In this document: piece after piece, positions 1-64,000 of the stretch
Layout: each line of letters starts with the position of its first letter
Numbering within the stretch: position 1 is the stretch's first letter
Source of the DNA: a virus
Taxonomy: Duplodnaviria > Caudoviricetes
Virus record (IMG/VR): IMGVR_UViG_3300032038_000001
Coordinates: 128,001 to 192,000 of that record
DNA length: 64,000 nucleotides
Direction: 5' to 3' (one strand)
Notes under the pieces: generated by a model
Databases searched by the model: none
The model's input: only the letters and a program-made list of their open reading frames with translations
Told to the model about the DNA's origin: nothing
Made by a program: the position numbers and the translations under genes

Positions 1-2
1 TC

Positions 3-305
3 TATCCGTCAATACCATATCTTGGAATGGATATACAACAAGAATTGTATAAATTTGAAGATGAGATAGATACTGAGAAACTCAAGGCACAATTAGTATC
101 TCAGTGTAGTGATTTTTTACCATTAGTAAAAAATGGAGATTTTGATATCATAACTACTACTTACAATAATCAAACTCTGTTAATTTTTCAGTTACCTGTT
201 ATAATTAATAATAATCATATTGCACTTGCAGTTGGTATCACTTTGAATAAAGGACAACTAGTTTATCAATTTACAGAAAATCCTATAAATACACAAATTA
301 TTTAA
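3..305 (+). CDS. gp25-like baseplate wedge protein, 5'-truncated by window edge
   Basis: Frame is open upstream of the annotated ATG27, giving YPSIPYLGMDIQQELY, which resembles the P-x-x-P-x-[FL]-G...L[FY] core of gp25/GPW proteins; sits directly before a gp26-like gene. Confidence 0.5.
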   Translation, partial: YPSIPYLGMDIQQELYKFEDEIDTEKLKAQLVSQCSDFLPLVKNGDFDIITTTYNNQTLLIFQLPVIINNNHIALAVGITLNKGQLVYQFTENPINTQII

Positions 306-327
306 TTACAAAAGGAGGAACTAAAAA

Positions 328-2052
328 ATGTCCAATAGCATTAATGAAATCAACAATAATAGTTTTTTTAGCGATTCAGGTGCACAGAGAGATGAGTCTA
401 TTCCTCTCGATTCGCTTATAAAAGCTAAAAAAGAGAATACGCCTCAGCAGACTGAAAAGAAGAAAGAACTTTCTCCACTTGAGCAGATGAAAGTATCAAA
501 AGAAAACAATAACAGTGGTATGGAAATTTCTAATGAAGCTCTGAAAGAAAAGGAATTGAGAAATCCTATTATGGATGACCAGCGTCTTAGTGAATTTGAA
601 GAGAGAGAATTAGAACTTGATGAAAGTATAAATAAGAGAAAAGCTATTGTTGTAATTAAGGAACCAACTAATAGCTTTGAATATATGAATTTAATGATGG
701 AGCTTGATTCCGTTGTCCTCCATGACGATGGAACAGCAACTATTGAATATAAGGATAAGCACGGAAATCCTATGACTCCTCAGTATATTCGTCTTCGCGA
801 AGATGGAGATGAGGCTTTCGATCTTGGAAAGGATAAGAAAGCTATGGCTGAAAGAGCTAAGATGAAGGATGTTTCAGCACCGCCCGAGAATAATGACTCT
901 GGAGCAATTGCTGGAGATGCTCCTGATGATGAACTTAATAAGACAGTTCAGGTTCTTATTGATAAGACCGGACTTGGAACAGACTTTATTTTCAATGATG
1001 AAGAAAAGAAAAAACTCACTGAAGCTCCCGAAATTCAAATTCGTGAAATTGAATTTGTTGATATTGAAAGTATCATTTCTAAGAAAAGTGAAAAATCGTT
1101 TCAGGAATCTATATCAGCATATCAACTTTCAAATTCTAAAACTACCATTTGTTTCCCGGCTTCAGGCTTTAGAGCTCAGATGAAGGGTCTTACATATGGT
1201 GAGATGGGTGACATTTCACTCTCTATGGATTCAGTTACATTTGATCAGTATAGAAAGCGTCTTTCAATCATATACAATAAAATGGTTAATAGCAATATTG
1301 GACCATTTAAGTCATTTGAAGACTTCCTTAAGGGATTTGCATATGTTGATATTCCTATGGCACTTTATGGTCTGTATATCTCAACTCAGTCAGAAATACA
1401 GACGATTCAGCTTCGTTGTGGTAATGAAGAGTGTGGTAAATCATTTAATTGGGAATTCAGCACACGCAGTGTAATAAGACTTGAGAAGTGCTCTAAGCAG
1501 TTCCTTGAAAAGATGAAGGAAATTGCAACTTCTCCCGCTTCTGAATATGACAAGATTCGTGAGAAATCTGCTGTAATGAATTCTAAATATGTAAAATTAC
1601 CTTACTCTGGATTCATCGTAGAGATGGGTATTATTTCAGCATATGAATTTCTTTATAATTTTATTCCAGTTCTTGATGAAAAGACATTTAAGGATGCTTT
1701 TGGTGAAGATCTGAATGAAATTTATATGAACAACGTTCTCTTACTTACAACAGTTAAGTCTGTCCGTGTTCCTAATGACGATGGTACATATTCTGTTGCA
1801 GAAGGATACAAGGATATTCTTGATGCTATATACAGAATTAATCCTGAAGAAATTAAGCTCCTTGCAGCTATTACAAATAAGCTTACAACTGAATATCAGT
1901 CATATTTCTCATTTGGCGATGTTACTTGTCCTCATTGTGGAAATGTAACACATGACCTTGACCTGACTATGGATGACCTGGTTTTTCAGACATATCAACG
2001 GTTGCTGAGTACCGAAATCAATGTACAGAACATGCAAAGTTTCTCGATGTAA
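328..2052 (+). CDS. T4 gp26-like baseplate hub / tail assembly chaperone with two CxxC motifs
   Basis: 574 aa, RBS AAAGGAGG; C-terminal half has FPASG..., CGNEEC and a terminal CPHCG...L...VF pattern typical of gp26-like hub proteins. Confidence 0.55.
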   Translation: MSNSINEINNNSFFSDSGAQRDESIPLDSLIKAKKENTPQQTEKKKELSPLEQMKVSKENNNSGMEISNEALKEKELRNPIMDDQRLSEFEERELELDESINKRKAIVVIKEPTNSFEYMNLMMELDSVVLHDDGTATIEYKDKHGNPMTPQYIRLREDGDEAFDLGKDKKAMAERAKMKDVSAPPENNDSGAIAGDAPDDELNKTVQVLIDKTGLGTDFIFNDEEKKKLTEAPEIQIREIEFVDIESIISKKSEKSFQESISAYQLSNSKTTICFPASGFRAQMKGLTYGEMGDISLSMDSVTFDQYRKRLSIIYNKMVNSNIGPFKSFEDFLKGFAYVDIPMALYGLYISTQSEIQTIQLRCGNEECGKSFNWEFSTRSVIRLEKCSKQFLEKMKEIATSPASEYDKIREKSAVMNSKYVKLPYSGFIVEMGIISAYEFLYNFIPVLDEKTFKDAFGEDLNEIYMNNVLLLTTVKSVRVPNDDGTYSVAEGYKDILDAIYRINPEEIKLLAAITNKLTTEYQSYFSFGDVTCPHCGNVTHDLDLTMDDLVFQTYQRLLSTEINVQNMQSFSM

Positions 2053-2204
2053 CTCTTTCTTTATTTAAAGGAGAATTGAGTCTTACTGATATTTTGCATG
2101 AACTGCCATTTCGTAGGTTACTAGAGTTACGGTCTGCTCGTGTCAATCGGTTGATGGAAGAGTCTAAAGAATTGGAAAAATCCAGTATAAATAAATCTGG
2201 TTAA
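1980..2204 (+). CDS. -1 frame extension (gp51-like / GT-type) of the gp26-like gene, reached via slippery G_GTT_TTT
   Basis: -1 frame is open from 1977 to TAA 2202-2204 (…AKFLDVTLSLFKGELSLTDILHELPFRRLLELRSARVNRLMEESKE…) with no well-placed start; heptamer GGTTTTT at 1980-1986 lies 4 nt after the last upstream stop in that frame. Confidence 0.6.
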   Translation, partial: GFSDISTVAEYRNQCTEHAKFLDVTLSLFKGELSLTDILHELPFRRLLELRSARVNRLMEESKELEKSSINKSG

Positions 2205-2316
2205 GACCGAAAAAGACGATAAAAGGAATCATTGTGAATAAGTAATAAATTTCTTTCTTTATTACTTACCTATGTTCAAAAATTATTTAAGTTTATTAAA
2301 GAAAGGAATTCGCCAA

Positions 2317-2631
2317 ATGAAGAAGACAATGACTGAGTATATATCAGCATTATCTACTAATTCATTCGATATACTTGAAAGTATCATAGAAAAGAAATAT
2401 CAAAAATTTATTACTTTATACTGGATGCTAAAAGATTATAGTGATAATATTTTTAGTCTTAAATATAAAGATACAAAAGATCAAGTTCTTAAAATAGAGG
2501 TTGAGCTTTCAGGTATTGATATAGACAAGGTTATGTCAGACCTTCATGACAGCATATCGGATGATTGTTCAGTACTGATATATAATGAAAAGAAAAAAAT
2601 TCATATTGAAATAACAAAAGAAGAAAAATAA
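2317..2631 (+). CDS. hypothetical protein
   Basis: ORF track 2272..2631; AAAGGA RBS favours ATG2317. Confidence 0.6.
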   Translation: MKKTMTEYISALSTNSFDILESIIEKKYQKFITLYWMLKDYSDNIFSLKYKDTKDQVLKIEVELSGIDIDKVMSDLHDSISDDCSVLIYNEKKKIHIEITKEEK

Positions 2632-2636
2632 AAAAA

Positions 2637-2671
2637 ATAAGCGGTGTGAGATTAAATCTCACACCGCTTAT
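2637..2671. terminator. bidirectional intrinsic terminator
   Basis: Perfect inverted repeat ATAAGCGGTGTGAGATT/AATCTCACACCGCTTAT between convergent genes, A-run on the left. Confidence 0.8.
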
Positions 2672-2676
2672 ATTAG

Positions 2677-3612
2677 TTATTGAGGCTGCCTTTTTGCCAT
2701 GCAAGCCTCAATGTACTCACATGTTGTATTCACATTATTTTCCAAGTGAGCACATACTGAAGGCCACTGCCACTCTCTTATAACACCATCTTCGCAACAT
2801 TTGAACATTACATCGTTACGTATCATTTTATTATTTATATGTCCATCAACGATATATTTATTCTCTATGTTAGTATTAAATATATCATCAATTACTGAAT
2901 CAATCGTGTCAATGACATTCTCATAATGCTCTCTATTGATTTTCATTATCTTACTACGAATGTAGCGTTCTTCGTATCCCGTAACTCCGAAATCATCCTG
3001 TGAGAACTTCAGATATTTATCTACAAGTTCGTTCTCTATTCTTTCCCAGTTTATCTTCTTCGTCGTCATCATTATTTGATTATATAGCAGGCCTATACAA
3101 TCATCAATGCGTGCCGCCCACACCTCGCGGGATTTATACGGGCACTCATTTATGGGCGGATAGATGAGAACTGCTTCCTCAGATGAGAGTTCGTCTGCTT
3201 CTGCTTCTGTTTCGTCAACTGTTTCCTCAACTGTTTCTGTTTCGTCAACTGCTTCCTCAACTGCTTCCTGTTCTTCCTCAGATGAGAGTTCAGCGGCTTC
3301 TGCTTCGTCGACGTCGTTTTCCACCATTATCTCATCATCGTCTGCTTCGATTTCAGCATCAAGAGCATCGTCAGCATCATCCGAGAGTTCAGCTGCTTCT
3401 GCTTTGTCACCCGAGTCCTGCTCTTCCTCAGCTGCTTCTGCTTCCGCTTCGTCGACGTCGTTTTCCACCATTATCTCATCATCGTCTCCACCGAACTCAG
3501 CAGCATCAAAGGCCTGCTTAGCAAGTTTCCGCTGTCTCAGGATTGCAAAAATGCTTATTCCTGAAAGTCCTACTACACCAGCACCGATAGCGATTTTAGT
3601 TGTCTTTTTCAT
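2677..3612 (-). CDS. membrane-anchored acidic protein with internal duplication
   Basis: 311 aa; N-terminal hydrophobic helix (IAIGAGVVGLSGISIFAIL); E/D/A-rich region with DDDEIMVENDVDEAEA twice; RBS AAGGAGGT. Confidence 0.8.
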   Translation of the reverse strand: MKKTTKIAIGAGVVGLSGISIFAILRQRKLAKQAFDAAEFGGDDDEIMVENDVDEAEAEAAEEEQDSGDKAEAAELSDDADDALDAEIEADDDEIMVENDVDEAEAAELSSEEEQEAVEEAVDETETVEETVDETEAEADELSSEEAVLIYPPINECPYKSREVWAARIDDCIGLLYNQIMMTTKKINWERIENELVDKYLKFSQDDFGVTGYEERYIRSKIMKINREHYENVIDTIDSVIDDIFNTNIENKYIVDGHINNKMIRNDVMFKCCEDGVIREWQWPSVCAHLENNVNTTCEYIEACMAKRQPQ

Positions 3613-3780
3613 AAGATTACCTCCTTGTAATCATACTCTGTTTTATTGACTGTGGTAAACAGAGGGAACATACAAAGTTCTGAGAAACCACTTAAATGTT
3701 TTTATGTAATAATCTATATATAACTTAACCTGATACCTTCACTATGAAGTTAGGGTAAGTTATTATATATCTTATTACAC
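3613..3780 (-). ncRNA. conserved structured 5' leader RNA, copy 1
   Basis: Homologous to 4341-4509 and 5565-5736; 39-nt identical core (3634-3672); compensatory changes in stems between copies. Confidence 0.75.
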
Positions 3781-3815
3781 GGAGATAGTATATATATGAA
3801 ATTATTAAGTTTACG
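3777..3815 (-). promoter_or_regulatory. early-type phage promoter CGTA-N17-TATATACTAT-N4-GTGT
   Basis: Same 39-nt fixed-spacing motif at six sites in the window. Confidence 0.65.
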
Positions 3816-4004
3816 GTTATAAGAATAAAAATACTCTTAAAAAAATCAGGAACATATAAACCTGTATAAATAAGAATACATTCTTTCTCCTTTTTTCTCA
3901 TAGGACCTTAAAAAACTTGTAATTTGAAACTACTAAAAAATAAATAAGTCTTTTATAAAATAAAAAAAAGAAGCCCATACTATTACAGTATGGGCTCCCA
4001 TTAT

Positions 4005-4340
4005 TCAATCATTGGAAGGGGATGGATGGTGCCATCGTTCATCGATCCACCCCCATGTTATGAATGCCTTTCCATTGCATTCACCGTACCCTCTCATTAT
4101 GGCGTCTATGAATATACGCCCTTCCCTGGGAACAAACCCTGAAAAATCAGGGTTTAATTCATGGATGCCGAATTCGAACAGAACCCCTCTCTCAGACATA
4201 GCTGAGGTTATGTCTGAGAGAAGGTCTTCGGTGAGAAGCCCTCTAAACAATTCTAGCTCCATGTTTTGTTGAAAAAGCTGAGGACTCATTCTCCCAGCCT
4301 TTTCAACAAATTCATCTATCTGATTAATGATATTTTTCAT
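4005..4340 (-). CDS. hypothetical protein
   Basis: 111 aa, RBS AGGAGGT, followed by hairpin 3972-3996. Confidence 0.75.
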   Translation of the reverse strand: MKNIINQIDEFVEKAGRMSPQLFQQNMELELFRGLLTEDLLSDITSAMSERGVLFEFGIHELNPDFSGFVPREGRIFIDAIMRGYGECNGKAFITWGWIDERWHHPSPSND

Positions 4341-4509
4341 ATGATTACCTCCTAGTAATCTTACTCTGTTTTATTGACTGTGGTAAACAGAGGGAACATA
4401 CAAAGTTCCGAGAAACCACTTAACTGTTTTTATGTAATAATCTATATAACATCTTAACTCGATACCTTCGTTATGAAGTTGAGGTAAGTTATTATATATC
4501 TTATTACAC
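4341..4509 (-). ncRNA. conserved structured 5' leader RNA, copy 2
   Basis: Identical core 4362-4400; covarying stems. Confidence 0.75.
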
Positions 4510-4544
4510 ATAAATTATATATATATGAAAATATTCAGTTTACT
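4506..4544 (-). promoter_or_regulatory. early-type phage promoter (AGTA variant)
   Basis: AGTA-N17-TATATATAAT-N4-GTGT. Confidence 0.6.
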
Positions 4545-4635
4545 GTTTTATAATAAAAATATTATACCATTTAAAAATAATACTCTTAAAAATTAGGAAC
4601 ACAAACCTGTAAAAAAGGAGAAAGAAGGTATTCTT

Positions 4636-5373
4636 ATGAAAGAAATAGTATCAACAATCAACGGTAAAAAAACAGTAATGTCTATTCAGACGAACGGAGT
4701 AACTATTACAAAAAATATTGACGATAGTAATAGTTACGAAATAACCATCTATTCATCTCGATTGAAGAAGATAATAAAGAAAAAAATTATCCCAATCATT
4801 GATTGTATGAGTGATAATGATACAATTATAATTACTCCATCTGTTAGTAACAATGGGGTTCATACACGAATAGTGTGCGGGATAAATAAAGAAATGGTTG
4901 AATCATTATTATTATGGTATAATTCATTAGAATGTATTTTATCAATAAACAGATATTTGATTAAAGAATTCAACGAATATACTGATTATGAATTTGATAT
5001 AAAACGTGTGATTTATAGCAATTCTCATTCAACATTTTGGGAAACTATTAATAAAGATAAAGAATTGTATTTCACTAAAATAAATCAATACCAAAATGGT
5101 ATTATGTATATAACCACTAATAAAAATACTCATAGAGAAATTACATCATTGATAGCAAGGTCAACTTCTAAAATGACTCAATCAATTATTGATAAAGAAA
5201 TATCTTTTGATAATATTATTTCTATCAAAAGACTTATTAATGAAGAAAATATGAGTATTGATGAAGCGATAGAAAAAATTATTGGTGACACTAGTCGTTT
5301 CAACAGATATTTTAATAATTATGTGATACGGTATAAAAATTTAGATAAAATAATTCATTCATTAATAAAATAA
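4636..5373 (+). CDS. hypothetical protein
   Basis: 245 aa, AAGGAG RBS, AACA-N6-TG motif at 4598-4609. Confidence 0.7.
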   Translation: MKEIVSTINGKKTVMSIQTNGVTITKNIDDSNSYEITIYSSRLKKIIKKKIIPIIDCMSDNDTIIITPSVSNNGVHTRIVCGINKEMVESLLLWYNSLECILSINRYLIKEFNEYTDYEFDIKRVIYSNSHSTFWETINKDKELYFTKINQYQNGIMYITTNKNTHREITSLIARSTSKMTQSIIDKEISFDNIISIKRLINEENMSIDEAIEKIIGDTSRFNRYFNNYVIRYKNLDKIIHSLIK

Positions 5374-5382
5374 ATAAAAAAA

Positions 5383-5416
5383 AAGAGATACTAGTCTTGT
5401 AAGACTAGTATCTCTT
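5383..5416. terminator. bidirectional intrinsic terminator
   Basis: Perfect 16-bp inverted repeat flanked by A- and T-runs. Confidence 0.8.
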
Positions 5417-5423
5417 CTTTTTT

Positions 5424-5564
5424 TTAGATTAAAGCATTAACAATTGCTACAACTATTCCAAGAATGAGTATGACTGTCAACGCGACACCGATATCGTGAT
5501 CACGCTTCAATCTCTTGTAACCCTTGAATTTTCTTTCGCCGTTTTCTTTTCTGTTATTTTTCAT
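5424..5564 (-). CDS. small membrane peptide (46 aa)
   Basis: Start re-called at ATG5564 after AAGGAGGT; MKNNRKENGERKFKGYKRLKRDHDIGVALTVILILGIVVAIVNALI has a basic N-terminus and a C-terminal TM helix. Confidence 0.7.
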   Translation of the reverse strand: MKNNRKENGERKFKGYKRLKRDHDIGVALTVILILGIVVAIVNALI

Positions 5565-5736
5565 AATAAGTACCTCCTTATTGTACTTATACTCTGTTTT
5601 ATTGACTGTGGTAAACAGAGGGAACATAAAAGTTCCGAGAAACCACTTACTGCTGTTTATGTAATAATCTATATAATATCTTAATCTGACGCCTTCGCTA
5701 TGAAGTTAGATTAAGATATCATTTATCTTATTACAC
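5565..5736 (-). ncRNA. conserved structured 5' leader RNA, copy 3
   Basis: Identical core 5590-5628; most diverged copy, retains all stems through compensatory changes. Confidence 0.75.
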
Positions 5737-5771
5737 TGAAATATTATATATATGAAATTATTAAGTTTACG
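5733..5771 (-). promoter_or_regulatory. early-type phage promoter
   Basis: CGTA-N17-TATATAATAT-N4-GTGT. Confidence 0.65.
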
Positions 5772-5810
5772 GTTTTATAATAATATCTTTTTTATTTTTT
5801 TTATAATTGA

Positions 5811-5822
5811 AACATTGAAATA
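5811..5822 (+). promoter_or_regulatory. late-type promoter AACA-N6-TA for the lysis operon
   Basis: AACATTGAAATA matches the AR9 non-virion RNAP late consensus. Confidence 0.65.
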
Positions 5823-5849
5823 AAATATTATCTATAGGAGGGTTTAGTA

Positions 5850-6029
5850 ATGGCAAAAATCACTAAGCAAACTGAAAAAGAAATTATAAAGTCTGCTGCA
5901 TACGGTTATTCAGTTAAAAAAATAGCTGAAATATATGGTATAACTGAAGACTTTACAAAATCTGTAATTAATTCAAATAAGGAAGAAATTGCATCACAAA
6001 AGAAATATCTTGCGGAGGTGGGTAAATAA
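5850..6029 (+). CDS. small helix-turn-helix-like protein (59 aa), missing from ORF track
   Basis: AGGAGG RBS; MAKITKQTEKEIIKSAAYGYSVKKIAEIYGIT...; stop overlaps the lysin ATG. Confidence 0.7.
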   Translation: MAKITKQTEKEIIKSAAYGYSVKKIAEIYGITEDFTKSVINSNKEEIASQKKYLAEVGK

Positions 6030-6904
6030 TGGCAAACTATCAAGGTATTGATGTATCAGTACATAATGGTTATGTTGATTATTCAAAGGTTAAATCAAGT
6101 AAATCATTTGTAATGATTCGTGCAGGATATGGTAAATATATTTCTCAGAAAGATGCTAGATTTGAAGAGAACTACAAGAATGCTAAGGCTAATGGATTAC
6201 ATGTAGGAGCATACTGGTATAGCTATGCACATACTGTTGCAGATGCTGTCCAAGAAGCTAAGATATTCCTTCAGGCAATCGCTGGTAAACAGTTTGATAT
6301 GCCTATTGCATTTGATATGGAAGAAAGTTTCCAGGCATCAATGTCATCATCTCTGAAGGCCCAGATTATTGAAGCTTTCTGTAATTATTGTGAGAAGCAG
6401 GGATATTTCGTCCAGCTTTATAGCTATGAATCATTCCTCAATGGTGTACCTGCTGCAACAAGAGCAAAGTATGATGTTTGGTGTGCAAATATAACTAGAA
6501 AGCCTTCTATTACATATGGAATGCATCAATATTCATTTACTGGAAGAGTATCTGGTATTTCAGGTAATGTTGACCTTAATGAAACATCTAAAGACTATCC
6601 GTCTATTATCAAGGGTGCTGGACTGAATGGTTATCCTAAATCATCAACACCTACTAAGAATCCTTCTGTTCTTGATAAAACCGGTTTCAAAAAGGGCGAC
6701 AGTAATGAAGGAACCCTCGCACTGAAGAAACTGCTTAAGATTGCCAAGGCCAAGGGAGTAATAACTCAGTCAGTTGATGACAATCTCGGTTTCGGTGATG
6801 GTACTGAAAAAGCAGTTAACCAGTTCCTTAAGAAGCTTGGTTATAAAGAAAACAGTATTGCTGGTAAGAACTTCATTAATAAACTTTATGATGCTATAAA
6901 GTAA
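6029..6904 (+). CDS. GH25 muramidase endolysin with C-terminal peptidoglycan-binding-like domain
   Basis: GIDVSVHNG, IRAGYG, VGAYWYSYA, AFDMEE, HQYSFTG...VDLN motifs; C-terminal KKGDS...VDDNLGFGDGTEKAV. Confidence 0.92.
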   Translation: MANYQGIDVSVHNGYVDYSKVKSSKSFVMIRAGYGKYISQKDARFEENYKNAKANGLHVGAYWYSYAHTVADAVQEAKIFLQAIAGKQFDMPIAFDMEESFQASMSSSLKAQIIEAFCNYCEKQGYFVQLYSYESFLNGVPAATRAKYDVWCANITRKPSITYGMHQYSFTGRVSGISGNVDLNETSKDYPSIIKGAGLNGYPKSSTPTKNPSVLDKTGFKKGDSNEGTLALKKLLKIAKAKGVITQSVDDNLGFGDGTEKAVNQFLKKLGYKENSIAGKNFINKLYDAIK

Positions 6905-6906
6905 AA

Positions 6907-6949
6907 AAAAGAATGCTGTGTAAGATTAAATCTTACACAGCATTCTTTT
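6907..6949. terminator. bidirectional intrinsic terminator
   Basis: Perfect ~21-bp inverted repeat after the lysin. Confidence 0.8.
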
Positions 6950-6980
6950 ATTGATCTAAAATAAAGAGATTGCGTATTTT

Positions 6981-7940
6981 CTATATCTTATCTTTTATTC
7001 TTTTATGAATATCATCATATAGTTTGGAATATTTAGAAATATTAACCAATCTCATTAAAAATATATTATTCATTTTAAAATGAATACTATCTCTTTCTTT
7101 AATATTATTAATAAAAATATCTGAATATGTTTTTACTAATGATTTATAATATTTTTTATCATATTCAACTAGCGTATTAAAGAACCATGATATTATAAAC
7201 ATACGTAATGCAAACTCAAATGGAGATGAAAAGCATACACCTTCTTTTCTAAGTGAACTAAATATTTTATCAGATGTATACTTTAAAGCGTGAGGGAGTT
7301 CAAACATAGCATAATTCTTTAATTTATTTTTTTCTTTCATTTTCTTTTTTATATCTTTTATATCGAGTTTTATGTGTATATTTTTTAATATTTTATCTTC
7401 TGAATAAACATCAGTAAAAACAAATGTATTTGGTGTAAAATACACATCAACATATCTACTATGCTCTGGATTCACAAAATATCTTCGCTTATTACCATTA
7501 GCAGATTCTTCATATTTTACACCTTCTGAATATGCATCATATATAAAGTTAATCATATCTTTTCGGTGTTTTATTTCATTAATAGAGTTTTTTATCGATG
7601 AATTCATCTTCCGAAAGTCTGTTTCATCAATTATTGTTTTAAAATCTGATTCAACCAGTGCTATTACAGTATTACCAAGAGTGTCAACAATCATTGGAAC
7701 TGTTTCTATACAATCATCAATCATACTATCTATATATTTTAAATCGTTATCATCAATTTCCATTAATGATGTATCTTTAATAAATTTGTCATAAGCAACA
7801 AGAAGTTCATTCATCTGATTTATTATCGCTTTTATATTTTGTGACAAAATTACTCCTTGGCTATATCCAATATATTCAAAGTTTATTTTCATATAACTAT
7901 TCCCCTTATTATATATAATTAATATCACATTATTTTCCAT
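6981..7940 (-). CDS. hypothetical protein
   Basis: 319 aa ORF in a minus-strand run. Confidence 0.65.
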   Translation of the reverse strand: MENNVILIIYNKGNSYMKINFEYIGYSQGVILSQNIKAIINQMNELLVAYDKFIKDTSLMEIDDNDLKYIDSMIDDCIETVPMIVDTLGNTVIALVESDFKTIIDETDFRKMNSSIKNSINEIKHRKDMINFIYDAYSEGVKYEESANGNKRRYFVNPEHSRYVDVYFTPNTFVFTDVYSEDKILKNIHIKLDIKDIKKKMKEKNKLKNYAMFELPHALKYTSDKIFSSLRKEGVCFSSPFEFALRMFIISWFFNTLVEYDKKYYKSLVKTYSDIFINNIKERDSIHFKMNNIFLMRLVNISKYSKLYDDIHKRIKDKI

Positions 7941-8545
7941 ATATTTTGAAGGATATCACATGTCTCAATCCAATTACGACTGAAATATGTATTTGGTGTA
8001 TTGATCAAATATTCATTATATGGTTGAGCTGCTATTATAACTGGAATAGATTGAGATACATTTAAAATGTGTTTTGGGTCATCATCTACCATGACATCTA
8101 TTGAATTTTCTTCACAAACTTTTCGTTTATCTTTTGCTCCAAAAATTATATCATTATATGGTATTTTATTTTCTTCTAGCCAATCTAATGTATCATGTAC
8201 CATTCTATCCCCAGTATAAGGTATTCCGGGTTTATTATATTTATCATCTCTAGCCGTAATGATAACTATTCTATAGCCTTTACGTGATAAAATTCGTAAA
8301 GCTTCCGATGCCCCTATCTCAACTTCATTGAATTTACAATTCCATGGAAAATATCTAATCATATAAATTTTATACAATTCATCTGAAAAATTAAACATTT
8401 TTTTGACATCGCACTCATCAAGATGTTCTTCACATTTATGATTGAATTCCTTACATAATTCCCTACCGTGTATTATATCATAAAAATGTGCTCTGTTGAT
8501 AGTAGAGTCTATGTCAACACCAATAGATAATTCTAATTTATTCAT
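7925..8545 (-). CDS. HAD-superfamily 5'(3')-deoxyribonucleotidase-like phosphatase
   Basis: Motifs DIDST (DxD), ITAR, K, VDDD; start re-called at MNKLELSIGVDID after GAGGGG. Confidence 0.8.
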   Translation of the reverse strand: MNKLELSIGVDIDSTINRAHFYDIIHGRELCKEFNHKCEEHLDECDVKKMFNFSDELYKIYMIRYFPWNCKFNEVEIGASEALRILSRKGYRIVIITARDDKYNKPGIPYTGDRMVHDTLDWLEENKIPYNDIIFGAKDKRKVCEENSIDVMVDDDPKHILNVSQSIPVIIAAQPYNEYLINTPNTYFSRNWIETCDILQNIWKIM

Positions 8546-8879
8546 TTTTATCCGTCCCCTCATCATCAAATATTTTTTCATGAATTTTAAACGGTTTATC
8601 ATCGTATGCTTTAGTATGTTTAAATTCTTCCATACATTTTTTATAGAAATTCCAATTTTCATTTATAGTCTTTACTGACTTTTTATTTTGTATTATTCTT
8701 GAGTTAAACAATCCAATTATTATTGAAAATATAAATAATAACGCTGGAAGAATAATATATGAAATAAAATTCTTAAAAGGATTTATTTTGTGTGCTATAT
8801 TATATATAGTTATTCCTAATGATGATAGAAATGTTATTATCATCACATAGTCTAAAATTTTTGACAATATTTTTCTCAT
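8538..8879 (-). CDS. membrane protein, two TM helices
   Basis: 113 aa, AAGGAG RBS, two hydrophobic segments. Confidence 0.7.
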   Translation of the reverse strand: MRKILSKILDYVMIITFLSSLGITIYNIAHKINPFKNFISYIILPALLFIFSIIIGLFNSRIIQNKKSVKTINENWNFYKKCMEEFKHTKAYDDKPFKIHEKIFDDEGTDKNE

Positions 8880-8973
8880 TATTTATTTCTCCTTATAACT
8901 AAAAATATTATAATACTGTAAAAAAATGAATGAAAAACAAATACTTAACTAAGACTTTTTTAGGAGGGGTAAA

Positions 8974-10252
8974 CGTGACGACTTTATCTGAAATGATTTA
9001 TAATAAAGAGCAGGAAGCTGAAATTATTTTTGAAACAGCTACTGATTCACATATAATGTTAGAAAAGCTTTATCCAAAAATAGCAGCAGTACTTAGTACT
9101 CCTCAAGGTGATAAAAAATTTAAACAGTTGATTGGTCAATATATGGATAGAAACAGTGAAAAACTTCATACATCAGGACCTGTTTATTTAATTCCATTCA
9201 CATCGGTTGAAAAGGCACAGTATTGTGATTTGTTTGGTTTAGAATATAAACTTTCAGGAAGTAGTAAAGAACAGAAAATACATATACCTGAAGTTGATAA
9301 ATTAATTGATGATGTAGTTAACTCACTAGGCTCTAAGTCAGACTTTAAACTATTAAAAGGTAACCCGATATTTTGGATATTTTATTGTTGCATAAGATAC
9401 TATCATATCAAGAAAGATCAAAAAGGTCTAAATTCTGCTCTTGCTATTTATGCATTAGCAGATTATCCTGCGGTTTTTAGTTTATTTTTTAAATATGGTG
9501 CGGACGAAGCAGTAATGCAGTATACTATTGATAATCTTACAGAAAAGTTTATCATTAAGCAGCAGGGTCATATATTTGGTGCACTTTTTGTGTCAATACA
9601 AAATTCATATAACTTTTTAAAAGCTTTCATGAATGATGCATCTGATAAAGAAATGATACGATGGATACAGCGTATTCGTAATGACCAGAAGTCAATGATA
9701 AAGAAAATATGCGATCAGTATATGAAAAATCATGCAGCTGGATTACGTGTAACGTTGACGAAAGACACATATAGCGATGAAATGAGAATAGACGTTGATG
9801 AACAAAATAAGACATCATCTGTTGAAGCAGTAGGTCGAAAGATTACTCTTAAAATATTAACACAAGATATAAATTTAAGATTAATTAGTATGGTAGCAAA
9901 AATAAGCGGTGTGTCAATTTCTGAAACTAGATTTTATTTAACTAAGATAATTTCAGATAAATACACTGATGATATTCAAAAATTTATTGAAGCAATTTTA
10001 TTCTTATATCTATACGATGAAAATAAAAAAGCTGAAGATATCAATTCTCGTTATTTTCTACATTGGTCTGAGGACTTGTTTAGAAAGACTAATTCAAATA
10101 ATGATAATATACGCAGAATAAAAGAAACCCTTGATAAATGGGCAGAAGAAGTGGGTGTACATGAAAAATATAGGAGAGAAGCTTCTCGTGTAAATTATAA
10201 AAAAGCGATATTCTTTTATTTTATTTTCTGTATACAAGCATATAATAACTAA
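8974..10252 (+). CDS. hypothetical late protein, possibly virion-associated
   Basis: GTG8974 after AGGAGG; AACA-N6-TA at 8936-8947. Confidence 0.7.
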
Positions 10253-10399
10253 AAAAATAAAGATTGAGTAAGGGAGATAAAACCCTTACTCAATCTTTTT
10301 ATAACATCAAAGGAAGTAAAAATGTAATGAAAATAAGCATAACTTAAAGTTGTTTCCATCCAATCAATAAGCTTATATCTATGTTGTATAGATATAAAA

Positions 10400-10672
10400 C
10401 TAGAAATTATCACGAGTGTCACAACCATCTTTAGATTCTTTACATATAATGACAATTCTGGCATTATCGCTGTCATAATAGTATTTAAATAACATATATG
10501 CTTTTTCATCTTTATATATGTAATATTGACCTTTAGCACCTACAGATGCAAACTCCTTAATTTCAACCGGAGCAGAAATCCATTCTGATTCTTTCTTTTT
10601 AGCATAATTAAAACCGAAATGTGTAGGATCCTTACATTCTTCAGTACTTAACAAACAAAAAAAATATGACAT
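10400..10672 (-). CDS. hypothetical protein
   Basis: 90 aa, AAAGGAG RBS. Confidence 0.6.
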   Translation of the reverse strand: MSYFFCLLSTEECKDPTHFGFNYAKKKESEWISAPVEIKEFASVGAKGQYYIYKDEKAYMLFKYYYDSDNARIVIICKESKDGCDTRDNF

Positions 10673-10768
10673 AAAAGAAAACTCCTTTCATATTTATTAT
10701 TATAACGTTTCAAATATAAAAAAAATGAGGGGTGTGATGAATAATCACACCCCTCAACAATATTATCA

Positions 10769-10945
10769 TTACTCTGCCGAGGTTATGTCCTCGACAGGAA
10801 TGTCCTGCTTTCTCTTTTCCTCTTTCTCTTTTAATGCGCGGCGCAAACTGTCATAACGCAGAATATGCTCCGCGTTATTCATCGTTGCCTTAGCAATGAT
10901 AACAGTGTTAATAAATATCACCGGTATAGCAATTGTTGTAAACAT
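10769..10945 (-). CDS. small protein (58 aa), missing from ORF track
   Basis: AAGGAGGG RBS; MFTTIAIPVIFINTVIIAKATMNNAEHILRYDSLRRALKEKEEKRKQDIPVEDITSAE. Confidence 0.65.
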   Translation of the reverse strand: MFTTIAIPVIFINTVIIAKATMNNAEHILRYDSLRRALKEKEEKRKQDIPVEDITSAE

Positions 10946-10951
10946 AATAAG

Positions 10952-11332
10952 TCAACCCTCCTTTCCACCTATGTCTTCTTTTCGTATTTCGCCGCTTTTT
11001 ATAGCAGCTTTTATTTCGGCTGTTACATCACGCCCGTTACGGTTAAAATATCGGGTATGGAACCCGATCTTTTCTCTGTAATATTCGTGCTCGTTCTTTT
11101 CGAACTGAGCACGTCTATCCAACTCGTCAGCCATGCCATACAGCACGGCTGCTGAGAATCCAGCAGCTGCGACAAGAGCCACCGTTGAGACTGTCACCTT
11201 TGTAACGGTCCAGGCTACACTAGCAGCCTTCTTAAACGTAGACTGCTTCTGCTTCTGCTCGTTTGCAACGATCTTAGCGTCTACTACGGGGTTGGTTTTC
11301 TTGTTCGTATCTTTTTTGTTATTCTTTGCCAT
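10952..11332 (-). CDS. hypothetical membrane protein
   Basis: Start re-called at ATG11332 after AAGGAGG; central hydrophobic helix. Confidence 0.7.
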   Translation of the reverse strand: MAKNNKKDTNKKTNPVVDAKIVANEQKQKQSTFKKAASVAWTVTKVTVSTVALVAAAGFSAAVLYGMADELDRRAQFEKNEHEYYREKIGFHTRYFNRNGRDVTAEIKAAIKSGEIRKEDIGGKEG

Positions 11333-11410
11333 TTTATATTCCTCCTTTAGATTTTTAATGGCTATTAGGAACATACATGTTTTGCAGTACTATGTAATAT
11401 TCCTTTACTT

Positions 11411-11449
11411 ACACTGAAATATTATATAATTATAATATTTATATATGCG
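11411..11449 (-). promoter_or_regulatory. early-type phage promoter
   Basis: CGCA-N17-TATATAATAT-N4-GTGT. Confidence 0.6.
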
Positions 11450-11493
11450 CTTTTCTATATACATTCAAATAACACCATCTGAAAAAGGGAGGA

Positions 11494-11796
11494 TTGATTA
11501 TAATGAACCTGATAATGAATATGAAATATTTCAATATTTACTCAGATGGTCATAATCATTTTATAGTTCATAACACTAGGAAAAAATTTTCAGAAGGGCA
11601 TACTCATATAGATAACTTTAATAGTGCTAAGTATATATCATACTTAGCACTATATAAAAAGATACCACAAAAACGTAGACTATCATTATATCTTATTGAA
11701 TCAGTTATACGGTTATCAACTGATAAAGAATATATTGAATCTATGTATGAATTAAAACGTGAGATTATAACTAAAAAAGAAGCAAGGAGAAGTTAA
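11494..11796 (+). CDS. hypothetical protein
   Basis: 100 aa, GGGAGG RBS; FIVHNTRKKFSEGHTH motif. Confidence 0.65.
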   Translation: MIIMNLIMNMKYFNIYSDGHNHFIVHNTRKKFSEGHTHIDNFNSAKYISYLALYKKIPQKRRLSLYLIESVIRLSTDKEYIESMYELKREIITKKEARRS

Positions 11797-11813
11797 TCTC
11801 CTTGCTTCTTTTA

Positions 11814-12233
11814 TTACTGATTATTATAAACTCGCCAGCCATTTTGCCAACGCTCATCCTGATACCTTGTTATCAATCCATTATATCCTTTACCTGGAAC
11901 CCAAGTCTCAAAAACGTTACCATTTTCATCTTTTACAACATCATCATTAATGTCATAATAAATGAACTCATTATCGTCAAAAAGATTATGAGTAATACCT
12001 ACGCCAGGATGTTCATATGCAAAAACTAATATATTTACCATACTAGTATTTTCACTGATACTTTCACTGAAATTATATTCATTAAGTTTCTCAGTTATTT
12101 CAGCCTTTTCACGAATGATATCATCAAACGCTTTCTTATCATTGTGAACAAGATGCGAAAGCATAATTAAATCATAATATCTAACTCTAAGTTCAATAAT
12201 ATCTTGAATAGTCTTGTATAAATTAGTTGTCAT
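11814..12233 (-). CDS. hypothetical protein
   Basis: 139 aa, AAAGGAG RBS. Confidence 0.7.
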   Translation of the reverse strand: MTTNLYKTIQDIIELRVRYYDLIMLSHLVHNDKKAFDDIIREKAEITEKLNEYNFSESISENTSMVNILVFAYEHPGVGITHNLFDDNEFIYYDINDDVVKDENGNVFETWVPGKGYNGLITRYQDERWQNGWRVYNNQ

Positions 12234-12272
12234 CAGACAATTCTCCTTTCACAGAATTTATAGTATTGTTTC

Positions 12273-12833
12273 TTAAAGATATAAACTGTTAAGGACTATA
12301 TCATCTGTGTTTTCAACTGATGCTAAACGTAATGCTGACATCTCTGTATCTGTAAAAATACGGATTTTTCGAAGTTCATTACCGTTATTGCTATATACGA
12401 ATTTATATCCTTCAAGTGATATTATTTCAATGATACCATTACTTTTAAGTGTCATCGTAATATTTAATCCGTACGTACTTTCAATCATATTAAATTCGAT
12501 AACGACTCCATTTTTTACAGGAGTTATATGATCACATAGTACTACATTATTAGTTTCATTAATATTACCTATTTGAGCATGGTAATCATTTATCATACCA
12601 AATTCATAATTAAGAAAACTAATCGTATCAGCAATTAATTCATCTGATGGTTTATCAAAATTAAAATAATTTTGATATTTCTGTTCACGAAGTTTTCTTA
12701 GAAGATTAATGAAATTTTTAACTATAATTCTCACTTGTATCTCACTTCTTTCTATTTGCTTTACGAGATTTTTTAGCAATCTTTTTTCTCTTTTTATTGT
12801 TTTTAAATTTAATAGAGTTTTTACTTCTATCAA
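12273..12833 (-). CDS. hypothetical protein; true start probably downstream of 12833
   Basis: 186 aa ORF overlapping the upstream small ORF. Confidence 0.55.
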   Translation of the reverse strand: MIEVKTLLNLKTIKREKRLLKNLVKQIERSEIQVRIIVKNFINLLRKLREQKYQNYFNFDKPSDELIADTISFLNYEFGMINDYHAQIGNINETNNVVLCDHITPVKNGVVIEFNMIESTYGLNITMTLKSNGIIEIISLEGYKFVYSNNGNELRKIRIFTDTEMSALRLASVENTDDIVLNSLYL

Positions 12834-12933
12834 TGTTTATTAATGCGTTATCATCAGGTTTATTCAAGAAATCATTAATACTTGACGATTCATTTAACAT
12901 TGATAAATACTCGGTATAGTCTCTTTCATTCAT
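12742..12933 (-). CDS. small basic-tailed protein
   Basis: 63 aa, AGGAGGG RBS, C-terminal KKRKKIAKKSRKANRKK. Confidence 0.65.
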   Translation of the reverse strand: MNERDYTEYLSMLNESSSINDFLNKPDDNALINIDRSKNSIKFKNNKKRKKIAKKSRKANRKK

Positions 12934-12949
12934 ATCAAATTCCCTCCTA

Positions 12950-13459
12950 TTAGGTTATATATATTTCAATAGGATTGCATCCTAAAAATATATTCTCCGA
13001 TAAATAACATTCACCAACAGGTAAACATATATATTTTAATGATGTACAATAAGCAAAAGCCTCTTTATCAATTAACGTACACCCACCTGGTATACTAATA
13101 GCCTCAAGACTCTCACATTTATAGAAAGCACGAGTTCCTATTGATTTGACACTATGAGAAAAATTAACAATTGCCAAGTTTGTACAACCTGAAAATGCTT
13201 CATCAGGTATTGCTAAATATGCATGGGGAAGTTTAATACTTTTCAAGTTTTTCATATTTGAAAAAGTGCCTTCCTCAATAACAGTAACCTCAGACTTAGA
13301 TAAATCAATAGATTCTATTTCATCTTTATAATTATTGAAGCAATTAGAACCCAGTACATCAATTCCTTTAGGTATTAAAATATTTTTAACAGCTTCAATA
13401 GGAAGCCCGGGTTCTATTGTTTCTAATGCTACCTTTCTAGGGCTTAACGTTAAATTCAT
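12950..13459 (-). CDS. BspA-type leucine-rich repeat (LRR_5) protein
   Basis: Repeats of I...AF.GC..L..[IV]..P. Confidence 0.85.
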   Translation of the reverse strand: MNLTLSPRKVALETIEPGLPIEAVKNILIPKGIDVLGSNCFNNYKDEIESIDLSKSEVTVIEEGTFSNMKNLKSIKLPHAYLAIPDEAFSGCTNLAIVNFSHSVKSIGTRAFYKCESLEAISIPGGCTLIDKEAFAYCTSLKYICLPVGECYLSENIFLGCNPIEIYIT

Positions 13460-13472
13460 TTTTATTTCCTCC

Positions 13473-14036
13473 TTATCGTATATCTCTTATAGATAATCTT
13501 TTATATTCTGGTTCATCTTCACGACTATCCACATTTTTTATGTTATGAATTATAACTTCGGTAATTGTATCAGGGAAGTAGTTAAAGAAATTACCTTTTA
13601 TTTTATTATATAAGTTATTAGACATAGTTACACTTCTCATCCACATATTATCAGCAAAAGCGTTTCTCCCTATATCTATAACTGAATCAGGTAATTCAAT
13701 GCCTAATATCATGGTTCTCGAAAATGCATATTCTCCGATATACTCAATTTTATCGTTGAATTTTACTGCCATAAGTTTATGGCAGTTTATGAACGCACTA
13801 TAATTTATGGTTTTTAAATTCTTAGGCAGTATTACCGATGTTATATAGTGGTCATCTTTAAAACACTCGGCATCTATTTCCTTAATTTCTTCAGGAATTA
13901 TAACATTTGAAGAATCAAGTTTTGGATTATATGTTATACCTCTAAGATGACCTTCACATATATCAAATATATGATTTTCGTGTTTTACTTTAACAGGTTC
14001 TCTGTTATTTTTTACATTAGATTTTTTCATTATCAT
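13473..14036 (-). CDS. BspA-type leucine-rich repeat (LRR_5) protein
   Basis: IPEEIKEIDAECF, LPKNLKTINYSAF, LPDSVIDIGRNAF. Confidence 0.85.
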   Translation of the reverse strand: MIMKKSNVKNNREPVKVKHENHIFDICEGHLRGITYNPKLDSSNVIIPEEIKEIDAECFKDDHYITSVILPKNLKTINYSAFINCHKLMAVKFNDKIEYIGEYAFSRTMILGIELPDSVIDIGRNAFADNMWMRSVTMSNNLYNKIKGNFFNYFPDTITEVIIHNIKNVDSREDEPEYKRLSIRDIR

Positions 14037-14622
14037 TCACATTCCTTTTCATGTCTTTTTTTTTCATTGTCATTGTTTGATTGGCTTTACTAATATATGA
14101 AACATAGAAACCGTGTTTCATATATAAATGACGAGCTATTTCATTATCAGTAAATAAATTTAATGATTTAGCACCATACAAATTTATTGCATCATTCATT
14201 AATATATGACCCATTCCATATCCACGATAATCTTCTTCAACATATATAGGTTGAATCCGTTTAGATTTATCTTTAGTTACAAATACGTATCCTATTATTT
14301 CATACAATGATAATTTACCAGATTCAATATACCCAGTAAATTTATAATTCTCATTATTTTCATTATAGTTAACATTAAAGCCGTATATTACATCTGATTT
14401 AATTTTAATATTTTCATCATTTTTTGGAATCACCAAAAATTCACCATCAAAAAATTGAAGGAATTCTTCAAACGACTTTCTTGAGGTATCGTTACATGGA
14501 TAATAATTTACTAAAATTGATTTCCAAAAATTATATCCATGGTCTACTCTTACCCTCATGAAACTAAAATCTATCTCTTTCTTTTTAAAATTTGGGTTAA
14601 GAACACTTTTTTCAGTACTCAT
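14017..14622 (-). CDS. GNAT-family acetyltransferase
   Basis: VEEDYRGYGMGHILM acetyl-CoA motif A and NEIARHLYMKHGF motif B. Confidence 0.85.
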   Translation of the reverse strand: MSTEKSVLNPNFKKKEIDFSFMRVRVDHGYNFWKSILVNYYPCNDTSRKSFEEFLQFFDGEFLVIPKNDENIKIKSDVIYGFNVNYNENNENYKFTGYIESGKLSLYEIIGYVFVTKDKSKRIQPIYVEEDYRGYGMGHILMNDAINLYGAKSLNLFTDNEIARHLYMKHGFYVSYISKANQTMTMKKKDMKRNVNDNEKI

Positions 14623-14699
14623 AATTTAACCATTCCTTTCCAAAAATTTATAAATATGTGACGATGAATATAATCATTCATCGTCACATATTTATTTTT

Positions 14700-14943
14700 T
14701 TATTCGTTAACTATTTCCGTTTCAGGCTGATCGTTCTCTGTTTTACCTATAGTACAGAAGTAATGAAGATCAATCAGCTGACCTTTCGTGATAGTGAAGT
14801 AGTCATTTAACATACCACTATCACGGTCTACAATCATACGTTCGATAGGATTAAATTTCCTAAACATATAAACGAATGATTTATCCATAATACCGATAAT
14901 ATTCAGGATATCTCCATCAAAATCAGCATTAAGCCCGGGCAAG
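14700..14943 (-). CDS. rpoC: RNA polymerase beta' N-terminal subunit, exon 3 (catalytic NADFDGD)
   Basis: LPGLNADFDGDILN; preceded by omega-G 14944; first bases CUUGCCC pair with intron GGGCGAG (P10). Confidence 0.92.
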
Positions 14944-16801
14944 CAATCGGCATTCAGACCGTATTCTTTTTTAATTTATTGTTTATAAAATCTGAATGCT
15001 AATTAAATTGTATTTGAATTATTATATTGCTTTTAGTTAGTTTACTTGACTATATGTCTCTTTATAATAATTGAAAACTTTAATAAAATCTTCATTATTT
15101 TCTTTTCGTTCATTAAATTCATTGATAAATTCATTTAAAGTTAACTCTGGTATATTATCATCATATTTATCAATATAATTTTGATAAAATTTATATGCCA
15201 AATCATTTTCTATATTTGGTATTGAGAATATCCATGCAAGTATCGTATTAAGTCTCCAGTTTTCACTATCCACTTTATCCTGAAATTTATTAGTAAATAT
15301 AAGATTGGTATCAATAGCATGATGGATATTTTCATATATATCACACCATTCTAGATTTATAGCATAATTACATTCAGGATTACCATTTATATGATTAACA
15401 CAATTATATCTTTTCGGATTTTTATTTTTTACAAACATAAATGCAACTAATCTATGAATTGAAAACTCATCGAACCCATTATCGGTATTTAAAGATACCG
15501 ATAAATGACTTTGATTGCATCGATTGATATTGTGTGATTTATGAATGTTTGTATAGAAGCCCTTTGTGTTATTCCATATTCTACCAAAATTACTAATACG
15601 ATAGTCATCAATAAAATTAGTGCCTGGTATTTCTAGTTTCTTCCATTTTTCTTTACCTAAAATTGGAATATATAAAGTCGTCCACTCACGTTCTTGTTGG
15701 TGAACTTTGTTATTTACATCCCAATTATCTCCCCAATATAAGTTACTTTTATCACAATTAGTAGGGTTACCATCACGGAAAATAACTATATCTTTTCCTT
15801 CAGGTTTAGGTATAAAATGAAAAGCCACTAATCTACTCACAGAAGCATGCATTACATCAGATGAACTTTTATCGTAGTATAAGTTATATCTTAAGTAATC
15901 CTTATTTCTAGGGTCTTTAAATGGTTTAATGAACGAATCGGTATTACTATTGTAAAGTCTACCATCTTCACAAATATAATACTCGTAGTATAACTTTGTA
16001 CCTATATCCACTTTCTCCCATTCTTTGGTTTCATGATGGATATTAATTAAAGCTGTTATTCCTTTATCAATAGAAAGGTTGGATAGTTTACAGTTGTAAA
16101 TATTCCCATCAATATGATGGATATACATACCGGTTTTATAATCTGGGAAAAACATTAACACCATTAATTCATCATGATAAAAGAATTTTCGTTTGATTTT
16201 GCCATTATCAGCTATTATATTGAAAAAGATTGCAGGGCATTCATTCGGTCTTCTTTTATCATTATATGGATTTATATGATTTCCTGTAGATTTATTATAA
16301 ACCGTACCATCTTCATATATTTCATATTCATAAAGAAAATCTATATCTGGTAGTTTAATTATTTTATGCTTAATTTGATTTTCCCTCCTTAAGTTATTAT
16401 TAGCAATATAATAAATTCAAATACAATATTCTAGACTATATCTTCAATGTATATTCTTTAATAACAAATATACATAGCTGTCCGTTTCGTTTTAATAGAT
16501 TTACTTATAGCTAATCTCACTATAATACTAACCCTTAATAGGCACTACTCTACTCACTTCTTCACCCAAGTATTTCTCTTAAGCTATGCTTTCGATAGTC
16601 GTTGAACTCATATCTCCTTTATAAATTCTTTATAAAGGGATACTTTGCTGCGTCGATTGATTCAAATAAATACCTTTTTACTATACCTTTGGAGTTACCC
16701 ATTGCCATTATCATTATTACTAAGATAATTTAGTAGTATCTATTTATAGAATTCGTCCCCGCAATTAGAACAGTTTAATGTCGACCTCGCCCGTATGGTC
16801 A
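14944..16801 (-). mobile_element. group I intron 2 of the beta' gene (1858 nt), endonuclease ORF in the P9 loop
   Basis: P1 UGUCGAU/GUCGACA with U.G splice pair; core AAUUGCGGGGA, GACGCAGC, CAACGACUAUC, AAGAUAUAGUC; ~24-bp inverted repeat (15008-15031 / 16402-16426) closes the ORF. Confidence 0.9.
15037..16374 (-). CDS. intron-encoded HNH homing endonuclease with three tandem NUMOD4-HNH units, probable ATT start
   Basis: Frame stays open 70 codons upstream of ATG16164 to ATT16374, 9 nt after AAGGAGG; third unit IHRLVA...NHINGNPECNYAINLEWC. Confidence 0.8.
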   Translation of the reverse strand: MKHKIIKLPDIDFLYEYEIYEDGTVYNKSTGNHINPYNDKRRPNECPAIFFNIIADNGKIKRKFFYHDELMVLMFFPDYKTGMYIHHIDGNIYNCKLSNLSIDKGITALINIHHETKEWEKVDIGTKLYYEYYICEDGRLYNSNTDSFIKPFKDPRNKDYLRYNLYYDKSSSDVMHASVSRLVAFHFIPKPEGKDIVIFRDGNPTNCDKSNLYWGDNWDVNNKVHQQEREWTTLYIPILGKEKWKKLEIPGTNFIDDYRISNFGRIWNNTKGFYTNIHKSHNINRCNQSHLSVSLNTDNGFDEFSIHRLVAFMFVKNKNPKRYNCVNHINGNPECNYAINLEWCDIYENIHHAIDTNLIFTNKFQDKVDSENWRLNTILAWIFSIPNIENDLAYKFYQNYIDKYDDNIPELTLNEFINEFNERKENNEDFIKVFNYYKETYSQVN

Positions 16802-16885
16802 ATCGACAGTGGAACTGATAAACAGTAATCATTCTTATCATGTTTTATCTTTCTTATTTTCATAAGCAACATGCTATAAAAATTC
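16802..16885 (-). CDS. rpoC: RNA polymerase beta' N-terminal subunit, 84-nt exon 2
   Basis: (L)NFYSMLLMKIRKIKHDKNDYCLSVPLS(I); joins exons 1 and 3 in frame (1130+84+244=1458 nt, 485 aa). Confidence 0.88.
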
Positions 16886-17432
16886 CATTAACTATATAAT
16901 TCCCATTATATAACTGACTATATCATCATCTTTATATACTATTAACATATATAAAGAGCTCCCCATTTCGCTTTAATAGATTTACTTATAGCTAATCTCA
17001 CTATAATACTAACCTTGTTACAGGCGCTACTCTACTCACTTCTTTTACCAATGTATTTCTACATAGGCTATGCTTTCGATAGTCGATGAACGTTCTTATA
17101 CTAAATGATTACTTATTTCATAAATAGGGATTTCACCTATTGAAAGTGTTTTCCATATTTCGTTATCCTCATTCAATTCTATTAACTGATAATATTGCTT
17201 TAAAAATTTGGATAAAGGTTTGCGTTTTTTAGGCATATTTTTTTTCACCTCTTTTATTTTTTTAATCATTTAGTATATGCTTCGCTGCGGATTGTCTCTA
17301 TTCTCAATCTTTTTACTATACCTAAGGAGTTACCCTTCGCCCTCAAAAATATTTTGAGTTAGTAATTGAGACTTAACGAGATATCCCCGCAATTAAAGGA
17401 GTTTAACGACCTCAAATTTTTTTAGCAGCTCT
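16886..17432 (-). mobile_element. group I intron 1 of the beta' gene (547 nt)
   Basis: P1 CGACCUU/GAGGUCG; P10 AAAAAUUU/GAAUUUUU; core AAUUGCGGGGA, AAUCCGCAGC, CGACUAUC, GAUAUAGUC; P9 hairpin with GGGA loop; terminal G. Confidence 0.9.
17096..17236 (-). pseudogene. truncated NUMOD4 homing endonuclease remnant (46 aa) in the intron 1 P6 loop
   Basis: GAGGTG RBS; MPKKRKP...EIWKTLSIGEIPIYEISNHLV*; enclosed by inverted repeat TATACTAAATGATT/AATCATTTAGTATA. Confidence 0.75.
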
Positions 17433-18562
17433 AAGGTCGGATTTCTGTTTATCAGAAGTTGAGCATCGTTATGCTCTACCATAAACATCATGATATCATA
17501 AACTTTTTCATCAAACTTAAAAGCATTCTGCCATATCATTGCAGCTTTGCCCATTGAGATACCATCGAGTTTCATGAGATAATAAATTATTTTGGACTTA
17601 AAGAGTTCCAGTGCGGTATGATAAGATAAATCAACCATATTATCTTTAAGTCCTGGTTCAGGAATTATTACATTACGGGCAGTATAGTTTAAACTACCTC
17701 CAAGTAACTGTCCACGAATAAAACCCTCTTTACCATTAAGCTGGTTGAAAGTTATATCCCACATTGCATTCACTTTATTCTGCATACGCTGTAAAATGAA
17801 ATCTCTTTCAACATCTATACACTCTTTAAGACTTTCGGAAAGAGTGAAAAGTGTATTGATGATTTTATCGATAGTACCATAATAGAATGTATCAGATGTA
17901 ACGCTCTGCGGTCTGAGAAAAGTTGAATATACTGGAATGTGTGAAGTAAAGACCTTAGCCTTTTCATCAATAAGTCTATCAATCGTGGAGATTTTATTCT
18001 TCTTTTTACTTTTAAAGTAAATGAGGATATTCTCATAGTTTTTGAAGAACTCATCAACACCAATTCCAGCATATGGTGATGATGCAGGTGATTCTGCATC
18101 ATTGTTATTAGGTTTCTCTCGTTTACCGTCTTTAGTTATTCTGTATTTTGCAAATACAATATCTGGGAAAACGTTTTTACCTAATGTCTGAGAAAGCAGA
18201 TTGAAATAATATGGATTGATTATTCTGTTCGGCGCTAAATCAATCCATCCTGTTACATTGATATCAGAATCCTTGAATTCTACCTTTGTATGACAGATAG
18301 GGCATTCTTCTCCATCAAACTGCCTGCCCTGAAATTCTCCACACTTACATCTATATCTTTCGATGAATGCATGCTCATCTGAATAAGATGTTCCGTATAG
18401 AGGAGACTGTGCACCATAAAGTGCTTTCTCCTTAGTTTCATCAATAGCTACTTCAGCAGGTTCAGTGATAGTGAAACCATTTCCATAAATAATATCATAG
18501 AAATATTCACTATCCCAGTTCATCCTGCTAAGTCTAACAGCTTGCTTGTGTTTTTTACTCAC
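17433..18562 (-). CDS. rpoC: RNA polymerase beta' N-terminal subunit (non-virion type), exon 1
   Basis: Zn-finger CKCG...CPIC, GWIDL, IPVYSTFLRP, GKEGFIRGQLLGGSLNYTARNVI, LLINRNPTL. Confidence 0.92.
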
Positions 18563-18630
18563 AATATATCGTCCTTTCCTATTTTATATGTGATAGAAAT
18601 ATAATCACAAAAATATAATATATAACGTAA

Positions 18631-19092
18631 TTAAAAATTGTAAGTTGTCAAGTTTTTTAAAGTATTTTCTAACTCAATAAATACTTCATTTAAGTAATAA
18701 TTGCTATGATATTTATCTCTAAATTCTTTTATCTTATTATATATCTCTACATACATATTGGACTCATCATTATATCCTAATAGCTGATTTGCTACGTTCC
18801 TAAAAAATATAGAATCGTTAACCTTATCATTAGAATATCTTAACGTACAACGAAGACTATATATTGCGGAAATTATCGTGATTACTGTATAAGTATATTT
18901 AACAATATACTCTCTAGGATATTCATCAGTATCAAGATAATCTCTTTTAATATTATCGGGGAGATAGTGAATACATATCTCCCCGATTTCTTCTATTAAC
19001 TTTTCCAGATTGTCCTCTGAGATTTGTCCTCGTCTCCTATTGATGGTTTGCATGTAGAGAGTAAAGATATTTCCTTCTCTCTTACTATCCAT
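18631..19092 (-). CDS. hypothetical protein
   Basis: 153 aa ORF. Confidence 0.65.
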   Translation of the reverse strand: MDSKREGNIFTLYMQTINRRRGQISEDNLEKLIEEIGEICIHYLPDNIKRDYLDTDEYPREYIVKYTYTVITIISAIYSLRCTLRYSNDKVNDSIFFRNVANQLLGYNDESNMYVEIYNKIKEFRDKYHSNYYLNEVFIELENTLKNLTTYNF

Positions 19093-19098
19093 CTCTTT

Positions 19099-20085
19099 TT
19101 ATCCCTCTCCTCCACATATGCCATATAACGAAGAAAGAATAGCTTTTTGCTGATATCTATCATGACAAGCTCGTATATCTTCAAGCATTTTTCTCGTAGA
19201 TGTTTTAGTCATCTGATGTTCGCTGTATTTTCTTAATATTATAACAGATGCTTTAACTGCATCACGTAATATATCAGAAACATATCTATCATTAAGATGC
19301 TCTAATATATATCTCAAGAACCAGATATTATATGAGCAGCAAGGCATGTCAAAATACATCTCAGTCTCATTGATTTCGTTATTATCAATGATTGATAACC
19401 AGTCATCAATTAAGTAGTCGATAATTGTATCAGTATTCATCGATGTATTGAACGATAATTTTATTATCTCGTTCCATGTTGAGTCGAGATACTCGTCGAT
19501 TTTTTCTAATCTACGAGCAAGTTCATTTCTTATCGTATAAATACTTATGCGAAGAAATTTATTTAATTGGTTCAATACAATATCATTGTATACTGTATCA
19601 AAGTATTCCCTTTCACGGGGATTTAAGTAGGTATCTCTAAAATTCGAGATACTTTCAGAGACATGTGCCTTTCTGCATACTTCATCAATTTTACATATAA
19701 TTGACGAAATATCATTCCGATATTGCTGATTCATTTTAATCATTGCTTCCGTAGCATATGGTTTTTTCATCGATTTTATCAGTTTCACAATCTCGTTACG
19801 TATTTCAACGTAAATAGTATCGATAACTTCCGAAGAATATGAAACATTATTATTATCTTCATTATTAAAGAGAGCATTGATGAAACTCTCTATGCTGTCA
19901 GCAGTATCTGATTCTCCTGAAATGTGAATCAAATTTAGAATTATTGACTCATCCGTTGTGTTTGATGCTTTCTTCGGACGAGACTCAATTTTCATATTGA
20001 GTTTTTGCAGAGCTTCGATCAATGCTGTAAAAAGCATTCCATTATTATTAATTCCATTATTATTATTTGAATTTTCTTTCGACAT
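19099..20085 (-). CDS. hypothetical protein
   Basis: 328 aa, AAAGGA RBS. Confidence 0.7.
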   Translation of the reverse strand: MSKENSNNNNGINNNGMLFTALIEALQKLNMKIESRPKKASNTTDESIILNLIHISGESDTADSIESFINALFNNEDNNNVSYSSEVIDTIYVEIRNEIVKLIKSMKKPYATEAMIKMNQQYRNDISSIICKIDEVCRKAHVSESISNFRDTYLNPREREYFDTVYNDIVLNQLNKFLRISIYTIRNELARRLEKIDEYLDSTWNEIIKLSFNTSMNTDTIIDYLIDDWLSIIDNNEINETEMYFDMPCCSYNIWFLRYILEHLNDRYVSDILRDAVKASVIILRKYSEHQMTKTSTRKMLEDIRACHDRYQQKAILSSLYGICGGEG

Positions 20086-20182
20086 TTTTAACCATTCCTT
20101 TCATTTTTATTTCATTAAACTTGTTCGTAAAACAAGTTTAATGAAATGTATTTTTATTTATAAAAATACATATGTAATGATA

Positions 20183-20668
20183 TTATCTGCAACCAACCGC
20201 AAAGATATCATCACAAAATGTTTCATCCTCATATTCGTCAATGTTTTTCATAATCTTACGATTATAGTATTTATCATTACTATATGATGGATTAGTACAA
20301 ACCATTACAAAACCATCTCGTGAATAAATATCTGAAATCAGTTCACGGTTTGACTCTAGCACAGTTCGTGATATTCGTCCTTTTATGACGACTTTTAAGT
20401 TTGTGTTAGCAAAGCATCTTCTACCAGCATGAACTATAAGTTCACACTCGGTCGGTAATATTATTTTTGTGAGCTTTTCGCAACCGAAAAATGCTCGTTT
20501 TCCTATTACCAGCTTTTTAGTCTCGATTCTTGATAAATCGAGTTCTTTGATATAGTCTCGTCCGAAGAAAGCCATATCACCGATCTCGGTTGTCGTCAAT
20601 GGAAACCTCAAAACACCGTGGTTATCCATCATTTCAGGGTCGTACTTTTTGATAATCATTTTAATCAC
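20183..20668 (-). CDS. short degenerate BspA-type LRR protein
   Basis: EIGDMAFFG, IGKRAFFGCEKLTKIILP, RRCFANTNL. Confidence 0.65.
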   Translation of the reverse strand: MIKMIIKKYDPEMMDNHGVLRFPLTTTEIGDMAFFGRDYIKELDLSRIETKKLVIGKRAFFGCEKLTKIILPTECELIVHAGRRCFANTNLKVVIKGRISRTVLESNRELISDIYSRDGFVMVCTNPSYSNDKYYNRKIMKNIDEYEDETFCDDIFAVGCR

Positions 20669-20782
20669 TCTCTTTTCATATTAAATTTTGACATTCGTCA
20701 ATAATGATTACCAATAAAATAATATATAAATAATTATAAAAAAGCTAAGTGAAAGATATATCTTTCACTTAGCTTTTTAAAT

Positions 20783-22504
20783 TTAATAATTAGAGCATTT
20801 ATCAAAATCAAAAGGCTCGAAGTCATCATCGTAATTACTTACATACTGTTTTTTCTTTTTATTATTTTTTTCAGGTTCTTTTGTTTCTCTATTGATAGCA
20901 TTAGTACGTCCTCTCTTATCATCGACCGCTTCAAACTGGGTACTGAGAGATTCAAGTGACAATGCTTTAGGTTTATCAATATCATCTATAAGTCGTATTT
21001 CATTTCCTGGTTCAAACGGATGATTAAAATATTCAAGTCTTCTCAGTTTTTCATTCTCCTCAGAAGACCTATATCGACGTTTGAGTAACTTAAATGTTAA
21101 ATATAATTCGTTAGTATCAGATTTAACTTCAGGATTTACTATAATAACAACATCGCTGTTTTCTATAATCTCCCACGAACCAGCTATTGCATCTCGTCCA
21201 ACAAGTCTTGTAACATCTTCTTTTTTAGCTTGTAATGCTGCATCAACTACTGATGCACCGACTCTGTTAAGCTGTTGAGCAGATATTACTACTATATCAA
21301 AAAACTTTGCAAGTTCCTTTAATTCATTTGTAATATTTTTAAGTTCCGTCTTTTCATCTGATGCTCTTTCAGCTGGTCTTATACGTTTCATATAGTCAAG
21401 AACTAATGCTATAACTTCAACACCCTCATCAGACAAATCGTTTATAATTGTATACAAATCATTTGTATCGAGTTCTCGATTCTTAAATTCTTTGATGATA
21501 ATATCTATATTATCATCATCAGATAATCTAAGACCACCTTTATCACGCATTTTCTTCTTTATTTGTTTAGCTGAATAATTTCTAATATCATCGCTATCAA
21601 CACACATGTTGTATATACGTTCAATAGTCTCTGGTATATCATTCTCAAGCGTTAAGAAAAGAACAGCCGGTCTCTTATCAGGGTCTTTTGTTTTAATTCC
21701 CTTATTATATTTACGAATATCCATTGCTGACTTAAGAAGAATGGTAGATTTACCTTTACCTGGAAAAGCAAGATATGTATACAATCTTTTACTCAAGTAT
21801 CCTGGTGCAAGAATAGTATTCCACCGTTTTATTCCAGTTACAAATATTCTATTTCTATCCTTAAGTTTTTGAACAGCATCATCAATGACTGCTTCGAATT
21901 GTTCATCTGCAAGAGAGAATGTCTGATCTGAACCAAGACTCGAATTACCTCTCTTTATATTTATTACAGCAGTTGCAATGTTATATAAATCTTCACTTAC
22001 TGCTTTATATGATTTAAAATCCCCTTCATCAATAGAATTGAGAATTTGTTTCATAACATCTTTTACTGTAATAGTATATCCAAACTCTAATGTATCATCA
22101 ATCTTTTTTATCAGGTATTTTGATTCATCATGAGATATTTTTTTAGTTGCTAAAGTTGTATTTAATATCTCTGATTTATATGAATCACACTCTATATCAT
22201 CAAGACAATACTGCTTCAAGTTATCATTGTCTTCAAAACCATCAACTAACTTACCATAAAGAGTCTTTCTTACTATCCATATTCTTGCCTCTAATGCTGG
22301 TTCATTTTCATAAACAGACATATCTAAGTTATTAAATAACTTATAAATATTTGTCAGTGTTTTTCGTGTTCGTAAAACACTATCTTTATATATAAACGAT
22401 ATTACCATATTAAGAGTTGTAATATCAAATTTAATTTTTAAAGGTTTTAGCTTAATATCCTTTACTGAAAGATATTTTTTCATTGTTGGTTTTTCAAATT
22501 CCAT
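20783..22504 (-). CDS. dnaB: DnaB-like (SF4) replicative helicase
   Basis: Walker A AFPGKGKS, FLTLEN, VLDY, SAQQLNR, IENSD; start re-called at ATG22504; AACA-N6-TA at 22536-22547. Confidence 0.88.
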   Translation of the reverse strand: MEFEKPTMKKYLSVKDIKLKPLKIKFDITTLNMVISFIYKDSVLRTRKTLTNIYKLFNNLDMSVYENEPALEARIWIVRKTLYGKLVDGFEDNDNLKQYCLDDIECDSYKSEILNTTLATKKISHDESKYLIKKIDDTLEFGYTITVKDVMKQILNSIDEGDFKSYKAVSEDLYNIATAVINIKRGNSSLGSDQTFSLADEQFEAVIDDAVQKLKDRNRIFVTGIKRWNTILAPGYLSKRLYTYLAFPGKGKSTILLKSAMDIRKYNKGIKTKDPDKRPAVLFLTLENDIPETIERIYNMCVDSDDIRNYSAKQIKKKMRDKGGLRLSDDDNIDIIIKEFKNRELDTNDLYTIINDLSDEGVEVIALVLDYMKRIRPAERASDEKTELKNITNELKELAKFFDIVVISAQQLNRVGASVVDAALQAKKEDVTRLVGRDAIAGSWEIIENSDVVIIVNPEVKSDTNELYLTFKLLKRRYRSSEENEKLRRLEYFNHPFEPGNEIRLIDDIDKPKALSLESLSTQFEAVDDKRGRTNAINRETKEPEKNNKKKKQYVSNYDDDFEPFDFDKCSNY

Positions 22505-22609
22505 AATTTCAAATAACTCTCCTTTCAAGAAAGTTTAATTTTTTGTTAGACCAACAATAAAAAGAAGTTACGCTAGAAAATCCAGCGTAACTTCATTATT
22601 AGTTATTTT

Positions 22610-23077
22610 TTATGTTGTTTTAGGAACCTTTACAACATATGTATTTATTTCCCATTCATCATTAGGATCATATGCTGCAAGATCACCAATTTTAATCATT
22701 GATACAGGATCAAAATTTTCTTCACCATTTGCAACGATTTTTCTTGCGCCTAAATTTTTAATTAAATCATCAGGAAGTGATGAATATTTATTATATTTAT
22801 AATCGACATCATCTTTTTTAGGTTTATTAATTTCAGCAAGGAAGTAAAAACCCGGTTCTGCTTCTGATGGTTCCATTGTTGATAAAATTACTTGTCCACT
22901 ATTGTTAAGACGAGATGTGTTATTATCAACATTCGTTTGTAAACTGTCAAGATATTCATGTAACGTTTGTTCATCATCATAAACGACAGCATCAACATCT
23001 GTAACTACAGCTATATCTATTCGATTACCTTGATCATCTGCAGGTGTTTGCATCCTGCCACGCATTTTTTGTGCCAT
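22610..23077 (-). CDS. putative virion/tail-associated protein
   Basis: 155 aa, last gene of the late operon starting at 28350. Confidence 0.55.
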   Translation of the reverse strand: MAQKMRGRMQTPADDQGNRIDIAVVTDVDAVVYDDEQTLHEYLDSLQTNVDNNTSRLNNSGQVILSTMEPSEAEPGFYFLAEINKPKKDDVDYKYNKYSSLPDDLIKNLGARKIVANGEENFDPVSMIKIGDLAAYDPNDEWEINTYVVKVPKTT

Positions 23078-23093
23078 ATTTTATTTCACCTCT

Positions 23094-23336
23094 TTATACT
23101 ATTCTTCCACACAGATTGCGAATTTCCTCTTCATTTAAAACGACAGTATCAGTTTCTAATAAATGAAATGGAGCACCATACGTAGTTATATCTTCCTGCA
23201 CAACCGATGGTGCATTTAATATAGCACCGTAACGTGTTATTGGCATAAGAACACGTTCAGTTCTATCTGAGTCATGCCCATGCATTAAAATATCAGTAAC
23301 CTTATCCGGTATATATCTTATTCGTTTATTAGCCAT
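23094..23336 (-). CDS. hypothetical protein
   Basis: 80 aa, GGAGGG RBS. Confidence 0.65.
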   Translation of the reverse strand: MANKRIRYIPDKVTDILMHGHDSDRTERVLMPITRYGAILNAPSVVQEDITTYGAPFHLLETDTVVLNEEEIRNLCGRIV

Positions 23337-23356
23337 TTTTTATCCCTCCAATAAAA

Positions 23357-23830
23357 TCAATTGCCTGAAGGATCTTCTTCAACAATTTCAGCTGTAACAA
23401 CTGCACCCTCTTTGATATCATATACTCTAAGAGATGCATCGGATGTCATTATAGAATCATAGATAACTCCAGCTTCATCCATATACAATGTAGCTTCATT
23501 TATTAATGTTAACTGTTTTGTTTCTCCACTATCATGAGGATAATCAATACCATTAAAATAAATTGCAACGATTTTTCCATCTTCGATTATTCGATAAATG
23601 GTTCCAGGTATCCATTCTATAAGTGCATCATACTCTTCTTGAGTCATATCAATGAACGGTAAAACTGTTACAGTATAATATTGCTTGATTTTTATTATCC
23701 ATAATAAATCAAGTCTTCCCATAGATAATGGGTATTTACATGTACGTTTTGAAGAATAATCAGGTACTATTAGATAGTCATTTAATCTATCTTCTTCCAT
23801 AGTTAAGTTGTTAATTTCAAGTACAGTCAT
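23357..23830 (-). CDS. putative tail-fibre-associated protein
   Basis: MTQEEYDAL...GTIYRI motif seen in phage fibre proteins. Confidence 0.5.
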   Translation of the reverse strand: MTVLEINNLTMEEDRLNDYLIVPDYSSKRTCKYPLSMGRLDLLWIIKIKQYYTVTVLPFIDMTQEEYDALIEWIPGTIYRIIEDGKIVAIYFNGIDYPHDSGETKQLTLINEATLYMDEAGVIYDSIMTSDASLRVYDIKEGAVVTAEIVEEDPSGN

Positions 23831-23833
23831 ATT

Positions 23834-25177
23834 TTATTCACCTCCATCATTAGTGTTAGTTTCACTAGACGGATTCTGTTCAGTATCATCGGGGTCTTCT
23901 GATGTATCATCTGGTACATCTATAATTTCACCCTCTTCAAGATAGATATCTTTCTTGACTGTAATATCAGTATTAATATCAACATAACCAAAGTTATTTT
24001 TAGAAATAATCATCTCAAGTTCCTTAAGGTCAGATTCTGAATTATGATTAACAACTTCTCCTTTTAGACCAATGGTTCTAACCATTTCAGCCCAAACTGC
24101 ATTAGCTCCCCATTCTTCATCGTTTGGTCTAGCTGACGATTGAATAAATTCGGAAGCTCTCTTGAGTTTTGCCATTTTTGTCATATACCGTCTAATATAT
24201 GGTATATCTAAAAACCCGACAGTAACTTCATTACCTAAAAGTCTTAAATCTTTATAAGTATCAACGAAACTAACGATATTTGCCCATTGACAATATACTT
24301 TGCCATCTGGACAAAGATATTCACTTACAGATTCAAGAACTGTAGTGTCATCGTCAAGACCGGTAATATCCGAAGACAATGTTTGTACAAAATGCATTTT
24401 ATAATAATCAAGTTTAGTTATTATAACTTTAGCAGAATCGTATCCGTATGGGTATCTTTCAGTAATATTCTTTGGGAATAAAACACAGCATCCCTCATTA
24501 AATCTGATATAATCAGTTGCATCGTATGTTGTAGTAGAACCATCGAGTGTAATCGAAATTTTATAACTAAGTATTATATCAGAATCTTTCCATTTTTCAA
24601 TAGTTTGAAATTTTCTTTGTTCAGCTTTAATGGCTGGGTCGCTACCATCATAATTACATATATATTCATCATATAAATTAGAAAGTATGCGAACGATAGT
24701 TTTATCAGCATCTCGTGTTGTGGGCGTTATAAAGAATCCGTTACATTCGCCTGAAATATTGAATGATAACGTATTCCTTAAGTCTACTCCACTTGCACCT
24801 TCTGATGCTATTTCAGTATTATTTGATACTAGTATATCATTTGGTACGTCCTTATTTATAGTCACGAGGTCATAATTAGTTGAAACATAGTACGCATTAT
24901 TATTTTTTCCAGGATATGTAAAATCCTCATTGTTTGTTAAAAGGATTCGTAATTCCAATACCTGGTCGTAAGCATATTTCTTATTTTGTTCAAAACTAAG
25001 TACACGACCATCAACAGGTCTCTTTATAAAAAGTTCACCTGTCATCTTATCCATGAGAGCTTCGCCCTCTACTGAATAATCACGATATTCATGACTAAGA
25101 AACGTCGTTGCAAATCGTATATCCGGCTTTGAGACATATGTTGGTCTATCGGCATGATCGATTAATCTTACCGGCAT
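23834..25177 (-). CDS. putative virion structural protein
   Basis: 447 aa, coupled to the upstream 1057-aa gene. Confidence 0.55.
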   Translation of the reverse strand: MPVRLIDHADRPTYVSKPDIRFATTFLSHEYRDYSVEGEALMDKMTGELFIKRPVDGRVLSFEQNKKYAYDQVLELRILLTNNEDFTYPGKNNNAYYVSTNYDLVTINKDVPNDILVSNNTEIASEGASGVDLRNTLSFNISGECNGFFITPTTRDADKTIVRILSNLYDEYICNYDGSDPAIKAEQRKFQTIEKWKDSDIILSYKISITLDGSTTTYDATDYIRFNEGCCVLFPKNITERYPYGYDSAKVIITKLDYYKMHFVQTLSSDITGLDDDTTVLESVSEYLCPDGKVYCQWANIVSFVDTYKDLRLLGNEVTVGFLDIPYIRRYMTKMAKLKRASEFIQSSARPNDEEWGANAVWAEMVRTIGLKGEVVNHNSESDLKELEMIISKNNFGYVDINTDITVKKDIYLEEGEIIDVPDDTSEDPDDTEQNPSSETNTNDGGE

Positions 25178-28100
25178 TACGTATACACCTCCAACTCATC
25201 TTTTTCTAAGTCATCTTTGACATATTTATCAATTGTCTTTTCTGTTGCAATCTCAATATCCATACCAAGTATTTCGTGTGTAAGTTCATTGAGATGTCCA
25301 ACTGCATAAACTAATTGTGCATTATCATCGCCGTCTTCTGGACCATAAAACGTTAAATCTGGATTAAGGCATAATGCATCAATATATGCTGAACGTCTTG
25401 CATATGCATTTGGCTCATCGCTGTATGTTGCATTAGTTGGTGATGTAATATATTGGTTATATATATCAGTATACCAATCTAATAATACTAATAACGAAAA
25501 TTGTGTTATATCAGGATTAACAAATGTTTTTGGTATCAATTCTTCATAATAGAACATATCAAAGATATAATAGATATATTTATCTGTAATTCCTGGATAT
25601 TCTTCTTTTTCTTCATCGTTAGTATTTTCACCAATTATCATATCGTCTTCTTTATTATTTTCGATTACAAAATCTAAAAGCTTTCGCTTCTCTTCTTCTG
25701 TAACATATCTTTTTTTAATCAGTTCATCTATACTGAAAAAGAATTGTTTTTCAGTATAATTAACACCATAATATTCATAATCTCGTTCTTTTTCAAAGAT
25801 TAATAAATTATATGATGACTTAATATTGACAAATTTAATAGTCCATGGGTCAATTGTAATAACATTGTTCAAACTTAATTTTCTACCATTTAAATATACG
25901 TCATAGTACCGTATATCAAACGGTTTATTGATTATATTTCTTAAGTCAAAAAGTTCATTAGTCGGTGATATATCTTCTTGATAATATATTTGAGTATATC
26001 TATACGGACTTACATCAATATATATAACATCATCCTTATGCATTTCATATATGAAACGTATCCTAGGATAATGATACATTGGATAGAACACATATTTTTC
26101 TCTTGGCATGATACGTCCATTAACATATACTCTGATAAAATCTTTATGGTAACCAAAAGTATTATCTACAAATTCCAGATAGACTTCACCATCACGAGGA
26201 ACAACATAGCGAATACCCTCAGCTGATTTTGATAATCTTATTTTTAATGGTTTACCAACCAACATTTCATCATTAGTCTTAATTTTAAATTTATTAAGAT
26301 TAACAAACCGTAACCTTTTTTCAGCACTACCATTTGATGTTTTAAACTCTCCGTAGTTATTGATAACTTTAATATCAAAAAATGATGGATCATATCTATG
26401 AATAATACCAGTATCAATATCATCGTACATAACGAAGTCAGCATTAGTTGGTATTGTATTCGGGTCATTAGATGCAAATGTTATTGTTTTTTCATCATCA
26501 AGTGACTCAAATTCAATTTCTTTATCAAAATAAAATCTATTTACATATTCAATTTCAATAAAACTGTTCTCAGTAATAAATGATTGTGGAATATATAGAT
26601 ATTCAGCAAATTCATTACGTTTTTGAATAAGGTCTTTCATAACAAATAAGCCATCAATAAAAACACGAATATTAACATGATGGTCATCTTCCTCATTGTT
26701 AAGTAAACTGAATACGTAACAAGGTTTGTCAAATATTATAGGATTAATATCATCAGGAAATTCCTCAGTAGTATCTTCTCGTATTCTAGACTCAAGATCT
26801 ATCGTATTAGTAAAGATATATGCTGAGACGCCTTTCTTCTTTTGTTCCATGACATAATCCCTAAGGATAAATGGTTCATGTTTTATAAAGTCAATTAATA
26901 CTTCACTTTTATATTCAACAGATTTACCATTCCATATATTAACTTTATGGTCGTTAAAATTATGGATTAAATCCAAATCTTTATATCTATGAATATAACT
27001 ATAATATGTCAAAATATGAAGTAACATATCATAGAAATCTTCTTGATCTTCACTATCAGGATAGAGAATTATTTCTCCTCTATATAATTTATCTACATTC
27101 TCTTCAAGATTTGAAAGTAAATTATCACATTTTAATGATAAAAAATAAAAGAAGAAATCATGAATACACGTATAATGAAGTTTATAACCATGATGATAAA
27201 AATAATATAATTTATATATATCTCCATCTTCTTGCGTTTCATCATTAATGTGATAAAATGTTGGGTAATATAAATCTATATTATCTACATTATGTAAAAT
27301 TTCATATCCCTGTGATGATGCGGGCTTTTTTAAAAGAATACAGTTTTCAATTGGTATGGGCATATTAAACGGCTTGGCCGTTTCTTTATCTTTTAAAATA
27401 CAAGCTATATTAACCTCACCATTAACAGATGTTGCATAATCGTTGCCTGTATAATATATATGCTTATGTAAATCTTTTAAGAAGAAGATTGAGATGTAAA
27501 AAGCAGAATCAACGTTATCAAGTATTTCAGCTATGTCATCTGTTACTGTACCTCTATAACCTTTATCAGTTTTTTCAAGTTCGATAAGCATTGTTCCTGT
27601 TTCATAATTTTTCTTCCTTTTATCGGGTATATGAATACTACAAAACATTATTCCATCATCCGTGGGGAATGGTTTATAAGTTGTAGACTCAGTCGTTGCA
27701 GTAGGTGATTTAATAGTATATGTTTTGGTCATTTCATCGGTGATGATAAATGACTTATTACTATATTCTATTATAGGTTTCTTAACATTGATTCTCTGAT
27801 AATAGATATTATCAACTATCAGAATTTTTAATTTATGTGGATTATATATTCTTTTATCATTTTCAATATTTCTTTCATATTGAAAAATAAAATTACTTGA
27901 CATAGGTAAATAAACCGTTGCATATTCATCAGTTATGAATATATTATAATCCCATATAGTATGATTATCAATTATTATTATCGGAATTTTTTTAAATAAT
28001 TCTGGATGATTTATAATATCAATATATGAAATTTTTGTTTTATAAAATTTACTTTTACGATATTCATTTTCATCACATATATTTATCATTTCTCGACCAA

Positions 28101-28350
28101 TGTCAAAACACGGTTTATATGATTTATCAAAATAAAGCCTATGTAGACCTTTGGTGTTCTCATCACTTTTTATTAAATCTATAGAATATTCCTTATTTCC
28201 TACTAGTTCATGCTGTGTATGAGCTAAATAAGAAAATGAATTATCCCATGTCTTTTTCAATGCTAAATGAGTGGATAATTCACCAAATGAATTATTGACA
28301 AAAGCTCTTCGTATATATTTATATAAGAGCTCAGGTGAATCAATCGACAT
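25177..28350 (-). CDS. large putative baseplate/virion structural protein
   Basis: 1057 aa; repeated beta motifs RVFIDGL, RVYVNGR, DVYLNGRKL; AACA-N6-TA at 28385-28396. Confidence 0.6.
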   Translation of the reverse strand: MSIDSPELLYKYIRRAFVNNSFGELSTHLALKKTWDNSFSYLAHTQHELVGNKEYSIDLIKSDENTKGLHRLYFDKSYKPCFDIGREMINICDENEYRKSKFYKTKISYIDIINHPELFKKIPIIIIDNHTIWDYNIFITDEYATVYLPMSSNFIFQYERNIENDKRIYNPHKLKILIVDNIYYQRINVKKPIIEYSNKSFIITDEMTKTYTIKSPTATTESTTYKPFPTDDGIMFCSIHIPDKRKKNYETGTMLIELEKTDKGYRGTVTDDIAEILDNVDSAFYISIFFLKDLHKHIYYTGNDYATSVNGEVNIACILKDKETAKPFNMPIPIENCILLKKPASSQGYEILHNVDNIDLYYPTFYHINDETQEDGDIYKLYYFYHHGYKLHYTCIHDFFFYFLSLKCDNLLSNLEENVDKLYRGEIILYPDSEDQEDFYDMLLHILTYYSYIHRYKDLDLIHNFNDHKVNIWNGKSVEYKSEVLIDFIKHEPFILRDYVMEQKKKGVSAYIFTNTIDLESRIREDTTEEFPDDINPIIFDKPCYVFSLLNNEEDDHHVNIRVFIDGLFVMKDLIQKRNEFAEYLYIPQSFITENSFIEIEYVNRFYFDKEIEFESLDDEKTITFASNDPNTIPTNADFVMYDDIDTGIIHRYDPSFFDIKVINNYGEFKTSNGSAEKRLRFVNLNKFKIKTNDEMLVGKPLKIRLSKSAEGIRYVVPRDGEVYLEFVDNTFGYHKDFIRVYVNGRIMPREKYVFYPMYHYPRIRFIYEMHKDDVIYIDVSPYRYTQIYYQEDISPTNELFDLRNIINKPFDIRYYDVYLNGRKLSLNNVITIDPWTIKFVNIKSSYNLLIFEKERDYEYYGVNYTEKQFFFSIDELIKKRYVTEEEKRKLLDFVIENNKEDDMIIGENTNDEEKEEYPGITDKYIYYIFDMFYYEELIPKTFVNPDITQFSLLVLLDWYTDIYNQYITSPTNATYSDEPNAYARRSAYIDALCLNPDLTFYGPEDGDDNAQLVYAVGHLNELTHEILGMDIEIATEKTIDKYVKDDLEKDELEVYT

Positions 28351-28473
28351 TATTTTTTCCTCCTCTCATCATATTCTTGACTATTAAGGAAATGTTTCCA
28401 CATTACCTTTCACATAGAAAATGTTGATAAAAACAATGTTTTAATAAAAAAATCCATTGAAAATAAACGAAAG

Positions 28474-29451
28474 GTGGATAAAAATATGGCTTATTTTACC
28501 GAAGGATCGTTACATGATACAGTTCTTTTTAATACTATAAATAAATCATCAAAGGTTATAACAATGATTGGTGAATATATGAAGAGCGGTACTGTAATAG
28601 ATTCATCTTATATCGAAGAACAACTTATTCAGATACAGAAAACACGTATCTCACCATTGGCTGATAAAGTCATAAAAGCATATGAAAAAAAAGATATAAT
28701 CATAGTACACTCAAAAACTATAAAGATACCTCAGCCAATTCCATTTATAATTCTTAAACTTCAAGGAACTATGAAGGCTGTTATCTTTATCAATAACTAT
28801 GGCACACTTATTGAAAATCATAAGGTTGGTAATGCTGTTTACTTAAATACTCCAATGAAAGACCTTTATACTTTAATGGAAGGCGCATATGTCGCATTAC
28901 AATATGCTATATATCCTATAGGTATAACTAAGAATCTGGGTTTAATGAAATTATCAAATTCAATATATACTCAGATGTTTATGCGAATTCTTAATAAAGA
29001 ATATGCAATAAGTATGGAAAAAGAAATAGCAGATAGAATGTCATTTGTTGTATCTAGGTTTTTCTTAGATAATGTATGGGAAAGTGTAAATAAAGATATT
29101 AACACCTCATATGCAATAAATAATATTCTTACTCCAAATAAATCAGATTTAATTCTTATTTCTGAAATGTATAATGAAGCAGCTATAACAAATATAGAAG
29201 AATTAATAGCATTCATGAAAACTATAACAATGAGAGTTGAAAAACTCAATATGCGTTATTTTACTCAATGTTGGCTTAATACATATAAGTCACCTGCATT
29301 ATTTAGTATGGAGTGCTTACCATACTTCTTATTTACAACAGAAGCTGCATTAATAGGTAGCTTTATAGTTAATCAACCAATCTTATCAGATATGTATAAA
29401 AATATCAAGGGAATGAATACATTCTATCTTGAACTGACTAAAACTGTATAA
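28474..29451 (+). CDS. hypothetical late protein
   Basis: 325 aa ORF (likely start MAYFTEG); AACA-N6-TA at 28432-28443. Confidence 0.7.
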   Translation: MDKNMAYFTEGSLHDTVLFNTINKSSKVITMIGEYMKSGTVIDSSYIEEQLIQIQKTRISPLADKVIKAYEKKDIIIVHSKTIKIPQPIPFIILKLQGTMKAVIFINNYGTLIENHKVGNAVYLNTPMKDLYTLMEGAYVALQYAIYPIGITKNLGLMKLSNSIYTQMFMRILNKEYAISMEKEIADRMSFVVSRFFLDNVWESVNKDINTSYAINNILTPNKSDLILISEMYNEAAITNIEELIAFMKTITMRVEKLNMRYFTQCWLNTYKSPALFSMECLPYFLFTTEAALIGSFIVNQPILSDMYKNIKGMNTFYLELTKTV

Positions 29452-29465
29452 AGGAGGGATATATA

Positions 29466-30107
29466 ATGTCTATAGATCCTTCAAAAAATCCTAATTATAA
29501 TTGTAAACGAGGATGGATAATAAGTATGGATGAAGCTGGGGGATATGTACCTTTCTTCGTACGTGTTCGCTCAGAAGATATAATGTGGACAACAAAAGCA
29601 ATAGATAGATATTATTCATCTATTGAGCGAAACCTACGTAATTTTGGTTATACATATAATGCAGATATCCAAAATCCATCAGCTGAAATGGTTGTAAATG
29701 TTGGTAATTGGACATATTATATTAAACCCAATGGACAATTCAGAGCAAAGTATATTGGTATTCCCAGCACGAGTGATTATTCAATTATCAAAACACCAGT
29801 ATCGCTAGATAGAGATGTTACTGCTGGTGCTAACTTAAGAATAGACCTACCTTTAGCATCTGTAAAATCAGATACCATGATTATAGGTAATATGGATCCT
29901 ATTGGTTCATGTTATACATATTTCAAGGGAGCACGTCATAAATCATATTCAATAGGTAAAATTATTGATACTATCGATATATCAATAAGATGTACATATG
30001 ACTTGGAAGTTGTTTCTGATTTTAATGCACGAGCTATTGATACTATGATTGAAACAGGAGAAGGGGTAGTTGTTTCTATTTATATGGAAGGCACTATCTC
30101 AATATAA
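29466..30107 (+). CDS. hypothetical protein
   Basis: 213 aa, AAGGAGG RBS. Confidence 0.7.
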   Translation: MSIDPSKNPNYNCKRGWIISMDEAGGYVPFFVRVRSEDIMWTTKAIDRYYSSIERNLRNFGYTYNADIQNPSAEMVVNVGNWTYYIKPNGQFRAKYIGIPSTSDYSIIKTPVSLDRDVTAGANLRIDLPLASVKSDTMIIGNMDPIGSCYTYFKGARHKSYSIGKIIDTIDISIRCTYDLEVVSDFNARAIDTMIETGEGVVVSIYMEGTISI

Positions 30108-30152
30108 AATAATAGAGAATGAGCTTTATAGCTCATTCTCTATTATTTTTTT

Positions 30153-31145
30153 TTATCTCCATGTTATTTGATATTTTTTACCATAGCTATCTGTAGCTAT
30201 ACCAGTTGATCTATTAATACTTAATGTTGTTCTTAACGGAAGAGGATAATCTGCTATCTCATTTCCCTCTTCATCAAGCGCATAATAGAAGTAATCTTCA
30301 ACATCATTACTATTAATAGATACATAAATTGTTATATTGCGATTTTCATACTTAAGATATTTTTCAACTTCTTCAGAACGCTCACTGTCAGCAAGGCTTT
30401 CTGATAAACTATCAAAAAGTTCATCTTCTGTAAAATCGCTAATCTCAGTAGGAGAACCAGTTCCTACGATTTGACCTCTTTCGCTAATCATCTTATTAAG
30501 AAGTGAACCTGCAAAATCGCTCATATTTTCTCCTTCACCACCATTACCAAATTCTTTTTTCTGTTTCATGGTAAGTTCAGCAATAAGTTTTTTTGCATTT
30601 ACATTCTTTTCAATAAGTTGCATTGCTAATGCTCGTGCACCGGTTATATTTTCAACTAAATCAGTCATTGTCTTGTTTACGCCACGAGCCGATGATTTAG
30701 AAGATTTCATAGCATCATATTCTTTTTGTAATGTATCTGTGAATCTATTTTGGTCTGCTAATAGATTTCTATATAAATTAAGTTCAGGTTCAAATTCTTT
30801 CGCATAATCAATCAATTCACTTTTTTTCTTTTTCTTCTTCTTTTTCTTTTTACCAAAATCAATATCAAAAATTGAACCACTTGTATATTTAGATTTCTTA
30901 ATTTTAATATCAGATAGTGTATTAAACCATTCATCATCATTATCAAAATAGTTATCTATATCATCATTTTCTTTTTTAGCATCAGATTCATTACTCTTTA
31001 TTATAGAAGATGGTAAAAATGTTCCAGTAGATGCTATATCATAATCTGTCATGTCTTCAACTTCTCTTATCTGATCAAGGATTTTTTGATGTTTTGATTT
31101 TTTATATTTAGGATTAAGGATATCCTCTTCATCATGTTTCGACAT
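30153..31145 (-). CDS. hypothetical protein with poly-Lys tract and coiled coil
   Basis: Start re-called at ATG31145 after AAGGAGGT (330 aa); AACA-N6-TA at 31173-31184. Confidence 0.75.
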   Translation of the reverse strand: MSKHDEEDILNPKYKKSKHQKILDQIREVEDMTDYDIASTGTFLPSSIIKSNESDAKKENDDIDNYFDNDDEWFNTLSDIKIKKSKYTSGSIFDIDFGKKKKKKKKKKSELIDYAKEFEPELNLYRNLLADQNRFTDTLQKEYDAMKSSKSSARGVNKTMTDLVENITGARALAMQLIEKNVNAKKLIAELTMKQKKEFGNGGEGENMSDFAGSLLNKMISERGQIVGTGSPTEISDFTEDELFDSLSESLADSERSEEVEKYLKYENRNITIYVSINSNDVEDYFYYALDEEGNEIADYPLPLRTTLSINRSTGIATDSYGKKYQITWR

Positions 31146-31241
31146 ATTATGTAACCTCCTTCTAAATAGATTTATAGTTGTGTTATCAGAACGATTTTCT
31201 ATTCGGAAAAAAACACAGAAATAAACTAAAAAATATAGGAA

Positions 31242-33107
31242 GTGATTGTTATGAAAATAGATAAGGACAACGCGATGCTTATAGATATCCAGTATATCAA
31301 AGCAAACAGACGTGAAGATCATCCTGACTATTTATATTTAATATGGAAAGATTTAAAAACTGGTGAAAAACATTTACAGGTTATACCAGAACCAATGATT
31401 GATATTTATTTTGAAAAACCTGAATTTAGAAATCATACTTTTTCTAAAACATATGAAAGAGTTGAGCATCTCAATAAAAAGACCGTTAAATATAAAGATA
31501 TTATATTCGAAATAGCTAATGATATGGGAGATGCTGGAAAGAATAGACTCAGAGACTGTTTTACGACAGGAAATTACCGAGGTATTCAAGAATTTTACAC
31601 ATATCCTTATGTTTATGGTGCTGATTATGATATTAGAGCTTGGTATAGATACAAATGGCTTCAGCAAATGGATAATGATAAACCAAAAACAATTAGTAAG
31701 GGGTTTATGGATATAGAAGTTGATTCATTTGAAGCTCCAGGCATGGCTGATGCAACATATTGTCCAATAGACATGGTTACAGTCATTGATATGTCTGCTA
31801 ATCAATCTTATACGTTTGCATTGATTGGTGTTGATTGTGTTGAACATGATATGTCTACGATGACTGTAAAACAAAAAGAACATGAGCTGTATAGACGTTC
31901 GATGTATAATAAGCGAATGGAACAGCAAGAATACTGGTCAACACATGAAGATGAACTTATTAAAGAAGCACATAAGATGTTTGATGAGTCATATCCAGGA
32001 ATGGAATATAACGTATATTTCTATAAGGATGAGAAAAAGATGCTTGTTCATCTTTTTCAGTTAATCAATAAATTAAAACTTGATTTTATTGGAATTTGGA
32101 ATATATCATTTGATATTCCATTTATAATTGATAGGTTAAAAAATATGGATTTAGACCCAGCTCAAGTAATGTGTCATCATGATTTTCCTATCAAACAATG
32201 TTATTTTAAAAAAGATACTATAAACTTTCAAGTTAAAAATAAATCAGATTTCTTTCATATTTCATCTTATACAGTTTTCTTTGACCAGATGATTAATTAT
32301 GCGGCAATACGTAAAGGTGGTCAGGAACTTCGTTCAAATAAACTTACGTATGTTGCACAAAAAGAACTTAATGATGAAAAGCTTGATTATAGTGAAGACG
32401 GCGATATCAAAACGTTATCATATAACAACTGGTTATTGTATTTTCTTTATAATATAAAGGACGTTCTTCTTCAGAAAGGTATTGAAGAAAAAACATCTGA
32501 TGTAGATACCTATTATCTTACATCATATAAAAATATGACACCATACGAGTCCGAGTTTAAACAAACCGTGAAGCTTAGGAACGTACAATATAAGTCGTTT
32601 GCTAAACAAGGATTGGTACCTGGTGAGAATATTAATAAATTTATTTATAATTCTCAAGAAAGAGAAGCAGATGACTATGACGATGAAGAAGAAGAGAAGA
32701 AAACCAAGTTTGAGGGTGCTTTAGTAGGTGACCCATCATTAATAGATAAATTCGGAGAACGAATGTTTGGTGAAAAAACAAACTGCATATTTAAATATAG
32801 TATTGATATGGATATGTCAAGATTTTATCCATCATGTATAGCCGCTATGAATATTGAGCCAAGTTGTCTTATTTTTAAAGCATCGGTAGACCCCAGCGAG
32901 TATGATGTACGTGATGGCGATATACCATTTAATGGGATAACTGATGTTCAAATAAATAAACACAATAATGATTCGTTTGAAACAGATATAGCAAAAGAAA
33001 TATTTGATAATTTTCAGACAAGAAATTATTTGTCGGTTGCCCATAAGTGGTTAAATTTTCCATCAGTTAATGATGTATACGAACGATTAAAAGATGAACT
33101 TGATTAA
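31242..33107 (+). CDS. split family-B DNA polymerase, N-terminal subunit (3'-5' exonuclease plus motif A)
   Basis: ExoI DIEVD, ExoII WNISFDIPF, ExoIII YNIKD, FEGALV, motif A DMSRFYPS; motifs B (KxxxNSxYG) and C (DTDS) absent. Confidence 0.88.
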   Translation: MIVMKIDKDNAMLIDIQYIKANRREDHPDYLYLIWKDLKTGEKHLQVIPEPMIDIYFEKPEFRNHTFSKTYERVEHLNKKTVKYKDIIFEIANDMGDAGKNRLRDCFTTGNYRGIQEFYTYPYVYGADYDIRAWYRYKWLQQMDNDKPKTISKGFMDIEVDSFEAPGMADATYCPIDMVTVIDMSANQSYTFALIGVDCVEHDMSTMTVKQKEHELYRRSMYNKRMEQQEYWSTHEDELIKEAHKMFDESYPGMEYNVYFYKDEKKMLVHLFQLINKLKLDFIGIWNISFDIPFIIDRLKNMDLDPAQVMCHHDFPIKQCYFKKDTINFQVKNKSDFFHISSYTVFFDQMINYAAIRKGGQELRSNKLTYVAQKELNDEKLDYSEDGDIKTLSYNNWLLYFLYNIKDVLLQKGIEEKTSDVDTYYLTSYKNMTPYESEFKQTVKLRNVQYKSFAKQGLVPGENINKFIYNSQEREADDYDDEEEEKKTKFEGALVGDPSLIDKFGERMFGEKTNCIFKYSIDMDMSRFYPSCIAAMNIEPSCLIFKASVDPSEYDVRDGDIPFNGITDVQINKHNNDSFETDIAKEIFDNFQTRNYLSVAHKWLNFPSVNDVYERLKDELD

Positions 33108-33121
33108 TGAGGTAAAAAATA

Positions 33122-33715
33122 ATGGCTAAAAAAATAACATTTAGAGATTTGCTTGTTAAAATAACAACTATTCTCTCATCAGATCTATATCTGATAAACA
33201 ATCAGTATATAATAGGTGGTCCGAAATCAAATGATAATAATATAGGATATTTTGTATTTAAATTAAATCCAGATATTATTAATGTATGCAACGAAACCAA
33301 TTTTCTTGATGCATCTGAGTCATATTATTTTGCTGATGCTAAGGCCGCAAAAGATGACCTTGAAAATAACTGCTGTAAGCTTACTAAGCCATCCCAAATT
33401 ACATGGTCTAAAAAAATGCTTTCTACTGTCATGGATATTGTAGATAATATAGAAACATGGAATAAATTTAATTTTACTGATAAAGAAATAGATGCATTAT
33501 TTGATGAAAACTGCACTATAGATTTATTTGCAGATAGTACTGAGATATCTACAGTAACAGTTAGTAAAACTTTATTCCCTTTAACAAACGAAAAAAATAT
33601 ATCAGACTTATATTATACCGTAGATAAACATGAAGATTTCAATAATTTGATATTATCATTAGATTACTCAATGTTTCAGCTTTATATGTTATATAGATAT
33701 ATTGATGTTGACTAA
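33122..33715 (+). CDS. hypothetical protein
   Basis: 197 aa directly downstream of the polymerase gene. Confidence 0.7.
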   Translation: MAKKITFRDLLVKITTILSSDLYLINNQYIIGGPKSNDNNIGYFVFKLNPDIINVCNETNFLDASESYYFADAKAAKDDLENNCCKLTKPSQITWSKKMLSTVMDIVDNIETWNKFNFTDKEIDALFDENCTIDLFADSTEISTVTVSKTLFPLTNEKNISDLYYTVDKHEDFNNLILSLDYSMFQLYMLYRYIDVD

Positions 33716-33816
33716 TAATAGAGATGTAGTGTATACATACACTACATCTCTATTATTCTTTACTGCATATTTTTCCTATCAGAAAACATTGAATTAACAT
33801 TTAAATACTGAAAGGA

Positions 33817-36273
33817 GTGATCAATTTGCCGGCTAATAATAAAAAAGCAGGTAGTAAAAAATCTAATACTGAAATTTCTGAATTAGAAAGAGCATCTTCT
33901 ATATTAAAAGATAAGAGTGTTAGAAGAAATCTATCTCAAATTGAAAATATATTAGGTCAAGCAAATTTAAACTTATACGGTACAGACAGAACTTCTGAAG
34001 TAGATACGTTGAATTCTAAATTTCAATCTCTTCTTCATGAAGAAATAGGTGTTTTGACTCAAAAGGATGACGAAGATGTAACGTCATTTATTAATAAATT
34101 ATATTCAGCAGATAAGAAGAGTACCGCTGCTTCAAATCTTTTAGATAATCAATTTGTATCTATGACTGGAGAAGAAGTACAAGCAGTACAAGGATTTTTA
34201 TATGATGTATATAGAAATAGACTTCTTGAACAAAATGACCTTCATGAGGTTGCTTCTCAACTTATTGAATTAAGTGAAGCGATATTAATAACTCGTGATG
34301 CGATAGTTTCAGCTGATGTAGTTGAAGGACGTATGTCTAGAACTCTTAAATTTGATAAAATTGATCAGGAAGATGCTGAGAATACTTTACCAATAGTGGA
34401 GTCTCTTGAGAAACGATTCTCGCTTCTTGAAAAAATAAAAAACTTTGTTATACCAAAAACTCTTGAATATGGAGAGTACTATGCATATTGTATTCCATAT
34501 TCAAAGATTTTTAATGATTTTATGAAAAATAAAAATAATACAAAGACTGGAAATATGTATAAAGAAACATCTTTATACGAAAGTGTTTCAGATAACACTG
34601 TTACCCGAAGTGGCAATAAAAATAGTAATAAAAGTAATAAATTTATTGATGATATTTTCACGGAATATGTTAGTAATTTTCCTGAAAGTAAACAAAGTGA
34701 AATAAAATCTAAAGAAAAAGAATTTAAAGAAGATGTCTCTAATATTCTTAAAAATATAATAATATGTAATGATTCAGTTCCACTTCCTGTAATGGAAGAA
34801 GGGTTTGCTTCAATAAAAACATATATGGATGAATATGTTAATGAAAGTGGTGATACATTTACAGAAGCAAAAACCGTAAGGAAAGATAAGAAATCAGTTG
34901 ACTCTTTATTTAACAAGATAATCAATGATGATACAAAAAATGGTATCACATTTGTTGATGATACAAAATCAAAAGGAAAAGCTAAAGATGACTTTTCAGA
35001 TATCAAGGATTGCTATCTTAAACTTATAGAACCTACTAAAATTATTCCTGTAAAGATAATGAATCAGACTATTGGGTATTATTATGTACAAGAAGAGGAT
35101 ATCACACCTCTTGCTGGAATGATTTCATCAACTTTATACTATAATAAATTTGATGAAGCAAATCAGCAGCAATCTATAGTTGATTCTATTGCAAAAAGAA
35201 TAGTAGATTGTTTTGATAAGGATTTTCTTAAAGATAATATAAAATTTAAGGAAACAATAGTTGAGGCTATTAACTATTATAATTTAAATGAAAAAAGACT
35301 TAAATTCCAGTTCATTCCTGTAGAGTACATAGTTCCTTTCAAGATTGACCAAGACGAGTATGGTAATGGACAATCAATGATAAAGAAATCATTATTCTAT
35401 GCTAAACTTTATTTAATGCTTCTTCTATTCAAAATCATGTCTATTATATTAAATAGTAATGACCAAAAGGTAAACTATTTAAAAACATCTGGTATTGATA
35501 AAAATGTAGCTAATAAAGTACAAGAGATTGCACGTATAAAACAGTCACGTCAAATTAATATGTATGATTTATTTAATTATACCACATTAATCAATAAGGT
35601 GGGTAACGGAACAGAAGTCTACATACCTACTGGTAGGTCTGGTGAAAGACCTATTGAAACAGAGATTTTATCAGGCCAAGACGTACAGTTAAATAGTGAA
35701 CTTCTTGAAATGTTAAAGAACTCATATATACTGGGAACAGGTGTTCCTGCAGCTATTATTAACTATTTAAATGAAGCAGATTTCGCTAAAGTCATCGAAC
35801 AAAACAATACTAAGTTTAATGGTAGAGTAGTTAACTATCAACTCGATTTTAATCCTAGTATAACTGAATTATATCAAAAGATAATGAGATGGTCAACAAA
35901 TATACCGGATCAAATGGTAGACAATTTTGAATTCGCATTACAACCTCCTAAAACAGTTGCATCTACTGCTAAAGGTGAAGCTATTAATGCATTCAATCAG
36001 TTGGTTGAATTTGTTGTTGGTATTAAGTATGGTGACCCTGGTCAGGCCGAAGCTGATAATCCCAGTATAAATAAAGAAATAAGAAGATTTAAAGAACTTT
36101 ATGCTGCAGAGCAACTTCCTCTTCTTAATATGGATAGGATTAATAAACTATGTGAGCAGGCTGCTATTGATGTTAAAGAAGAGACTCTCAAGCCTAATCC
36201 TAACAATGGTGATAATGGTGAAGATGATGGTATAGACGGTCTTGACTTAGACGGTGAAGAAGGAGAAGAATAA
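33817..36273 (+). CDS. portal protein (T4 gp20-like)
   Basis: 818 aa; LEYGEYY, GQSMIKKSL, YIPTGRSGERPIETEILSGQ, GVPAAII pattern; acidic tail; AACA-N6-TA at 33785-33796. Confidence 0.72.
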   Translation: MINLPANNKKAGSKKSNTEISELERASSILKDKSVRRNLSQIENILGQANLNLYGTDRTSEVDTLNSKFQSLLHEEIGVLTQKDDEDVTSFINKLYSADKKSTAASNLLDNQFVSMTGEEVQAVQGFLYDVYRNRLLEQNDLHEVASQLIELSEAILITRDAIVSADVVEGRMSRTLKFDKIDQEDAENTLPIVESLEKRFSLLEKIKNFVIPKTLEYGEYYAYCIPYSKIFNDFMKNKNNTKTGNMYKETSLYESVSDNTVTRSGNKNSNKSNKFIDDIFTEYVSNFPESKQSEIKSKEKEFKEDVSNILKNIIICNDSVPLPVMEEGFASIKTYMDEYVNESGDTFTEAKTVRKDKKSVDSLFNKIINDDTKNGITFVDDTKSKGKAKDDFSDIKDCYLKLIEPTKIIPVKIMNQTIGYYYVQEEDITPLAGMISSTLYYNKFDEANQQQSIVDSIAKRIVDCFDKDFLKDNIKFKETIVEAINYYNLNEKRLKFQFIPVEYIVPFKIDQDEYGNGQSMIKKSLFYAKLYLMLLLFKIMSIILNSNDQKVNYLKTSGIDKNVANKVQEIARIKQSRQINMYDLFNYTTLINKVGNGTEVYIPTGRSGERPIETEILSGQDVQLNSELLEMLKNSYILGTGVPAAIINYLNEADFAKVIEQNNTKFNGRVVNYQLDFNPSITELYQKIMRWSTNIPDQMVDNFEFALQPPKTVASTAKGEAINAFNQLVEFVVGIKYGDPGQAEADNPSINKEIRRFKELYAAEQLPLLNMDRINKLCEQAAIDVKEETLKPNPNNGDNGEDDGIDGLDLDGEEGEE

Positions 36274-36276
36274 ATT

Positions 36277-36315
36277 CGTAAAATAAAAAATTATAATGAT
36301 ATATTATATATGTGT
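36277..36315 (+). promoter_or_regulatory. early-type phage promoter
   Basis: CGTA-N17-GATATATTAT-N4-GTGT. Confidence 0.6.
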
Positions 36316-36587
36316 AATAAGAAGATTATAAGCCACGTATAATCTTCACCCAGATAAACTAAGTTTAACATCAGACTGCAGCTGATGTAGAAATCTTAAA
36401 TTATGATGCTCGTGGCTTGCCGGCTTACATAATTTGAGATTCACTTAGTTATATTATATCGAAAAAGGAGTGAAAAGGTAGTTATATTATATCGAAAAAG
36501 GAGTGAAAAGGATGATTAATAGAATCAAAATTCCCTGATTAGACCGCACGTATTAATATCAATTAATACGTGCGGTCTTCTTTTTTT
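36312..36587 (+). ncRNA. candidate structured RNA with kissing-loop pseudoknot and 8-codon mini-ORF
   Basis: Own promoter and terminator (36541-36587); loops AGCCACG (36331-36337) and CGTGGCT (36411-36417) are complementary; several perfect stems. Confidence 0.65.
36446..36511 (+). repeat. perfect 33-bp tandem duplication containing an SD sequence
   Basis: TAGTTATATTATATCGAAAAAGGAGTGAAAAGG twice. Confidence 0.95.
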
Positions 36588-36646
36588 ATATTTTTTATAA
36601 AAAAAATGATGGTGAAAGTAATACTTTCACCATCATTATTATTTTT

Positions 36647-37564
36647 TTAGGTAGTGGACTCCCAGGTACTTGCAGGTAATACTGCATTCGATGTACCCGT
36701 TTCTACTTTTTCTAAAAGCTTACCAGTCTTAACATCATAACTCTTACCATTACCATCATCAACGTCAACAGTAAACCCACTATAGAAGTTAAGCGAGTTA
36801 GCAAGCATTTTATATTTTTCAAGTAACTTACAAGCCACAACGTTAATCTGAATCGATTCGTATTTTGTACATGTAAAGTTGATATCAACGTCTACAATAT
36901 TATGGGTACCTGACTCATAGTTGAATGCATCAGTATTTATACCCTTAGGGAAGCAGTTGGCAAGTAAACAAGCATATTCAACTTTTTCACCAGTGTTATC
37001 AGTAGCAACATAGATAAACTCTGCTGTCTGATTAGACTGTTTTCTCTTAATTGAAGGGTCAACTCCATGATAAGTTGCTAAACCTGTTAACAGGTCAGTT
37101 GTACCATTAATCCATGTATGAAGAACTTCACGAATAGGTGAACCTGAGAACTCATAAACCTTAACAGTAAATTCATTGGTGCCGTCTTCAGCTGCCATAG
37201 GTATTTCAAACTGTTTACCTACATAGCCACCTTTAAGAGGTTCAAAGTTAACAGAAACATCACCTATACCAGAAACTGCGGTATTACCATATTCGAGTAT
37301 ATGCTTAAATATAGCCATCTGAGGAGGCATGAGTTCTGAAACAAATAAAGGTGTTCTAACCATAAATAAACGGCCATAACCGGTCTTAAGAGGATCATAC
37401 TTTTCAAGTACATCATGAGTGACATTAGTACCGCCTAAAAACAGTGCGTATTCAGTCAGTGATGCATCCTGAAAGGTTTTCATTGAACTGCCGCCACCCT
37501 GAATAGAATTGTTGTGACTAATACTATTATTAGTAGAGCTATCTGCCTGTGCATATTGTGCCAT
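36647..37564 (-). CDS. tail tube protein
   Basis: 305 aa right after the sheath gene; YEFSGSPIREVLHTWI, LANCFPK beta-rich tube pattern. Confidence 0.7.
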   Translation of the reverse strand: MAQYAQADSSTNNSISHNNSIQGGGSSMKTFQDASLTEYALFLGGTNVTHDVLEKYDPLKTGYGRLFMVRTPLFVSELMPPQMAIFKHILEYGNTAVSGIGDVSVNFEPLKGGYVGKQFEIPMAAEDGTNEFTVKVYEFSGSPIREVLHTWINGTTDLLTGLATYHGVDPSIKRKQSNQTAEFIYVATDNTGEKVEYACLLANCFPKGINTDAFNYESGTHNIVDVDINFTCTKYESIQINVVACKLLEKYKMLANSLNFYSGFTVDVDDGNGKSYDVKTGKLLEKVETGTSNAVLPASTWESTT

Positions 37565-37584
37565 ATTTCATTTCACCATCCTTC

Positions 37585-40575
37585 TTACAGCATAACAGTT
37601 CCAGTGGTAGAACTATTATTATCAGTGTTAGTGCTTTCATCATATGTTCTCTTATTGATATCAATTTCGAGAATAGCACGCTTCTGAAGACCTCTAAATA
37701 CAACTGCAACATAACAGTGTAAAATAGAACGATCAAACTCCCACTTATTAACTCTAAATTCTACATCAATTGAAAGAACCTTAGAACCAGTCCAATCAGA
37801 GAACTTAGCTTTTTCAAATGCAGAGAAGTGCTCTCTTTCACTTGCATCAGCAAAGTCATAGAGTCTACTATGAATATCTGTTTCAATTATTCTCTTGATT
37901 GCATAGAGAGTAAATACATTATTCTCCTCAGAGAGGTCAGTCAGATCAGTCTGTGCTGTTGTCTGAGTAGCTCTCTGGAATACATTATCATCAAGAGTCT
38001 CAAAATAGTTGAAGTTATTCTGATACAGCTCTTCCTTGAGATCAGCCTCATAGTCTTCAATAGAGGGCTCGAGAGTATCTCTAATATGACCAGTAAGCTG
38101 TGCCTTTGCTTTAACCATAGGAATATGAGTTCCATAGTTAATAACATGATCAGCAAACTGCTGAGCAAGGAAATAAGTAATAGAAACCTTAACTCTCTTC
38201 TGAGAAGGAGTTTCTCTTACCATGAAGTGTTGTGTATTCTTCGAGATCAGGCAATGATTATCAATACCAGTCTTATCAGAACCTATAGTACTGAATACAG
38301 CATAATCACGAATGAGGCTAGCGATATTAGACTTAGAGAACGACTCCATTTCAATACCACAGTCGAGATACAGAGGAGCATCATTTCTTACAACTACAAG
38401 TTCTGCAAGAACCTGCTTAACCTCATAACTATAGTTTGCATCAAACCATGCAGTAACAGGAATTCTTCTTGAAGAAAGAATCTTTCTATCAAAAGTGCCA
38501 TTAAATGCATTCTTATAGCATTCATCAATTTCCTGTGCTACCGTCCACTGTGTAACATCAGTAGTGCATTCCTTACCATCTTCATAGTAATACTTGGAAG
38601 CATTAGTATTTATAGGTTCAACACCTTCTGTAACACCATCTTCACGATAATACTTTGTTACAGTAACAGTCTTATCAGGATCAGTATCTTCAACACGAGT
38701 AAGTTCACCAGCTTCAATCTTAGCTGTAACTTCTTCTGTGTTAACAACTTCGTCTTCCTTTGTTACAGTCTTGGTTACATAATCACCAACAACTACAGAG
38801 ATGCCAGTAACTTCACCGATCTTAATCTGTGTTTCAGCATCAAAAGGAACTTCTGTCTTGGTTACATAATCACCAACATTTACGGTGATACCAGTAACAT
38901 CGCTAATCTTGATCTGTGTTGCAGGATCAAAAGGATCAGCATCATTAGCTACAACTTTAAGAGCACCAGCATCACCAGAAGCGGCTACAGCATATACTGT
39001 TTTACCAGTATAGTCATTAGCTACAACTTCAAGAGCACCTTCAGTCGTGGATGTAGCCGTTGCAAATGTAACAACATCAACTTGAACAATTGTGCCATCA
39101 GCATTGTAATGTGTATAAACAGGAATAGTAGCTGTACCACTATTGATATAATAGCTATTATCACTTGAATCTACAAATTTAACGATTGTTGCGGGAACTT
39201 CAACTTCCTTAGGGAATACAGTTTCTCCCTCTGCATCAACTGCAACGGTCTTCGAAGTTACAATGAATCCATCAGTATCAAGAATTCTGGGATTATCAAA
39301 GTAACCATTTGTACCATAGTTTACTCCAACACCCTTTACGTCGCCAAATGAAGACATAAGCTTTGTTGTAGTATAATCTGCAGGGTTTGCACCAGCAGGA
39401 ATACCACCCTTCGGAACCTCTGAAGGATACATGATACAAGGAAGCAGTTCATTGCTTGCAACCTTCTTTGCGAAGATCGGGTCAAACTCGTCAATGTCAA
39501 TAATATTATCAGGATCAGAATCCTTTATCATCGACATTAATTTCTGAAGTTCTGATACAGCATCAGAGAGCTTTACATCATTACCGTCAGCATCCTTTGC
39601 GATAATACCGGTAGGAACTCTCTCACTACCATTAACCATATTGGTAAGTGACTCTCTGCTAATAGATACGTTTGCAAAAATTTCAGCATACTTAGCAAAT
39701 GTCTCATCATACTCTGCCTCAAGTAAAGGATTGAGTTCAGTAAGGAATGATACATATGCATCGTATACATCTTCAACACCAGCTTCGTTCATGTAAATAT
39801 AAACCGGAATATCACCGATGTTGCTATTTTCAAGGATATCATTAATAAGAGTTGATGCATCATACTTAGATGATGAAACAACTGAACCAGTATAGGTTGC
39901 AATCTTGTTAAGGCCACCCTCATTGTTCATGATAACAAAATCATACATTTTGATACCATATTCTTTTTCATATGACTTATTTGTGTCAATATGAACAGAG
40001 TAGTTATCGCCGTACTTGCCTCTACCAGCAACACGGATACCCATAACAGGAGCCTGAGTGTATCCCTCGTTATCAATATACTTATCATTAACTAACTCTG
40101 TGCCATCAAGTTCAACATACTTCTTATTGAATGTTTTAGCATCACTGATACCTTCAAGGAACTTAACTGTGAACTTCAGACGGAAGCGTCTTTCACTAGC
40201 CTTAACAGTATCATTAGTTTCGTCAGCCTTATAATACAGAGAAATAACTGCATTAGAATATGTAGCATTCTCAGGCATTACACGCATACCCCATACATAA
40301 GTATTGGGCTTTCTCAGAAGTGCCAGAGGCATCATCAGAGGCTGACCATATTTCTTATAATTAGAAGTGCCATATGTCGATACAAAACTATCGTACGACG
40401 TTTTTCTTACAAATACATTGTCCACACCCTTAGATGAAACGAACGGAAATGCATAAGTTACTGAAGGATCAATTCTAGTATCGATATTTGTCTCAGCAAC
40501 CTTTGTATTATCATTGATTACAGTTTCAACGTACGGATATGAGTACTTAGGTACTATCTGTATAGATTGCGGCAT
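37585..40575 (-). CDS. contractile tail sheath protein with inserted repeat domain
   Basis: 996 aa; YPYVETVINDNT N-terminus, KKYGQP, GRGKYGD, FDANY, C-terminal sheath fold pattern; strong codon bias; AACA-N6-TA at 40644-40655. Confidence 0.82.
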   Translation of the reverse strand: MPQSIQIVPKYSYPYVETVINDNTKVAETNIDTRIDPSVTYAFPFVSSKGVDNVFVRKTSYDSFVSTYGTSNYKKYGQPLMMPLALLRKPNTYVWGMRVMPENATYSNAVISLYYKADETNDTVKASERRFRLKFTVKFLEGISDAKTFNKKYVELDGTELVNDKYIDNEGYTQAPVMGIRVAGRGKYGDNYSVHIDTNKSYEKEYGIKMYDFVIMNNEGGLNKIATYTGSVVSSSKYDASTLINDILENSNIGDIPVYIYMNEAGVEDVYDAYVSFLTELNPLLEAEYDETFAKYAEIFANVSISRESLTNMVNGSERVPTGIIAKDADGNDVKLSDAVSELQKLMSMIKDSDPDNIIDIDEFDPIFAKKVASNELLPCIMYPSEVPKGGIPAGANPADYTTTKLMSSFGDVKGVGVNYGTNGYFDNPRILDTDGFIVTSKTVAVDAEGETVFPKEVEVPATIVKFVDSSDNSYYINSGTATIPVYTHYNADGTIVQVDVVTFATATSTTEGALEVVANDYTGKTVYAVAASGDAGALKVVANDADPFDPATQIKISDVTGITVNVGDYVTKTEVPFDAETQIKIGEVTGISVVVGDYVTKTVTKEDEVVNTEEVTAKIEAGELTRVEDTDPDKTVTVTKYYREDGVTEGVEPINTNASKYYYEDGKECTTDVTQWTVAQEIDECYKNAFNGTFDRKILSSRRIPVTAWFDANYSYEVKQVLAELVVVRNDAPLYLDCGIEMESFSKSNIASLIRDYAVFSTIGSDKTGIDNHCLISKNTQHFMVRETPSQKRVKVSITYFLAQQFADHVINYGTHIPMVKAKAQLTGHIRDTLEPSIEDYEADLKEELYQNNFNYFETLDDNVFQRATQTTAQTDLTDLSEENNVFTLYAIKRIIETDIHSRLYDFADASEREHFSAFEKAKFSDWTGSKVLSIDVEFRVNKWEFDRSILHCYVAVVFRGLQKRAILEIDINKRTYDESTNTDNNSSTTGTVML

Positions 40576-40694
40576 AATCTATAAACCTCCTTTTAAATTT
40601 TTTATTAGTTATAGATTTTATAAAGTCTATAAATTATAGATTTTATATATTTGTTTTGAGGATTTATATAGGTTTTACTATAAAAAAATACTCA

Positions 40695-41429
40695 TCACAT
40701 TTTAATGATTTGTTCAATTGGGGACTGAGCTTCTGGGATCTTATCTCTAGACCTATTTAAAGATGAAGTAATCATACTGTCAATATCTTCAAATGTTACT
40801 GCGGTGAAAGTTGACGTGTATTGGCATATCTGTCGAACTGATGCCATTTTATAATCATATAACGATACACCTTTAGGGTCTTTACCAATTACATGAGCAA
40901 ATTTACTTGACGGATTATTTTTATCACGATATGATGCTGATAATATTAGTTCTTCAATAACTGAAGGAACACCGAGATTTACACCATTCATTTGTTGATT
41001 TTTTCTCCATAGAGTAATAGACTTATCATATGGAACCGATGCAGGTATTTTACCTTTAAGAATAAAGTCCAGATAAGTTTCAGCGTTTGTACTATCCTCA
41101 ATAACCGAACTTTCCATAACTTTATTACCATGGAAGAATTTTAAAACCTTACATGATACTGGAACAGGTTCTCCGGGTAATTCAACTCTTCGTATTTCAT
41201 AGTCATAGACATAAATGTTTATCCATGACGGAAGATTCAATATCTTCATTTCTTTTAATTGACCATTCTCATAAAAACCTATATTAAATATTCCAAGAAC
41301 TTTAATAACTTGACCAGCATCTTCTGCAAATTTACCTGATGTATCAAAATAATCCATTGGTATATAAAACTCACAGTATGGTCTTTCAAGATAAATAAAT
41401 TTTTGGTCTGATCTAAAATAACTACTCAT
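40695..41429 (-). CDS. probable RNA polymerase beta' C-terminal fragment (virion RNAP subunit)
   Basis: NGVNLGVPSVIEELILSASYRD and SVRQICQYTSTFTAVTFEDIDSMI resemble beta' C-terminal QGVKINDKHIEVIVRQM and region H ESFISAASFQET; late promoter at 41461-41472. Confidence 0.55.
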   Translation of the reverse strand: MSSYFRSDQKFIYLERPYCEFYIPMDYFDTSGKFAEDAGQVIKVLGIFNIGFYENGQLKEMKILNLPSWINIYVYDYEIRRVELPGEPVPVSCKVLKFFHGNKVMESSVIEDSTNAETYLDFILKGKIPASVPYDKSITLWRKNQQMNGVNLGVPSVIEELILSASYRDKNNPSSKFAHVIGKDPKGVSLYDYKMASVRQICQYTSTFTAVTFEDIDSMITSSLNRSRDKIPEAQSPIEQIIKM

Positions 41430-41545
41430 TTCTTATACCTCCTTTCACAAGAAGAGTTCTTAAGATTCTGTTTTATTTATCAATGATAATACAAAAAAAG
41501 AGAGATGAAGATATTGTCTTCATCTCTCTAAAAAATACTATATAT

Positions 41546-42808
41546 TTATTCTTCTATGTTGTCAGTTACTGAATTTTCGGGCTCATCAAAAGCCTCATCA
41601 GTAACGGTATCATCAATATCATTTTCTTCTTTCTTCTCAGGAAGCTGTTCCTTTATCATTTTATCAAGTGACTCATTCAAGTACTGTTGAAGTTCATCAG
41701 CAGATGCATTGGGATCATAATCAGTTATCTTCATTTCATTCATTTTATTAATAAGGAGTTCACGTCTCTCCTTATTGTAACGATTATCTGATTCAATTCT
41801 TGTTGGATGATTAGGTGCTGTTTCATTATTTTTCTCAAAATATTCTCTATATTCATCAAAGTAAGATACAACCTTTCTGATTATAGAAACAAAATTATCC
41901 TCTGATGTAGTTGAATCAAATCTATGATAAATAAGATTTGTCATAGATGTTACCATGGCATGTACATAGAGCTTATCAGTCTTATTATATGGATCATAAT
42001 GAACAACTGCTCTCATAAATATAAACAGGAAAAGATTATTAAAACAATGATATTCTTCCTCAAGGAAATTCTCCTCAAGATTTAAGAAATATCTATAAAG
42101 TTTATGGTCAAAACCAAACTTAATAATTTTCTTTTTATATCTATCAACAATTTCTTTTCCAAGTTTTGCATCAAAAAATGCATTCTTAATTGATTTAATT
42201 TCTTTAGAACCTATTGAATTAAATCTTTCGAAAATAAATGAAAGAGTTTGTGATGCTTCTATTGCATTTATTTCTCGCATCATCTTTCTTTTTTTACCCT
42301 CGTCAGACTCCTTTTCAACAGCTTCTTTTAATGTATTAAGACGCTGAATTCTAACTTCTTTTGCTTTAGATGATGATGCATAATTAAAATATTCTTCAAG
42401 TATTTCTTTCGAATCTTTACGAATATTATCAGCCTCAATCTTAGCCGAAAGAATATTTAATGAAGTCTCTTTAACAGCATCCATAACTTCTAATGGATCA
42501 TGTTCATCATTGATATTAATATTATATTTATGAGCTTTAAGAAACTTTGCAGCATCTTCTTTACTCATTTCCTTTATATCATTTTTAGTTATTGGAATTA
42601 TATCTATAAGCGTTTCCGGCTTAAGATCATATGCAGTATGAATTGTCTCTTCACCTAAAGACTTCAATGTTTTATACTGATCTTCCATTTCATTAATAAG
42701 ATCAACTATAACCTTATAATTCATAGGATTGGATTCATTTTCCTCTGAATTGATAATTTCTGAGTTAATGGTATTTTCTTCAATAGACATAATCATGTCT
42801 CCTTTCAA
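41546..42808 (-). CDS. hypothetical protein
   Basis: ~414-420 aa, AAAGGAG RBS. Confidence 0.7.
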   Translation of the reverse strand: MKGDMIMSIEENTINSEIINSEENESNPMNYKVIVDLINEMEDQYKTLKSLGEETIHTAYDLKPETLIDIIPITKNDIKEMSKEDAAKFLKAHKYNININDEHDPLEVMDAVKETSLNILSAKIEADNIRKDSKEILEEYFNYASSSKAKEVRIQRLNTLKEAVEKESDEGKKRKMMREINAIEASQTLSFIFERFNSIGSKEIKSIKNAFFDAKLGKEIVDRYKKKIIKFGFDHKLYRYFLNLEENFLEEEYHCFNNLFLFIFMRAVVHYDPYNKTDKLYVHAMVTSMTNLIYHRFDSTTSEDNFVSIIRKVVSYFDEYREYFEKNNETAPNHPTRIESDNRYNKERRELLINKMNEMKITDYDPNASADELQQYLNESLDKMIKEQLPEKKEENDIDDTVTDEAFDEPENSVTDNIEE

Positions 42809-42844
42809 TAAAAAATTATAGTAACGTTATAATGATAATAAAAC

Positions 42845-42883
42845 CGTATATTCAAAATAAATACATATATATTATTTTTTTGC
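42845..42883 (+). promoter_or_regulatory. early-type phage promoter
   Basis: CGTA-N17-TATATATTAT with identical spacing. Confidence 0.55.
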
Positions 42884-43114
42884 ATAAAAATAATACAAAT
42901 AAAAAATAATGGTTTTAGAGGATACGAACCATTATTCGTATTATTATCTATTTACGGGATACTTAAAAAAATAAGGAGGTGGATAAAATGTATCCTGATT
43001 TTAACGACACAGACATCGTGATTGAATAATTTCAATCACAACATGAAACCGTAAATAGATATGTAAAAAGATACAATATAATCGAGAGTAAAGATTATAT
43101 TGTATCTTTTTTTT
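42880..43114 (+). ncRNA. candidate structured RNA enclosing SD and 13-codon mini-ORF (MYPDFNDTDIVIE, 42988-43029)
   Basis: 13-bp stem 42945-42957/43049-43061 encloses AAGGAGGT and the ORF; 5' hairpin; terminator 43065-43114. Confidence 0.6.
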
Positions 43115-43115
43115 G

Positions 43116-43513
43116 TTAAAATCCGTTTATATTATTGAAAAAGCTCAGGTCTATAGAACCATCTGTATCATCGTCCATCTGTTCAATTATTTCTCCAGGT
43201 GTATTATTATAAACCGTGTTTTGAATTTCACCAGCTTTTACTAGTTTATATGTATCTTTCTGTGCTTTAATAGCAGCTTCTTTCATTAACTGTTCCCATT
43301 GTTTCTGTTGTTCTATTTGTTGCTCTTGTTTTTTTACCGACTCTATCAACCTAGGATCAACTAATGATGGATCGATTTCAGAAGCATGTTTCAATCCTTT
43401 ATTCTGTTCATCTTCGTTTAATTTACCTTTAATAATTCCAAATACAGGGAGATTATTACCATGATAGTAAACATAAAGGCACATTAGATAGCTCATTACA
43501 GAGTCATCATGAA
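43116..43513 (-). CDS. terL: terminase large subunit, exon 2
   Basis: Splicing restores AGPG-F-HDDSVMSY nuclease motif; spliced CDS 1732+398=2130 nt, 709 aa. Confidence 0.88.
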
Positions 43514-44701
43514 CAATATAGACTATATCATCATCTTCATATTCTATTATCAAATATGAAGAGCTCCCCATTTCGTTTTAATAGAATTACATATGGCTAA
43601 TATCACCATAAAACTAACCTATAAATAGGCACTACTCTACTCACTTCTTTACTTAAGTATTTCTCTTAAGCTATGCTTTCGATAGTCGTTGAACCTTGCT
43701 CTTAATAAGAGCCTTGGCTGCGGATTGTCTCTATTCTTAACCTTTTTACTATACCTAAGGAATTACCCTTCGCCACTAATATAAATATTAGTTTAGTAGT
43801 TAAGACCTAACGAGAGTTCCCCGCAATTAAAGGAGTTTATCCCGGTCCTCATGATGACTGTTTTTAATTTTTGATTTTATATATTTAACTCGTCCCCTAT
43901 TAAGTTCGGTATATTCCCAACCCATTTTTATCACCGTCTCTTTAACAGAATGATTTTTTAATAATCTTTCAATTTTTTTTATTTCTTCATATGATAAAAT
44001 GGAACTGAATTTTCTAATCTTTGGGAAATTGTAATTTTTACTAATAGATTTCCAGGTATCTCCACGCCTTATGTGTAATATAAAATCATACCCATATCCA
44101 TATTTAGCTTGGATTTTTTTAGGTGACATACCGGATTCTAAAAGTTCACATACTTTTTTAACATCTTGCTTTGTATGTGTAGATAAATTACATGTTTCAG
44201 AACCAACTATATTTGGACTTTTTAAACCATTTTTATATGCCCTAGAATTATTTTCTGAATAGGTACACCATTCTAAATTGTCTAATTTATAATTCATTTT
44301 ATTTCCATCCAGATGATCTATCACAGAATAATTGTGAGGATTTTCAATAAATGCGTTAGCAACTAGTCGGTGTATGGTTTTAGTTTTATATTTACCTTTT
44401 TTACCTAGTTGTATATTGATAGCCGGATATTGTAAACTTCTGGAGGATGGATTCATGTTAATCTTAAGTTTTTTATTAGTCTTAATATTATATACATTTC
44501 CATCCTGTGTTATCATATAATTCGTATCTTTATCATTTATAGTTATTATTTTACCAATGACACCATTTTCGAGTAATATTAATGATGAATAAAAACACGA
44601 ATCATAATTTCTGATAATATAAATATATGACATTAAATCAACTCCTATTAAATAATTATTGACTTGTTGTGCATGTATTTATCCAGATTACATTTTTTTT
44701 G
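43514..44701 (-). mobile_element. group I intron in terL (1188 nt), endonuclease ORF in the P1 loop
   Basis: P1 CCCGGUU/GACCGGG; 12-bp P10 AGUCAUCAUGAG/UUCAUGAUGACU; core closely similar to beta' intron 1. Confidence 0.9.
43827..44633 (-). CDS. intron-encoded HNH homing endonuclease
   Basis: YMITQDGNVYN, TIHRLVANAFI, IDHLDGNKMNYKLDNLEWCTYSEN; AGGAG RBS; internal AACA-N6-TA at 44657-44668. Confidence 0.9.
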   Translation of the reverse strand: MSYIYIIRNYDSCFYSSLILLENGVIGKIITINDKDTNYMITQDGNVYNIKTNKKLKINMNPSSRSLQYPAINIQLGKKGKYKTKTIHRLVANAFIENPHNYSVIDHLDGNKMNYKLDNLEWCTYSENNSRAYKNGLKSPNIVGSETCNLSTHTKQDVKKVCELLESGMSPKKIQAKYGYGYDFILHIRRGDTWKSISKNYNFPKIRKFSSILSYEEIKKIERLLKNHSVKETVIKMGWEYTELNRGRVKYIKSKIKNSHHEDRDKLL

Positions 44702-46433
44702 AACCGGGTCCGGCTTCAATTTTACCAGATGATGTCCTTATCAATCTCGATATATCTCTTGTTATGTTTTGAGTAATAAATTTTTCTTTATATTCTTGAA
44801 CATGTCTTACTAGAATAGCCATCATATCTTCACGAGATTTGGTACCTGTATAAACTCCATAATATGATTTCATTGATGCTTGTTTTTTAAGCATGGATTC
44901 AATAGTACCAGATGCTATCGCATTATCTTCAACTAAATCTTTAGCTCTATCATAATAAAGATTTGCACGTATTCTACTATTAAGAAGATGGTCTATAATA
45001 GAATCACCAACACTATTTCTTTCGATACATAATACTGCTCTAGGTAAAATACTTATTAGTTCTATAAGCAATGCCTCAAATTTTGTTTCACCAATATATG
45101 AACATTCAAATTCAGCTTCTACTTCTAACGTATATGGATTTAATATTGTAATAGCATTATTATCTCCGTTAGTTCCCGTTGAACAGTCAACGCCGATAAG
45201 ATAAGCTGTGCGTGGATTGAGTTTTTTGTATATATCAAATCTATAATATTCAAGTAACCACATTTCATCTATTGGTTTATGAGCAATCTCAATAAGATAT
45301 TGAATATCTTCTTGATTAAATGGAGAAAGTGATGAACCGTGTAATCTTTGAAGTAGTATTTCACGTCTTACTGTCAAGGGATCTCCAATTTTAGCAGATA
45401 TATTTTTTAACCAATCTTCAGTTAGTCCTATTTGATAATACTGATATTCTATATAAAGAATCTTGTTACAATCTTTACCTTGTGAATCTATGTATTCCTG
45501 TATTTCTTCTTCGGTCATATCATAAAGACGTTCGGTCCATTTAGCAGTCTTATCTAAAATCTCCTGTGCCTCTTGACCAGCGGGTGAATCAAGATCTCCA
45601 GGTGTGCTAGTAAATATACGAGCATACATAGCACCATTCGCTTTAGCTCTAGCTGCTGCAGTTTCATATGTGGATACTGAGTTTGCTACTATAGTTTTTA
45701 TATGAGGTGTAAACTCAGCCTCATCGAAATGCTGTATTGGCGATGTAAGACCTCTAGCTAATGATAATGCTGTATCATATGATGTTGCTTTAGCTTTAGT
45801 GATAATAGTATTACCATTTATAGGATGTCCCATTTTTGTAGCATTATTAGTTGCTTTTGTAACCTTGCCATCATCATCAGTAAATGATTCAAATCTTAAA
45901 TATTCAGGTAAAAATCTTATTTGGTCACCAGTTCTCTTAAGATTTGTTTTACTATCTTCACCTGATTTATTTATGTATATAAATTGAGATTGTGAAGTAC
46001 CAAATGAGTACATCCATGTTTCCATAGCAATTGCTGACTGCGTTTTACCTTGTTGACGTGTTAAATTTAACCACGAGTCTAAACCATGTAAAATACACCA
46101 TGCCTGTGCAATATTACCTCTATTTGCCTTATATGGCACAGCAGTACCACCTGGATCAGGAATTCTGGATATTTCACGAAGATAATACCAAGGATTTCTC
46201 ATACATTCTGTCATAATTCTAGTTATTTGATCTTGCGTTAAATTAGTATGACCATCAGGTCCAACAGAGAACGGGTTAATATTTACCAAACTATAATCAT
46301 ATATCTCAAGCATAAAATAGCAATTTTTGATTCCAACTGTTTGTAAATCTTTTGCAACCTGCAAAAATGACCTATTCTGTGTTCCTAAGTCATATAACTT
46401 ATCATCTATTCTTGCAATACGAGATTTAGCCAT
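44702..46433 (-). CDS. terL: terminase large subunit, exon 1
   Basis: Walker A TRQQGKT, Walker B HFDEAEF, motif III STPG, nuclease IGVDCSTG and IERNSVG. Confidence 0.92.
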
Positions 46434-46571
46434 ATTTTTCTCCTTTCAAAAAATATTGATTATAATAAAGTATTTATGTTTAAAAAATAAACGATACGAA
46501 TGGTATGTCAATCCATTCGTATCGTTTAAATATTAAGATAAAACTTCGGAGGTACTTTTTATATTTTTGTT

Positions 46572-47510
46572 CTATTCATCAATTATCACGCATATACTAT
46601 TTTTCAGATGATTCTGAATAAACTGTTGATGTGTAAACTTTTCACCATCATCTTCTTTTGATATATATTCAGTTGTAATCTTGGGTATCAAATCAAGAAT
46701 ATAATATCCAATATCACTATCACATATATCATGAATATTAACTTCAAATGCTATATGAGTATCATTTGGCATAGTTTTCTTAAGTGTACTTAAAATCTTA
46801 CAAAGATGTTTATTTTTGCCTACAGAGAATCCAAAATAGTTTCCAAAATATTTTGTCTCATCATCATTCTTAAAATTGATATTGTCAATCCCACAAGATA
46901 ATGATTTATTAATATTTCCTGCAGTAATAGCATGATAAAAATTCATAGTAAGTAGTCTTGGTATTACAGCGCTATTAATGCTTGAATATGTTTCGAAATC
47001 ATCCTGTAAATCACTAAGATGATTTACAATATCATTTTCATCGGTTATGATGTGCATATAAGGTGTACTATTATAATGAAACAGAAAATCATAAAGACAA
47101 AGTAATTGTAGCGTTACTATTCGCATTTCTGATTTCTTTGTATCACCAACTACAAAAAAAGGTATCTTATTTTCGTAACACCAAATCATGAGTAATGATG
47201 TTTTATTTAGAGGAAATTGCATTGAATGATCATACGTACTGTCTTGCCCTATAATTGGTATACGCACAATCTCTCTAAAGAAAAACCATATATTTTTTTT
47301 ACATTCTGATAGAATCATATCATAATAACTTCGTCCAGATATTGGGTCTGATTCTGGCATATTTTGATAATCAAAATCTAGTAACGATTTATTCTCAGTT
47401 TTGAGTATTTCTGATGAACCAACATAGTTTATTCCTTTATCCTGTAGTTCATAAAACATATTCTGAAATGTTTTATTTTTAGTATTTTTATCAATATACA
47501 TATTATACAC
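46572..47510 (-). CDS. degenerate paralog of the terminase N-terminal domain
   Basis: NKTFQNMFYELQDKGIN and ILSECKKNIWFFFREIVRIP match TerL NRSFLQVAKDLQTVGIK and IMTECMRNPWYYLREISRIP; no Walker A/B. Confidence 0.7.
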   Translation of the reverse strand: MYNMYIDKNTKNKTFQNMFYELQDKGINYVGSSEILKTENKSLLDFDYQNMPESDPISGRSYYDMILSECKKNIWFFFREIVRIPIIGQDSTYDHSMQFPLNKTSLLMIWCYENKIPFFVVGDTKKSEMRIVTLQLLCLYDFLFHYNSTPYMHIITDENDIVNHLSDLQDDFETYSSINSAVIPRLLTMNFYHAITAGNINKSLSCGIDNINFKNDDETKYFGNYFGFSVGKNKHLCKILSTLKKTMPNDTHIAFEVNIHDICDSDIGYYILDLIPKITTEYISKEDDGEKFTHQQFIQNHLKNSICVIIDE

Positions 47511-47616
47511 TTCCTATTTAAAAAATTTTAAAGAAGTGTATTAGATAATTTTCATATTTATACACAAAAAAAAAACAAATTGATAAAGTTATTATACTTG
47601 AAAGGACTGATTCTTA

Positions 47617-48345
47617 ATGACTACTAATATTATTGATGATATTATATTTGAAAAATATAATGAAGGTAAGTTATCTGAAGATAAGATGCTACTTTTATTA
47701 GAAGCAAGTAATACAAATAAAGAAGAAATAAAAAGAATAAAAGAAAAGATAAAGAAGAAAGAAAAACTTAGTGAAGCCGAGAAAAAGAAATATGAAATGT
47801 ATAAAAAGTCAAGAAATAAAAAGATAGCAATTGGCGTTGGTATTGGTGCTGCTGGTATAGCTGCTGCTGGTATAGCTGTAAATCATCGTCTAAAAGAAGA
47901 AGATAAAGCTTTACAAGAACAAATTAAACGGTCTCATGAGCACGATGAACAAGAAAGAAAGAAGCGTGAAAAAGAAAGATTAGAACTAAAGGAACAGGAA
48001 AGAAAAAAACGAGATGAAAATGAAAGAATTAGAAATGATAACGCTGATTTGATTAACCAACTTCAAAAAGAAATAAGGATGTATACCAGAGATTTATTTG
48101 CCAATAAAGAGCTCCTTAGAAAAATCGAAAACCAACTTGATGAAACAGATAAAGAAATTAATAACATGAGGAATAAGATGGGTCCTAATGAGTCAGTAAA
48201 TAGCGTATATAAAGATACGATAGCTGGTCTTGAACGTTCAAAAGAACGTATATATAAAGCTTATAGTGAAACTAAAAAAGCTATAGAGAAATGTGAAACG
48301 GAAATATGGAGACGTAATAACAAGTTAGACAAAATTAATCCATAA
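47617..48345 (+). CDS. late coiled-coil protein with hydrophobic helix
   Basis: IAIGVGIGAAGIAAAGIAV; AACA-N6-TA at 47574-47585. Confidence 0.7.
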   Translation: MTTNIIDDIIFEKYNEGKLSEDKMLLLLEASNTNKEEIKRIKEKIKKKEKLSEAEKKKYEMYKKSRNKKIAIGVGIGAAGIAAAGIAVNHRLKEEDKALQEQIKRSHEHDEQERKKREKERLELKEQERKKRDENERIRNDNADLINQLQKEIRMYTRDLFANKELLRKIENQLDETDKEINNMRNKMGPNESVNSVYKDTIAGLERSKERIYKAYSETKKAIEKCETEIWRRNNKLDKINP

Positions 48346-48483
48346 AAAATAGATTGATAAGTAATAAAAACTTTTAATCAATTTATATAACTTATGGTTA
48401 CTAAATAAGAATAAGCTAGGAGAATTTAATTCTCCTAGCTTATTCTTTTATATAATTAATTATTTTTTTAGTTAATCTAGTTA

Positions 48484-49380
48484 TTAAATCAACCCAGACG
48501 CTTTTCCTTTATTTAATTCCATATTAATTCCATTTAAGATATTTATTATTATACGTGTTAAAAAACTTGAAATTTTCTTTACGAATTCAGAAAATTTAGC
48601 GGTAACCTTTTGCATTACACTTATTTTCTTATTAGCCGTGCCAGATTCATCTATCTTCTTATTAGCCGTGCCAGATTCATTAATCTCAACATCATCAACT
48701 TTAGCTTCTGTTTGTTTCTGTAATTTACGAACATGTTTATCAGCATCTTCCATCATAGCTATTAAACGCTTATTATTCTCTTCAATGATTGACATATCAC
48801 AGCATATTCCAATAGACTGCCAATCTTCAGATGTCCAATTGAAAAATGCATCAACACTACCGATATTTTTTGATCTAAGAATAGATTCAGCTTCTTTTTC
48901 ATACTTAGAAAATATTTCATCAGCTTCAGAAGCGGATGAGCTATTTAAAATAGCAGTTGCAGTCTTTTCGCTTAATCGTGATATTTTAACATATGCATCT
49001 TCAGCATTTTTTATCATTTTCATTACATATTTAGCCGCATCCTTGTTCATTGTTCCACTTTTAACCATATCTTTAAACTGTTCTTTTTTAATCTTATTTA
49101 ATTCTTTAAATCCCTTTTTCAGTTTTATATCAGCCATTTTTTCTCGAATGGATGTAATACACTTATTAATAAAATCACGAATAGCCTTAATTATAGCATT
49201 AAATGTTTTCTTAATCTTCTCTTTAACTTCAGCAGTACCTTCATACATAACACTTTCTGAATATATAGCAGACTCGACAGTATAAACGCCCAGGGCATAT
49301 TCAAAGAATGTATTAATCTTAGCAAGATTAATATCAAATTCTTTCTCATAAATAGATAATTCTTTCATGATTATAAACAC
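48484..49380 (-). CDS. putative internal head protein, paralog A
   Basis: 298 aa, highly similar to 49527..50444; N-terminal YSES/MYEG motifs. Confidence 0.7.
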   Translation of the reverse strand: MFIIMKELSIYEKEFDINLAKINTFFEYALGVYTVESAIYSESVMYEGTAEVKEKIKKTFNAIIKAIRDFINKCITSIREKMADIKLKKGFKELNKIKKEQFKDMVKSGTMNKDAAKYVMKMIKNAEDAYVKISRLSEKTATAILNSSSASEADEIFSKYEKEAESILRSKNIGSVDAFFNWTSEDWQSIGICCDMSIIEENNKRLIAMMEDADKHVRKLQKQTEAKVDDVEINESGTANKKIDESGTANKKISVMQKVTAKFSEFVKKISSFLTRIIINILNGINMELNKGKASGLI

Positions 49381-49526
49381 TCCTTGTTTAAAAATATTTA
49401 TATTATTGTCATTTTTATCCCATCACTGAAGAAATTATATTTTTTAATCAATTCATGTAACTTGCGGTTACTAAATAAAAAATAAGCTAAGAGAATTAAA
49501 TTCTCTTAGCTTATTCTTTTTTACAA

Positions 49527-50444
49527 TTAATTATCTTCAGTCTGTTTTGTTTGTCTTGATTGTTTAGGTTGTTTAGTTTTTAACACGTAACCTTTCCTTT
49601 CAGTTAAAACCATATTAATTCCACGCATGATATTTATTGTTATACGTGTTAAAAGGCTTGAAATTTTCTTTACAATTTCAGAAAATTTAGCGGCAATCTT
49701 TTGTATTACAATTATCTTTTCATTAGCTACACCAGAATCATCAATCTCAGCATCATCAACTTTAGATTCTGCCTGTTCCTTTAATTTTTGAACATGATCG
49801 TTGGCATCACGCATCATAGCTGTTAAACGTTTATTATTCCCTTCAATGATTGACATATCACAGTATATTCCAATAGACTGCCAATCACTAGATGTATAGT
49901 TGCTAAATACTGTAACATCACCAGTAATTTGTTCTGATTTAAGAATAGATTCGCACTCTTTTTCATACTTAGCTAATATTTCATCAGCTTCAGCAATGGA
50001 TGAACTATTTAAAGTATCAGCTACAGACTTTTCGGTTAATCGTGATATTTTAACGTATGCATCTTCAGCATTTTTTATCATTTTCATTATATCTTTAGCG
50101 GCATCCTTGTTCATTTTTCCACTTTTAATCATATCTTTAAACTGTTCTTTTTTAATCTTGTTAAATTCTTTAAAACCTTTTTTCAGTTTTGCGTCAGCCA
50201 TCTTTTCTCGAATAGATTCGATACACTTATTGATAAATTCATGAATAGCCTTAATTATGGCATCAAATGTTCTCTTAATTTTCTCTTTAACCTCAGCGGT
50301 ACCTTCATATATGACACTTTCTGAATATATAGCAGACTCTGCAGCGTAAACGCCGAAAGCATATTCAAAGAATGTATTAATCTTACCAAGGTTAATATCG
50401 AATTCTTTTTCATAAATAGTTAATTCTTTCATGGTTATAAACAC
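49527..50444 (-). CDS. putative internal head protein, paralog B
   Basis: 305 aa tandem duplicate, including promoter and terminator. Confidence 0.7.
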   Translation of the reverse strand: MFITMKELTIYEKEFDINLGKINTFFEYAFGVYAAESAIYSESVIYEGTAEVKEKIKRTFDAIIKAIHEFINKCIESIREKMADAKLKKGFKEFNKIKKEQFKDMIKSGKMNKDAAKDIMKMIKNAEDAYVKISRLTEKSVADTLNSSSIAEADEILAKYEKECESILKSEQITGDVTVFSNYTSSDWQSIGIYCDMSIIEGNNKRLTAMMRDANDHVQKLKEQAESKVDDAEIDDSGVANEKIIVIQKIAAKFSEIVKKISSLLTRITINIMRGINMVLTERKGYVLKTKQPKQSRQTKQTEDN

Positions 50445-50479
50445 TCCTTATTTAAAAATATTTATATTATTGTCATTTT

Positions 50480-51736
50480 TTATCCATCATAGTTTTCAGG
50501 CCATGCAATTAATAATCCCCGCTGTCTTTCGGGAATTCTAAATGCCATTGCATTAGCTCTAGACTGAAGTAGTTTCTTTTTAATCATTTCAAGTTGTTCA
50601 ATAGAATATGGTATGATATATTTCTTTGAAAGTTTTGGGTCATTAAGTATAGATATATAATATTCAACTATATCTAACTTACTATGAATATAACTTACTA
50701 TCATCATCTTATCAGACTCAGATTTAATTTCTTGAATCTTTATATCTATATAATCAAAAGTCGCAGGATCAATTTTTTCCAGTTTTCGCGTTAAAAGACT
50801 CTCTGTTGTATATATAAGATACTCAACTCTTTCATTCATGCAGCGAAGTTTCTTCTCACTACTCATTGAACTATCTTCATGCTCCTGAAAAAATGTATTA
50901 TAGAAATCAGTTATAACACTTTCAATATACGGACTAGCACATTCTTTCTTAAGTGATATAAGATTTCTTTTCATTAATTGATCTTGGCGTGTTCTGAGCT
51001 GATCAATAGTTTCCATAGAAAATTTTGTTACAGCTGCCATATCTTTATCAGGATTGCCTTTGGGATACATATTCGATTTGAGTAATTTGTTCAATACACT
51101 AAATAATTCTTTGCTATATCCCATTTTCTTAGCAAACTTATCAGCCTTTAATTCAAATTTAATTGAATCCTTTGATTTACCGTCAGCTACACAAGCATTA
51201 AGAATAGGAAGAGATAAAATTTTTCTAAAGAATTGATCTTTAAGTAGTATTTTATTTTCCATATGTGACTGAGCAATCTCATATTGAAGAATGGTCGTTA
51301 CTCTGTATGGTACAGAATTAGAGAATACTACATGACCAATCTCATGCATTAATAAAGCCGTTAGTTCTCTAGGAGTAAATTCTATCACAGTTTTATCAAA
51401 AATACGTTCATCAATTTCTATAACCCAGTTTGTATTCTTTTCCCATATCTTTCTTATAATATCATCCTTTTTATTACCATCTGATGATACTACATTTATT
51501 ATTTTACTAATAGTATCCATCTCAGGAAATACTGACATAATAAAAAATGGAGACATTTTACCATTAACAGGGCTAACTACATTGATAGTAAATTTTCCTT
51601 TAAAACATTCAGCAAGAGATTTCTCTATAATTTCAACGGCTGCTTTATTATGTGGGTCTTCTATTAGGACTGAAAAAGCTTGATCTATAGAGAGAAATTT
51701 ATCTTTATTTAAAGAGAAATTCATTATTATAAACAA
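50480..51736 (-). CDS. HExxH zinc-metallopeptidase-like protein
   Basis: ELTALLMHEIGH with downstream ELKADKFAKKMGY (M48-like third ligand). Confidence 0.7.
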   Translation of the reverse strand: MFIIMNFSLNKDKFLSIDQAFSVLIEDPHNKAAVEIIEKSLAECFKGKFTINVVSPVNGKMSPFFIMSVFPEMDTISKIINVVSSDGNKKDDIIRKIWEKNTNWVIEIDERIFDKTVIEFTPRELTALLMHEIGHVVFSNSVPYRVTTILQYEIAQSHMENKILLKDQFFRKILSLPILNACVADGKSKDSIKFELKADKFAKKMGYSKELFSVLNKLLKSNMYPKGNPDKDMAAVTKFSMETIDQLRTRQDQLMKRNLISLKKECASPYIESVITDFYNTFFQEHEDSSMSSEKKLRCMNERVEYLIYTTESLLTRKLEKIDPATFDYIDIKIQEIKSESDKMMIVSYIHSKLDIVEYYISILNDPKLSKKYIIPYSIEQLEMIKKKLLQSRANAMAFRIPERQRGLLIAWPENYDG

Positions 51737-51814
51737 CTCCTTTCATCATAGAAATCATTATAATAACGTTATCGTAAAAAAAGGTCATAATCTTATAGAT
51801 TATGACCTTTTGAT

Positions 51815-51906
51815 TTTACTTATAAATTATTTTTTTTTACAACTGCATTAATTCAGATTAATACAATTCTTCTGTATTAGTAAACATACGCTGAGCTGGA
51901 TACCCT
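51815..51906 (-). repeat. degenerate duplicate of the capsid gene 3' end and trailer (57465-57554)
   Basis: TTTTTTACAACTGCATTAAT-CAGATTAAT...CTGAG...TGGATACCCT shared by both sites, with indels in this copy. Confidence 0.85.
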
Positions 51907-51932
51907 ACCAAAAAAAAATTTCCAAAAACAAG

Positions 51933-53267
51933 CTAAGTTATCCCATATTTAGAACGCAAAAATTGCAAGTTTTGGGCTATTTGTTCATTAGTGTGTGCAG
52001 AATATGCCACTGCCGCAGCTAATAGTGTTGAATTAGGACCACTAATAGAATCGTCCATTCTAGTAGTCAGTAGGATCCGATAATATATTCCAGTTGACGG
52101 TAGGGTGACAGTAAACGTTCCAGCGACTGTTCCGTCATCTTTTATAGCCTCAACAAAATTGTTTTCTGGAGTAAATCTCATTACAAAGCATGCTTTACCT
52201 AGATCCTCTGGTGTTGCGGTAACATATTCAGGTCTTCCTTCTGAGCGAGCGTCAGGCTCAAAAAGTCCATTCACGAGGAAATTATTACCGTTTGAAAACA
52301 TCGCACCGTTTTCGTCGTTGAAATCAGTTCCATTTGTAGATGACATTATAGTTAGTAGTGCTGTCCATCCAGATGTCCTGTTAGGGGTGAAAGCTCCAAC
52401 GATGTATATTGTAAACCCAGTCGTAAGTATATTATTTGAAATGTCGATTGTGGAATCGGAATACACACCGCCATTGGAAACATATGACCATCTTCTTTGC
52501 GACGTTCCTTTTTCAAAACGTCTTCCGCTGATATTATCGTTCCACGACATGTCATAAGGATTATAATCTTCACTATAAAGAAGAATCGCCACGTCGTTCA
52601 TCACAGGCAGCGGGTCTGGATAAATCTCTGGAAGTTCGCTATAACCGAACAACACACTGCCATCGGAAATTATTCGGCATTTGTCGATACATATGTGATA
52701 ATCGTCTTCGGGTAGTAATCTCAATCTGTCTTGTCCGGCATTGCATCCAAAACAAAACCTATCAGAAGTCGCCGACAATGTAAAGCTCGATATATCAGTT
52801 GTGTCGATTACGGTCCACGTTTTTCCATCAGTGCTGTAACTAACTGTTATTGTATGGGTTTCTGAATTATGCGACAGCTTAATGTAATTGTACGAATTTT
52901 GTGTAAACGACACAGAAACGGTCTTACTGATTGCATCCCACGACCAGTTAGTGCTCGATACGCCATACCATATTCCTGTGCTCAAACGTATTTCTAGCGA
53001 CGGATACGCATAATAGTGACTATCCTCAAGCGTGCCAAAAGCGGCATGAGAATCTGATGTAGCAGTGTGACCTTCGCCCCACCAAAAGCAACATATTATG
53101 TCATATGATTTTGTAGGGTCAAAATTTCTGCCAGCTCTAGGCGCCGATATTCCATACGGATTTCCAATATACCCATTAAATTTTGGAATCTTTTCATGCA
53201 CAACATCATTAAGTAACGTATCACCAAGATAAAGTTTTGCTTTGGTGCTACCGATAAATTCTGGCAT
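51933..53267 (-). CDS. putative receptor/glycan-binding protein with two LamG/ConA-like domains
   Basis: 444 aa, beta-rich; N-terminal AKLYLGDTLL shared with 56591..57223; C-terminal AVAYSAHTNEQIAQNLQFLRSKYGI. Confidence 0.6.
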   Translation of the reverse strand: MPEFIGSTKAKLYLGDTLLNDVVHEKIPKFNGYIGNPYGISAPRAGRNFDPTKSYDIICCFWWGEGHTATSDSHAAFGTLEDSHYYAYPSLEIRLSTGIWYGVSSTNWSWDAISKTVSVSFTQNSYNYIKLSHNSETHTITVSYSTDGKTWTVIDTTDISSFTLSATSDRFCFGCNAGQDRLRLLPEDDYHICIDKCRIISDGSVLFGYSELPEIYPDPLPVMNDVAILLYSEDYNPYDMSWNDNISGRRFEKGTSQRRWSYVSNGGVYSDSTIDISNNILTTGFTIYIVGAFTPNRTSGWTALLTIMSSTNGTDFNDENGAMFSNGNNFLVNGLFEPDARSEGRPEYVTATPEDLGKACFVMRFTPENNFVEAIKDDGTVAGTFTVTLPSTGIYYRILLTTRMDDSISGPNSTLLAAAVAYSAHTNEQIAQNLQFLRSKYGIT

Positions 53268-53419
53268 TATTCAGTCGCCTCCTCATTTAGTATTATTATA
53301 TCGTGAGATATCATGGCGTTGTATTTGGTCTGTGTATATTTAACAAGACTGATGTCACCTATTCTATCCACTGCAGCGTCTATTTCAGCTCTGGTATGTG
53401 TGCTTATATAGTTTGTCAT
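53267..53419 (-). CDS. small cassette leader protein (50 aa), missing from ORF track
   Basis: GGGAGGT RBS; MTNYISTHTRAEIDAAVDRIGDISLVKYTQTKYNAMISHDIIILNEEATE; stop overlaps the next ATG. Confidence 0.65.
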   Translation of the reverse strand: MTNYISTHTRAEIDAAVDRIGDISLVKYTQTKYNAMISHDIIILNEEATE

Positions 53420-53714
53420 TATTTACCTCCCTTTGTATCTTATGTACATTTCATTTTTTTTAAATTAATGTTTTATATGATAAAAAATAGTTGGGGTTCT
53501 TATCCAGGATTAGATTTTGATATAACTTTAAAAAAAGTAAAGAGAAACCATAGGAAAGGTTTCTCTTTATATTAATTTCTACATCACTATATGTTGGTTT
53601 TATTACCTTAAAACCCCATGCTATTACTGCATTTTTTTAACCTTGATTACGGCAAACCCAGCCTTTTCATGAAAAAAGACAAATACCAAAATTGAGGGCT
53701 GTAAAACGCTGTAA

Positions 53715-54008
53715 TTACGTGGGATTTTGCTTTTGATTTTTCGAATAAAAGTTGGATTTTATTTGATTACGTTTTATTTTAGCACCTTTGAAATTTCTTT
53801 CTATTGTTTCAACAATTGCAAAGTTGACTATTTCAGGATGTGTTTGCCCTGTTGGTTCATACCAATCATCACCGAGAAAATAATTACACAACTCGTGCAA
53901 CGCTTCTTGAGCGGTCATAGATGGTAACGGCTTAGCATAATTATCATTTTCGACTGCGTAACCGCAAACATCGTTAATCAAGTGTTTATAGTCTAACTTC
54001 TTACGCAT
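53715..54008 (-). CDS. hypothetical protein
   Basis: 97 aa ORF in the accessory island. Confidence 0.55.
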   Translation of the reverse strand: MRKKLDYKHLINDVCGYAVENDNYAKPLPSMTAQEALHELCNYFLGDDWYEPTGQTHPEIVNFAIVETIERNFKGAKIKRNQIKSNFYSKNQKQNPT

Positions 54009-54088
54009 AACAGAATCGCCACTCTTTTACGAACTTTGATGTTTTTTTACCTTGCTCATGATATTATCTCTCTTTCAAAAATTTGTTT

Positions 54089-54157
54089 TCACCCGTCCCA
54101 AACGACGGTAGCGTTTGTTGAGCCCCACGGCACGTCGCTTATGTTGCCATATGTAAA
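54089..54157 (-). pseudogene. orphan C-terminus of a displaced LRR-protein allele
   Basis: Reads FTYGNISDVPWGSTNATVVWDG*; PWG-x-TNAT is a cap motif I recall from phage BspA-type proteins; no start codon. Confidence 0.55.
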
Positions 54158-54163
54158 AGTGAA

Positions 54164-55900
54164 TTAAGAGACTGCTACTGAACGACAATAAATCTCATTT
54201 CCGTTGCCAACTGATATCGGATTTGTCCGAGCCAGCCAATCTTCGATTGTCGCATACCACGTATATGTACGCGTCTCGTCCTGTGATGTTGTGGGGAGAG
54301 TTGCGCCACTGTTGTAGGTTGTATATTCGACATAATCAACAATTGGTGAAACGGGATAATTGCTCGCGGTTGTATAATCGTCATATGTACCAAGTGGAAT
54401 ATAAATAATTGATATGTTGGTATTAAAAGTATTATTGGTTATAGTTGGTGGTTGAAGAGTCATAAATTTTACGGAAGTCAGTGCATTGCAGTACTTAAAT
54501 GTATCATTACCCATGCTTGTAACACTGTTCGGTATGGTTACAGAAGCCAGTGCTGAGCACCCGCTAAATACTTTGGCACCTATGTTTACAACACTGTTCG
54601 GTATGGTTACAGAAGCCAGTGCTGAGCAATTGATAAATGCACTCTCACCTATGCTTGTGACATTGTCCGGTATGGTTATAGAAGTCAGTCCATAACAGTT
54701 CTTAAATGTACCGTAACTCATGCTTGAAACACTGTTCGGTATGGTTACAGAAGTCAGTGCATAGCAAACGGTAAATGCATTGTCACCTATGCTTGTAACA
54801 CTGTCTGGCATGGTTACGGAAGCCAGTGCTGTGCATCCGGAAAATGCACTCGCACCTATGCTTATAACACTGTCTGGTATGGTTACAGAAGCCAGTGCTG
54901 TGCATCCGGAAAATGCACTCTCACCTATGCTTGTAACATTGTTCGGTATGGTTACAGAAGTCAGTGTACGGCAACTGCCAAATACACTGTTACCCATGCT
55001 TGTAACACTGTACGGTATGGTTACGGAAGTCAGTGCTGAGCACCCTCTAAATGCATTCTCACCTATGCTTGTAACACTGTCCGGTATGGTTACGGAAGTC
55101 AGTGCATCGCACCCGTTAAATGTATTATTACCAATGCTTGAAACACTGTTCGGTATGGTTACAGAAGTCAGTGCTGAGCACATGCTAAATGCAAACTTGC
55201 CTATGCTTGTAACACTGTTCGGTATGGTTACAGAAGTCAGTGTATCGCACCCGCTAAATGCGTCTTCTATGGATGTAATTCCATCTCCAATTCTTACATA
55301 TGTTACTCTGCTATCAGGTGTGTTAGACAGCATCATAGTAGTATCGTCCTCAATAGGTGTTACAGTTATATCATATTTACCACCATTTGAATAGGTATGC
55401 TCTGGCTGAGAGTCCACAGTTTCAGCACTGCTACCATCGCCCCAATCAATAGATGCTTCACCCATTATTTCTAATGGCAGAGTAACTAGCACTGAGTCGT
55501 TTTTCAATGCTACTCCGAATCTAGTCTTACCATCAGAGGTATTATACATCTGCCCGATATTAAGTTTGCCAAAAGCAGCAACATAAGTCTTAGCATCAGC
55601 TAAAGTCCAGTTCCAGCCTTGGGCGGTAAGACCCGTATGTGTGGGATTACTTGGCATTGCGGAAAGATTTGCAAAATCGGAAGCAGAATAGCTATGAAGT
55701 ATCGTACCGTCATAATCGTAGAAGATGACGTCATTTGAAGCTCCCGTGCTACCTGTCTGAATAGTAGCTATGTCGCTGGCAAACTCTTCTAAACCGTCAT
55801 TAGCACCAACAGTGCCGCCTTTAGCTGTTATTGCATTACCTATTGCAGTCTTAGCATTTACAAGTCTTGCAAGATTTTCAGCTATTGTGTATTCAGGCAT
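54164..55900 (-). CDS. BspA-type LRR surface/tail protein
   Basis: About 12 tandem 23-aa repeats (69 bp) LTSVTIPNSVTSIGxxAFxxCxA; IDWGDGS PKD-like segment. Confidence 0.9.
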   Translation of the reverse strand: MPEYTIAENLARLVNAKTAIGNAITAKGGTVGANDGLEEFASDIATIQTGSTGASNDVIFYDYDGTILHSYSASDFANLSAMPSNPTHTGLTAQGWNWTLADAKTYVAAFGKLNIGQMYNTSDGKTRFGVALKNDSVLVTLPLEIMGEASIDWGDGSSAETVDSQPEHTYSNGGKYDITVTPIEDDTTMMLSNTPDSRVTYVRIGDGITSIEDAFSGCDTLTSVTIPNSVTSIGKFAFSMCSALTSVTIPNSVSSIGNNTFNGCDALTSVTIPDSVTSIGENAFRGCSALTSVTIPYSVTSMGNSVFGSCRTLTSVTIPNNVTSIGESAFSGCTALASVTIPDSVISIGASAFSGCTALASVTMPDSVTSIGDNAFTVCYALTSVTIPNSVSSMSYGTFKNCYGLTSITIPDNVTSIGESAFINCSALASVTIPNSVVNIGAKVFSGCSALASVTIPNSVTSMGNDTFKYCNALTSVKFMTLQPPTITNNTFNTNISIIYIPLGTYDDYTTASNYPVSPIVDYVEYTTYNSGATLPTTSQDETRTYTWYATIEDWLARTNPISVGNGNEIYCRSVAVS

Positions 55901-55901
55901 A

Positions 55902-56504
55902 TTACAGCACCCCCTCTAAAACCGTATTAATGTTGCCGATTGTCTGTTGAATCGAAGCGATGTCTGTTTTGTTTGTAGTTATCTGCGCAAGCTGAGCTGC
56001 CGTTGCAAACTTGTTGGTAGAATTTGCATCGTCTACAAGGTCTGCGGACAGTTTGTTTTGAGCTGTAATCTCAGCCTGTAACCCGTTGATAATATCCTCA
56101 AGAGGTATTGTGATTGTTTGCCCTGACACCAGCGTCAGTATAAGCGACTTGCTTTGTGAATTGTACGAGCCGTTTACCACTGTGCTTTCTAAAGGCAAGT
56201 CAATGCTTTGCGCTTCGCCGAGAGGATCGCTGTTCTTATCCAGCAGCTGGACAGTCATAACGTATGTAGTCGTGTTTATTGAGATTGATATTCCAGTTGC
56301 ATAATCTTCACCGCCACTAGAATCACTTTGAACTTCGTTCCAATGACCATTAAACTTAGTATACTCAGATAAAACTTTTTTAGTAAGTTCGTCTATTACA
56401 TATGCGACATCTCCATTGTATCCATACGTATCAGTAAGACGTGATGCATCCGATACATATGTGGTACTACCAATATATTTTTTATTTACCATAATAAAAA
56501 TCAA
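55902..56504 (-). CDS. putative tail-fibre-associated protein
   Basis: ~196-200 aa; SIDLPLESTVVNGSY, LSADLVDD; C-terminal coiled coil; coupled to the LRR gene. Confidence 0.6.
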   Translation of the reverse strand: MIFIMVNKKYIGSTTYVSDASRLTDTYGYNGDVAYVIDELTKKVLSEYTKFNGHWNEVQSDSSGGEDYATGISISINTTTYVMTVQLLDKNSDPLGEAQSIDLPLESTVVNGSYNSQSKSLILTLVSGQTITIPLEDIINGLQAEITAQNKLSADLVDDANSTNKFATAAQLAQITTNKTDIASIQQTIGNINTVLEGVL

Positions 56505-56590
56505 CTCCTTTTATTTTTTTTTTAAATTATTGTCTTATATAATAATAGTTGAGGTTCTTATCCAAGATTGATTTTTGATAAAAATTTTGA

Positions 56591-57223
56591 TTATTCGCCT
56601 ACAAACAACATTTGATCAGTTTCACGATTAGTGGCCATCTCAGATGATGTGAGTATACGATTATAGAATCGTCCACTGTATACGCTACCTGGTAATATTC
56701 TATCACTGATTGTGCCGCACCCTACATACAGTTGCCCGCCTCTGCTAGTCATACCGCTAGTATTTGTATTTATGTTAGTAAATGTGTCAACAACTTCACC
56801 ATCGACATACAGGTACGCTATTGCATTAGGTATATCGACTACAATTGACGCAGTGAATAGTTCATTTACAGGCCATTCATAATCATTGTTATGATGAAAC
56901 CAGTCACCGTTAATAGCTATGTCATGCACACCATAGTTCATTGACGCTATAACCGTTGCCGAATCTATACTACTGCCATATGGCGCAAACTCAAGTAAAC
57001 GAAAATATTGCTGGTCTACAGAAGTTATCTTTGTACATGCCTCGAAAGTATACCCGTTAGAAAAGTCGAGCCCTGCACCGATTCTTACCTGGGTGCCAGC
57101 AGGTCCTATATCACGGTTTGTGTACCAAAACAAGTCGGAAGATACGTATTTTGGGTCGTCTCTACTGAGAAGGGTATCGCCTAAATAAAGTTTAGCGTTC
57201 ACGTCACCAATCATTATGCTCAT
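56591..57223 (-). CDS. LamG/concanavalin-A-like domain protein
   Basis: YTFEAC, LYVDGE, LYVG, GSVYSGRFYNRILTSSEM. Confidence 0.75.
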   Translation of the reverse strand: MSIMIGDVNAKLYLGDTLLSRDDPKYVSSDLFWYTNRDIGPAGTQVRIGAGLDFSNGYTFEACTKITSVDQQYFRLLEFAPYGSSIDSATVIASMNYGVHDIAINGDWFHHNNDYEWPVNELFTASIVVDIPNAIAYLYVDGEVVDTFTNINTNTSGMTSRGGQLYVGCGTISDRILPGSVYSGRFYNRILTSSEMATNRETDQMLFVGE

Positions 57224-57330
57224 TCACCCACCTCCAAATCTGGGATTACTATGTACGGTGTATCAGAATCGTGAGATATCATGGCGTCTATTACATATGT
57301 GGTACTACCAATATATTTTTTATTTACCAT
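57220..57330 (-). CDS. chimeric 36-aa cassette leader ORF
   Basis: MVNKKYIGSTTYV (as in 55902..56504) fused to AMISHD (as in 53267..53419). Confidence 0.6.
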   Translation of the reverse strand: MVNKKYIGSTTYVIDAMISHDSDTPYIVIPDLEVGE

Positions 57331-57433
57331 ATATGAAAATCAACTCCTTTTATTTTTTTTTTAAATTATTGTCTTATATGATAATAGTTGAGGTTCTTAT
57401 CCAAGATTGAATTTTGACAGAAATTTAATAAAA

Positions 57434-57468
57434 AAAATGGAGAGTACAGAAACTGTACTCTCCATTTT
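57434..57468 (-). terminator. intrinsic terminator of the capsid gene
   Basis: 16-bp perfect stem followed by a U-run on the minus strand. Confidence 0.8.
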
Positions 57469-57495
57469 ACTCATAAATCATTTTTTACAACTGCA

Positions 57496-59307
57496 TTAAT
57501 CCAGATTAATATAATCTTCTGCATTAGCAAACTTAAGCTGAGCCTGGATACCCTGAATAGATGCATTAGTATATCTAGATACACCCATCAGGTTAGTCAT
57601 AGATCCACCAGGGAGATCAGGTGCCCGATAAGCAGAGTTCTGAGCGGTCAGAATATGAGTTGTGTACTTATAGTGCTTGAATGTAAACTGTTCGTTAGAA
57701 AGCGGGAAAGGAATAATACGAATACCGCTAAATTCCTTCTTCTCTTCATCATACGAAGCATTAACCTTCTTAGTAGAAACTACCTGAACCTTAACATCAC
57801 CAGATGTCATGATACCATAGCTATAGTCAAGCTTTACGCCGTTAGCAGTGGAACCAGGTCTTGTAATCCAGTTTACTACAGGATTCAGCAGAGAAATAAA
57901 TCTGGGGTTACCGTAGATAACGAAGGTCATATCCTCAAGCTTAGCTTTATCACAGATATCAATGATAAGTCTGTCAATCTTAAACTTGAGCATCTTCTCA
58001 ATGTACTCATTAGGCAGAGCAGTTGTCAGTGAAGTAGAATCACAGTCGAATACTCTCTTGGTGATAAATGAACCCCAACCAAGGATATCATCCTGAGAAA
58101 TCTCAACACCATCATACAGATTAAACTGCTCATCCAGCCATGAAAGAATAGTTGAATCTTCCATCTGAGTCATATAGTCTGCGAGGTTATTATATGTCTT
58201 CTTATAGAGGTCAATATCCATCAGTGCCTTAGCGTCCTCAAGCTCCTCAAGAGAATAAGGAACGTTTACTCTGGTACCGTCTTCAATCTTCCACTCAATC
58301 TCTTCACGAGCGTAATCAAATGTTACGTGTCTCTCGTTCTTTTCATTTGACAGGTAACCGTCAAATACAACACCCTTAACAACACCCTTCAGGCTGTTTA
58401 CAGATGTTCTCTTAGTAACAAAGTCAACAACACCGGTAACGATATCATCAACGTGCAGTTCAGTACCTTCAGAACCAGTAACAGTAGTATCAATCTTACC
58501 ACCGAGCCACATATTATCTGAGAGGTTAATTCTCATAGGTCTGTTCAGAGGTACTTCAATAGTCTTAGTATCATCATCAGGATCTGCTACAACAAACTTG
58601 ATGATCTTCAGGTCCATAGTAAACTCTTCTCTTGCAGCGTTTGTCTTTGAACCCTCAGCATTAGCATCAGTCAGATTAGCAACTACATCATAGTCAACAG
58701 CAGGAAGATTAACAACGGTATTCTTGATAGGAAGACCCTTACCTGCTGCATATACTTCCTTGAATTCATCAGTGAAGAAGCACTGAGGATACTTCCATCT
58801 CTTAGTCTTATCATTGTTATCAACAATATAAGTCTGCTCGATATGCTTCTTGATTATAGGGCTCTTTGTAACCTCAGTCTGAATAATATCCTTAGTAGCA
58901 AGCTTCAGCTGCTGCTTAATCAGAATAGGGAAATCAATAGCCTTGATAGGCAGAAGCTGAGGAACTCTGGTAGACTCCTTAACGAAGTCCTCACAGCAGT
59001 TATCAAACATCTGCGAAACCTGCTCATACAGATGAGCGTGTGTACCATAGCTGCCATCAGGATCATCCATATTAGCGCACTCAGTCTTAAGTTCGCCCAG
59101 AAGAGCCTCCTTAACAGCGTTCAGCTTAGCCTTATTCTTAATAATGGGATTGATATCAATCATCATATCGACACCGTTATTAAGCATAGAGTTATAAGCC
59201 TCAGTAAAAATGTCATCAAATGTGTTCTTTACACCAGCGCCGAAACCACCAACGGTTGCGGTCTCCTGGAAATCCTTAGCGGATTCAGAAATGAATGTTA
59301 ATGCCAT
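57496..59307 (-). CDS. probable major capsid protein
   Basis: 603 aa, very strong codon bias, late promoter 59428-59439, strong RBS and terminator; YSLEELEDAKALMDIDL backbone-helix-like segment; head-module context. Confidence 0.65.
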   Translation of the reverse strand: MALTFISESAKDFQETATVGGFGAGVKNTFDDIFTEAYNSMLNNGVDMMIDINPIIKNKAKLNAVKEALLGELKTECANMDDPDGSYGTHAHLYEQVSQMFDNCCEDFVKESTRVPQLLPIKAIDFPILIKQQLKLATKDIIQTEVTKSPIIKKHIEQTYIVDNNDKTKRWKYPQCFFTDEFKEVYAAGKGLPIKNTVVNLPAVDYDVVANLTDANAEGSKTNAAREEFTMDLKIIKFVVADPDDDTKTIEVPLNRPMRINLSDNMWLGGKIDTTVTGSEGTELHVDDIVTGVVDFVTKRTSVNSLKGVVKGVVFDGYLSNEKNERHVTFDYAREEIEWKIEDGTRVNVPYSLEELEDAKALMDIDLYKKTYNNLADYMTQMEDSTILSWLDEQFNLYDGVEISQDDILGWGSFITKRVFDCDSTSLTTALPNEYIEKMLKFKIDRLIIDICDKAKLEDMTFVIYGNPRFISLLNPVVNWITRPGSTANGVKLDYSYGIMTSGDVKVQVVSTKKVNASYDEEKKEFSGIRIIPFPLSNEQFTFKHYKYTTHILTAQNSAYRAPDLPGGSMTNLMGVSRYTNASIQGIQAQLKFANAEDYINLD

Positions 59308-59455
59308 TTAAAATTTCAACTCCTTTTCTAAATTTAATGGATTAAACTTTTTTGTAATTATTACCTGTTAATAAGAATAAGTAATTCAAGTATTAACAGA
59401 AATTAATCCATTCGGATTAACTATAATTATTTATATGTTTAAATAATGAATATCA

Positions 59456-61258
59456 TTATTTGTTGATTTTCTTTGTTTTGGTAAGAAGTTTAAATATTAA
59501 CTGAACAGAAACTACTAAATTTTGATAAAAGAGCAATGATTGAATATACGAGTTGGTTTCAAATTTAATCATCATATAATCATATGCTAAATCCTTAACT
59601 TCTCTTAATTTAGAAACTGCTGTTTTTACAATCTGATTAACTGCTAAGTCATCTTTGATATTTGTATCAAGTTTTGATATGTAGTTATCTATTGCATTGT
59701 AAAGTGACATATATTCTCTGAAAAGATTGTACTTTCTAGTTGTATCATATTCCAAACCAGGTTTTTTCTTTTCATTATTTTGAGCAGCTTGAACTGTATT
59801 ATTTGGATTTGTTCCTGTTCCATTAAAATTTGTATCTGTTTGGCTAGCATCATTATTTTGATTATCATCATTCATCGGTTGGATATCGCCAGATGCATTA
59901 TCAGTATTATTATTAAAATTTGTATCTTGAGTATTTTGGTTTTCACCATTTGTTGTTTGGTCATTGCTTTGTGATTGATTTTCATTATTCGCATCTTGAT
60001 CATCGTTCATAGGTTCTATATCACCAGTTGCATTATTATCGGTAGCTTGATCGTCTTGATTCTCATTATCATTCTGATTATTATCATCAATTGGTTGGAT
60101 ATCACCGGATGCATCAGATGAGTCATCAGAACCACTGGAATCATTATTTGTTGGGTCTTCTTCTGATGTGGTATCATCTTCTATTGGTTGAATATCACCA
60201 GTATTATCAGAAGCATCGTCTTCCAATGGTTCAATGTTATTAGAATCAGTTCCATCATCAATAGGTTTAATATCGTTAGTGGTATCATCTTCTATTGGTT
60301 GTATATCACCAGTATCATCAGACGTATTATCTTCCAATGGTTCAATGTCATCAGAACCGGTTTCATCATCAATAGGTTTAATATCGTTAGTGGTATCATC
60401 TTCTATTGGTTGAATATCACCAGTATCATCAGAAGCATCGTCTTCCAACGGTTCAATGTTATTAGAATCAGTTCCATCATCAATAGGTTCAATTTCCACA
60501 TCAGATGAGTTATCAATAGGTTCGATATCATTAGTAGTGCTATCATCTTCTATTGGTTCAATATCATCATCATCGGAGACATCGTCTTCTATTGGTTGAA
60601 TATCACCATCATCAGATGTATCATCTTCCAAAGGTTCAATGTCATCAGAATCAGTCGCATCATCAATATGTTCAATTTCGACATCAGATGAGTCATCAAT
60701 AGGTTTGATATCGTTAGTAGTGCTATCATCCTCTATTGGTTCAATATCATCATCAGATGTATCATCTTCCAATGGTTCAATGTCTGATATATCATCATCA
60801 CTAATAGGTTCGATGTCAGCTATATCCATTGAATCGATATCTTCCAAATTATCTTCGTTTTCATCATCTAATGGTTCAATATCATTGATATGTTTATCAT
60901 CATTTTTATTAGATTTTTTTTGTGGTTTCTTTTTTTTAGTCTTCTTCTTTTTAGGTTTAGGAATTTTTGGGATATCTTTGATATCAACATCATAATCGTC
61001 TTCGTCTAATTCCGCAATATCCAGATCAATAGGAAGTTCATCATCTTCCAAATCCATATCAGATAAGTCCACATTAAATTCCAAATCATCTATTTCATCA
61101 TCGGTAATATCTATTGATGATAATAAGTCTATATCATCTTGTCTTTTCTTCGTTTCAATAAATATTTCCTGTGTATCTGGTATTGTATTGACACTTTCAT
61201 CAGCTAGAAAATATTTACCATATTTGTTGTTTATCCTTTTAGGAGTTTTGAGCAACAA
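59456..61258 (-). CDS. highly acidic repeat protein (scaffold/internal-head candidate)
   Basis: More than 20 DI[EQK]P[ILM][ED]D repeats; folded-looking C-terminal ~100 aa; immediately upstream of the capsid gene. Confidence 0.7.
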   Translation of the reverse strand: MLLKTPKRINNKYGKYFLADESVNTIPDTQEIFIETKKRQDDIDLLSSIDITDDEIDDLEFNVDLSDMDLEDDELPIDLDIAELDEDDYDVDIKDIPKIPKPKKKKTKKKKPQKKSNKNDDKHINDIEPLDDENEDNLEDIDSMDIADIEPISDDDISDIEPLEDDTSDDDIEPIEDDSTTNDIKPIDDSSDVEIEHIDDATDSDDIEPLEDDTSDDGDIQPIEDDVSDDDDIEPIEDDSTTNDIEPIDNSSDVEIEPIDDGTDSNNIEPLEDDASDDTGDIQPIEDDTTNDIKPIDDETGSDDIEPLEDNTSDDTGDIQPIEDDTTNDIKPIDDGTDSNNIEPLEDDASDNTGDIQPIEDDTTSEEDPTNNDSSGSDDSSDASGDIQPIDDNNQNDNENQDDQATDNNATGDIEPMNDDQDANNENQSQSNDQTTNGENQNTQDTNFNNNTDNASGDIQPMNDDNQNNDASQTDTNFNGTGTNPNNTVQAAQNNEKKKPGLEYDTTRKYNLFREYMSLYNAIDNYISKLDTNIKDDLAVNQIVKTAVSKLREVKDLAYDYMMIKFETNSYIQSLLFYQNLVVSVQLIFKLLTKTKKINK

Positions 61259-61272
61259 CTTTCATCACCCCT

Positions 61273-63132
61273 TTATACATATTTACTATTCATTCTTACA
61301 CGAACTCTTTCAGCTTCAAGAGCTGATTTAATTCTCATGAGCTTATACTTTTCAGCATTATCTCCATTAGAACTTGCATCATTAATCTTTTCATCAGTAA
61401 TTTTGATTTCAGTATCAATATCTCTTACGAGTTGATTACGTATACGGGCATCTTTCTTTTTACTAAAATGACGGCAAATCTGAATAACTGGAATTAATGC
61501 TAAGTTAACTCTTGCAGCACCACCATACAGCGTTGCTAAACGTAAGTTACGTAAAGCTTTTTTCCTAAAACCCGGTTCTGACATATATTTCATACGTCGA
61601 TCATCATCTGCCTTATCTATTTTAGCAATTTGATCTTTTACATCATTCATTACATTTTTAGGAAGTTGAGTAACTGCCTTAGCCGCATTTCTAATTTCTT
61701 GCCCCTTTTGCTTTGCGACAGCACGTGATTTATTCTGTTTCACTTCAGCGTCCATAGCTTTAAATTGAACTTTATTAGCAAGATTCTTAGCCTTAGGTGC
61801 TTCAGGCTTGCTAGATAAAGATCTTATAGGACTACTACTAGTATCATCAGATTTATCGTTCACGCTATTTTTCTCAGACTTGTGCTCAGAGGCATTAGAT
61901 TTTTTTGATGCGTCACCGTCATCATTTATTTCTTTATCCATACTATCAATATCATCATCAGTAACATCTTCGTCATCACCGACAGGTTTTTCAGTAATAA
62001 TACCAGCAAATTCAGCAGTATCATTACACATTTCATTTATAATTCTAAATGCATCTTCAATGCTTGTATTTTCATTAAAGAATGAAAATCCTGTAATAGG
62101 TGCATTAACGTCATCACACATCTGATATTCAGATGTTATTATGTCTCTGACATATTCTAATACTTCCAAACGGATTCCATATCTTTCACGCTTATAATTA
62201 TTATTATCTTCTCTGAATAACTCCTCATCAATTTCATCATCAAAGATATTATTAACTGCTGAATTAGGACTTACATAATATGTTTCAACTGAATTAACTC
62301 TTTCAGTTATAATTTCATCAAGCTGTTCAATTATGTTTTCATTTGCTAATTCTGTGAATACTATTCTATCCATTGCTTTGGGAATATTCGATACTGCTTC
62401 TTGATATGCTTTATCAGCAAATAACTTAGAAACAATAACTGACTCATTTATCCTTGTAGCAGGATCAGTACTATTACCTTCAATTTTAGATATAGCTATT
62501 CCGGAAGCTGAAGAATTCGGAATAGCTTTATTAACAAAAGGAGCATAAGTTAGATTAGTTTCTTTATCTGAATTTCTAAATACAGTATCAAGTTCCTCTT
62601 TAGCTTCCTTGCACTTATTATTGTTATTTTCTTTAAGACCCATCTTATAATCAAATAACGCATTAGAAATCTTATTTGATACTTTATCTTCTATTTCGGG
62701 AGTTTTATCATCAACTCTTTGTGCAATAATAGTAGTATTCTTACACTCGTTCATTTTATTTACAAGCTTATCTCGTAAATCTGTATACATTTTTAGTTGT
62801 GCCGGATCCATATTGTCCCGATTTTCGTCAATATATCTATTAATTTTTTCAAGTTCAACTTCGTACTTTGGGAACATACAAAGTTCTTCATCTCCAGTAA
62901 TAATATCTGAATAAAATTCATAACCATAAAAAGGTTCAGCAAATATCATTCTTGAATTTTCTAATATGAAAGATAAAGGTTGATTCATATATAATTCAGA
63001 ATATTTTTGTGCTGTAGACTCATTAAAATCTTTCTTTAATTCATTATAACCGATAATAAGTCTCTTTTTAGGAGAACCGTTGAGAATCTTATCAGTATCT
63101 AAATATGCCATATAGTTCATTCCTTTCTTCAA
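61273..63132 (-). CDS. putative head/virion structural protein
   Basis: ~612-619 aa; AACA-N6-TA at 63155-63166. Confidence 0.65.
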   Translation of the reverse strand: MKKGMNYMAYLDTDKILNGSPKKRLIIGYNELKKDFNESTAQKYSELYMNQPLSFILENSRMIFAEPFYGYEFYSDIITGDEELCMFPKYEVELEKINRYIDENRDNMDPAQLKMYTDLRDKLVNKMNECKNTTIIAQRVDDKTPEIEDKVSNKISNALFDYKMGLKENNNNKCKEAKEELDTVFRNSDKETNLTYAPFVNKAIPNSSASGIAISKIEGNSTDPATRINESVIVSKLFADKAYQEAVSNIPKAMDRIVFTELANENIIEQLDEIITERVNSVETYYVSPNSAVNNIFDDEIDEELFREDNNNYKRERYGIRLEVLEYVRDIITSEYQMCDDVNAPITGFSFFNENTSIEDAFRIINEMCNDTAEFAGIITEKPVGDDEDVTDDDIDSMDKEINDDGDASKKSNASEHKSEKNSVNDKSDDTSSSPIRSLSSKPEAPKAKNLANKVQFKAMDAEVKQNKSRAVAKQKGQEIRNAAKAVTQLPKNVMNDVKDQIAKIDKADDDRRMKYMSEPGFRKKALRNLRLATLYGGAARVNLALIPVIQICRHFSKKKDARIRNQLVRDIDTEIKITDEKINDASSNGDNAEKYKLMRIKSALEAERVRVRMNSKYV

Positions 63133-63292
63133 AGATTTTATTATGAAATCAACTTAAATATTTGTTTTCAGTATATGTTTTTCATGAAAAATGTATACTT
63201 ATTTATTCTATTAAATATTATAAGATATGCATCTGAGAGGTACATAAAAGAAGAAGACAAGGAACCTTAGCGCCTTGTCTTCATATTCTTTT

Positions 63293-63940
63293 TTAAAATG
63301 CATCTATTAATATTGATTTTTTCCGTTTATTATTGTTATCTGTAAGAGCTCTTCTTTCAGACTTGTCTTTTGAATCTGCAACTACTTTTGCTGTCAATAA
63401 GTTCAATGCGGCTGTACCAAAACTATCTTTTTGTGCTTTACTAGCTTTTTGACCAGTTGCTTTAATAGCAGTATCCTGTTTTTTAATATGTTCAGCCATT
63501 GTACTCATTTTTTTATTAAACTGCTCTCTATCATTTTCATATGTTTTCTTTTGTTTTTCTAATGTTTCAACGGTTTGTCCAACTTTTCTTCCTAATTTTT
63601 TTAAAGTTTCTCTTGTACTTTTAACCGCATCATTCAACTGATCAAGTTGTCCGTTTGGACCATCTATTTTACTTAATCTACTATTTAATCTTTTAGTTCT
63701 AGACTCTAGATCATCAACGCGAGACTTAGTATCCTTTTGTGAATCGTTCAATTTATTCGTAGCTTTTGTTAATTGAGTAACTCTTCTTTTTAAGTCTTCG
63801 TTGTCATGTTTAAGACCATTTAATGTATCTTTGAGATCATTTACTTGTTGTTCATACATTTTTTTATTAGCATAATTATTAGCTAACCATATTCCTAAAC
63901 CAATACATGCTAAACATAAAACAATGGCTTTTTTAATCAT
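63293..63940 (-). CDS. coiled-coil protein with hydrophobic helix, may extend beyond window
   Basis: AIVLCLACIGLGIWLA followed by long heptad repeats; architecture like 47617..48345. Confidence 0.65.
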   Translation of the reverse strand: MIKKAIVLCLACIGLGIWLANNYANKKMYEQQVNDLKDTLNGLKHDNEDLKRRVTQLTKATNKLNDSQKDTKSRVDDLESRTKRLNSRLSKIDGPNGQLDQLNDAVKSTRETLKKLGRKVGQTVETLEKQKKTYENDREQFNKKMSTMAEHIKKQDTAIKATGQKASKAQKDSFGTAALNLLTAKVVADSKDKSERRALTDNNNKRKKSILIDAF

Positions 63941-64000
63941 TTTTTGTGTTTGTTTACTATCATTAATTGTTTTTTTTGCTTCATCTATATGCTGTTTTCT

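Follow-up and report, generated by a model that had tools for sequence, protein, structure and literature searches.

Why would a jumbo phage place the same folded RNA in front of genes that have nothing to do with each other? The question arose in a window of 64,000 nucleotides, positions 128,001 to 192,000 of the virus record IMGVR_UViG_3300032038_000001 (250,395 nucleotides, 31% G+C). An earlier note, made from the sequence alone, described a promoter and leader module of about 205 bp occurring three times on the minus strand (3613-3815, 4341-4544 and 5565-5771), each copy ending at the start codon of a different gene. The note saw in the RNA a covarying 5' hairpin, a near-invariant H-type pseudoknot and a hairpin with the Shine-Dalgarno (SD) sequence in its loop, and read the whole as an undescribed cis-regulatory RNA: a riboswitch-like sensor, a phage-protein operator or an exonuclease roadblock that might double as a recombination handle.

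Re-examination of the window confirmed the observation itself. The three copies are 84-90% identical to each other, each ends at an ATG, and the 39 bases identical in all copies, the compensatory changes in the inner stem of the 5' hairpin and the variants of the SD hairpin are all present. The 5' hairpins fold at -23 to -26 kcal/mol, with z scores of -5.6 to -7.4. Several details of the note needed correction. The cassettes begin a little further upstream than stated, the genome holds ten copies and not three, and the three window copies show no covariation in the pseudoknot, for which the evidence comes from homologues. Stem 1 of the pseudoknot, given as five pairs, is firm for four, as the fifth, U-A, pair is broken in 6 of 25 copies. 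The three window genes are indeed unrelated to each other, but the first 44 amino acids of the 311-aa protein are shared with two other cargo genes of the genome.

A family of one-gene early cassettes

A neighboring gene has its nearest annotated relatives in Bacillus phages AR9 and PBS1 and Staphylococcus phage SA1, and the genome has two RNA polymerase beta-like genes, indicating an AR9-like jumbo phage with a virion and a non-virion polymerase. From these relatives, the endolysin and the labels of sequencing runs, we infer that the host is a Firmicute of the ruminant gut. Nine close copies of the leader were found in the genome, and a covariance model identified a tenth, diverged copy. Pattern scans and the model added copies from four other IMG/VR contigs and seven metagenome contigs, giving 31 distinct copies, in addition to four orthologs of the tenth. 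Contigs from RNA runs of four ruminant-gut libraries, two of which look like one data set, hold relatives of the leader joined to other ORFs, although contigs cannot show strand, start or level and so are not proof of expression.

Each copy follows a 13-mer that fits the AR9 early (virion polymerase) promoter consensus, an AT-rich 13-mer, six bases, then a G at +1 (PMC5312081), with 11 of 13 matches in the window copies. The G at the predicted start site is the first base of the 5' hairpin, placing the structure inside the transcript, where the start is inferred from the AR9 promoter rule. All ten genome copies are followed by one ORF and then an intrinsic terminator (see the table for the three in the window). 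The cargo ORFs are mostly small and mostly unrelated, and the nine tested have no significant Pfam match.

Features of the three window cassettes. Predicted start sites (+1) are inferred from the AR9 consensus (PMC5312081)
Cassette	Feature	Coordinates	Strand	Details
1	Early promoter	3779..3823	-	AR9-type 13-mer at 3785-3797; upstream GTAAA box at 3810-3816; predicted +1 = 3778
1	5'-terminal long hairpin	3706..3778	-	2x5 internal loop; optional domain
1	Triple-helix pseudoknot (by sequence comparison)	3636..3691	-	S1 3688-3691 with 3652-3655; third strand L1 3682-3687; cap hairpin P2 3665-3681; S2 3658-3664 with 3636-3642; loop 3 GUCAAU 3645-3650
1	SD hairpin	3615..3632	-	Shine-Dalgarno sequence in the loop
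1	Cargo gene	2677..3612	-	311-aa acidic protein with N-terminal membrane anchor; chimeric; no family match
1	Intrinsic terminator	2637..2671	-	
2	Early promoter	4508..4552	-	Predicted +1 = 4507
2	5'-terminal long hairpin	4434..4507	-	
2	Triple-helix pseudoknot (by sequence comparison)	4364..4419	-	L1 4410-4415; P2 4393-4409; S2 4386-4392 with 4364-4370
2	SD hairpin	4343..4360	-	
2	Cargo gene	4005..4340	-	111-aa protein; no family match
2	Intrinsic terminator	3969..3999	-	
3	Early promoter	5735..5779	-	Predicted +1 = 5734
3	5'-terminal long hairpin	5661..5734	-	
3	Triple-helix pseudoknot (by sequence comparison)	5592..5646	-	L1 5637-5642; P2 5621-5636; S2 5614-5620 with 5592-5598
3	SD hairpin	5566..5590	-	
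3	Cargo gene	5424..5564	-	46-aa peptide with a C-terminal hydrophobic stretch
3	Intrinsic terminator	5376..5423	-	

The copies are mosaic. Copy 1 shares its 5' hairpin with one genome copy (93%) and its SD hairpin with others (96%), while copy 3 is nearly identical to a copy 30 kb away that serves a different gene. Similarly, the 311-aa cargo joins an N-terminal anchor, the one shared with two other cargo genes, to a C-terminal domain found on its own behind another copy. Recombination among cassettes is thus evident, but it does not explain the structure. Decayed cassettes, in which the promoter and part or all of the 5' hairpin remain but the knot is lost, were seen at positions 2700-2860 of stretch L002 (about 90811 of the whole genome, minus strand) and 5130-5330 of stretch L017 (minus strand).

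Only about a quarter of the promoter-like sites in the genome carry the leader. At 36277-36587 of the window (plus strand, start about 36314), an early promoter with the same upstream GTAAA box drives a different long structured RNA without the knot, followed by a duplicated SD block and a tiny ORF. At 11374-11457 (minus strand), a promoter nearly identical to that of copy 3, but without the GTAAA box or the knot, precedes a 140-aa ORF. Promoter-like sites start with a hairpin at +1 more often than shuffled sequences do: 18 of 43, eight of them leader copies, against 17%. Other repeats in the window include a second 94-nt repeat (95% identical) upstream of paired genes at 56494-56587 and 57333-57426, ten tandem 69-nt repeats in a coding region at 54400-55320, and repeated non-coding blocks inside split core genes next to HNH-like ORFs at 16459-17360 and 43521-43793, possibly group I introns that the Rfam search did not detect.

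To place the element among known RNAs, we searched Rfam 15, the earlier note having named a strong match there as grounds for rejecting novelty. The window gave no hits at the gathering cut-offs, and no family matched the leader even at E 10, nor was there a match for a further stretch, L015. The best weak hit, cow-rumen-4 (RF02948), scored 19.9 bits against a cut-off of 48.5; it also ends in a hairpin with the SD in its loop, but has no knot and no triplex. A blastn search of GenBank phages found nothing. A first pattern scan gave 11 chance hits without stem 2, and of two scans of bacterial and archaeal genomes, one gave none and the other 11 chance hits that the model rejected. The element was not found in AR9, SA1 or four complete relatives, although a much diverged form could be missed, and the model gave no hit in the T7 A1-A2 leader (stretch L104). 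The element appears uncatalogued, although an entry in the supplements of Weinberg 2017 or of the 2023 catalogue of viral candidate RNAs (PMC10690425) cannot be excluded, and it looks confined to one clade.

The pseudoknot and its third strand

In an alignment of 28 copies, stem 1, the cap hairpin P2, stem 2 and the SD hairpin all show changes on both sides, in 18 of 22 pairs, with 90% of cells paired against 45-51% when partners are slid. An alignment not fitted to the model gave 16 of 24 pairs and 85%. Stem 1 occurs in at least five sequence forms, and one-sided changes give G-U pairs on the sense strand, as expected for RNA read from that strand. By contrast, the 5' hairpin is strong in the window copies but variable, ranging from 45 to 106 nt, with its internal loop missing in two copies and the whole hairpin absent in four. 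The knot sits about 10-14 unpaired bases behind the hairpin or, where the hairpin is missing, about 10 nt after +1. The three parts named in the note are therefore not one fixed module: the constant core, only about 85 nt, is the knot plus the SD hairpin.

Closer examination of the pseudoknot revealed a feature that the note had missed. The last four bases of loop 1 match the purine strand of stem 2 in parallel Hoogsteen register in 112 of 112 cases across the 28 copies, against 26 of 112 for antiparallel pairing and 26-69 for slid registers. Layer 1 is U.A-U in 26 copies and C.G-C in 2, layer 2 is C.G-C in 15 and U.A-U in 13, layer 3 is always U.A-U, and layer 4 is C.G in 26 and U.A-U in 2. 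Three layers covary, and every copy keeps at least one C.G-C triple. A tree built without these columns suggests only about two to four independent events, though each changes three positions together. Three copies found afterwards, using a pattern that did not include loop 1, obey the rule in the rarest form, and two copies with a longer stem 2 also have a longer loop 1.

This arrangement, known here by comparison only, is that of the triple-helical stability elements of MALAT1 and MEN-beta and of the KSHV PAN ENE (PMC7583470): a lower stem with a G-C pair (invariant in 28 of 28 copies) next to a pyrimidine-rich internal loop, an upper stem, a genome-encoded A-rich tract, U.A-U triples interrupted by C.G-C and by an inverted pair, and a triplex that ends flush. 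The phage element differs in lying in a 5' leader and not at a 3' end, with the SD hairpin and ORF behind it in all copies and terminators after the ORF, in having 4-6 layers and an asymmetric 6x9 loop, and in belonging to a phage of bacteria. Like the human telomerase RNA pseudoknot (P2b/P3; PMC7583470), it is an H-type knot with a U-rich loop 1 in the major groove of stem 2 and an A-rich loop 3, but it has a hairpin inserted at the end of loop 1 and lies in an mRNA leader without template or telomerase context. The AR9 early 5' UTR motif (PMC5312081, Fig. S3) shares the promoter class, the phage group and long early leaders; neither the model nor a descriptor search found the present fold in AR9.

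Possible functions of the leader

The note's interpretation is partly supported. An undescribed structured leader under selection holds, and the roadblock and operator options both stay open, whereas the riboswitch option is weak and the recombination handle, while it fits the mosaic copies, is probably a by-product. What sequence comparison shows is an H-type pseudoknot whose 6-nt pyrimidine loop 1 lies in the major groove of stem 2 as four stacked U.A-U or C.G-C triples, capped by P2 and followed after 2-4 nt by a weak hairpin (-5 to -6 kcal/mol) that displays most of the SD in its loop. The transcription start and everything said below on protection, stability, binding and regulation are inferred.

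We tentatively favor, at somewhat less than even confidence, a cis-acting protective leader for one-gene early mRNAs made by the virion RNA polymerase. In this view, the rigid triplex knot would stop a 5'-to-3' exonuclease of the RNase J type, if the host has one, just upstream of the ribosome-binding site, and would keep upstream sequence from pairing with that site. The optional hairpin at +1 would add a first layer by hiding the 5' end, and with the terminator hairpin at the other end the mRNA would outlast host-mRNA decay during takeover, while homologous recombination between copies would spread and remix the cassette. More than 20 unrelated cargo ORFs point to a generic job, and the element always lies directly before an SD and an ORF. 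There are precedents: triplexes of this layout are protein-free stability elements (PMC7583470), pseudoknotted xrRNAs block RNase J1 in vitro (PMC5760640), 5' roadblocks stabilize mRNA in Bacilli (PMC3997798), and host mRNA falls during AR9 infection (PMC5312081). However, known ENE triplexes protect 3' ends and not 5' ends, and the parallel with xrRNAs, which need a ring-like fold round the 5' strand, is by analogy. The restriction of the leader to a minority of promoter-like sites and its absence from AR9 and four complete relatives also count against this view. Further, loop 3 (GUCA) is conserved in sequence while stem 1 varies freely, and the tenth leader is almost invariant over 90 nt in five phages whose protein is 76-88% identical; both suit a binding partner better than a purely mechanical block.

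The main rival, although doubtful, is a translational operator, in which a phage or host RNA-binding protein would recognize the knot (GUCA in loop 3, kept in 27 of 28 copies and often repeated in the P2 loop) or the SD loop and switch these early genes on or off together. T4 gene 32 is a phage precedent for a pseudoknot operator (PMC10690425). One candidate is the product of the gene carrying the tenth copy (67433-68368 of the whole genome, outside the window; 1587-2519 of stretch L063), which has a predicted MazF fold (pLDDT 86; Foldseek E 2e-4, TM about 0.55), closer to MazF than to CptN, although the full-length prediction was poor. The gene is conserved just before the non-virion polymerase beta gene in many AR9-like gut phages, with no antitoxin neighbor seen. 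On the other hand, the usual catalytic Arg position is His, so that any activity is putative, and six distant homologs of the gene have no such knot upstream. Nor does the genome avoid the Firmicute MazF site UACAU in coding strands (ratio 1.01), although GGCC, GATC and CGCG are under-represented to about half, which suggests restriction avoidance. Another candidate is a CsrA-type protein, as these bind GGA in hairpin loops, but this likeness follows from the SD sequence itself, and an operator does not need a covarying triplex.

The remaining explanations appear less likely still. The leader could be the source of a stable small RNA, left blunt-ended by 3'-to-5' decay or by a cut right after stem 2, as in MALAT1, and acting in trans, for example as a decoy for host type III toxins, given that the triplex ends flush with stem 2 and that phage pseudo-ToxI decoys exist (PMC5086642). 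This is unlikely, as no terminator or tRNA-like cutting signal follows the knot and all 31 copies keep an SD and an ORF directly behind it. Type III antitoxins ToxI, CptI and phage pseudo-ToxI resemble the tenth copy, the only one of the ten with a predicted MazF-fold protein downstream, in that a pseudoknot precedes such a gene, but here the knot is a single unit without tandem repeats or a terminator before the gene, 9 of 10 copies precede other genes, and ToxI and CptI have no loop 1-stem 2 triplex. A riboswitch or pH sensor, with a ligand pocket or a dependence on protonated C.G-C triples, is very unlikely. Bacterial major-groove triplexes described so far are mostly riboswitch aptamers (PMC13541005), and SAM-II, SAM-V, preQ1-II, NAD-II and guanidine-III riboswitches are likewise 5' leader pseudoknots with major-groove triples close to the SD. 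Yet no aptamer consensus matches, the junction dinucleotide varies, no pocket is conserved, no alternative helix has real covariation, the only anti-SD pairing is wobble-rich, the SD is in a separate hairpin outside the knot, and the cargo genes share no pathway. Least likely are a self-cleaving ribozyme, for which no family matches, and a repeat kept only as a recombination handle or strong promoter, which the mosaic copies would allow, but three-way triple swaps and sense-strand G-U pairs need selection on RNA structure.

Major-groove RNA triplexes are known as 3' stability elements in eukaryotes and their viruses and as riboswitch pockets in bacteria, and the two reviews of RNA triple helices we consulted list none in phages. 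What is new here is the unusually clear comparative evidence for such a helix in a place where none has been described, as natural U.A-U to C.G-C swaps supply the compensatory test normally done at the bench. It is possible, though less likely than not, that this is the first phage or bacterial mRNA leader to use an ENE/MALAT1-like triple helix as a protein-free shield, or as the mark by which a phage-coded MazF-fold RNase tells phage early mRNA from host mRNA. If the element, naturally portable across more than 20 genes, does shield mRNA, it would offer a portable stabilizer for Gram-positive expression and would help explain how AR9-like phages spare their own early messages.

Follow-up and report, generated by a model that had tools for sequence, protein, structure and literature searches.

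Phages can carry morons, independent promoter-gene-terminator units that lie between other genes (PMC3594210), and minigenes of 3-8 codons are known to inhibit translation (PMC2490762). Among structured RNAs, OLE and GOLLD use palindromic loops for contacts from one copy to another (bioRxiv 10.1101/2024.12.08.627333), and RNAs under 200 nt, such as manA and EGFOA, can form oligomers (bioRxiv 10.64898/2026.07.01.735769). The window analyzed here, a stretch of 64,000 nucleotides, is part of a virus genome record of 250,395 bases (~250 kb), and the runs that contain this genome are from cattle and sheep gut. We identify its phage as an AR9/phiKZ-like rumen jumbo phage; among named phages, AR9, PBS1, and BpSp come nearest to it, at 26-28% identity, and its genome holds two RNA polymerase beta-type genes. 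To our knowledge, almost nothing is known about the non-coding RNAs of such phages. Between the portal and tail tube genes of this phage, the original prediction described an early RNA with a kissing-loop pseudoknot and a short ORF, either a dedicated RNA of ~275 nt, a minigene, or a leader that had lost its gene. Our analysis points to a genuine structured RNA, not described before, that sits in a moron-like early cassette and is best read as an orphan structured early RNA that would act through the RNA itself, ribosome loading being an accessory.

An early cassette in the portal-tube gap

The cassette comprises, in this order, an early promoter, a folded core of ~135 nt, an SD, an ORF of 8 codons, and a terminator (Table 1), and all of the parts listed in the original prediction, including the portal and tail tube flanks, were in place when we checked the sequence. 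The preceding portal gene matches the phiKZ gp129 structure and the AR9/PBS1 portal, and the tail tube gene follows on the opposite strand. The element follows the portal stop with no terminator in between, and cassette sequence would also end the late portal mRNA. Relatives whose portals are 91% and 86% identical have nothing but the two-way terminator in the gap, as do ~35 more distant phages, which argues that the kissing-loop element is an accessory insertion. The same gap in phage L218 holds another early cassette (L218:12480-12905), composed of a small pseudoknot-like leader and a membrane-protein-like ORF of 110 codons.

Table 1. Features of the portal-tube gap, with positions in the window
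Feature	Position	Strand	Description
Early (virion-RNAP type) promoter, predicted	36277..36313	+	CGTAAA, 17 nt, TATATTAT, 6 nt, then +1 G36314
RNA 5' end, predicted	36314..36320	+	possible weak pairing with 36452-36457 (P0)
P1 hairpin	36321..36347	+	10 bp; invariant 7-nt loop L1 at 36331-36337
Three-way junction	36357..36450	+	P2 (36357-36364/36443-36450), P3, AGA linker (36389-36391), P4
P3 hairpin	36368..36388	+	invariant loop L3 (36375-36381) with palindrome CUGCAG
P4 hairpin	36392..36441	+	stem of 14 bp versus 9 bp plus 2+2 between species; paired in both
Putative kissing strand in P4	36411..36417	+	7-nt complement of L1
33-bp tandem duplication with SD	36446..36511	+	copies 36446-36478/36479-36511; a single copy is part of the conserved element
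Mini-ORF	36512..36538	+	MINRIKIP, 8 codons (7 in L230, L285); stop TGA or TAA
Intrinsic terminator	36541..36587	+	stem 36541-36578, 17 bp, then U-tract
Ancestral two-way terminator, portal/tube gap	36605..36637	.	sole gap content in relatives

The promoter was called solely by its match to the AR9 early consensus, AAATATATATTAT-6N-G (PMC5312081), with which it agrees at 11/13 positions, with the 6N-G spacing kept and +1 placed at G36314. Its layout is conserved in all full-length variants of the element and equals that found ahead of a family of nine early leaders of the same genome. These leaders, ~200 nt long and pseudoknotted, are fused to unrelated genes at 3613-3815, 4341-4544, and 5565-5771 of the window and at six more places in the genome; a divergent copy (genome 89895-90085) has changes in both strands of its first stem, and blastn gave no match to the family in four related records. 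Similarity between the element and the nine leaders is confined to query positions 1-46, that is, the promoter and the first 9 transcribed bases. An 11-nt 5' word that the original prediction took to connect the element to three leaders is indeed common to them, but it varies among the element's homologs and represents promoter and start-site sequence rather than leader homology. The leader-family traits (a long 5' hairpin, an H-type pseudoknot, an SD hairpin, and fusion to a gene) are absent from the element.

The predicted transcript is 274 nt long in the window and shorter, about 241-255 nt, in every other variant. The 33-bp tandem repeat noted in the original prediction is perfect in the window, but it is skipped in three near-identical runs (X2, X4, and X8) and in contigs L230 and L285, which indicates that the duplication is private to one strain or assembly. 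The terminator stem of 17 bp extends to as many as 24 bp in the sister species, with one two-sided change. Contigs of RNA run X13 cover the tube gene from 36655 and do not cover the element, and such contigs show presence, not absence.

Searches beyond this gap gave little. The element is known from one locus in two sister species, with no sign of horizontal spread among unrelated phages, and 38 related phage records, of which 16 are near complete, gave no match to it. Pattern searches returned chance matches or the L004 contig only, both in IMG/VR (among the matches listed) and in metagenomes and GTDB, as did blastn in phages and plasmids. A covariance model found no homolog in 40 phage records, in which a 19.5-bit match sits within a terminase ORF, and none in 140 Clostridia genomes with partial scoring; no search yielded a copy that precedes a longer gene. 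Rfam 15, which the original prediction had suggested consulting, has no match for the element at the gathering threshold (riboswitches, ribozymes, ROOL, GOLLD, manA, SRP, 6S, and tmRNA included), and ARAGORN made no call.

Other features of the genome are recorded here in their own right. Repeated group I intron-like cores (families D12, D13, and D15) lie at 16459-17360 and 43521-43793 of the window, with a further copy at genome 71274-71562, and Rfam does not call them at the gathering threshold. Two copies of a G-cluster with a long purine tract, origin- or RNA-like, occupy non-coding gaps in opposite orientation (genome 63354-63680 and 221296-221788). Three ORF-free, terminator-closed segments of raised GC (genome 51450-51865, 50500-50830, and 111958-112303) are candidate non-coding RNAs. 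Finally, window 48484-50444 holds two paralogous genes of ~300 aa, with DNA about 80-86% alike and a matching terminator after each (D5, D7, D11, and I1).

Conservation and predicted fold

We recovered homologs through the flanking proteins, in the same portal-tube gap. The 10 full-length variants belong to two uncultured sister species of rumen jumbo phage: the window's species (the window, L230, and L285) and its sister (the L004 group, L212, L215, L216, L278, L279, and L286). Flanking genes differ at 11-24% of their four-fold degenerate sites between the two species, and the element is 74% identical overall. Its core helices and loops are identical at 67/72 positions (93%), compared with 64/121 (53%) in the linkers, P4 stem, SD tail, and terminator loop, a division of segments that was defined after the data had been seen. 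One-sided changes in the core helices produce G-U pairs on the + strand in 8/9 cases (p about 0.02). A DNA-level role, such as origin or operator, was rejected because the changes favour G-U on one strand. Specifically, P1 changed from U-A to U-G and at its terminal pair, P3 of the sister species lost one G-C pair on both sides, and P4 was rebuilt in sequence and length and is still paired in both species. P0 is weak, with 4-6 bp and 0 to -3.8 kcal/mol across variants. Two-sided covariation was absent from the kiss, P1, P2, and P3 among these 10 variants of two close species.

With the terminator excluded, the core folds with z = -5.0 in the window and with -1.5 and -2.0 in two sister-species variants; for the minus strand of L004, shuffled sequences fold just as well. 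The conservation, the strand-specific G-U changes, the promoter, and the terminator together support the dedicated structured RNA of ~275 nt in the original prediction, as a putative transcript, and we consider it highly probable that an early transcript with P1 and the three-way junction is made.

The exact 7-nt complementarity of L1 and the P4 tip was confirmed. L1 is invariant, its partner strand changed once, from G-C to G-U, and the two strands are 100% paired in all full-length homologs, so the loss of complementarity that would have spoken against the original prediction did not appear. The kiss strands are identical at 13/14 positions (p about 0.002 against the rate of the variable segments). 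When P4 is considered by itself, conservation of the kiss strand is not significantly higher (p 0.17), and loop invariance alone is not significant against the four-fold-site rate of 11-24%. In a post hoc test, a loop/loop complement of 7 bp arose in 0.15% of loop-letter shuffles. When we scored the kiss as a duplex and by constrained folding, the duplex energy was -10.9 / -8.6 kcal/mol, and leaving both kiss strands free cost 0-2.3 kcal/mol. Because no two-sided change occurred in the kiss, its support comes from preservation and not from covariation. Overall, these observations strongly suggest that the kiss between L1 and the P4 tip forms, and we regard it as likely. The second invariant loop, L3, could pair with itself through its palindrome (self-duplex of -8.7 kcal/mol), and a palindromic 6-mer is expected in a 7-nt loop in about 4% of cases by chance; pairing of L3 with the P4 loop is possible in L004 only.

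In addition, contig L281 carries, in its copy of the element (L281:2571-2712), a 58-nt deletion that removes the promoter, the P1 5' strand, and L1. Contig L283 breaks at the same junction, which suggests that this deleted form probably exists in nature. Since L281 has neither promoter nor L1, the element appears to be dispensable, at least in this one variant.

Mini-ORF, proposed role, and alternatives

The mini-ORF occurs as MINRIKIP, MIRIKIP, MIGIKIP, MFTIIKIP, MITIIKIP, MIAIIKIP, and MFAIIKIP. Every variant keeps the AUG, the frame, a stop, and the SD spacing, with the SD 7-9 nt before the AUG; the single indel leaves the frame intact, and both TGA and TAA occur as the stop. The last four codons are invariant at every base, and codons 2-4 vary freely. 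A 39-codon ORF at genome 233491 (+) starts with MSTFKIKIP and resembles MFTIIKIP, probably by chance (10 IKIP in six frames).

A second stand-alone early unit (window 42845-43114, +; 42845-43029 as the unit), with its own early promoter, lies in the same genome. Its 13-codon ORF (42988-43029, MYPDFNDTDIVIE), 6.5 kb from the element, is conserved in eight phages, and homologs of 12-14 codons occupy the same gap in L210, L221, L211, L218, L395, L396, and L397. The acidic motif D/E-D-T/S-x-I/V persists in these homologs, alongside synonymous changes, and longer ORFs in L400-L402 end in a similar acidic tail. The ORF is thus well supported as a conserved micropeptide, spread more widely than the kissing-loop element. 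Between the same two species, this micropeptide shows 5 synonymous and 2 replacement changes, and the mini-ORF 0 synonymous and 5 non-synonymous ones (Fisher p 0.03, on small numbers). Selection therefore seems to target the RNA, or the act of translating it, and not the mini-ORF peptide. Translation of the mini-ORF is plausible. Hence, of the minigene in the original prediction, the SD, AUG, frame, and stop stand, but the peptide is not evolving as a selected peptide would.

We propose that one small phage lineage carries the element as an accessory RNA gene resembling a moron. Going by the AR9 consensus, the virion RNA polymerase would make an RNA of ~250 nt early in infection. The working part would be the 5' ~135 nt, in which the P1 loop would pair over 7 bp with the tip of a junction arm; this kiss is likely and could form in cis or in trans. 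The resulting compact, nuclease-resistant fold would most likely bind a host or phage protein as a decoy or scaffold, to which the invariant P3 loop and the AGA junction might be presented. The SD and mini-ORF may load ribosomes on the 3' tail, which would serve RNA protection or a link to translation rather than a bioactive peptide. This proposal, a decoy or scaffold that binds protein and takes up ribosomes on its tail, is tentative, and we give it a little less than even credence.

Alternatively, the fold might be a structured 5' leader that controls a micropeptide or minigene, with the kissing fold sensing a ligand or protein or stabilising the mRNA. The output, M-x(2-3)-IKIP-stop, might be an active peptide, ribosomes stalled at Pro-stop, or, as in lambda bar, drop-off of peptidyl-tRNA. 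The constancy of the SD at 7-9 nt despite a diverged tail, the in-frame indel, the stop swaps, and the invariant last four codons are in line with this, and an AUG, frame, and stop that are never broken fit a coding role too. The size of the ORF falls within the translation-inhibiting range of minigenes (PMC2490762), the same genome carries the true micropeptide unit described above, and three sister-species variants place the AUG in the loop of a 5-bp hairpin with a two-sided change. This hairpin is missing from the window's species, however, the sense codons show no synonymous change while codons 2-4 are free, and no alternative fold connects the core to the SD, with SD/anti-SD pairing of only -4 to -5 kcal/mol. 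We consider such a leader possible but unlikely.

A less probable arrangement, in our estimate, is a new class of short phage RNA that forms an RNA-only oligomer held by two loop contacts, together with a ribosome-loading minigene, and that would capture ribosomes or a host factor within the first minutes of infection. One contact might join L1 to the P4 tip, perhaps of another copy, and the other might be self-pairing of the palindromic P3 loop.

It is more doubtful still that the element is an antisense RNA acting in trans. Pairing with RBSs or with the GUGGU strand of leaders would then fall to L1 or to the 14 invariant C/U-rich nt that precede the terminator. The GUGGU targets would be the nine early leaders, and the kiss would be a lock hiding L1. 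sRNA seeds often sit just before the terminator, where a block of 12-14 nt is here invariant at the nucleotide level, and L1 can form 6-7 bp with 8/9 leaders. However, the GUGGU strand is already engaged in the pseudoknot of the leader itself, the divergent leader offers no match, and the genome contains the 6-mer target 110 times. In addition, 25% of the shuffled seeds match phage start regions as well as the best seed does. Targets of L1, L3, the P4 loop, and the 3' block in phage start regions showed no convincing excess over shuffles; the best target of L1, inside a coding start, was matched in 1/60 shuffles, with five segments tried.

That the element is a decaying relic, a leader cassette with its cargo gene deleted and conserved by recent common descent only, is very improbable. 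The narrow distribution, the promoter/L1 deletion of L281, the private duplication in the window, and a portal-tube gap that accepts gene cassettes (L218) would suit it. Against it, changes keep pairing and concentrate outside the core. The lost-cargo leader of the original prediction likewise finds no backing, as only the promoter is shared with the nine-copy family and no copy precedes a longer gene.

Least probable of all, even taken together, are a self-cleaving ribozyme, a pRNA-like packaging RNA, and an RNA anti-CRISPR: the kiss and junction recall the VS ribozyme and phi29 pRNA, the portal is next door, and the P3 region has an outline like a clostridial CRISPR repeat, but Rfam gives no match (known self-cleaving classes included), the element is missing from the gap of 91%-identical relatives and from the 38 related records, which would not be expected of an essential packaging RNA, the repeat likeness ranks 460-1288 of 125,178 genome windows, and L278 deletes its first bases. 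Read as a CRISPR-repeat mimic, P3 was at chance level against a real clostridial array, and its likeness to the one similar repeat among 401 Clostridia genomes and to Rfam repeats was not significant, so we put this likeness down to chance. Two further readings were rejected: a hammerhead-like CUGAUG..GAAA, which has no stem II and is not conserved, and a Type III antitoxin RNA, as the tandem repeat is assembly-private and no gene follows on that strand.

Comparison with known systems

The core of 135 nt, its natural variants, the predicted tertiary contact, and the palindromic loop make in vitro tests of structure, assembly, and cleavage feasible. Together with the 13-codon micropeptide unit, the element suggests that such phages employ early units whose tiny ORFs are missed by annotation, and its narrow range and dispensability limit its general importance.

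Like an RNA anti-CRISPR (PMC10651486), the element is a small phage RNA that occupies an intergenic gap and immediately follows a promoter, but in the tests run it has no significant likeness to CRISPR repeats. With lambda bar-type minigenes (PMC2490762), it has in common a phage origin and an SD with an ORF in the 3-8 codon range; it differs in a length at which such minigenes are longest and weakest, in the large conserved fold ahead of the ORF, and in having no conserved rare-codon pair. The phi29 pRNA (PMC3753930) is also a small phage RNA with a three-way junction, two complementary loops, and the portal as neighbour. In pRNA, both loops sit on junction arms and the RNA is essential for packaging, whereas here L1 is on a separate 5' hairpin and the element is missing from the gap in close relatives (91%). 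ROOL, GOLLD, OLE, manA, and EGFOA resemble it in their phage or gut origin, their kissing and palindromic loops, and the lack of an assigned function. Unlike them, the element has a core of only ~135 nt, no Rfam match, and an SD with a mini-ORF, and does not lie beside tRNAs; its assembly into oligomers is no more than a possibility. Overall, it is the phage moron that it recalls in its own promoter and terminator, in flanking genes that are adjacent in relatives, and in its patchy distribution, with the difference that its cargo would be a folded RNA with an ORF of 7-8 codons, carried by a lytic jumbo phage behind a putative virion-RNAP promoter.

Follow-up and report, generated by a model that had tools for sequence, protein, structure and literature searches.

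A conserved 13-codon early gene with a folded leader beside terL in an uncultured jumbo phage

The cIII protein of bacteriophage lambda is a small early protein of 54 aa, and its start region can form two mutually exclusive pairings, a switch that is shifted by RNase III; alternative structures of the cIII mRNA reportedly set translation initiation, a finding credited to Altuvia and co-workers in 1989. Phage T4 makes Stp, a 26-residue early peptide effector. CreT-type RNA toxins act through rare codons, the encoded peptide being irrelevant. A small ORF enclosed by long-range pairing, masked initiation and loop-loop contacts have been described for the type I toxin mRNAs of Helicobacter pylori aapA1 and of hok (PMC5416894, PMC6733600). 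In the PeSL cassettes, or morons, of T4-type phages, an early promoter and a stem-loop terminator bracket a small accessory ORF (PMC2839356). Phage AR9 uses the early promoter AAATATATATTAT-N6-G+1 with its virion RNA polymerase and the late promoter consensus AACA-N6-TA/G, and its early genes are set among late genes (PMC5312081).

We analyzed a window of 64,000 nucleotides, bases 128001-192000 of an IMG/VR record of 250,395 bp (G+C 31%), whose source is an uncultured giant (jumbo) phage. We class one intergenic cassette of this window as a microprotein early gene with a translation-masking leader; genes so short escape gene callers and protein databases. The phage shares with AR9 the early core TATATATTAT-N6-G+1 and the late form AAC[AG]-N6-TA (PMC5312081), but it is only distantly related, and what is encoded here is a peptide of 13 aa behind a folded leader of 106 nt. 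The cassette is bracketed by promoter and terminator in the manner of a PeSL and is likewise present in some relatives and absent from others; its promoter would serve a phage-encoded polymerase, whereas PeSL promoters are of the sigma-70 kind, and no evidence of recombination was found at its ends. The nearest RNA design is that of aapA1 and hok, as the RNA masks its initiation region with more than one upstream complementary strand; unlike in those systems, the peptide is acidic, and we found neither a dedicated antitoxin RNA nor evidence of activating 3' processing. With lambda cIII it has in common a small early phage protein and two possible start pairings, although switch and trigger are only hypothetical here. 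If the peptide acts on a host protein, Stp is the nearest functional precedent, but the window peptide is half its size and shows no sequence likeness. In combining a strong Shine-Dalgarno sequence (SD) with a mini-ORF, this small structured RNA recalls CreT; here, however, the peptide is conserved while the codons drift, and we therefore do not consider the RNA a decoy of the CreT type.

The locus and its transcription signals

The cassette fills a 307-bp gap (42809-43115) between two minus-strand genes. A sequence-only reading of the window had placed here an early, terminator-bounded, peptide-encoding small RNA that is antisense in orientation to late genes, and our analysis supports this placement. 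Promoter, hairpin, loop, stem, SD, ORF, stop hairpin and terminator were all found where that reading had located them. The features of the locus, in window coordinates unless stated otherwise, are as follows.

41546-42790, minus strand: 414-aa gene left of the gap, no known family
42817-42828, minus strand: late promoter AACG-N6-TA of the 414-aa gene, AR9-type form
42838-42851, plus strand: upstream element ATAAAACCGTA, located about 15-20 nt ahead of the promoter core
42866-42882, plus strand: early (virion RNA polymerase type) promoter TATATATTAT-N6-G, AR9 consensus
42882-43114, plus strand: predicted monocistronic early RNA of 233 nt, from promoter and terminator positions
42890-42944, plus strand: 5' hairpin domain (inner stem 42905-42914 / 42927-42936; outer helix 42890-42896 / 42938-42944)
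42945-42957 and 43049-43061, plus strand: 5' and 3' arms of a 13-bp clamp around SD, ORF and stop hairpin
42957-42962, plus strand: proximal anti-start strand GGAUAC, able to pair with GUAUCC at 42990-42995
42973-42981, plus strand: SD AAGGAGGUG (AAGGAGGT(G)), 6 nt before the AUG
42988-43029, plus strand: 13-codon ORF MYPDFNDTDIVIE plus stop, 42 bases
43018-43039, plus strand: 9-bp stop-codon hairpin (arms 43018-43026 / 43031-43039; TAA in the 4-nt loop)
43065-43114, both strands: bidirectional intrinsic terminator (A5, 14-bp stem extended to 19 bp, T8)
43116-43571, minus strand: ORF right of the gap, taken as terL exon 2 (stop codon 43116-43118)
Genome positions 103342(+), 133773(-), 91527(-) and 14530(-): leader-cassette promoters with ATAAAACCGTA

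Beyond the putative terL exon 2 lie an HNH endonuclease match (43827-44633) and a terminase match (44688-46433). On the other side, the 414-aa gene is followed in the same minus-strand block by genes for a virion protein and for the tail sheath. AAC[AG]-N6-TA in this block matches the AR9 late consensus, and on this ground it is reasonable to label the neighbors of the small RNA as late genes, an assignment made from sequence. The same motif also precedes structural genes, with starts at 40575 (sheath), 41429, 51736, 12233, 63132 and 28350, and the late promoter of the 414-aa gene is conserved in relatives. This promoter stands back to back with the early one, and the late mRNA would therefore run clear of the small RNA. 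Against cultured phages, tblastn found no match for the 414-aa protein, the sheath or the long form of the small protein described below, and megablast and blastn searches with the region returned unrelated short matches only. By analogy with AR9, a phage whose sheath and 414-aa protein have no detectable similarity to those of cultured phages thus seems to use promoters of both AR9 classes.

The early-type promoter recognized in the sequence-only reading is an exact core match to the AR9 early consensus, with TATATATTAT at 42866-42875, then T6 and the predicted start G at 42882. A strict regular expression for this promoter matches the genome at 23 sites, mostly ahead of an SD and an ORF; by our own base-composition estimate, about half as many matches would be expected by chance. 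The match count alone is weak, and the promoter claim is therefore carried by a 19-nt identity and by conservation in relatives. The 19-nt string, TATATATTATTTTTTTGCA, recurs twice in the genome, approximately 35-45 nt before an SD and start codon; both other copies precede real genes, and one of these, directly behind its copy, is one of the two RNA polymerase beta-like genes of the genome. In relatives, TATA[TC]AT[TC]AT-N6-G is kept at the same place. We infer an early-promoter role for TATATATTAT by analogy with AR9, which is distant from these phages. The upstream element is retained in nearly all relatives of the cassette, and ATAAAACCGTA(A/T)A is located approximately 15-20 nt upstream of TATATAT(T/A)AT both here and at the four leader-cassette promoters. 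It may represent an extended element of one early-promoter subclass.

The terminator (stem 43070-43083 / 43093-43106, then T8) is common to the small RNA and the converging terL exon 2, and relatives have a terminator at the same position that is again shared with terL. A simple scan for sigma-70 promoters and terminators picked up neither the phage promoter nor the AT-rich terminator.

The encoded peptide is conserved among relatives

We used the 414-aa neighbor, which has 81 metagenomic homologues, to fetch approximately 45 loci (individual relatives are given below by locus number). About 25 related phages from metagenomes carry a small early gene at this spot, likewise lying between terL and the 414-aa gene, in the same orientation and with early promoter and terminator. 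It is 12-16 aa long in the closer relatives and approximately 50 aa in the outer clades. An exact SD plus peptide pattern scan of IMG/VR recovered one close relative and nothing more. The family is held together by the motif aromatic-x-[DE][DE]-T-V-[IL]; the window peptide matches it more loosely than most members (F-N-D-T-D-I-V), with D replacing V after T. Short peptides at the syntenic position include MFPSTEDTIIGSDD, MFPSFDDTDIIIFDD, MWPSVEDTVIEIE, MDLDDTVIIEAED, MDTNDTVIIEWDD, MGPILFEDTVVLD, MFFGEDEVVLLD and MFFGED[SE]VV... More distant relatives, with 44-61% identity in the neighbor protein, have another leader sequence but the same layout of promoter motif, strong SD, 12-16-codon ORF and terL-shared terminator. 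Conservation at the peptide level spans a clade of uncultured gut and rumen jumbo phages.

The closest relative, L005, has a neighbor protein that is 95% identical and a gap that is near-identical to that of the window. Between the two, the ORF carries differences at 9 of its 42 bases, of which seven are third codon positions, compared with 8 of 231 bases in the flanks (ORF versus flank, Fisher p = 2e-4). Five of the changed codons are synonymous and two are not (T to C, E to D). The ORFs of L014 and L050 differ by three changes, all synonymous, and those of L015 and L052 by four synonymous and two non-synonymous changes. The comparison shows that the mini-ORF is a real conserved gene under peptide-level selection, and very likely the ORF is translated and its peptide is the object of selection.

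These substitutions also bear on an RNA-centered device, in which the RNA itself would be the effector, either as a ribosome or 30S decoy acting via its SD or as a trans regulator acting via the GGAUAC loops, with an ORF that is incidental or serves ribosome loading. The SD strings AAGGAGGTG / AGGAGGTG indeed occur only once in the 250-kb genome, at the mini-ORF; the fold is very stable (see below); the non-coding parts are more conserved between the window and L005 than the wobble positions of the ORF; and the genome contains another, different mini-gene RNA. Yet the peptide motif is kept across lineages while the codons drift, long forms keep it although their SDs are ordinary and their leaders open, the window and L005 retain no repeated rare codon in common, and titration of ribosomes by one RNA species is itself improbable. 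Such a device is unlikely, and we drop the ribosome decoy offered by the sequence-only reading, given that the peptide is conserved with synonymous drift and no rare-codon pattern is kept. The other mini-gene RNA, at 36299-36587, was considered as a paralogue and rejected since its design and its peptide are different.

Two arrangements in relatives may be recorded here. In L018 (745-1401, minus strand), an early gene of about 150 aa, which starts MDIEKIIKLIDEF..., lies between the promoter and the mini-ORF MDEKEVIIDLSDTCIG, giving a two-gene early operon. In seven relatives (L020, L021, L022, L028, L039, L040 and L043) the terminase gene is oppositely oriented beside the 414-aa homologue, and its frame breaks into a structured-looking stretch, CCTACCGAGGCGA..., perhaps another intron.

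Predicted pairing of the leader with the start region

The small RNA has a predicted folding energy of -64.9 kcal/mol, compared with -30.2 +/- 3.8 kcal/mol for dinucleotide shuffles (z = -9.2), and z remains at -5.5 without the terminator; the reverse strand of 42882-43114 folds as well, and the energy of the window RNA alone gives no strand. All 13 of 13 short-form transcripts, taken without their terminators, exceed dinucleotide shuffles in structure (z = -2.4 to -8.5), with the sense strand being more stable than the antisense strand in 11 of them. Measured against shuffles in the window, the 13-bp clamp has p = 0.010, the complementarity between untranslated region and start p = 0.027, and the pairing of the 5' hairpin loop with the start (-10.5 kcal/mol) p = 0.0095. 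The parts named in the sequence-only reading thus jointly exceed chance in fold, clamp and loop-start pairing. A scan of 40000-46000 with Rfam covariance models (E <= 1) gave no match.

The optimal fold contains the 5' hairpin domain, with inner arms AATAATGGTT (42905-42914) and AACCATTATT (42927-42936). Its loop AGGAUAC (42919-42925) is complementary to GUAUCCU at the ORF start (42990-42996), and together with the proximal GGAUAC this makes two strands that are complementary to the start region. The GGAUAC/GUAUCC helix is absent from the nearest-neighbor optimum of the window RNA, and forcing it costs 3-4 kcal/mol. In the window model, the AUG instead falls within a weak A-U hairpin, and GUAUCCUG is displayed in the 8-nt loop of that hairpin (57% of the ensemble). 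This modeled loop would suit a loop-loop contact with the 5' hairpin, a type of contact beyond the programs' scoring. The start region has a probability of being unpaired of 0.61 in the window RNA, which amounts to moderate occlusion only.

We compared the start regions of the short-form lineages. Upstream of the SD, the leaders of ten independent lineages show more complementarity to ORF positions -3 to +12 than their shuffled versions do (Fisher combined p = 2.5e-8), and the leaders are also complementary to the stop-codon region, where the clamp forms (combined p = 1e-3). The pairings are as follows.

Anti-start helix, window: GGAUAC/GUAUCC
Anti-start helix, L007: GGAAACAU/AUGUUUCC
Anti-start helix, L009: CACAUA/UAUGUG
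Anti-start helix, L023: GUACAUAG/CUAUGUAC
Anti-start helix, L052: AAAGAACAU/AUGUUCUUU
Clamp, L007: CUCAGUCA/UGACUGAG
Clamp, L049: UUAGUCGUC/GACGACUAA
Clamp, L009: CUCUUACUC/GAGUAAGAG
Loop and start strand, window: AGGAUAC / GUAUCCU, p = 0.0095 versus shuffled loops
Loop and start strand, L007: AGAUGGAAAU / (G)UUUCCAUC, p = 0.0075 versus shuffled loops
Loop and start strand, L009: UGGCCA / UGGCCA, p = 0.026 versus shuffled loops
Loop and start strand, L049: UGACGG / CCGUCA, p = 0.11 versus shuffled loops

The 5' hairpin loop is complementary to codons 2-4 in three of these lineages (window, L007 and L009; combined p = 1.8e-4) and more weakly in a fourth, L049. In L013 and L015 the SD itself is paired. 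Substitutions agree with the pairings: a T-A pair in the 5' hairpin is replaced by C-G between the window and L005, and the sole leader difference between L014 and L050 (A to U) is matched in the paired strand by a synonymous change of codon 3, turning an anti-start A-U pair into U-A. RNAalifold returns the proximal GGAUAC/GUAUCC helix as the consensus of five long-leader sequences but no consensus structure for the 60-nt start regions of nine lineages, because the pairing strands are in different registers between clades. The masking of the start region is probably functional, and the leaders constitute a natural series of start-masking structures with compensatory changes that should be useful for studying how very short messages are stabilized and gated.

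The sequence-only reading had GTATCCT choosing between two partners. Both are complementary to it, and the loop strand recurs in L007 and L009 and, less strongly, in L049, but the proximal helix is suboptimal by the 3-4 kcal/mol given above. The two anti-start strands may compete as a switch; that they form a real one is a tentative proposal, which we would sooner doubt than adopt. The same reading had named the loss of both peptide and pairings in relatives as an outcome that would count against it, and we find both conserved. Its extension to a single phage-wide translational control system does not hold: most of the other 22 motif-bearing early genes are without complementarity between untranslated region and start (three at p < 0.05, only one of these at p < 0.01), long-form relatives have short open leaders, and only ATAAAACCGTA is common to this cassette and the leader cassettes. 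Leaders of long forms measure 29-36 nt and are open, with a start accessibility of 0.42-0.79; those of short forms measure 44-109 nt. AAGGAGGTG is kept by most short-form relatives, and long forms have ordinary SDs.

The 3' end of the coding part invites a second explanation, in which the mini-ORF encodes a cis-acting leader peptide: its translation, possibly with ribosomes stalling at the acidic motif, would remodel clamp or terminator and so set antisense read-through into terL. The clamp 3' arm covers the stop codon in L007, L049 and L009, the terminator stem of L023 begins at the stop codon, and the window stop codon lies in a hairpin loop. That stop-codon hairpin, however, is specific to the window lineage, the corresponding place in L007, L049 and L009 having none; the window terminator begins approximately 40 nt past the stop, too far for a terminating ribosome to reach; motif and stop are 2 to 18 residues apart in different members of the family, which misfits a fixed stall site; and long forms keep the motif without such a layout. 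Since nothing but the antisense of terL exon 2 is downstream on the plus strand, the RNA is not a classical attenuator, and we regard the leader-peptide explanation as quite improbable.

The likeness of the clamp to those of hok and aapA1 raises the further question of a type I toxin-like module, in which the mRNA of a harmful peptide would be caged and silenced by its own fold and by antisense RNA from late terL read-through. A small ORF, a long-range clamp, sequestered initiation and successive upstream complementary strands are all found in those mRNAs (PMC5416894, PMC6733600), and convergent terL transcripts share the terminator with the small RNA. The clamp, however, does not bring the 5' end of the RNA together with its 3' end, and MYPDFNDTDIVIE is acidic and hydrophilic, with a net charge of -4 and no hydrophobic or membrane span. 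Inspection by eye revealed no late or early promoter motif on the minus strand of 42882-43114, although terL read-through could still provide an antisense RNA. We consider a toxin-like module very unlikely.

Long forms and a proposed origin of the short gene

The long forms (49-55 aa, with L053 at 65 aa) have a basic N-terminal part and an acidic tail of the form ...DDDDW[LC]DDTVL..., with ends such as ..WLDDTVLVED, ..WCDDTVLGD and ..WWESDTVII. There is one intermediate form of 27 aa and one member with the motif in mid-protein. MAFFT places the short peptides on the long-form tail; the peptides are too short for a significant alignment, and the proposed homology of short and long forms rests on synteny and a motif of 5-7 residues. 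Pfam and PHROG searches with long forms gave nothing below E = 0.02. A profile search of 1.8 billion representative proteins produced nine matches, all of 50-83 aa except one of 1380 aa, and none of the nine fuses the family to a known domain. The 1380-aa protein was matched in eight separate stretches and taken as spurious acidic repeats. AlphaFold2 gave no confident model of a long form (pLDDT 50). We also searched the other proteins of the genome for the motif, and the only other C-terminal match, NDTVII at genome positions 42747-43100 (+), was rejected as chance; it is located outside the window, in an ORF of 117 aa that runs antisense to a gene of 232 aa.

We placed the two forms on a tree of the neighbor protein, a quick maximum-likelihood tree with midpoint root for which a careful search was not finished. 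The short forms fall into a group of nine (SH-aLRT 88), a group of three (97) and one single row, and the short and long labels require two changes on the tree compared with a mean of 11.3 after shuffling. The clade that joins the outside of the group with all short forms contains long forms only. On this quick midpoint-rooted tree, the simplest reading is that long forms are ancestral and were probably reduced to short ones. Some relatives are without the cassette, and terL there abuts the neighbor gene; the cassette is therefore accessory and dispensable for the basic life cycle.

Reduction and loss would also fit a decaying remnant, that is, a functionless leftover of the 50-aa gene whose structure merely reflects the terL terminator and the promoter spacing. 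Against decay, short forms persist through a clade with approximately one change per site on the neighbor protein branches, the ORF shows third-position drift and a kept ATG behind an SD string unique in the genome, and the structure z-scores are significant after removal of the terminator. It is highly improbable that the cassette is such a remnant.

Our preferred explanation, which we consider reasonably probable as a whole, is a small early gene cassette in which an extended promoter and a structured leader precede a 13-codon gene, with a terminator after it. As judged from the motif, a virion-type phage RNA polymerase would start at G 42882 and stop at the shared terminator, yielding the 233-nt RNA. 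Comparison with relatives shows the 13-codon gene to be the minimal form of the family, the window clade having kept only the tail motif as a free peptide of 12-16 aa, and the shrunken gene would have gained the strongest ribosome-binding site of the genome together with a long folded leader. This leader would pair with the start region (in two lineages with the SD) and clamp the coding part. Such a fold may protect a message too short for ribosome cover and gate initiation, with the 5' hairpin domain, the clamp and the terminator as the armor of the RNA. The SD would remain open in an A-rich loop, and a bound 30S subunit could melt the short helix or the loop-loop contact to reach the AUG. 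In relatives in which the clamp covers the stop codon, a translating ribosome would open the clamp and could keep translated copies open. The leader of approximately 106 nt (42882-42987) and the 42-nt mini-ORF together are about as long as a long-form gene of 150-160 nt, and we speculate that the folded leader is made of recycled remains of the lost N-terminal coding part.

The weakest step of the preferred explanation concerns the peptide, which has a net charge of -4; it may act as a short linear motif and, in the form of an acidic beta-strand, dock early in infection on a protein of the host or of the phage. The fullest version, in which a free 12-16-residue peptide stripped from a 50-aa protein is expressed from a caged RNA with a start alternating between proximal strand and kissing loop, and acts as a host-takeover or anti-defense effector by beta-strand docking, is possible but distinctly doubtful. 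If the stripped-peptide reading is true, the gene is among the smallest autonomous conserved phage genes. The cassette offers a testable case of a microprotein effector and of a protein reduced to its interaction motif; a synthetic peptide is feasible, making a direct search for the target possible.

Finally, the 65-aa protein of L053, encoded on the minus strand upstream of the 414-aa homologue, has a hydrophobic, possibly membrane-spanning middle and ends with a variant of the motif, ...LLLDDTTLWY; a second small gene follows it.
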